NCBI GenBank assembly: GCA_018399515.1
Contig: JAGYOB010000071.1
Location: 1 to 31,979 of the forward strand
Source: Candidatus Nanopelagicales bacterium
Lineage (GTDB): Bacteria > Actinomycetota > Actinomycetes > S36-B12
DNA: 31,979 bases
Reading direction: 5' to 3'
Shown: positions 1 to 31,979 of the stretch, piece by piece
How positions within the stretch are numbered: position 1 is the stretch's first letter
Layout of the letters: the number at the start of each line of letters is the position of its first letter
The notes under the pieces: generated by a model
Told to the model about the DNA's origin: nothing
Databases searched by the model: none
The model's input: only the letters and a program-made list of their open reading frames with translations
Position numbers and translations under genes: made by a program

Positions 1-1
1 C

Positions 2-2902
2 ACACCGGCGCACTGCCGTCAGGTCGTCCTGCCCTTCCCGGTCATCGACAATGACGAACTCGCCAAGATCTTGCACATCAACGCCGATGGCGATCTACCG
101 GGCTTCTCCGCCGCGAAGGTCTCCGGGCTGTACGACGTCGATGGCGGGGGCGCTGCCCTGAGGACCCGGCTCGAGGAGATCTTCGCCGACGTCGATCGAC
201 TCATCGAGGACGGCGCACGATTCATCGTGTTGTCGGACCGGGACAGTACGGCAGATCTGGCGCCCATCCCGTCCCTGCTGCTGTGCTCTGCGGTCCACCA
301 TCATCTGGTTCGGAATAAAACGCGTACCCAGGTCGGCCTGATCATCGAGGCCGGCGATGTCCGCGAGGTGCACCATGTGGCGCTTCTGGTCGGTTTCGGT
401 GCCGCGGCGATCAACCCCTATCTGGCGATGGAGACCGTCGAGGATCTCGTCGCCCGCGGAGCGATCACCGATGTGCCGTCGGATAAGGCGGTGCGCAATC
501 TCGTCAAGGCGCTGGGCAAGGGATTGCTGAAGGTCATGTCCAAGATGGGGGTGTCGACTGTCGGTTCGTACTGCGGAGCCCAGATATTCGAAGCGATCGG
601 GCTATCCCACGAGCTCGTCGAGCGGTACTTCACGGGCACGACATCGCGCCTGGGTGGCGTTGGGCTCGATGTCATCGCCGATGAGGTGGCTGCTCGGCAT
701 CGCAGCGCCTATCCCGCATCCGGGATCTCCCCGGCTCACCGCCGACTCGAGGTCGGTGGCGAGTATCAGTGGCGCCGCGAAGGCGAACCGCATCTGTTCG
801 ATCCCGAAACCGTGTTCCGGTTGCAGCACTCCACGCGGACGGGACAGTTCGACATCTTCCGCGAATACACCGACGAGGTCGATGACCAGTCGGCCCGCCT
901 GATGACCCTGCGCGGCCTGTTCTCGCTCAAGGAAGGGGCGCGCGATCCGATTCCGCTGGAGGAGGTCGAACCGGTCAGCGAGATCGTCAAGCGCTTCGCC
1001 ACCGGCGCGATGTCCTATGGCTCGATCTCGGCAGAGGCCCACGAGACACTCGCGATCGCGATGAACCGCCTCGGCGGCAAGTCCAATACCGGCGAGGGAG
1101 GCGAGGATGCCGAACGATTCACGCCGATGGCCAATGGTGATTCCAAGCGCTCCGCGATCAAGCAGGTTGCCTCCGGCCGATTCGGAGTGACCAGCGAGTA
1201 CCTCGTCAACAGCGATGACATCCAGATCAAGATGGCTCAGGGAGCCAAGCCCGGTGAAGGTGGGCAGTTACCGGGGCACAAGGTGTACCCCTGGATCGCG
1301 AAGACGCGTCATTCGACCCCGGGAGTGGGGCTCATCTCGCCACCGCCGCATCACGATATCTACTCGATCGAGGATCTCGCGCAGCTCATCCACGATCTGA
1401 AGAACGCCAATTCCTCGGCACGGATTCACGTCAAACTGGTCTCCGAGGTGGGTGTCGGCACGGTCGCAGCGGGGGTATCGAAGGCCCACGCGGATGTCGT
1501 GTTGATCTCCGGCCACGATGGAGGCACGGGCGCCTCCCCGTTGACGTCGTTGAAGCACGCGGGCGCGCCATGGGAACTTGGATTGGCCGAGACACAGCAG
1601 ACACTGCTGCTCAACGGATTACGTGACCGCATCGTCGTGCAGGTCGACGGTCAGCTGAAGACCGGCCGGGATGTCGTCATCGCAGCACTGCTGGGCGCCG
1701 AGGAGTTCGGCTTCTCGACGGCTCCGCTGGTGGTGATGGGTTGCATCATGATGCGCGTGTGCCATCTGGACACCTGCCCCGTTGGTGTCGCCACTCAGAA
1801 CCCGGTGCTGCGTGAGCGGTTCACCGGCCAGCCCGAATTCGTTGTGACGTTCTTCGAGTTCATTGCTGAGCAGGTGCGCGAGTACCTGGCAGCGCTGGGC
1901 TTCAAGACTCTGGATGAAGCGATCGGTCACGCGGAGCTCATCGATACCACTCAGGCGGTCGACCACTACAAGGCCCGCGGATTGGATCTGTCTCCGATCC
2001 TTTACGTACCGCGAGTGGACGAGGACGCGGCCCGCCGATGCATTACGGCCCAGGACCATGGGTTGGAACAGGCTCTCGACATGGAACTCATCGAGATGTG
2101 CGAGCCGGCACTGGAACGCGGTGAACCGGTGCGGGCCGCTGTCGGGATCCGCAACGTCAATCGGACAGTCGGCACGATGCTGGGGTCGCAGCTCACCCGT
2201 CGCTACGGTGGGCAGGGCTTGCCCGATGACACGATCGATATCACGTTCACGGGTTCGGCCGGGCAGTCCTTCGGCGCATTCGTGCCCCGGGGAATCACAC
2301 TTCGGTTGGAGGGCGATGCCAACGATTACGTCGGCAAAGGCCTCTCGGGCGGACGGATCATCATCCGCCCCGACCGGGGAGCCGCGTTCGCTGCCGAAGA
2401 GCACATCATCGCCGGCAACGTGATCTGCTACGGAGCGACCTCGGGCGAGGTTTTCCTGCGCGGACGGGTCGGCGAACGCTTCTGCGTTCGCAACTCCGGT
2501 GTGACCGCTGTCGTCGAAGGTATCGGTGATCACGGGTGCGAGTACATGACCGGAGGCAACGTCGTCGTCCTGGGCGAGATCGGCCGGAACTTCGCCGCCG
2601 GGATGTCCGGTGGAGTCGCCTACCTGCTCGATGCAGCAGTGCATCGCATCAATACCGAGATGGTGGATGTGGAATCAGTCGATGATGACGATGCGGCGCA
2701 ATTGCAGCACCTGCTGACCCGGCACCTCGAGGAGACCGGCTCTCCCGTGGCAGCGGCGCTGTTGGATGACTGGGTGGTGGCTCGCCATCGATTCAGCAAG
2801 GTCATGCCGCGTGATTACCGTCGCGCTCTCGAGGCCCTTCGCCGTGCTGAGGACGAAGGCACCGATCCCGCCGTCGCAGTAATGGAGGCTTCCCGTGCCT
2901 GA
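2..2902 (+). CDS. gltB: Glutamate synthase large subunit (5'-truncated by window edge)
   Basis: Frame is open from position 2 ([30 protein letters not shown]...), so the ORF-track start at 71 is not the real start. FMN-domain motifs [47 protein letters not shown]; 3Fe-4S motif [12 protein letters not shown]; C-terminal GXGXG repeats. Confidence 0.97.
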
Positions 2903-4346
2903 TCCCCGAGGGTTTTTGAAGGCCGATCGCGAATTGCCCGTCCGTCGCCCCGTCGATATCCGGATCCGCGATTGGCGCGAGGTTTACGAGGACATGGGTG
3001 AGGACCGACTCCGCACACAGGCGGGTCGCTGTATGGACTGCGGTATTCCGTTCTGTCACAACGGCTGCCCGCTTGGCAACCTGATCCCTGAATGGAATGA
3101 CCTGGTCTGGCAGGGTGACTGGGAAGGGGCGATGGAACGGCTCCACGCCACCAACAATTTTCCGGAGTTCACGGGCAGGTTGTGCCCGGCACCGTGCGAG
3201 ACCGCGTGTGTCCTGGGAATCAACGCGAACCCGGTCACCATCAAGCAGGTCGAGGTGTCGATCATCGATCGGGCATGGGAATCAGGGTGGGTGACCCCGC
3301 AGCCGCCGAGTCGGTTGTCCGGCAAGTCGGTTGCCGTCATCGGCTCTGGGCCTGCCGGTCTCGCGGCAGCACAGCAACTCGCCCGTGCGGGGCACACGGT
3401 CGTCGTGTACGAACGCGCCGATCGGATCGGTGGGTTGCTCCGGTACGGCATCCCCGAGTTCAAGATGGAGAAGCACCACCTCGATCGCCGGCTCGAGCAG
3501 ATGGTGGCCGAGGGCGTTCGGTTCCGGGCGGGAGTCGAGGTCGGTGTCGACATCACCGTCGATGCCTTGCGCAGGCGTTATGACTCCGTCGTCCTCGCTG
3601 TCGGCGCCACACAGTGGCGTGATCTGCCGATTCCGGGCAGGGATCTCGAGGGCGTGTACCAGGCGATGGAATACCTCCCCGGTGCCAACCGCGTGCTGGA
3701 GGGCGATCTCGAGGTTGCGCCGATCGATGTCGCCGATGCCCACGTGGTGATCATCGGCGGAGGTGACACCGGTGCGGATTGTCTGGGCACGGCTCATCGG
3801 CAGGGGGCAGCTTCGGTCACACAGCTGGAGATCATGCCGACGCCTCCAGAGGATCGCCCCGGCTCGCAGCCATGGCCGACGTATCCGATGGTGTACCGAA
3901 CCTCGAGCGCTCATGAGGAAGGCGGCGATCGGGTGTTCTCGGTGTCCACCACGGAATTCGTCGGTGAAGGGGGACGACTGCGGGGTTTGCGGATCATCGA
4001 GGTGCAGATGCGCGACGGTCGTTTCGAGCCGGTCGCGGGAACCGAGCAGGAACTCCCAGCCGATTATGTGTTCCTCGCCATGGGATTCACCGGGCCGGAA
4101 CGCTCGCCCATGGTCGAGCAGTTCGATCTTGCCCTCGATGAACGGGGTGCGATCGAGCGTTCTGCGGATTACGCCACCGGGCTCGACGGTGTCTTCGTCG
4201 CCGGGGATGCCGGACGCGGGCAGTCGTTGATCGTCTGGGCGATTGCCGAGGGTCGAGCCGCGGCCGCCTCAGTGGATCGATATCTCAGCGGTGAATCCAA
4301 CCTGCCGTTCCCGATCTCTGCCACTGCTCGTCCGCTGACGGTCTAG
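2895..4346 (+). CDS. gltD: Glutamate synthase small (NAD(P)H) subunit, 483 aa
   Basis: [15 protein letters not shown] and [12 protein letters not shown] Fe-S motifs; IGSGPAG and IGGGDTG dinucleotide-binding motifs. GTG start overlaps the gltB end, with GGAGG upstream. Confidence 0.96.
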
Positions 4347-4353
4347 GTGCCCG

Positions 4354-5799
4354 ATGGCGACAGCGCAGCGGCGCGCCAAGATCGTGGCGACACTCGGACC
4401 GGCATGCCGTGAGTACGAGGAGGTCCGCGATCTCATCAGCGCCGGCCTCGATGTCGCTCGACTCAACCTGTCCCACGGGGACCATGACGACCATGCGATC
4501 GCATATGCGCACGTCCGGAGGGCGAGTGACGAGCTCGGGCGCGGAGTCGGCGTCCTGATCGATCTGCAGGGACCGAAGATCCGCCTGGGCAGATTTTCCG
4601 GTGGATCGGTGTTGCTCGCCGAGGGGGATGATTTCACGATCACCACCGAGGAGGTCGAGGGATCGGCGCAAATCGCGTCGACGACCTACGCCGGGCTTGC
4701 CGGCGACACCTCACCCGGTGACCTCATTCTGATCGATGATGGGCGAGTGACCGTGCAGGTGACCGCTGTCGACGGTCCACAGGTGCGGACGGTCGTCATC
4801 GAGGGCGGGCGCGTGTCCGATCACAAGGGAATCAATCTCCCCGGTGTCGGGGTCAGCGTGCCTGCGCTCTCCGAGAAGGACATGGAGGATCTGCGCTGGG
4901 GATTGCATCTGGGTGCGGATCTGGTGGCGTTGTCGTTCGTTCGCTCGGCTCGCGATATCGATGATGTGCACCGGATCATGGACGAGGAAGGAATCCGAGT
5001 TCCGGTACTCGCCAAGGTCGAGAAACCGCAGGCTGTCGATGACCTCGAGGGGATTGTCGCTGCATTCGATGGGATCATGGTGGCCCGCGGTGACCTGGGA
5101 GTCGAGCTTCCCCTCGAAGCCGTTCCACTGGTACAGAAAGAAGCCGTTGCGCTGTGCCGAGCGGCAGCTAAGCCGGTGATCGTGGCCACTCAAATGCTCG
5201 AGTCGATGATCACGGCCAGCAGGCCGACTCGGGCGGAAGCCAGTGATGTGGCCAACGCGGTACTCGACGGTGCTGATGCACTCATGCTGTCGGGGGAGAC
5301 GAGTGTCGGTCAGCATCCGGTCGGGGCCGTGGCGACCATGGCGCGAATCATCGAACACGTCGAGGCCCGTGCTCTGCACCGACTCGCCGCGTTCCCCTCC
5401 GATTCGGCTGGTTCCACAGCAAAGGCGCTGACGCGTGCGGCCGTCGACGTCGCATCATCGGTCGGAGCGACCCATCTGATCGCCTTCACCGAAACAGGTC
5501 TGTCAGCTCGGTTGATCGCGCGATGGCGTTCGGCAACTCCGCTCTTGGCCTTCACTCCAGATCCTCGCGTGCGCAGTCAGCTCGCGTTGACCTGGGGCGT
5601 TGAGACGTTCCTCGTGCCACCCGCGCTGCACACCGATGGCATGGTGGTTCAAGTTGATCAGGCTCTGCTGGATATCGAGCGGGCATCGATCGGTGAACGC
5701 GTTGTCATCGTCGCTGGGGTCCCGCCCGGCACACCGGGAACGACCAACGGCATGCGGGTGCATCGCATCGGAAGCGCCGGGCCCGGTCGCGGCGTATGA
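4354..5799 (+). CDS. pyk: Pyruvate kinase, 481 aa
   Basis: RRAKIVATLGPA, ARLNLSHG, DLQGPKIR, MVARGDLGVE, ATQMLESM, MLSGETSVG. Confidence 0.97.
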   Translation: MATAQRRAKIVATLGPACREYEEVRDLISAGLDVARLNLSHGDHDDHAIAYAHVRRASDELGRGVGVLIDLQGPKIRLGRFSGGSVLLAEGDDFTITTEEVEGSAQIASTTYAGLAGDTSPGDLILIDDGRVTVQVTAVDGPQVRTVVIEGGRVSDHKGINLPGVGVSVPALSEKDMEDLRWGLHLGADLVALSFVRSARDIDDVHRIMDEEGIRVPVLAKVEKPQAVDDLEGIVAAFDGIMVARGDLGVELPLEAVPLVQKEAVALCRAAAKPVIVATQMLESMITASRPTRAEASDVANAVLDGADALMLSGETSVGQHPVGAVATMARIIEHVEARALHRLAAFPSDSAGSTAKALTRAAVDVASSVGATHLIAFTETGLSARLIARWRSATPLLAFTPDPRVRSQLALTWGVETFLVPPALHTDGMVVQVDQALLDIERASIGERVVIVAGVPPGTPGTTNGMRVHRIGSAGPGRGV

Positions 5800-5824
5800 C
5801 GTCGTCGTTATTGAATGTGCGGCG

Positions 5825-6919
5825 ATGACCGGATCAGATCGACACGCATGGGCCGAACCGGGGGCCTTCGCTGTGGCGGAGGGCGTCTTCCGGATTCCGC
5901 TACCGCTGCCCACTGATGGGCTTCGTGCTGTCAATGTTTACGCCTTAGCGCATGATGACGGTCTGGCGCTGATCGATGCGGGTTGGGCGCTCGACGTCAG
6001 CCAGCGGGTTCTCGTCGACTCGCTGGCCACAATCGGATACGAGCTCGGGGACATCACGCGATTTCTCGTGACACATGCCCATCGAGATCACTACACCCAG
6101 GCCCACGCCATTCGCCGCGAATTAGCGGATGCCGGTCGCGTCGATCTCCCACGCATCGCCGTTGGTTGGGATGAGCGGGATTCGATCCGTTCGATCGCTG
6201 ATCGCGCCGAGAACCCCAGCGATGCTCGTGCGTATCCGCAGGTCGCTTTGCTGCGTCGCGCGGGCGACCCCTGGGCCGCGGATGCTCTGGAATCGATCGA
6301 TCCCGAAGGGCTTCGCGCACCGGATTGGGCGGACCCTGATGACTGGTTGCGCCATGGTGATCGAGTTGTCGTGGGAACGCGATCCCTCGAGGTGATTGCG
6401 ACTCCTGGGCACACCCGAGGCCACGTCGTGTTCGCTGATGACGAGAACGGATTGCTCTTCGCCGGCGATCATGTGCTGCCGCACATCACTCCCTCGATCG
6501 GTTATGAGGAGGTGCTTGCACCGTCTCCGCTCGGGTCCTACCTGCAGTCCCTGGATCTCGTTCGATCCCGACCGGATGCCCACCTCCTGCCTGCGCACGG
6601 GCCGGCGGGGACTGCGGTGCACTCTCGGGTCGATGAACTCCTCGACCATCACTCAGCCCGGCTCGATGCCAGCGTGGCGGCCGTGGCCGCCGGCGCGCAG
6701 ACAGCCCGCGAGGTGGCCCAGCGGCTGCGGTGGACCAGGCGCGAAACACCCTTGGGTGAACTCGACGGGTTCAACCAGATGATGGCTGTTCTCGAGACCT
6801 GGGCGCATCTGGTGGTTCTCGTCGAGCGGGGAGTCCTCCAAGCCCACTCCGAAGGGGGAGTCGAACGATTCAGCATCCCAACGGCTGCGATAGGGTCGCA
6901 ACAGGTCGACCGGACCTGA
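5825..6919 (+). CDS. Metallo-beta-lactamase-fold hydrolase with probable C-terminal winged-helix domain, about 364 aa; substrate unknown
   Basis: THAHRDH (HxHxDH), [11 protein letters not shown] and PAHG metal-binding motifs. The ATG at 5825 is the first in-frame ATG after the pyk stop; the longer ORF-track start lies inside pyk. Confidence 0.85.
6891..6896 (+). promoter_or_regulatory. Candidate -10 element (TAGGGT) for the pyr operon, inside the 3' end of the MBL gene
   Basis: TANNNT hexamer about 30 nt upstream of the PyrR-binding RNA; TTCAGC lies 16 nt upstream (6869-6874). Sequence pattern only. Confidence 0.35.
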
Positions 6920-6924
6920 TGCCA

Positions 6925-6967
6925 GACGTCCTTTAACAGCCCGTCCCGAGAGGCGGGGAAGGAGGTC
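6925..6967 (+). promoter_or_regulatory. PyrR-binding RNA loop (pyr leader) overlapping the pyrR Shine-Dalgarno sequence
   Basis: CTTTAA (6931-6936) precedes GTCCCGAGAGG (6943-6953), matching the PyrR consensus UCCNGNGAGG. CCCG 6940-6943 pairs with CGGG 6954-6957. GACGTCCTT 6925-6933 pairs with AAGGAGGTC 6959-6967 (1 mismatch), which contains the SD 8-10 nt before the pyrR ATG. Confidence 0.9.
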
Positions 6968-6974
6968 GCAGTCG

Positions 6975-7517
6975 ATGACCGCTGCGCGGATTCTCGATGC
7001 TGACGATGTAGGGCGCGTCATCGGACGCATCGCCCATGAGATCCTCGAGAAGTCCCGAGGAGCCTCCGATGTCATCCTGCTGGGGATTCCCAGTCGCGGC
7101 GTACCGCTGGCACGGCGGATCGCCGATCGCATGACCTCCATCGAAGGCCACGTCGTCCCGGTTGGCTCATTGGACGTCACGATGTACCGCGACGACATCG
7201 GCCTGCGCGGCCCTCGACCGCTGTCGAGAACCGACATCCCGGCCGAAGGAATCGACGACGCGATCGTCGTCCTCGTCGATGACGTGCTGTTCAGCGGTCG
7301 CACGGTGAGGGCGGCGTTGGATGCGGTCAACGACATCGGTCGGCCGCGCGCAGTCCGGTTGGCGGTTCTGGTCGATCGAGGCCACCGCGAACTGCCCATC
7401 CGAGCCGATCACGTGGGCAAGAACCTGCCGACTTCACTGGCAGAGTCGGTGCAGGTGCATCTGGTGGAAACCGATGGCGTCGATGAGGTCCTCCTCGGCT
7501 CCCAGGGGCGATCATGA
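6975..7517 (+). CDS. pyrR: Bifunctional pyr operon regulator / uracil phosphoribosyltransferase PyrR, 180 aa
   Basis: [53 protein letters not shown]. Confidence 0.96.
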
Positions 7518-8452
7518 AGCACCTGCTCAGCGCTTCGGATCTCACCCGAGACGATGCGGTCTCGCTTCTCGATACGGCCGCGGAGTTGGCGAGTGTCACC
7601 GATCGGGCGGTGAAGAAACTGCCAACCCTGCGTGGGCGTACGGTGGCGAACCTGTTCTTCGAGGATTCCACCCGCACCCGGTTGTCCTTCGAAGCCGCGG
7701 CCAAGCGCCTGTCTGCCGATGTGATCACCTTCACCGCCAAGGGGTCGAGTGTGTCCAAAGGCGAGACCTTGAAGGACACCGCACTCACGCTCGAGGCGAT
7801 GGGCGCCCAGGTGATCGTGCTGCGCCACCATGCATCCGGTGCCGCCCAGCGCTTGGCGCAATCGGGATGGATTGAGGCGAGTGTGATCAACGCCGGTGAC
7901 GGCACGCATGAGCACCCGACGCAGGCGCTTCTGGACGCCTACACCCTGCGTCAGCACCTGCGCGAAGGAGCGGGTGACCTCGAAGGGTTGAGCGTGGTCA
8001 TCGTCGGGGACATCCTGCACAGCCGGGTTGCTCGATCCAACGTTGCCCTTCTCACCACACTGGGTGCGCGGGTGACACTCGTCGCCCCGCCGACTCTCGT
8101 TCCGGTGGGAGTCCAGACGTGGCCATGCGAGGTCTCGTTCGATCTGGACGAGGCGCTGGTCGGTGCTGATGCGGTCATGATGCTGCGCGTTCAGACGGAG
8201 CGGATGACCGCCGCATACTTCCCGTCGGTGCATGAATACTCCCGGCGCTATGGCCTCGATTCTGCACGTGCAGCACGAATGCCTGACCACGCGGTCGTGT
8301 TGCACCCAGGGCCGATGAATCGTGGCATGGAGATCACCGCCGAGGTCGCTGACGGTCCCCGTGCGCTCATCGTCGACCAGGTTGCGAATGGTGTGAGCGT
8401 CCGCATGGCCGTGCTCTACCACGTGCTGTCGTCTCAGGAAGGTGCGCCATGA
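7514..8452 (+). CDS. pyrB: Aspartate carbamoyltransferase catalytic subunit, 312 aa
   Basis: [57 protein letters not shown]. Confidence 0.97.
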
Positions 8453-9789
8453 GTGGACTAGCCAACGAACCAGCGGTCGATCGTGCAGGGGAGCGTGAGA
8501 TCGTTCTCCGCGATATTCGACTCATGGGTGACAGGCAGGCTGTCGACATCCGGTTCGCGGACGGGCGCATCGCGGCCATCGGTGCGACTGCGGTCGCCGA
8601 GGCCGACCCCCAAGCGCAGATCCTCGACGTGGCTGGTCGAATCGGTCTGCCCGGCCTGGTCGATCTGCATACTCACCTGCGCGAACCAGGTCGCGAGGAT
8701 GCTGAAACGATCGAGACCGGCTGCCAGGCTGCAGCCCTGGGCGGCTACACCGCTGTCCATGCCATGGCGAATACCCAGCCTGTCGCCGACACCGCTGGTG
8801 TGGTCGAGCAGGTGTGGCGGCGCGGGCGTGAGGTGGGTCTGTGCGATGTCATTCCGGTGGGTGCGGTCACCATCGGACTGTCCGGTGAACGCCTAGCCGA
8901 ACTGGCGGCGATGGCCGAATCGGCAGCACGGGTCCGGGTCTTCAGTGACGATGGAATCTGCGTCAGCGACCCACTCCTCATGCGCCGTGCGCTTGAGTAC
9001 GTCAAGGCTTTCGACGGGGTCATCGCCCAGCATGCACAGGAACCGCGCTTGACCGTCGAGGCGCAGATGAACGAGGGGGCTCTCAGTGGCGAACTAGGTC
9101 TCACCGGGTGGCCTGCGGTCGCCGAGGAGGCCATTATCGCCCGTGATGTTCTGCTCGCCGAACATGTCCGATCGCGCCTTCACGTGTGCCACCTGTCGAC
9201 GCGTGGATCGGTGGAGGTCGTTCGATGGGCCAAGGCTCGCGGCATCGACGTGACAGCCGAGGTTACTCCGCATCATCTGATGTTGACCGAGGAACTCGCA
9301 CGCAGTTACGACCCGCTGTACAAGGTGAACCCGCCGTTGCGGACAGTTGATGATGTTCATGCGGTTCGAGAGGGACTCGCTGACGGGACGATCGATATCG
9401 TCGCTACCGATCACGCACCCCACGCCCATGAGGACAAGGACTGCGAGTGGGGAGCGGGTGCGTTCGGAATGCTCGGTCTGCAAACTGCCATCGGCGTCGT
9501 GGCCGCAACGATGGTCGAGCCGGGACATCTCACGTGGGCCGATGTTGCTCAGCGAATGTCGGTCGTGCCGGCACGCATCGGTCGCGTCGAGGGGCAGGGC
9601 CGACCGCTCGCGGTCGGCGAACCGGCCAACATGGTGATCATCGACCCGGATGCGCCGTGGCTGGTCTCTGCCGATCAGATGGCCTCCCGCAGCCAGAACA
9701 CGCCATTCGTGGAGCACACCCTGCCAGCGTCGGTGTGGGCGACGTTCCTGCGCGGGCGTCCCACCGTCTTGTCGGGGGCCCTGGTATGA
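8449..9789 (+). CDS. pyrC: Dihydroorotase (type I), 446 aa
   Basis: [44 protein letters not shown]. Confidence 0.95.
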
Positions 9790-10373
9790 CCGGGATGCTG
9801 TTCGCCGCGGCCACCGCCCAATCCGCGCCGGTCACCAACTGGCCGATTCGGCTGCTGCTGGTCGCCCTCGTGCTCGCCGTGATCGCGCTGGTGCTGTGGG
9901 GGATGCGCAGAGGATGGCGCAACCGCCAGGAACGTCAGGGGCACCTGCCCGATCCGGCTGCGATTCCTGACAATGACGCCACCGACGCGGACCGGGTGAC
10001 CGGGGTGTATCTGGGATCGGTGACTGCTGGGAATTGGCTTGATCGTATCGCCGCCCACGGTTTGGGTACCCGAAGTCGTGTCGAGATCAGTGTCCGCCGT
10101 GATGGCATTGCGGTGCACCGCACGGGAGCTCGGTCGTTCTTCGTGCCCACCGCGGACATCGTGGCTGTCCGTCGCGAACGGGGGATCGCAGGCAAGGCCT
10201 TCGAGAAAGATGCCGTCGTGGTTCTCACCTGGATGCTCGGCGACACGGCCCTCGACACCGGAATCCGACCTGATCACGCAGACGACGGTGAGCGGCTCTC
10301 GGAGCAGGTTCTACGCATCACCCCCAACCAGGCCGATCAGTCCCGTGGGGGTCACTCGAGTGAGGATGAATGA
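9786..10373 (+). CDS. Conserved actinobacterial membrane protein between pyrC and carA (one N-terminal TM helix, PH-like soluble part), about 195 aa
   Basis: ATGA overlap with the pyrC stop. Hydrophobic [18 protein letters not shown] followed by RRGWRNR; [11 protein letters not shown] and LDTGIRP motifs; position matches the usual pyrC-X-carA arrangement. Confidence 0.75.
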
Positions 10374-11505
10374 CGTGACCATCGATGACCACCAGCCCGC
10401 CGTGCTGATTCTGGAGGACGGGCGCACCTTCGTCGGACGCTCTTTCGCAGCGATCGGATCGACGACCGGTGAGGCGGTGTTCTCTACCGGGATGACCGGG
10501 TACCAGGAGACGCTGACTGATCCCAGTTATCGCGGTCAGGTCGTGGTGATGACAGCGCCCCACATCGGCAACACCGGAATGAACGACGAGGATGCCGAAT
10601 CACGTCGCATCTGGGTTGCCGGATACGTCGTGCGCGATCCTGCGCCGGCACCATCCAACTACCGGTCCGAACGCAGCCTCGAGCACGATCTCATCGAGGC
10701 GGGCGTGGTCGGGATCGCCGGAATCGATACGCGAGCCCTGACCCGCCACCTCCGCGATCGCGGGGCGATGCGGGTGGGCATTTTCTCCGGCGAGGCTGCG
10801 GATCGACCGCACGCTGATCTGCTGGCGCAGGTGCGCGCGGCGTCACCCATGCTGGGGGCTGATCTGACCGATCAGGTCACGATCTCGCAGGCCTACGACG
10901 TGCCCTCGATCGGACCGTCCCGCGGTGTGATCGCTGCGGTCGATCTCGGGATCAAGTCGATGACGCCGCAGAGGTTGAGCGAACGAGGTTTCAGCGTCCG
11001 CGTTGTTCCCGCCACCATCACGGCCGAGGAACTCCTCGAGGCCGGACCGGATGGCATCTTCTTCTCGAACGGGCCCGGGGACCCTGGCACCGCCGACCAC
11101 GTGGTGTCTCTCGTGCGGGCTGTGCTCACCGCCCGGCGCCCGCTCTTTGGAATCTGCTTCGGTCACCAGATGCTCGGTCGCGCCCTGGGGTTCTCGACCT
11201 ATAAACTCCGATTCGGGCACCGGGGCATCAATCAGCCGGTTCAAGATCGAGCGACCGATCGTGTCGCGATCACCGCGCACAACCATGGATTCGCCGTCGA
11301 TGCGCCGATCGGACAGGTTTCTGCGACTGGGTTCGGCAGGGTCGAGGTCAGCCATGTCTGCCTCAACGACGATGTCGTTGAGGGGTTGCGGTGCCTCGAT
11401 GTCCCGGCGTTCAGCGTGCAGTACCACCCGGAGGCCGCAGCGGGGCCTCATGACGCCGATCCGCTATTCGACGAATTCGCCGCACTGATCGAGGAGAACC
11501 GCTGA
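10366..11505 (+). CDS. carA: Carbamoyl-phosphate synthase small subunit, about 379 aa
   Basis: [42 protein letters not shown] (catalytic Cys), SVQYHPE. Start taken as ATG 10366; GTG 10375 is an alternative. Confidence 0.96.
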
Positions 11506-14500
11506 TGCCCCGACGTGAAGACATCGACTCTGTCCTGGTGATCGGGTCAGGCCCGATAGTCATCGGCCAGGCCTGCGAGTTCGATTACTCGGGGACCCAG
11601 GCCTGTCGTGTCCTGCGGGCCGAGGGCATTCGGGTCATCCTGGTCAACAGCAACCCGGCGACCATCATGACCGACCCGGAGTTCGCTGATGCCACCTACA
11701 TCGAACCGATCACCCCGGAGGTGGTCGAGAAGATCATCGCTCGCGAGCGACCGCGGGCGCTCCTTCCCACCCTCGGCGGACAGACTGCCCTGAACACCGC
11801 TATGGCACTGCATCGCGCAGGTGTGTTGGCGAAGTACGACGTCGAATTAATCGGTGCCGATGTCGATGCAATCGAGCGGGGTGAGAATCGTGAGATGTTC
11901 CGACAGATCGTCGCGGACGTCGGTAGTGAGAGCGCTCGTTCAGCGATCTGTCACACACTCGATGAGTGCCTGGACGCCGTGGATGATCTCGGATACCCGG
12001 TCGTGGTGCGTCCGTCCTTCACCATGGGCGGAGCCGGTTCGGGAATCGCCTTCGATGAGGATGATCTGCGTCGGATCGCCGGCACTGGATTGCAGGCGAG
12101 TCCCACCAGTGAAGTTCTGCTCGAGGAATCGATTCTGGGGTGGAAGGAGTACGAGCTCGAACTGATGCGGGATCGCAACGACAACGTCGTCGTGGTGTGC
12201 TCGATCGAGAACCTCGATCCGATGGGAGTGCACACCGGAGACTCGATCACTGTTGCGCCGGCACTGACGCTGACCGATCGCGAATACCAGCGAATGCGTG
12301 ATGTGGCTATCGACATCATCCGCGCCGTCGGGGTCGATACGGGTGGTTGCAACATTCAATTCGCGGTCGATCCCAGCGACGGTCGGCTGGTGGTCATCGA
12401 GATGAACCCTCGCGTGTCGCGGTCGTCAGCACTCGCGTCGAAAGCAACAGGGTTTCCCATTGCGAAGATCGCGGCGAAACTCGCCGTGGGATACACCCTG
12501 GACGAGATCCCCAACGACATCACGAAGGAGACCCCGGCATCCTTCGAGCCAGCCCTGGACTACATCGTGGTGAAGGTTCCCCGTTTCGCCTTCGAGAAGT
12601 TCCCCGGCGCTGATCCCACACTGACGACCACGATGAAATCAGTGGGTGAAGCGATGGCGATCGGACGCAACTTCACCGAGGCGCTCAATAAGGCCCTGCG
12701 GTCACTGGAGAAACCCGACGCGGTGTTCTGCTGGGCTGGATCGGCCGACGCTGTCGATGTCGCGGCTGAGCTCGAGGCTGCCCGCACTCCCCATGACGGT
12801 CGTCTCACTCGAGTCCAACGAGCGCTGTGGGGAGGGGCCAGTGTTGCTGAGGTGGCGCAGGCGACGGGTATCGATCCGTGGTTCTGTGACCAGTTGCAGC
12901 TCCTCAACGACTGGGCCGAGGCGCTGCGTGAGGCGCCACATCTGGATGCCCAGATGCTGCAGGCGGTGAAGCGGCACGGTTTCTCCGATCTCCAGATCGG
13001 TCAGATCCGCGGCATGGCCGAGGTCGAGGTGCGCGAATTGCGCCATGCGCTCGGCGTGCGGCCAGTCTTCAAGACCGTCGATACATGCGCGGCAGAGTTC
13101 GAAGCCCAGACCCCTTACCACTACTCCTCCTATGATGAGGAGACCGAGGTCGAACCCAAAGATCGCGACAAGGTCATCATCCTCGGATCGGGGCCGAACA
13201 GGATCGGTCAGGGAATCGAATTCGACTACTCCTGCGTGCACGCGAGCATGACGCTGCGTGATGCCGGATACGAAACGATCATGGTCAACTGCAATCCCGA
13301 GACCGTCTCGACCGACTACGACACTTCTGACCGCCTGTATTTCGAGCCGCTCACCTTGGAGGATGTGCTCGAGGTCGTCCATGCGGAATCCACGGTGGGA
13401 CGCATAGCGGGAGTCATCGTCCAATTGGGCGGCCAGACCCCGCTGGGTCTGGCGCAGGGCTTGAAGGATGCCGGGGTCCCAATCGTCGGGACCACCCCGG
13501 AGTCCATTCACCTGGCGGAAGAACGTGGCGCATTCGGTCAGGTACTCGCCGACGCAGGGTTGCCGGCACCGCGACACGGCATGGCTTTCTCTTTCGACGA
13601 GGCGCGCTTGATCGCCGATGAGATTGGTTATCCGGTTCTTGTCCGGCCGTCCTATGTCCTCGGTGGTCGTGGCATGGAGATCGTCTATGACGAGTCGATG
13701 CTGGCTGATTACCTCGAGCGTGCCGCCCGGGTGAACCCCGAGCACCCGGTGCTCGTCGACCGATTCCTCGACGATGCGGTCGAGATCGATGTCGATGCCT
13801 TGTTCGACGGGACGGATCTCTATGTCGGTGGTGTCATGGAGCACATCGAGGAGGCCGGCGTCCACTCCGGGGACTCCGCCTGCACCTTGCCGCCGGTGAC
13901 TCTCGGCCCGGGAGAGATCAACCGCATCGTGGAATCGACCCGTGCCATCGCGCAAGGCGTTGGTGTGCTGGGCTTATTGAACGTCCAATTCGCCCTGGCG
14001 GGCAATGTTCTGCATGTTCTCGAAGCCAATCCACGAGCCTCGAGGACAGTGCCGTTCGTGTCGAAGGCGACGGCTGTTCCATTAGCCAAAGCTGCTGCTC
14101 GCATCATGCTCGGAGCGAGCATCGCGCAATTACGAGCGGAGGGGATGCTGCCGGCGAATGGCGATGGTTCCAGTCTGCCGGCGGGAACGGCGATTTCAGT
14201 CAAGGAAGCGGTGCTTCCCTTCGGTAGGTTCCACGGTGTCGACACCGTGCTCGGTCCGGAGATGAAATCGACGGGCGAGGTGATGGGCATCGATGTCGAC
14301 TTCGGTAGTGCCTTCGCCAAATCGCAGATGGCGGCCTATGCCGGTGGGTTACCCTCGCGCGGCACCGTGTTCGTCTCGGTTGCCGACCGCGACAAGCGGT
14401 CGCTGATCTTCCCCGCAAAGCGTCTGGTGGATCTCGGCTTCGACATCGTGGCGACCGAAGGCACCGCAGAGGTTCTGCACCGCCATGGAATCGCGGCCAG

Positions 14501-14819
14501 CACGCTGCGCAAACTCCGTGACGGCGTGGGCCCCCGTGGCGAGCAGACGACAGTGCAGGCGATCCTCGCCGGAGACATCGATTTGATTATCAACACCCCG
14601 TTTGGTGTCGGCCCCCGATTGGATGGTTATGAAATCCGCACCGCGGCGGTGCTCACCGGGACAGCGTGCATCACGACCATCCAGGGGTTATCGGCCACTG
14701 TTTTGGGTATCGAGGCGCTCGTGGATGATCGCATCGGGGTGCGATCACTCCAGGAACACTCCGCCGACTTGAAGCGGCTACGCGAGGCCGCATTCGCTGA
14801 TGCTCGGGAAGGACTCTGA
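11505..14819 (+). CDS. carB: Carbamoyl-phosphate synthase large subunit, 1104 aa
   Basis: [54 protein letters not shown]; C-terminal MGS-like domain. Confidence 0.98.
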
Positions 14820-15679
14820 TGCCGATTCAGTATCGAAGCGAGGTCGTGTCGTCACGGCGTGCCGGGCAGTACCACGTCCTGACCCTGACAGCTGGATCCA
14901 TTACGGAGACGACGAAGCCAGGCCACTTCCTCGGGGTCGCCATCGGGGGCGATGAGTCGGGGCTCCTCCTGCGACGAGCCTTCTCGATTCATGGCGTGCA
15001 GGAGCGGGGAGTCTTCGGCGGTACGGTCGACATCGTCGTCGCAGCTCATGGAGCGGGAACCCGTTGGCTCGTCGGGCGTCATCGCGCCGACCCTCTGGAC
15101 ATCATCGGACCTCTCGGTCGCCCGTTCTCGCTACCCCGTGATCCGGTGTCATGCGCGCTCGTGGGCGGTGGATACGGTTCGGCGCCACTGTTCATGCTGG
15201 CCGAGCATCTGCGGGCACGCGGCTGTCGAGTGGACATGGTCCTCGGTGCTGGTACCGAGGAGAAATTGTTCGGGGTACTGGAAGCCAAACGGATGGCATC
15301 GACGGTCACGATCACAACCGACGACGGCACGTTGGGCGAAGCCGGTCGTGTCACCGACGCCCTCGGCAGGGTGATGGACCAACACGACACGGATGTGGTG
15401 TATGCGTGCGGACCGATGGGGATGCTCGCTGCCGTTGCGGGTATCGCCAGCGAACGCGGCGTGTACAGCCAGTGCGCGGTCGAAGAGTCGATGGCATGCG
15501 GCGTCGGCGTCTGCATGACATGCGTCCTTCCTGTCATCGGAGATGATGGCCTGACCCGCATGGTTCGTTCCTGTGTCGAAGGACCGGTCTTTCGTGGCGA
15601 CCGGGTTCGTTGGGCGGAGGTTGGCACGATTCCCCCGGATACGCTCGGGGCTCCCGACCTGGATGGAGGGTCTCGATGA
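14819..15679 (+). CDS. pyrK: Dihydroorotate dehydrogenase B electron-transfer subunit, 286 aa
   Basis: RRAFSI (FAD), GGGYGSAPL, YACGP and the 2Fe-2S motif EESMACGVGVCMTC...RSCVEGPVF; directly upstream of pyrD. Confidence 0.9.
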   Translation: MPIQYRSEVVSSRRAGQYHVLTLTAGSITETTKPGHFLGVAIGGDESGLLLRRAFSIHGVQERGVFGGTVDIVVAAHGAGTRWLVGRHRADPLDIIGPLGRPFSLPRDPVSCALVGGGYGSAPLFMLAEHLRARGCRVDMVLGAGTEEKLFGVLEAKRMASTVTITTDDGTLGEAGRVTDALGRVMDQHDTDVVYACGPMGMLAAVAGIASERGVYSQCAVEESMACGVGVCMTCVLPVIGDDGLTRMVRSCVEGPVFRGDRVRWAEVGTIPPDTLGAPDLDGGSR

Positions 15680-16719
15680 CACGAGCCGTGGTTCGGCCTG
15701 CTGAGGCGCTTGCGCCGCAGGTCCACGACGAGGTGGACATGTCGACTCATCTCGCGGGGCTCGACCTACCCAGTCCAGTCCTCACCGCGTCCGGTTGTGC
15801 GGCAGCCGGGCGCGAACTCGATCAGTTCTTCGACCTCACCCGTATCGGAGCAGTGGTGACGAAGAGCATCATGCCCGAGCCACGGTCAGGACGGGCTACG
15901 CCGCGGATGGCCGAGACGCCCAGCGGGATGCTCAACTCGATCGGGTTGCAAGGACCGGGAATCGCGTCGTTCATCGAGCGTGATCTGGCATGGCTGCATC
16001 AACGGGGTGCGCGGGCTGTGGTGTCCATCGCCGGCGACACGGTCGACGATTACGCGCGGCTCGCAAAGATCCTGCGGATGCAGGAGGGGATCAGCGCCAT
16101 CGAGGTCAATATCTCCTGCCCGAATGTCGAGGATCGCGGCAAGGTGTTCGCCTGCGATGCAGGAAGTTCATCGGCGGTGATCCAGGCTGTGCGCCGCAAT
16201 ACTGATTCCCGAGTACCTATCCTGGCCAAACTCTCGCCGGATGTCACCGACATCACCACGATCGCGTTGGCGTGTGTGCGAGCAGGCGCTGACGGCCTGT
16301 CGGTCATCAACACTCTGCTCGGCATGGTCATCGACACCGATCGTCTGCGTCCAGCGCTCGCGGGGGTCACCGGAGGATTGTCCGGCCCGGCCATCCGCCC
16401 GGTGGCCGTGCGCTGCGTCTGGCAGATTCGCCAGGTGATGCCCGAGGTGCCCATTCTGGGCATGGGGGGCATCCGTACCGGATTGGACGCGCTGCAGTTC
16501 GTGTTGGCCGGAGCGAACGCGGTGTCGGTGGGAACCATGGTGTTCAACGATCCGAGTGCGCCGCTGCGGGTGCATCACGAACTGCAGACGGCTCTCGCCG
16601 AGCGCGGTTTCACTCGATTGATCGATGCGATCTCCTACGCTCACGGATACCTCGACCGGGAGCACCCGGCATCCGACCCGGTCGAGGATGACGTCGAAGC
16701 GGCCACGGAGGAGCCGTGA
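15676..16719 (+). CDS. pyrD: Dihydroorotate dehydrogenase, class 1B catalytic subunit, about 347 aa
   Basis: VTKS, NSIGLQGPG, EVNISCPN (family-1 catalytic Cys), KLSP, INT, GGLSG. ATGA overlap with pyrK; ATG 15739 is an alternative start. Confidence 0.93.
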   Translation: MTRAVVRPAEALAPQVHDEVDMSTHLAGLDLPSPVLTASGCAAAGRELDQFFDLTRIGAVVTKSIMPEPRSGRATPRMAETPSGMLNSIGLQGPGIASFIERDLAWLHQRGARAVVSIAGDTVDDYARLAKILRMQEGISAIEVNISCPNVEDRGKVFACDAGSSSAVIQAVRRNTDSRVPILAKLSPDVTDITTIALACVRAGADGLSVINTLLGMVIDTDRLRPALAGVTGGLSGPAIRPVAVRCVWQIRQVMPEVPILGMGGIRTGLDALQFVLAGANAVSVGTMVFNDPSAPLRVHHELQTALAERGFTRLIDAISYAHGYLDREHPASDPVEDDVEAATEEP

Positions 16720-17435
16720 TCGCCCCGATCGCGGTGGCGCTGGATGCACCTGATGCGCAGACCTTGACGCGGTGGGCGGCGGCTGTCACCGGGGTGGTGA
16801 GCACGGTGAAGATCGGGCTCGAGGTGTACCTGCGAGATGGGGCACCGGCTGTCCATGCTGTCCGCGAGACGGTGGGTCCTGACTGCGGGGTGTTCTTGGA
16901 CCTGAAACTGCATGACATTCCCGCGACGGTCGGGGGAGCAGCCCGGTCGGTGCGAGACCTTCGCCCCGACTTCCTCACCGTTCATGCCGCGGGCGGGCCG
17001 CAGATGATCGCGGCGGCCGCGGAGGCACTTCCCGATACTCAGATCACGGCTGTGACCGTCCTGACATCGCTGAGCGAAGTCGATCTACACCGCTTAGGCA
17101 TACTCGTTGGGGATGACTCCGTCGCCGATGTCGTCCAACGATGGGCTCTCCTCGCCGTCGAGGCGGGAGCGCGGGCTGTGGTGTGTTCCCCCCAGGAGGT
17201 AGCGGTACTCCGGGGCGCCGTTCCCGCGGACGTCACGCTCATCACGCCGGGTGTGCGACCGGCAGGTGCCGATGCCGGTGATCAACAGCGGATCGCGACA
17301 CCGTCGAGTGCCCTCGCGTCGGGTGCTGACCTCCTGGTGATCGGGCGACCGATCACTGCAGCGACCGATCCGCGCGCTGCTGCGCAGTCCATAGCGCGGG
17401 AGTGTTTCGATGTTCTCGACCATCGTCAGGAGTGA
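16716..17435 (+). CDS. pyrF: Orotidine-5'-phosphate decarboxylase, 239 aa
   Basis: IAVALD, KIG, FLDLKLHDIPATV, TVHAAGG, AVTVLTS, TPGVR, VIGRPI. Confidence 0.96.
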   Translation: MIAPIAVALDAPDAQTLTRWAAAVTGVVSTVKIGLEVYLRDGAPAVHAVRETVGPDCGVFLDLKLHDIPATVGGAARSVRDLRPDFLTVHAAGGPQMIAAAAEALPDTQITAVTVLTSLSEVDLHRLGILVGDDSVADVVQRWALLAVEAGARAVVCSPQEVAVLRGAVPADVTLITPGVRPAGADAGDQQRIATPSSALASGADLLVIGRPITAATDPRAAAQSIARECFDVLDHRQE

Positions 17436-17441
17436 CCGACG

Positions 17442-18314
17442 ATGACGACACCATCCCTGGACGATGAGGCCCGGTTGCGGGGGCGCGAGCAGGCGTTGGC
17501 GGCTCGACAACGACGAGCGCAGGTCAAGGCGGAGCTGAAGGCTGGTGCACTCAATCTCCCGGACATCCTCGCGTTGCGCGATGACCCGGTGTTGTCCCGT
17601 CTGCGCATCGGCGAGATCGTGCGGTCGCTACCTGGATTCGGCCCGGCGCGCACGCATCGACTTCTGACCGGCTGCGATATCGATCCTTCTCGACGGCTCG
17701 GTCAACTCGGCGAGCACCAACGGCAGCGATTGATCTCGGCGGTTCTGTCGATGCGGGGGCTGTCCGCGCCGGCGCGCTTGATTGTTCTTTCGGGGCCCTC
17801 GGGAGTCGGGAAGTCCTCGGTCGTGGGCTATCTGCGCGAACATCATCCGGGAGTGTGGTTCTCCGTTTCGGTCACCACGCGCTCGCCGCGACCGGGAGAG
17901 ATCGACGGGGTGGACTATCACTTCATCGACCAGGTGGAGTTCGACCGGCTTCGAGATTCGGGTGAGTTGCTGGAGTGGGCGGTGTTCGCCGGTAACTCCT
18001 ATGGCACTCCAGCCGAGCCGGTCCGGCGCCGATTGGCCCATGGTGAGCCGGTGATCTGCGAGATCGAATTGCAGGGGGCGCGGCAGGTGCGCGCTCGCGA
18101 TCGGCAGGCGGTTCTGGTGTTCCTCGCCCCACCCTCCTGGGATGTCCTCGTCCAGCGCTTGACCGGACGGGGAACAGAAGAGCCTGAGGTCGTCGCTTCG
18201 CGGTTGGTCACCGCCCAGCGGGAACTCGCGGCCGAGAGCGAATTCGATGTGGTGGTCGTCAACGACAGCGTGGCCCAAGCGGCCGAGGAGATCGTCGGGC
18301 TCATCACAGGCTAG
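17442..18314 (+). CDS. gmk: Fusion of an actinobacterial integration host factor (mIHF, S13-like H2TH) domain, aa 1-103, with guanylate kinase, aa 104-290
   Basis: The N-terminal part ([16 protein letters not shown]...[10 protein letters not shown]...[11 protein letters not shown]) aligns by eye with mIHF/sIHF. The C-terminal part has [10 protein letters not shown] (P-loop), [38 protein letters not shown] and FLAPPS. No stop codon between the domains. SD AGGAG at 17428-17432. Confidence 0.92.
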
Positions 18315-18317
18315 GAT
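18312..18317 (+). promoter_or_regulatory. Candidate -10 element (TAGGAT) for rpoZ-coaBC, overlapping the gmk stop codon
   Basis: TANNNT hexamer at the start of a 79-nt intergenic region; SD-like AGGAAGG lies upstream of the rpoZ GTG. Confidence 0.35.
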
Positions 18318-18393
18318 GCTGTCTTGCTGCTGGGGTCCGACTCGTCCAGCCCGCGCCCCCGTGGGGGGATACACCGATAGGAAGGCCACGCCC

Positions 18394-18750
18394 GTGCCGT
18401 CACCGCGCCCCGAGGGAATCACCTATCCGGCGATCGATGATCTGCTGGAACGGACCGACTCCAAGTACTCGCTGGTGATCTATTCCGCCAAGCGGGCGCG
18501 ACAGATCAACGCGTACTTCTCCCAGTTGGGGGAAGGACTCTTGGAATACGTGGGGCCCCTCGTGGAGACTCACGTTCAGGAGAAGCCCCTGTCGATCGCG
18601 CTTCGTGAGATCGATGCGGGCCTGCTCACGGCAGAGCCAATCGATCCCAATGCAGTACCCGTCGTCGAGACCGCGGTGACCGACACCTTCACGGTCGTCG
18701 ACTCCGACACTGCGGGTGCAACGGGTGACGAACCCTTGGACGCGTCCTGA
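18394..18750 (+). CDS. rpoZ: RNA polymerase omega subunit, about 118 aa
   Basis: [43 protein letters not shown] 18394 follows an SD-like sequence. Confidence 0.95.
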
Positions 18751-19964
18751 GCGCACGCATCCTGCTGGGGGTTTCGGGTGGCATCGCCGCCTACAAGTCC
18801 TGCACGCTCGTGCGTCTGCTTCGCGAAACCGGTCACGATGTTCGCGTCGTGCCTACTGAGTCAGCCCTGAAATTCGTCGGGGCCGCGACTTGGGAGGCGC
18901 TGTCAGGTCATCCGGTCACCCATGAGGTGTGGGATGACGTTCCCTCCGTTGCTCACGTCGAACGTGGTCGGTGGGCGGATCTGGTCATCGTTGCACCGGC
19001 CACCGCCGATCTGCTTGCCCGCGCCGTTGCCGGGATGGCCGATGACCTGCTCACGACATCGCTCCTGACCGCTACCTGTCCGGTGCTCTTCGCACCTGCG
19101 ATGCACACCGAGATGTGGCTGCATCCAGCAACCCAGGCCAATGTTTCGACCCTGCGATCTCGGGGCATGCACGTACTGCCCCCGGCGGTGGGACGACTGA
19201 CCGGTGCTGATTCGGGTCCCGGGCGCCTTCCCGAGCCGGCGCAGATCATGGCTGCTGCCCTGCCCCTGCTCGCACCCCAGGACCTTGCCGGACGACGGGT
19301 GCTGGTGTCCGCGGGAGGAACTCGTGAGCCCCTCGACCCGGTTCGCTACCTGGGCAATCGCAGCAGCGGACGTCAGGGTGTCGCGGTCGCGCAGCGAGCC
19401 CGTGATCGCGGTGCGCAGGTGACCTTGGTCGCAGCACATCTGGATATTGATCCTCCCGGGGGCGTCGACGTGATCGAGGTGGATACCGCAGCATCGCTGC
19501 GCCAGGCCATGGTGGAGCGCCTCACCGAGGCAGACGTCATCGTGATGGCAGCCGCCGTCGCGGACTTCCGGCCCGCTGAGGTAGCTGAACACAAGATCAA
19601 GAAGACCGACTCCGGCCGGGCAGAGGCGATCAGTCTCGCGCTGGAACGCACGGCGGATGTTCTCGTCGAACTCGTCGAGGCGCGCTCTGCCGGCCAGGTC
19701 ATTATCGGATTCGCCGCCGAAACCGGATCCGCCGCAGCGAGTGCCCTCGAGATCGGTCGCGAGAAACTCACTCGCAAGGGCTGCGATCTGCTCGTCGTCA
19801 ACGATGTCAGCGGGGATCGCGTCTTCGGCCGCGATACGAACGAGGCGGTGATCCTCGACCGATCCGGACCTGATGTCGACGTCCCTCGGGCCAGCAAAGC
19901 CGCGGTGGCCGACACGCTGTGGGACACCGTGGCGCAACGCTATTTGACCCACCCGATAAAGTGA
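18747..19964 (+). CDS. coaBC: Bifunctional phosphopantothenoylcysteine decarboxylase / phosphopantothenate-cysteine ligase, about 405 aa, probable CTG start
   Basis: [13 protein letters not shown] lies upstream of the ORF-track start; [74 protein letters not shown]. Function is secure; the start codon is inferred. Confidence 0.95.
19957..19962 (+). promoter_or_regulatory. Candidate -10 element (TAAAGT) in the last codons of coaBC, for the riboswitch-metK transcript
   Basis: TANNNT hexamer that would put +1 at about 19969, immediately before riboswitch P1 (19971). Confidence 0.45.
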
Positions 19965-19970
19965 CGCCCA

Positions 19971-20071
19971 TCGTCTCGAGCGCCAGTGTCAAGCCCCGGC
20001 TCGCTGGCCGGCAACCCTCGTAATCGCGGTGGGGTGCCCCGGGTGGTGACGAGGCCCATCGGGCAAGCGCG
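19971..20071 (+). ncRNA. SAM-IV riboswitch (S-adenosylmethionine-sensing cis-regulatory RNA)
   Basis: P1 TCGTC 19971-75 / GACGA 20048-52; GAG 19978-80; P2 GCCAG 19982-86 / CTGGC 20004-08; PK1 CCCGG 19995-99 / CCGGG 20039-43; P3 GGCAACCC 20010-17 / GGGTGCC 20032-38; P4 GCCC-ATC-GGGC 20054-64; 3' tail AAGCGCG 20065-71 can pair with CGCG 20025-28 (PK2). Matches the SAM-IV consensus as I recall it and sits upstream of metK. Confidence 0.92.
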
Positions 20072-20105
20072 CTAGCTCTGCCCCGCTGCGAAGGAGTCAG
20101 TGTCA

Positions 20106-21302
20106 GTGTCCCCACGCCTATTTACTTCGGAATCCGTGACCGAAGGTCACCCGGACAAGATGGCCGATCAGATCTCTGATGCGATCCTCGACGACCTGCT
20201 CGGCCAGGATCCGCGAAGCCGTGTGGCGGTGGAGACGCTGTTGACTACGGGGCAGGTTCATGTGGCCGGTGAGGTCACCACCTCAGGATTCGCCGATGTC
20301 ATGCGGATCGTTCGCGACGTCGTGCTCGACATCGGCTACGACTCCTCGGTCAAGGGCTTCGATGGTGAATCGTGCGGGATCTCGGTCTCGATGGGAAAGC
20401 AGTCGCCGGATATCGCACAGGGCGTCGACGATGCGTTCGAGGAGCGCGTCGACCACAGTTCCGATCCTCTCGATCGTCAGGGTGCCGGCGATCAGGGTTT
20501 GATGTTCGGTTACGCCACGGACGAGACCCCCACGTTCATGCCATTGCCGATCTCGCTCGCGCATCGCCTCTCTGAGCGTCTGGCGAAGGTGCGCAAATCC
20601 GGTGACGTTCCCTACCTTCGCCCCGATGGCAAGACCCAGGTCACGATCGAATACGACGCTGAGGATCGACCTGTCCGCATCGACACCATCGTGGTGTCCA
20701 GCCAGCATGCACGCGACATCAACCTCGATACGTTGCTGACCCCGGATATTCGCAAGCATGTCGTGGAGCCCATTCTCGAAACGGTCGAACTCGACAGCCG
20801 TGATTACCGACTCCTGGTCAATCCGACCGGCCGCTTCGAAATCGGTGGCCCGATGGGTGATGCCGGGTTGACCGGTCGCAAGATCATCGTCGACACCTAC
20901 GGCGGAATGGCCCGGCATGGCGGTGGGGCTTTCTCCGGCAAGGATCCCTCGAAGGTCGATCGTTCGGCGACCTATGCGATGCGCTGGGTCGCCAAGAACG
21001 TCGTAGCGTCGGGCCTCGCTAAACGCTGCGAGGTCCAGGTTGCCTACGCGATCGGCAAGGCTCAGCCCGTCGGCGTCTTCGTGCAGACCTTCGGCACCGG
21101 TGTGCTGCCCGATGAGAAAATCCAGCAGATCGTCCAGGAGGTGTTCGACCTGCGTCCCGGGGCGATCATCGCCGATCTCGATCTCCTGCGACCGATCTAC
21201 CGGCAGACAGCCGCATATGGTCACTTCGGCCGTGAACTTCCCGATTTCGCATGGGAACGCACCGATCGTGTCGACGCACTGAGAGCCGCTGCCGGCATCT
21301 AG
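20106..21302 (+). CDS. metK: S-adenosylmethionine synthetase, about 398 aa
   Basis: [71 protein letters not shown]. Two in-frame GTGs (20100, 20106); 20106 is better spaced from SD AAGGAG 20091-96. Confidence 0.98.
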
Positions 21303-21324
21303 CCGCACTCGCGTCGGTCCTCCC

Positions 21325-21333
21325 TGGCACGAT
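21325..21333 (+). promoter_or_regulatory. Candidate extended -10 (TGG-CACGAT) for a leaderless priA mRNA
   Basis: TGn plus a -10-like hexamer ending 7 nt before GTG 21341; no SD visible. Confidence 0.4.
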
Positions 21334-21340
21334 CGCCCTC

Positions 21341-23281
21341 GTGAGTCAGCAGGCAGGTATCGAGGATCGACCGGTCGCCCGCGTGGCCCTCGATGTCTCA
21401 CTGACCCACCTGGATCGGTACTTCGACTACGCCGTCCCCGAGATGCTGTCGCAGCAGGCGGTGCCCGGTGTGCGAGTGCGGGTACGGTTCGCCGGTCGGC
21501 AGGTCGGTGGCTTCATCGTCGATCGCGTCGCCGAGAGCGAGCACCGGCTCAGTCCCCTGACCAAGGTGGTCTCGTCCCTTCCCGTGCTGACGCCGGCGAC
21601 GCTCCGGCTGGCGCGATCGGTCGCCGATCGCTACGCCGGAACCCTGGCCGATGTGCTTCGGGCCGCTATCCCGCCACGCCACGCGCGAGCCGAAGCCGCG
21701 GTTCTGGCGAGCCCCGCCGGGGGCGACCGCGACGGTGATCGTGGTCAACCATCCCCGGGTACCTGGGGTGACTACACCGGAGGCGCCGCACTCGTTCGTC
21801 GCTCGGTCCGGGGTGAACCGGTTCGCGCGGTCTGGGACGTCGGACCCGGAGAGGACTGGTCGCAGAACATGGCCGCGCTCGCAGCGCAGGCCCATCATCA
21901 CGGCCGCGGCATGATCGCCGTTGTGCCCGACGCGCGTGATGTGCACCGAGCGCAGGATGCCGTGACCCGGGCCATCGGACGCGACTCCTTCGAGGTGCTC
22001 ACCGCGGATGCTGGCCCACAGCGGCGTTACTCCGCGTTCGTCCGCCTGATCACCGGGCGTACATCGATAGCGATCGGCACCCGGGCGGCCTGCTTCGCCC
22101 CCGTTCCTGATGACAGCCTGCTGTGGATTCTCGACGATGGCGAGGAGACCTACGCCGAACCACATGCACCGGGGTGGCACGCACGCGAGGTTCTGGCGCT
22201 GCGCTCGCACCTGTTCGCCACCCCGCTGATCGCTGCAGGGGCGACTCGCTCCGTGGTGGCCCAATCGTGGATTGACTCCGGCTGGGCGGCACCGGTGTCG
22301 ATGCCCCGCGACCTCATCCGGCAGCGATCACCCCGGGTCCATCCACTCGATGAAGGGGACAACTCCGAGCGCGTCCCCGAGAGGGCATGGACGGTCGCCC
22401 GGAATGGGCTCAAGGACGGTCCCGTTCTGCTCCAGGTCGCCAGGCGGGGATATGTCCCGGCCACCGCTTGTCAACGCTGCCGTTCAGTTGCCCGGTGCAC
22501 CGCCTGCGCGGGACCCCTGACGCTCGCAGGCCCGGGCGCTGTCGCGACGTGCTCGTGGTGTCATGCACCAGCGCCCTCGTGGCGTTGTCCGGAGTGTGGT
22601 GACACCCGACTGCGCGCCACCGCCAGAGGATCGACGCGGACCGCGGAGGAACTCGGTCGGGCATTCCCGCAGGTCCCGGTCATCGCGTCGGGCGGTGATC
22701 GCATCGTGACTGAGGTGCCGGGGACGCCCGCGCTGGTCGTCGCGACTCCGGGGGCCGAGCCATGGGTCGAGGACGGTTATACCGCCGTGATCCTCCTCGA
22801 TGCCGAACGGATGCTGTCCCGAGGGGCGCTGGGTGCCGAAGAAGAGACCCTGCGTCGCTGGTTCACCGCCGCATCCCTCGCTCGACCTGGTGCGCCGTTG
22901 GTTGTCACAGCACAGGCATCGCTTGCCGCGGTGCAGGCCCTGGTCCGGTGGGATCCGGGTTGGTTCGCCGCTCGTGACCTAGCCCAGCGGGTGGAGTTGG
23001 GGTTGCCACCCGCTCGCCGCAGCGCCACCGTGACCGGACCCGTCGGTGCGGTCACGTCGGTGCGCGAGTTCCTGCCCGACGAGGTCGAGGTTTTCGGTCC
23101 CACGTCCGTGGGTGCTGACCGCACCCGAGTGCTCCTGCTGGTGGATCGTGACCACGCCGGGGTGATGACCGAGGCCCTCAAGCAGGCGATGTCGGTCCTG
23201 TCGGCGCGCCGGGAAGCGGCCGGCGTCGAGGTGCGAGTCGATCCGGTGGACTGGGGTGGCGAACTCGGCCACCTAGACTGA
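21341..23281 (+). CDS. priA: Primosomal protein N' / replication restart protein PriA, actinobacterial type with degenerate helicase motifs, about 646 aa
   Basis: N-terminal HLDRYFDY...PGVRVRVRFAGR, IGTRAACFAP, QVARRGY; four CxxC pairs (CQRC, CTAC, CSWC, CPEC); RTAEELGRAFP, VATPGAEP, ELGLPP. Confidence 0.92.
   Translation: MSQQAGIEDRPVARVALDVSLTHLDRYFDYAVPEMLSQQAVPGVRVRVRFAGRQVGGFIVDRVAESEHRLSPLTKVVSSLPVLTPATLRLARSVADRYAGTLADVLRAAIPPRHARAEAAVLASPAGGDRDGDRGQPSPGTWGDYTGGAALVRRSVRGEPVRAVWDVGPGEDWSQNMAALAAQAHHHGRGMIAVVPDARDVHRAQDAVTRAIGRDSFEVLTADAGPQRRYSAFVRLITGRTSIAIGTRAACFAPVPDDSLLWILDDGEETYAEPHAPGWHAREVLALRSHLFATPLIAAGATRSVVAQSWIDSGWAAPVSMPRDLIRQRSPRVHPLDEGDNSERVPERAWTVARNGLKDGPVLLQVARRGYVPATACQRCRSVARCTACAGPLTLAGPGAVATCSWCHAPAPSWRCPECGDTRLRATARGSTRTAEELGRAFPQVPVIASGGDRIVTEVPGTPALVVATPGAEPWVEDGYTAVILLDAERMLSRGALGAEEETLRRWFTAASLARPGAPLVVTAQASLAAVQALVRWDPGWFAARDLAQRVELGLPPARRSATVTGPVGAVTSVREFLPDEVEVFGPTSVGADRTRVLLLVDRDHAGVMTEALKQAMSVLSARREAAGVEVRVDPVDWGGELGHLD
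23274..23279 (+). promoter_or_regulatory. Candidate -10 element (TAGACT) for def-fmt-rsmB in the last codons of priA
   Basis: TANNNT hexamer of common actinobacterial form, about 55 nt before the def ATG; SD GGGAG at 23325-29. Confidence 0.5.
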
Positions 23282-23295
23282 GAGGGTCGTAGCCG

Positions 23296-23321
23296 CTGAT
23301 CACCACTGATCACCCCTGATC
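23296..23321 (+). repeat. 10-bp-period tandem repeat CTGATCACCA-CTGATCACCC-CTGATC
   Basis: Read directly in the priA-def intergenic region; contains two perfect TGATCA palindromes. Confidence 0.85.
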
Positions 23322-23334
23322 CACGGGAGCCACC

Positions 23335-23880
23335 ATGGCAGTCCAACCTATTCGTCTGTTCGGCGATCCGATCCTGCGCACTCCAGCGCAGGAGGTCGTC
23401 GACTTCGATAAGGAATTGCGCAGGCTGGTCGCTGATCTCACCGAGACGATGCGCGATGCCCCCGGCAGTGGATTGGCCGCTCCCCAGATCGGTGTCTCGC
23501 TGAGGGTGTTCACATGGTGGGTTGACGACGAACTCGGTCACCTGTGCAATCCGAGTCTCGATCTGTCCGAAGAGACCCAGGACGGTGAAGAGGGCTGCCT
23601 GAGCATCCCCGAGCTGGCCTTCGACACCCGAAGGGCCCAACGCGTGGTAGCCCGGGGATTCGACATGCATGGCGAACCGGTGACCATCGAGGGCAGCGAC
23701 CTCCTGGCCCGAGCCATCCAGCACGAGACCGATCACCTCGACGGGGTGTTGTTCATCGATCGACTCGATGCCCAAACGCGCAAGGAAGCGATGAAGGCGA
23801 TTCGCGAGGCTGAGTGGTTCGGTGAGCCGGCCCCGACGGTGAAGCTCAGCCCGCATTCGATTTCAGCGAAATGGCTGTGA
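23335..23880 (+). CDS. def: Peptide deformylase, 181 aa
   Basis: [24 protein letters not shown] (HExxH). Confidence 0.97.
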
Positions 23881-23884
23881 TCGC

Positions 23885-24835
23885 GTGCGCGTCGTATTCG
23901 CGGGAACTCCACATGCCGCCGTGCCATCACTGGACGCCCTGATCGGCTCTGCCCATGAGGTGTGTGCGGTGCTCACCCGACCTGACGCCCCGGTCGGTCG
24001 TGGCCGCCGGATGGAACGCAGTCCGGTGGGGGTGCGCGCCGATGAAGCCGGCATCCCGGTGTGGATGCCGACCAGCCTGCGAGATACCGGCTTCCAGGAT
24101 GAGCTCGCCGCGTTAGCCCCGGATGCCTGCCCGATCGTCGCCTACGGCGCACTCGTGCCGCCGGCCGCTCTGGAAATCCCGGTACACGGGTGGATCAACC
24201 TGCACTTCTCGCTTCTGCCGGCGTGGCGGGGAGCAGCGCCGGTGCAGCATGCGATCTGGCACGGAGATGACGTCACCGGCGCGTCCACGTTCATCCTCGA
24301 GGAGGGATTGGACACCGGACCGGTGCTCGGCACGGTCACCGAATCCATCGGCCCGACAGACACCAGCGGGGATCTGCTGCAGCGATTGGCGATGAGTGGC
24401 GCGCAGTTATTGCTGCACACCCTCGATGGGCTCGCCGCGGGTGCCGTGACTGCAGTACCCCAACCCGGCGACGGCGTGAGTCTCGCGCCCAAGATCGACG
24501 TAGCCGATGCTCAGGTTGATTTCACTCAGCCCGCTGTCCGCGTCGATCGTCAGATCCGGGCCTGCACCCCGGCACCGGGGGCGTGGACGCAGTTCCGCGG
24601 CGAACGTTTGCGGCTGGGACCGGTATCGATCGAACCGGTGTCCATCGACACGGATGCGCCGGCTGAGTTCATCGGGTTGGGGCCGGGGGCGGTCGGCGCC
24701 GGAAAGCGCGATGTCTGGGTGGGCACGGCATCGACTCCGGTGCGCCTCGGTGAGGTGACCCCAGCCGGAAAGCGTCCGATGGCGGCTGCGGATTGGGCTC
24801 GTGGCGTGCGCATCGACGGTGACATTCTTCGATGA
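23885..24835 (+). CDS. fmt: Methionyl-tRNA formyltransferase, 316 aa
   Basis: [56 protein letters not shown]. Confidence 0.97.
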
Positions 24836-24845
24836 GCGTCACTCG

Positions 24846-26258
24846 ATGAACCAGCGACGACCGCGACACCCCCGTCCAGCCCGTGGCGCCCGTGGCGCTG
24901 CTTACGACCTGCTGCACGCGGTTGCCGCTGATGACGCGTACGCCAATCTCGTGTGGCCGGACATCCTTGCGCATTCCGGTCTCGATGAAAGAGATTCCGC
25001 CTTCGCCACCGAATTGGCCTACGGCACTCTGCGATGGCGGGGATTCCTCGACGCGGTGATCGCCGACTGTCTTGATCGACCTCTCGATCGCATCGATCCA
25101 CGCGTCCTGGACCTGCTGCGGCTGGGCACCTATCAGCTCCTGATGGTGTCGACTGCCGATCACGCTGCTGTCGCCGAAACGGTGACGTTGGCGAAGTCTG
25201 TGGCAGGGGAGGGCCCGGCGCGTCTGGTGAATGCGGTGTTGCGTCGGATCGCTCGCGAGGGAGATCGGGATGTCTGGCGTGCGCGAGTGGCGCCCACTGA
25301 GTCGATATCGGATCTTTCCGTGGCCTGGTCGCATCCGCAGTGGATCACCACGGCTCTGGCGGAGGCGCTCGCAGCCCACGGTCGCAGGGACGAACTGACC
25401 GACCTCCTGCAGGCAGACAACATCCCCGCGCGCCCAACGCTCATCGCACGCCCGAGCCTGCTGCCGGTGGCCGAGCTTCTCGCCGATCCCGGTGTCGAAC
25501 CGGGCCGCTGGTCGCCATACGCCGCGGTTCTTCGACATGGCAGACCTGACGACATCGCGGCAGTGCGCGATGGGCGAGCCGGAGTGCAAGACGAGGGCAG
25601 TCAACTCATCGTTCTCGCGTTGGTCGATGCTCCGCTCGAGGGTCCCGATCGCACGTGGGTCGACCTAGCTTCGGGCCCGGGTGGCAAGGCGGCGCTGCTG
25701 GCGGGCCTGGCGGTTGAACGCGGCGCACACCTGATCGCCGTCGAGCCGCATGAGCATCGCGCGCAGTTGGTGCGTCAAGCGCTGCGTGCGTATCCGCGTG
25801 GAGTGGCTGAGGTGATCTGTGCTGACGGTCGCGACTCGCTGCCAGCGGCGAGCGCTGATCGCGTCCTTGTCGATGCGCCATGCACGGGACTGGGTGCGCT
25901 GCGCCGGCGGCCTGAGGCGCGATGGCGGCGGTCACCTGCCGATCTGGCCACTCTCGGTCCCTTGCAGCGTGAATTGCTCGAAGCCGCCATGACCATCGTC
26001 CGCCCCGGGGGAGTGGTGGCCTATGCGACCTGTTCGCCTCATCGTGGCGAGACCGATGCGGTCGTCGACGATGTCGTGCGGCGCCTGACCGACAGGGGTG
26101 AAGTGGTGGAGCGTGTCGACGCTCCACCGGTTCTCGACGGTGTACCCGATCTTGGACCCGGTCCGCACGTGCGGCTGTGGCCGCACATTCACGGCACCGA
26201 TGGGATGTACCTGGCCCTCCTGCGCCGAGGCACCACAGCGCTACCCTCGCCCGTGTGA
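24846..26258 (+). CDS. rsmB: 16S rRNA m5C methyltransferase, RsmB/Sun family, with N-terminal NusB-like domain, about 470 aa
   Basis: [52 protein letters not shown] and YATCS (both catalytic Cys present). ATG 24846 follows the fmt stop. Confidence 0.92.
26242..26247 (+). promoter_or_regulatory. Candidate -10 (TACCCT) for a leaderless rpe-rib mRNA
   Basis: TANNNT ending 7 nt before the rpe GTG at 26255; no SD visible. Confidence 0.45.
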
Positions 26259-26923
26259 AGCCGTTGATCTGCCCCAGCCTGCTGTCCGCCGACTTTGCTC
26301 GACTCGCTGATGAGATCAGCCGGGTGGGGTCAGCGGACTGGTTGCACGTGGACGTCATGGATTACCACTTCGTGCCCAACCTGACCCTGGGGCTCCCGAT
26401 CGTGGAATCCCTGCGGGCCGCGACGGACATCCCCCTCGACTGCCACCTGATGATCGATGACCCAGATCGTTGGGCGCCCGGTTATGCCGAAGCAGGGGCG
26501 GGCAGCGTCACCTTCCACGCCGAGGCGGCCAAAGCCCCGCTCCGATTAGCTCGGACCCTGCGTGCGGCCGGGGCGCGCGCCGGACTGGCGCTGAACCCGG
26601 GCACCTCGGTCGAGCCCTATGCCGATCTCCTCGTCGATTTCGACATGCTGCTGATCATGACCGTCGAGCCGGGCTTCGGGGGGCAACCGTTCCTTCCCGA
26701 GGTGCTGGCGAAACTGCGTCGGGCCCGTGAGATCGCCGACGCGCGCGGCCTGGACATCTGGTTGCAGGTCGATGGCGGCGTCTCACCGGCGACGATCGAG
26801 CAGTGCGCGGATGCCGGAGCGACGGTTTTCGTCGCTGGCTCTGCGGTGTTCGGGGCGGACGACCCCGATCGGATGATCGAACAGTTGCGCACGATGGCAG
26901 CGCAGGCTTCGTCGACGTCATGA
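26255..26923 (+). CDS. rpe: Ribulose-phosphate 3-epimerase, about 222 aa
   Basis: [59 protein letters not shown]. Confidence 0.97.
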
Positions 26924-27969
26924 CGGTCGATGAGCAGGTGGCATTGGCCACAGCCCTCGATCTCGCCCGCACTCCAGGGGTGCCACCGGGACCCAACCCT
27001 CGGGTGGGATGCGTGATCCTCACCCCCGATGGCGGGGTCGTCGGTCGGGGTTGGCACCGGGGGGCAGGCACCCCGCACGCCGAAGTGGCCGCACTGGCGG
27101 AGGCAGGCGAACTCGCCGCGGGTGCAACCGCGGTCGTCACGCTGGAACCGTGCGATCACCAGGGTCGGACCGGACCATGCACCCAGGCACTACGCGACGC
27201 TGGCATCGCCCGGGTCGTCTACGCCATGACCGACCCCAGCGAGACCGGGGGTGGGGGAGCGGCGCGATTGGCACGGGATGGTGTCGATGTGGTCCTCGCT
27301 GAAGGCGAGGAAGCGCGGCGGGCGCGGGACTTCCTGGCCCCCTGGGCCTTCGCGGTGACCCATGAGCGCCCGTACGTCACCGTGAAGGTGGCAGCCTCCC
27401 TCGATGGGCGCGTTGCGGCAGACGATGGCAGCAGCCGCTGGATTACCGGCGACGAATCGCGTCGAGATGTGCATGCACTCCGTGCCGACGTAGACGCTGT
27501 TGTCGTGGGAACCGGAACAGTGGCCATCGACGACCCGCACTTGACGGTCCGCGAGGTCGATGCTGGCGGTTTCCAGCCGATCCCGGTGATCGTCGGAATG
27601 CGCGAGCTGCCCGAGTCTGCGCACCTGGCGCAGGAGGTGGCTCGTGGAGAAGCGATGCACATCCGCAGCCATGACCCGCACGAAGCCCTGGCGCAGTTAC
27701 AGGCCAGGGGGGTGCGGCATGTGCTGGTTGAGGGTGGACCCACACTGGCGGCGGCCTGGTTGCGCGCCGATGTGGTGGATCGATTGATCTGGTTCGTGGC
27801 GCCGGTCATCCTCGGGGCTGGTGCCCTCGCTATGGGGGATCTGGGGGTGCGGACCCTGACCGATGCTCGCCGGTGGCAGGTGGTGGATGTGTGCCGTCGC
27901 GGGGATGATGCGAGGATCATGGCCGTTCCCACTGAGCGGGATCGCCCGAAACGCACCGATGTCGACTGA
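26920..27969 (+). CDS. ribD: Riboflavin biosynthesis deaminase/reductase RibD, about 349 aa
   Basis: [25 protein letters not shown] (Zn), [37 protein letters not shown] overlap with rpe. Confidence 0.95.
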
Positions 27970-27989
27970 CCATGAAGGGAACGTGACCT

Positions 27990-28643
27990 GTGTTCACCGG
28001 GATCGTCGAGGAACGTGGCCGCATCGTCGATGTGGTGCATCTTCCCGATGAGGCTGCGCGTGTGCGCATACGTGGACCTCGCGTGACTGCTGATGTGCGA
28101 CTGGGTGACTCGATCGCTGTCAACGGCGTATGCCTCACGGTGTCGAATCTGGACGGTGACGTTTTCGACGCCGATGTGATGCGCGAAACGCTGGTGCGCT
28201 CCTCTCTCGCCGATATCGATGTCGACAGCGAGGTCAATCTGGAGCGTGCCGTGACACCGTCGACCCGACTGGGTGGTCACCTTATGCAGGGCCATGTCGA
28301 TGGCACCGGTGTCATCATCGACCGCCAACCGACGGATCACTGGGAAATCGTGCGAATCGGACTGCCATCGCGCTTGGCGCGGTACGTGGTCGAAAAAGGC
28401 TCCATCGCGGTGGATGGCGTGTCACTGACCGTGGTCGAGACGCAGATGGGAGATGACGGAGATTGGTTCTCGGTCTCACTGATCCCCACGACTCTGGCCG
28501 AGACCACGTTGGGGCTGCGAGAAGTGGGAGCGACGGTGAACCTCGAGGTCGATGTGTTGGCCAAGTACGTCGAACGGGCCTTGGCATACGGTTCGTCCAC
28601 CCCTGAACCCGCGAGTGGCTCTGTGAGCGAGGAGACCCGATGA
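27990..28643 (+). CDS. ribE: Riboflavin synthase (alpha chain; ribC in E. coli nomenclature), 217 aa
   Basis: [56 protein letters not shown]. Confidence 0.96.
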
Positions 28644-29920
28644 CCGTCGAAGGCGCCGCAGCGCAGCAGGTGAGCGGGCACGATGAGGTCCTGCTGGACT
28701 CGATCGAGGATGCTGTCGCTGCAATACGGGCTGGCGCAGCGGTTGTGGTCGTCGATGATCCCGGTCGAGAGAACGAGGGTGATCTGATCTTCGCGGCGTC
28801 CCTGGCCACTTCGGAATTGACCGGCTTCATGATCAGGTACACCTCCGGATACATCTGCGTGGGGATGACCGGTCCTGATCTCGATCGCCTCGGGCTGCCA
28901 CCGATGACGGCGGTGAATGAGGATGCGCGAGGCACGGCCTACGCCGTCTCCGTTGATGCACGTGATGTCGAGGCCACGGGTATCAGTGCGCGAGATCGGT
29001 CGCACACGATCAAGGTTCTGGCTGATCCCGGGACCCAGCCCTATGACCTCGCACGACCCGGTCATGTGATGCCCCTGCGGGCCGTCGATGGTGGAGTTCT
29101 GCGTCGCGCCGGCCATACCGAGGCATCAGTGGACCTTGCGCGTATGGCGGGCCTTGCTCCTGCGGGGGCCCTGTGTGAGCTGGTCAATGATGACGGTTCC
29201 ATGATGCGGGCTCCCGAGTGCCGCGCGTTCGCCGATGAGCATGGTCTGGTGATGATCTCCATCCGCGATCTCATCGCCCATCGCGCTCGTCGAGAGAAGC
29301 ACGTCGAGCGAGTCGCAGAAGCGAAACTCCCCACAGAGTACGGCGACTTCCGTGTCGTCGGATTTCGCAACAGGCTCGATGGCATCGAGCATGTCGCGCT
29401 GGTGTGCGGCGACATCGGCGATGGTCATGAGGTGCTGACCCGAGTCCACTCCGAGTGCTTGACCGGTGACGTACTCGGATCCAAGCGATGCGACTGTGGG
29501 CCCCAGCTGCACGCAGCGATGGCCGCCGTGGGGCGGGAGGGTCGCGGTGTCGTGCTGTACCTGCGCGGTCATGAGGGCAGGGGGATCGGCCTGTTACACA
29601 AACTGCAGGCGTATCAATTGCAGGACTCCGGGCGCGACACCGTCGATGCCAACCTGGATCTGGGTTTGCCTATGGACGCCCGCGATTACGGAATGGGAGC
29701 CCAGATCCTCGCAGATCTGGGGATCCACTCCATGCGGTTGTTATCGAACAATCCGTCGAAGCGAGCCGGTTTGGAGGGCTACGGACTTCAGATATCCGAG
29801 CGGGTACCTCTCGTCATCGAACCGAATGAGCACAACATCGGCTACCTGCAGACCAAAGCGGCTCGTATGGGTCACGAGTTGTACATGCCCGACGGTCCAG
29901 AAGGAACGCCTGAATCATGA
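28640..29920 (+). CDS. ribBA: Bifunctional DHBP synthase / GTP cyclohydrolase II, 426 aa
   Basis: [23 protein letters not shown]; [20 protein letters not shown] (Zn Cys), [14 protein letters not shown]. Confidence 0.96.
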
Positions 29921-30393
29921 GTGGCGGTGGAGCGCCATCGACCGATGTGGGTGATGTCGCTGGGTTGAAAGTGACGATTGTCGCCGCCTCCTGGCATGAC
30001 GTGGTGATGAACGGCCTTCTGGGTTCGGCCTCGGCCTATTGCCGCGAGGTGGGCGTCGATGCTGCGGTGGTGCGTGTGCCAGGTGCCTTCGAGTTGCCCA
30101 TCGTCGCTCGTGCTTGTGCATTGACCGGGGTTGACGCGGTCATCGCGCTCGGGGTGATCATTCGCGGGGGAACCCCGCATTTCGAATTCGTCTGCGAAGC
30201 GACGACGAGCGGCCTGACCAGGGTTGCCTTGGACACCGGGGTTCCGATCGGTTTCGGCGTGCTCACCTGCGATGACGAGACGCAGGCTCTCGATCGAGCG
30301 GGACTCCCGGGGTCGAGCGAGGACAAGGGTCGCGAAGCCGCTCATGCTGCGCTGGCTACGGCCTTGGTGCTGCGAGGCATTCCCACGCCGTAG
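29917..30393 (+). CDS. ribH: 6,7-dimethyl-8-ribityllumazine synthase, 158 aa
   Basis: [51 protein letters not shown]. Confidence 0.96.
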
Positions 30394-30396
30394 GCT
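30391..30396 (+). promoter_or_regulatory. Candidate -10 (TAGGCT, using the ribH stop codon) for a leaderless hisE-hisG mRNA
   Basis: TANNNT ending 8 nt before the hisE GTG at 30405; no SD visible. Confidence 0.5.
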
Positions 30397-30404
30397 GGGC
30401 GCTC

Positions 30405-30668
30405 GTGAAGACTTTCGAGGAACTGTTCGTCGAGCTTCGAGCCAAGAAGCAGTCGACGGCGGAACCCAGCGGCACCACACGACTCCTCGACGAAGGCGTC
30501 CACGCCATCGGCAAGAAGATCGTCGAGGAGGCGGCTGAGGTGTGGATGGCTGCCGAATACGAGGGTCCAGACCGGACTGCCGAGGAAGTCGCCCAGTTGC
30601 TGTACTTCCTCCAGGTGCTCCTGGTGTCGCAGGACCTCACCTTGGAAGATGTCTACCGACGGCTGTAG
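30405..30668 (+). CDS. hisE: Phosphoribosyl-ATP pyrophosphatase, 87 aa
   Basis: [50 protein letters not shown]. Confidence 0.95.
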
Positions 30669-30706
30669 CCGTCCTCCCATACTGTCACTTCAGCGAAAGG
30701 CCACCT

Positions 30707-31552
30707 GTGCTGCGCGTCGCACTCCCGAACAAGGGTCAGCTCGCCGAACCGGCTCGATCGATTCTGTCCGAGGCGGGGTATCTCCATGCCGCAGCAGCGC
30801 GCGATCTCGTCGTACAGGACCCCGATAACGATGCGGAATTCTTCTTCCTGCGTCCCAAGGACATTGCAACCTATGTCGGATCGGGCACCTTGGACGTCGG
30901 AATCACCGGGCGCGACATGCTGCTGGATTCAGGCGCCACAGCCGAGGAGATCATGGCGCTGGGGTTCGCGGGCTCCACCTTCCGGCTGGCCGTGCCCGTA
31001 GGCACCGCGCAGACAGTGCAGGATCTGTCCGGGCGCCGTATCGCAACCTCCTACCCCGGACTGCTCGCCGACTATCTGCGGCGTGAGGGCATCGACGCCG
31101 AAGTTGTCCGACTTGATGGCGCTGTCGAGAATGCGGTGGCGCTCGGCGTGGCTGACGCGGTGGCGGATGTCGTCGCGACGGGAACCACGATCCGCAAGGC
31201 AGGCCTCGAAGTTATCGGTGAACCGATCCTGATCAGCGATGCGCTCCTAGTGCGACGCATTGGCGCCGAACCCGATCCGGCTGTAGACAACTTCGTGCGT
31301 CGGTTGCACAGCGTGATGGTTGCACGGGCCTATGTTCTCGTCGATTACGACATCTCTGCGCAGAAGGTCGAGCAGGCCTGCGCCGTGACCCCCGGGATCG
31401 AATCGCCGACGATCTCGCCCCTGCACGATCCGGCGTGGGTTGCGGTTCGTGCGATGGTCACCCGCCGAGATGTGCACCGGATCATGGATGAGTTGTACGC
31501 GCTCGGTGCCCGCGGGATCCTGGTAACCGATATCCACGCCTGCCGGCTGTAG
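30707..31552 (+). CDS. hisG: ATP phosphoribosyltransferase, long form, 281 aa
   Basis: MLRVALPNKG, LRPKDIATYV, DVGITGRD, RIATSYP, LDGAVE, DVVATGTT, PGIESPTISPL; ends GARGILVTDIHACRL. SD GAAAGG at 30695-30700. Confidence 0.97.
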   Translation: MLRVALPNKGQLAEPARSILSEAGYLHAAAARDLVVQDPDNDAEFFFLRPKDIATYVGSGTLDVGITGRDMLLDSGATAEEIMALGFAGSTFRLAVPVGTAQTVQDLSGRRIATSYPGLLADYLRREGIDAEVVRLDGAVENAVALGVADAVADVVATGTTIRKAGLEVIGEPILISDALLVRRIGAEPDPAVDNFVRRLHSVMVARAYVLVDYDISAQKVEQACAVTPGIESPTISPLHDPAWVAVRAMVTRRDVHRIMDELYALGARGILVTDIHACRL

Positions 31553-31607
31553 GACCAGACGTATTCGACGAAAACGGCGCGAGCGCAGCACGAGAAGAGG
31601 CAGCGGC

Positions 31608-31979
31608 ATGGTGGATGGAGACGGGCGGCGGCTGGAGGTGCCGACCGGGTTCGCCGGTGACGACGGATCGGCGCCGACGGCGTTACGTGAGGCCCTGCAC
31701 CGGTACGCACAGGACCGGGCAGCGCACGCCGATGTGCTGACCGCGCTCACCGCCGCACGCCTGCTCGTGCCGGTGGTGGCGGTGCTCGACGAGTCGCGAA
31801 CTGCGGCCGATCCGGCCGGACGCGAGATCTCGGTCGATAAATCCAGCCACATGGCTACCGTCAGTTTGGTTCAGGCTGACGGCAGGCGTGGGCTCCTGGC
31901 ATTCACCAGTGTCGACAGCCTGGCCCGGTGGGATCCGCAGGCTCGACCGGTACCTGCATCCGCCCGCGATGTGGCGGCT
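31608..31979 (+). CDS. SseB-family protein, N-terminal domain (3'-truncated; missing from the ORF track)
   Basis: My translation: MVDGDGRRLEVPTGFAGDDGSAPTAL...ARLLVPVVAVL...DKSSHMATVSL...GRRGLLAFTSVDSLARWDPQARPVP. FxGDDGS, RLLVPVVA and AFTS...RW.P.ARPVP are typical of actinobacterial SseB-like proteins. The frame is open to the window end. Confidence 0.75.
   Translation, partial: MVDGDGRRLEVPTGFAGDDGSAPTALREALHRYAQDRAAHADVLTALTAARLLVPVVAVLDESRTAADPAGREISVDKSSHMATVSLVQADGRRGLLAFTSVDSLARWDPQARPVPASARDVAA

What the first reader, a model, noticed from the sequence alone, without database searches (positions are those of the whole stretch)
17442..18314. Nucleoid protein mIHF fused in frame to guanylate kinase
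Seen: a 103-aa mIHF-like domain runs without a stop into a 187-aa Gmk. The junction Met (ATG 17751) gives exactly standalone Gmk length, as expected if the stop of an adjacent mihF was lost. Known: pyrF-mihF-gmk-rpoZ-coaBC-metK is conserved in actinobacteria, with mihF normally a separate, abundant, DNA-bending H2TH protein. I recall similar long Gmk proteins in Microbacteriaceae, so the fusion may not be unique, but I know of no functional study. Inference: an oligomeric Gmk could be tethered to nucleic acid, or GMP/(p)ppGpp sensing by Gmk could be coupled to nucleoid organisation or transcription. This is the best candidate for undescribed biology in this window.
Basis: partly seen in the sequence, partly recalled or inferred. 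Interest (0 to 1): 0.7.

Follow-up and report, generated by a model that had tools for sequence, protein, structure and literature searches.

The report
Conserved mIHF–guanylate kinase gene fusion
One gene in this uncultured actinobacterium really does join the DNA-packaging protein mIHF to the essential enzyme guanylate kinase, but the same fusion is common in public genomes (labelled only "guanylate kinase"), so it is genuine and unstudied rather than rare.

Summary
Window 17442..18314 (+) is one open 290-codon gene. Residues 4-100 pass the NCBIfam actinobacterial-IHF model and residues 112-288 pass the guanylate-kinase equivalog model. It is the only mIHF match and the only Gmk match in this 88%-complete MAG.

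It is not a sequencing error. At least five independent assemblies carry the same fused gene in the same carB-pyrK-pyrD-pyrF-[fusion]-rpoZ-coaBC-metK context.

Both domains are under purifying selection (dN/dS about 0.1-0.2 for mIHF, 0.05-0.08 for Gmk). The linker evolves freely.

The junction Met (ATG 17751) is absent from all 86 other fused relatives, so it is not a conserved second start.

The fusion is fixed in the window's genus and a sister genus. It recurs in part of another family of the same order and in two further families, one Microbacteriaceae-like (e.g. Canibacter oris WP_183304597.1).

Within the window's own family, other genera keep separate genes, and at least two have no detectable mihF. 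This argues that the fusion is tolerated rather than required.

No paper describing the fusion was found. This scan already reported it on at least eight other genomes.

Best reading: a bifunctional protein doing the two ancestral jobs. Functional coupling remains untested.

The parts
16716..17435 (+). pyrF (OMP decarboxylase). Its TGA stop at 17433-17435 lies 6 nt before the fusion's start codon.
   Evidence: ORF list. Orthologous genes in relatives carry PF00215.
17428..17432 (+). Shine-Dalgarno-like AGGAG, 9 nt upstream of ATG 17442, inside the end of pyrF.
   Evidence: Read directly from the sequence. Its function is inferred.
17442..18314 (+). The fused gene mihF~gmk: 290 codons plus a TAG stop.
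   Evidence: The N-terminus M-T/A-T-P-x-L-D is conserved in orthologues.
17451..17741 (+). mIHF/sIHF-type H2TH nucleoid-protein domain (residues 4-100). It contains the H2TH motif P64-G65-x-G67-x-x-R70 (17631-17651) and the DNA-contacting 'lid' I80...R84-R85...L89-G90 (17679-17711).
   Evidence: NF041260 scores 85.4 bits. The domain aligns to 6TOB and 4ITQ. The AF2 model of residues 1-106 matches sIHF-DNA structure 6BEK at TM 0.90, rmsd 0.9 A. The motif columns are invariant or nearly so in 76 fused proteins.
17757..17777 (+). Interdomain linker (about residues 106-112). ATG 17751 (Met104) sits just before it, at the end of helix 5.
   Evidence: pLDDT is below 50 at residues 106-108. Linker length (5-40 aa) and sequence vary among relatives, and the Met is not conserved. 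dN/dS here is roughly neutral.
17775..18305 (+). Guanylate kinase domain (residues 112-288), with P-loop GPSGVGKS at 17793-17816.
   Evidence: TIGR03263 scores 219.6 bits. The best PDB sequence match is M. tuberculosis Gmk 1ZNW/1S4Q, E 2e-57. Foldseek gives TM 0.89, rmsd 2.0 A. The catalytic columns are invariant in 76 fused proteins.
18394..18750 (+). rpoZ (RNA polymerase omega), probably starting at GTG 18394 (118 aa).
   Evidence: ORF list. The rpoZ genes called in relatives are 116-118 aa and carry PF01192. The translation starts [10 protein letters not shown].

Best explanation
The gene encodes one bifunctional polypeptide translated from ATG 17442. Its N-terminal module is an mIHF/sIHF-type H2TH domain that binds DNA without sequence specificity. 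A short, unconstrained linker joins it to a C-terminal, catalytically complete guanylate kinase (GMP + ATP -> GDP + ADP). It serves as the cell's only mIHF and only Gmk. The fusion arose in the common ancestor of the window's genus and a sister genus. There, the 3' end of mihF and the overlapping, translationally coupled start of gmk (ATGA-type overlap, different frames) were merged into one frame. It persists because both parts are needed, were already co-transcribed, and mIHF tolerates a C-terminal passenger. No new activity is required. The expected consequences are equimolar production and a nucleoid-associated Gmk. What is shown: the architecture, its conservation, selection on both domains, recurrence, and the junction anatomy. 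What is inferred: DNA binding, kinase activity, the single product, and the absence of emergent function.
For: Both domains pass curated family cut-offs. Their predicted folds match sIHF-DNA (TM 0.90) and M. tuberculosis Gmk (TM 0.89). This is the only mIHF hit and the only Gmk hit in the genome, and the three congeneric genomes (96-97% complete) also have one mIHF hit each, the fused one. Independent assemblies show the same fused gene in the same synteny. dN/dS is 0.09-0.20 for the mIHF domain and 0.05-0.08 for Gmk, with a near-neutral linker. The H2TH and lid motifs and the Gmk catalytic columns are invariant. The N-domains carry a net charge of +2 to +10, the same range as unfused mIHFs of the family. 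Unfused relatives show an ATGA-type overlap in different frames. In a PyrF+Gmk+RpoZ tree, g1+g8 sit on one side of a 93%-supported split, consistent with a single origin. The fusion recurs in other families. An sIHF-eGFP C-terminal fusion complements an sIHF deletion in Streptomyces (PMC3627587). mihF-gmk-rpoZ behaves as a polar operon in M. tuberculosis (PMC6155035). In the same family some genera keep separate genes and two have no detectable mihF, so the fused state is one of several tolerated states.
Against: No expression, proteomic, DNA-binding or kinase data exist for any fused protein. The full-length AF2 model has pTM 0.81, higher than expected for two freely jointed domains. This may mean a defined interdomain contact, but neither PAE nor coordinates were available. 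mIHF is normally far more abundant than a nucleotide kinase (established knowledge), so 1:1 stoichiometry is odd and may carry a cost or a function. Long retention in whole families (f36 all sampled, f50 22 of 23) could also reflect an advantage.
Confidence: 0.6

Rival explanations
1. Functional coupling (a Rosetta-stone reading). Tethering Gmk to the nucleoid would place GDP/GTP supply near DNA, or it would let GMP/GDP/(p)ppGpp occupancy of Gmk modulate DNA binding by the mIHF module, or the reverse. By extension, separate mIHF and Gmk would cooperate in other actinobacteria.
For: mihF and gmk, followed by rpoZ, are adjacent across the class. Fusions are retained in at least three to four lineages. 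Full-length AF2 pTM is 0.81. The genome encodes a Rel-type (p)ppGpp synthetase. Gmk is a (p)ppGpp target in several non-proteobacterial phyla, with sensitivity set by protein-protein contacts around the lid (PMC6783271).
Against: Recurrence and orientation are the expected by-product of adjacent, overlapping, co-transcribed genes. The linker is unconstrained in length and sequence. Sister genera do well with separate genes or with no detectable mIHF at all. No interface could be inspected.
Confidence: 0.2
2. The N-domain is no longer a nucleoid protein. It has been repurposed or is degenerating into an N-terminal extension of Gmk, for example for oligomerisation, stability or RNA binding, in a family where the need for mIHF is relaxed.
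For: The N-domain accumulates amino-acid change about three times faster than Gmk. The genus has the lowest NF041260 scores in its family, about 80-88 bits against 92-113. The third basic lid residue (RRxR in mIHF/sIHF) is Gly in this clade (RRLGQLG). Genera g2 and g7 of the same family have no mihF between pyrF and gmk, and no hit elsewhere.
Against: dN/dS of 0.1-0.2 is clear purifying selection. The H2TH motif, R84-R85, L89-G90 and Q93 are invariant or nearly so. Net positive charge is retained. The predicted fold superposes on DNA-bound sIHF at 0.9 A.
Confidence: 0.12
3. Two products: besides the 290-aa protein, internal initiation at ATG 17751 gives a free 187-aa Gmk.
For: An in-frame ATG lies exactly at the domain boundary.
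Against: Met104 is found in none of 86 fused relatives, including those 76-83% identical. There is no AGGAG-like Shine-Dalgarno sequence in the 15 nt before it, whereas ATG 17442 has one. No promoter-like site lies in the region.
Confidence: 0.06
4. Assembly or sequencing artefact hiding a stop or frameshift between two separate genes.
For: The genome is a fragmented MAG (394 contigs). One relative, G084, shows a frameshift in the linker, so such errors or reversals do occur.
Against: The same open fusion is present in at least five independent assemblies and in all four genomes of the genus.
Confidence: 0.02

Closest known systems
mIHF (Rv1388, PDB 6TOB) and sIHF (SCO1480, PDB 4ITQ/6BEK), the actinobacterial H2TH nucleoid-associated proteins
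   Same: Residues 4-100 pass NF041260. The secondary structure is the same: one long N-terminal helix followed by four short helices. The H2TH motif and the basic lid are conserved. The predicted fold superposes on DNA-bound sIHF at TM 0.90, rmsd 0.9 A. The genomic position after pyrF is the same.
   Different: It is not a free ~105-aa protein but the N-terminal third of a 290-aa enzyme. The third lid arginine is replaced by Gly. It evolves faster than typical mIHF. DNA binding has not been tested.
Guanylate kinase Gmk (TIGR03263; M. tuberculosis Rv1389, PDB 1ZNW/1S4Q)
   Same: Residues 112-288 score 219.6 bits against a 160.45 cut-off. They are 55-56% identical to M. tuberculosis Gmk, with TM 0.89. 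The P-loop and the GMP/ATP-binding columns are invariant. The position before rpoZ is the same.
   Different: It carries a 105-residue DNA-binding-type N-terminal domain and has no start codon of its own that is conserved.
The same mIHF~Gmk fusion in other actinobacteria (e.g. Canibacter oris WP_183304597.1, Leucobacter sp. RRD36348.1; families f36 and f50 of the class survey)
   Same: The domain order, total length (288-333 aa), short variable linker and annotation as plain 'guanylate kinase' are all the same.
   Different: They are only 43-52% identical to the window's protein. They lie in other families, and unfused lineages lie between them on the tree, so at least some are independent fusion events.

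Membership tests
Actinobacterial IHF (mIHF/sIHF; NCBIfam NF041260, Pfam H2TH_5 PF22525) | Sequence match above the curated cut-off | tested here: met
   NF041260 scores 85.4 bits against a cut-off of 60. PF22525 scores 39.3 against 27.
Actinobacterial IHF (mIHF/sIHF; NCBIfam NF041260, Pfam H2TH_5 PF22525) | Fold: a long N-terminal helix plus a four-helix core with a helix-two-turns-helix | tested here: met
   The AF2 model (pLDDT 93.6) has helices 8-34, 39-43, 56-61, 68-77 and 91-105. The top PDB matches are 6BEK, 4ITQ and 6TOB. The description of the sIHF fold comes from PMC3627587.
Actinobacterial IHF (mIHF/sIHF; NCBIfam NF041260, Pfam H2TH_5 PF22525) | Conserved H2TH turn (PGxG) and basic lid (RRxRGLG) that contact DNA | tested here: inconclusive
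   PGFG, R84-R85 and L89-G90 are present and conserved. The third basic lid residue is Gly here (RRLGQLG).
Actinobacterial IHF (mIHF/sIHF; NCBIfam NF041260, Pfam H2TH_5 PF22525) | Small free-standing protein of about 105 aa | tested here: not met
   It is fused in frame to Gmk, with no stop. NCBI types the model as 'equivalog_domain', so occurrence as a domain is allowed.
Actinobacterial IHF (mIHF/sIHF; NCBIfam NF041260, Pfam H2TH_5 PF22525) | Non-specific dsDNA binding and nucleoid association | not testable with these tools
   This needs EMSA, ChIP or localisation experiments.
Guanylate kinase (TIGR03263 equivalog; Pfam PF00625) | Sequence match above the equivalog cut-off | tested here: met
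   TIGR03263 scores 219.6 bits against 160.45. PF00625 scores 143.7 against 25.2.
Guanylate kinase (TIGR03263 equivalog; Pfam PF00625) | P-loop GxxGxGKS/T and conserved GMP-binding and lid residues | tested here: met
   G118, P119, G123, K124, T145, T146, R147, R150, E153, Y187, R214, R217, R239 and R243 are invariant in 76 fused proteins, and Y159 is nearly invariant (at least 90%).
Guanylate kinase (TIGR03263 equivalog; Pfam PF00625) | Gmk fold | tested here: met
   Foldseek matches M. tuberculosis Gmk 1S4Q/1Z8F at TM 0.89, rmsd 2.0-2.1 A.
Guanylate kinase (TIGR03263 equivalog; Pfam PF00625) | GMP kinase activity; sole Gmk of the cell | tested here: inconclusive
   It is the only TIGR03263 match in the 88%-complete genome. 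Activity is not testable here.

The most novel reading that the evidence does not exclude
The fusion is a Rosetta stone. On this reading, mIHF and Gmk work together on the nucleoid. Gmk's nucleotide or (p)ppGpp state would tune chromatin or transcription, or mIHF would position GDP/GTP synthesis next to RNA polymerase (rpoZ is the next gene). The same partnership would then hold for the separate proteins in Mycobacterium and Streptomyces.
Probability: 0.12. Interest if true: 0.75.

Novelty: new variant of a known kind. Interest (0 to 1): 0.35.

Why it matters
mIHF is an essential, abundant chromatin protein in M. tuberculosis, and Gmk is an essential enzyme and a (p)ppGpp target. A natural covalent link between them, kept for long periods in several actinobacterial lineages, is a cheap lead for testing whether guanine-nucleotide metabolism and nucleoid organisation are connected. 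If they are not, the locus is still useful as an example of gene evolution. Within a single family it shows the separate, fused and mIHF-less states side by side. It also shows that mIHF is probably dispensable in some streamlined actinobacteria. Finally, these proteins are under-annotated as plain 'guanylate kinase'.

Tried and rejected
Independent assemblies were used instead.

Complex prediction with the Gmk domain (109-290) against the mIHF domain (1-105), each with an alignment: no verdict (score 0.20, mark 0.32). This says nothing either way about binding.

Literature: searches for mIHF + guanylate kinase, sIHF + gmk, and integration host factor + guanylate kinase + actinobacteria found no paper on the fusion.

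A lead from earlier scan notes: Gmk might be made by read-through of an in-frame mihF stop in unfused genomes. I checked 25 in-frame-stop junctions, and nearly all have ATG, GTG or TTG after the stop. I rejected this as a general mechanism.

G081 (g26) looked fused. The junction shows separate genes with a GTGATG-type overlap, so I counted it as unfused.

The tblastn list of Geodermatophilaceae looked like many fusions. ORF analysis shows they are separate genes, many of them in frame with one stop between. Only Blastococcus brunescens has a single open frame.

The promoter/terminator scan of 16600-18900 found nothing.

Full report
OBSERVATION

Window 17442..18314 (+) is a single open frame of 290 codons ending in TAG. 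Pfam places H2TH_5 at residues 32-99 and Guanylate_kin at 111-284. NCBIfam places the actinobacterial IHF model NF041260 at residues 4-100 (85.4 bits, cut-off 60) and the guanylate-kinase equivalog TIGR03263 at 112-288 (219.6 bits, cut-off 160.45).

An AGGAG lies 9 nt before ATG 17442, inside the end of pyrF, whose TGA is at 17433-17435. The surrounding genes are pyrK-like, pyrD, pyrF, the fusion, rpoZ (probably from GTG 18394), coaBC, metK and priA.

NOT AN ARTEFACT

However, a search of 5.8 billion proteins returns dozens of full-length relatives, 49-83% identical and 288-333 aa long, all with both Pfam domains. The closest ones come from independent assemblies:
- an NCBI MAG (GCA_913063435.1),
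- two ENA assemblies,
- a JGI metagenome,
- two Logan runs.

All have the same order carB-pyrK-pyrD-pyrF-[fusion]-rpoZ-coaBC-metK. All four genomes of the window's genus have the fused gene.

THE ONLY COPY

The window's assembly is a MAG of 1.96 Mb in 394 contigs, 88% complete. It has one NF041260 match and one TIGR03263 match, and both are this gene. The three congeneric genomes (96-97% complete) also have a single mIHF match each. The genome also encodes two HU homologues and a Rel-type (p)ppGpp synthetase. No Lsr2 was found.

ANATOMY

The N-domain aligns with M. tuberculosis mIHF (6TOB, E 3e-15) and S. coelicolor sIHF (4ITQ, E 6e-11). The H2TH turn (LPGFGPAR) and the lid ([11 protein letters not shown]) are conserved, but the third basic lid residue of mIHF/sIHF (RRxRGLG) is Gly in this clade.

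An AF2 model of residues 1-106 (pLDDT 93.6) has one long helix and four short helices. It superposes on DNA-bound sIHF (6BEK) at TM 0.90, rmsd 0.9 A. This matches the published description of sIHF, which binds DNA as a monomer through the lid and the H2TH turn (PMC3627587).

The C-domain is 55-56% identical to M. tuberculosis Gmk (1ZNW/1S4Q; E 2e-57; TM 0.89). Its P-loop and nucleotide-binding columns are invariant in 76 fused proteins.

The full-length model has pLDDT 90.8 and pTM 0.81, with only residues 106-108 below 50. The high pTM hints at a defined domain arrangement. Neither PAE nor coordinates were available, and no solved structure spans both domains.

THE JUNCTION

In 86 other fused relatives the linker varies from about 5 to 40 residues and has no conserved sequence. 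None has Met at the position of Met104, including those that are 76-83% identical. There is no Shine-Dalgarno-like sequence before ATG 17751. The 'exact standalone Gmk length' is therefore a coincidence, and a conserved second product is unlikely.

In unfused genera of the same family, mihF ends in a different frame from gmk, and its stop overlaps the gmk start (ATGA type). So the fusion needed a frame merge near the 3' end of mihF, not just loss of a stop. Elsewhere in the class many genomes have the two genes in the same frame with one stop between them, almost always followed by a normal start codon.

SELECTION

I compared five close orthologues pairwise (Nei-Gojobori method; dS 0.26 to above 1.5, so the values are approximate). 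dN/dS is 0.09-0.20 for the mIHF domain and 0.05-0.08 for Gmk. The 10-codon linker is near neutral.

N-domains of fused proteins keep a net charge of +2 to +10, the same range as free mIHFs of the family. Both halves are therefore maintained, although the mIHF half changes about three times faster than the Gmk half.

DISTRIBUTION

Order survey: 201 genomes searched, counting the window's own (G000), of which 200 were sampled (with junctions checked).
- Fused in all 4 genomes of the window's genus g1.
- Fused in 4 of 5 genomes of genus g8. The fifth, G084, has a frameshift in the linker.
- Fused in 3 of 20 genomes of genus g26, in another family (f10).

Class survey: 401 genomes searched, counting G000; the 400 sampled were all at least 90% complete.
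- Fused in 22 of 23 genomes of family f50.
- Fused in all sampled genomes (about 40) of family f36, which has closed genomes of 1.2-2.2 Mb.
- One of the unfused genomes in that tally, G223, is unpublished.

The f50 proteins are 56-67% identical to the fused 'guanylate kinase' of Canibacter oris (WP_183304597.1), Leucobacter sp. (RRD36348.1) and related unnamed fused relatives (P0101, P0115). I infer that f50 is Microbacteriaceae.

A PyrF+Gmk+RpoZ maximum-likelihood tree puts g1+g8 on one side of a 93%-supported split from the other genera of the family, consistent with one fusion event there. The f10, f36 and f50 fusions are separated from it by unfused lineages. The f36/f50 relationship is unresolved. 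I therefore count at least three independent origins.

THREE STATES IN ONE FAMILY

Genera g3, g5, g6, g9, g10 and g11 keep separate genes. Genera g1 and g8 are fused. Genera g2 and g7 have gmk directly after pyrF, with no mihF in between. Genera g2, g4 and g7 (14 genomes, 92-100% complete) have no NF041260 hit anywhere.

On the tree g2 and g7 are not sisters, and both sit among the separate-gene genera, so these look like two losses from the unfused state. This argues that in this group mIHF is under relaxed requirement. The fusion then appears as one of several tolerated outcomes rather than a necessity.

MECHANISM

The best-supported reading is a bifunctional protein doing the two ancestral jobs. 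It was created by a frame merge at a translationally coupled junction. It is kept because both parts are needed and already co-expressed. mIHF also tolerates C-terminal cargo: an sIHF-eGFP fusion complements an sIHF deletion (PMC3627587), and mihF-gmk-rpoZ is a polar operon in M. tuberculosis (PMC6155035).

Gmk is a (p)ppGpp target outside the Proteobacteria, with sensitivity set by contacts around the lid (PMC6783271), and this genome has Rel. But nothing found here requires coupling, and the free-evolving linker and the neighbouring unfused and mIHF-less genera argue against a strong dependency.

COMPARISON AND NOVELTY

Each half is a clear member of its family. The exception is that the mIHF half is not free-standing and lacks one lid arginine. 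The architecture is abundant in public data, always named 'guanylate kinase'. NCBI's model type 'equivalog_domain' implicitly allows it to occur as a domain.

I found no paper on the fusion. This scan has already reported it on at least eight other genomes, with the same conclusion.
- the selection estimates,
- the junction reconstruction,
- the non-conservation of Met104,
- the three-state picture within one family, including apparent loss of mIHF.

VERDICT

The feature is real, conserved and under-annotated. It is a known kind of event, a fusion of adjacent operon genes, giving an undescribed variant of two well-known proteins. It is of moderate interest.

Noticed in passing
L153-L160 (genomes G006, G049, G116, G128, G064 of genus g2; G079, G096 of genus g7; same family as the window): pyrF is followed directly by gmk (185-197 aa), with no mihF between them. 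Genera g2, g4 and g7 (14 genomes, 92-100% complete) have no NF041260 match anywhere at E<=0.001. On the tree g2 and g7 are not sisters, so these look like two independent losses of a protein thought to be universal in actinobacteria and essential in M. tuberculosis.
   Followed up: partly
L102 (G084, genus g8), junction region: This is a fused-type mihF~gmk gene with a frameshift inside the linker. The mIHF frame stops at ...RQGRR*, and the Gmk frame has no nearby ATG. It is either a MAG error or a secondary split.
   Followed up: no
L112, L135 (G017, G012, family f4) and L124 (G439): mihF and gmk are in the same frame, separated by a single TGA. In f4 the only canonical start after the stop is a TTG/GTG at the first beta-strand, 4-5 codons before the P-loop. 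In G439 there is no ATG/GTG/TTG between the TGA and the P-loop. The start of gmk there is unclear; re-initiation, a CTG start or read-through are possible.
   Followed up: partly
L049 (Blastococcus brunescens BMG 8361, CP141261.1): This is the only Geodermatophilaceae record in the set with mihF and gmk in one open frame. The Gmk match stops at about residue 264 of the query, so the 3' end may be disturbed.
   Followed up: no
window 18247-18750: The longest rpoZ ORF starts at ATG 18247, overlapping the end of the fusion. Orthologues are 116-118 aa, which fits a start at GTG 18394 preceded by GGAAGG.
   Followed up: partly
window 17679-17711 and alignment A2: The third basic residue of the DNA-contacting lid (RRxRGLG in mIHF/sIHF and in most fused relatives) is Gly in the window's clade (RRLGQLG) and in the Microbacteriaceae-type fusions (KRLGGLG).
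   Followed up: partly
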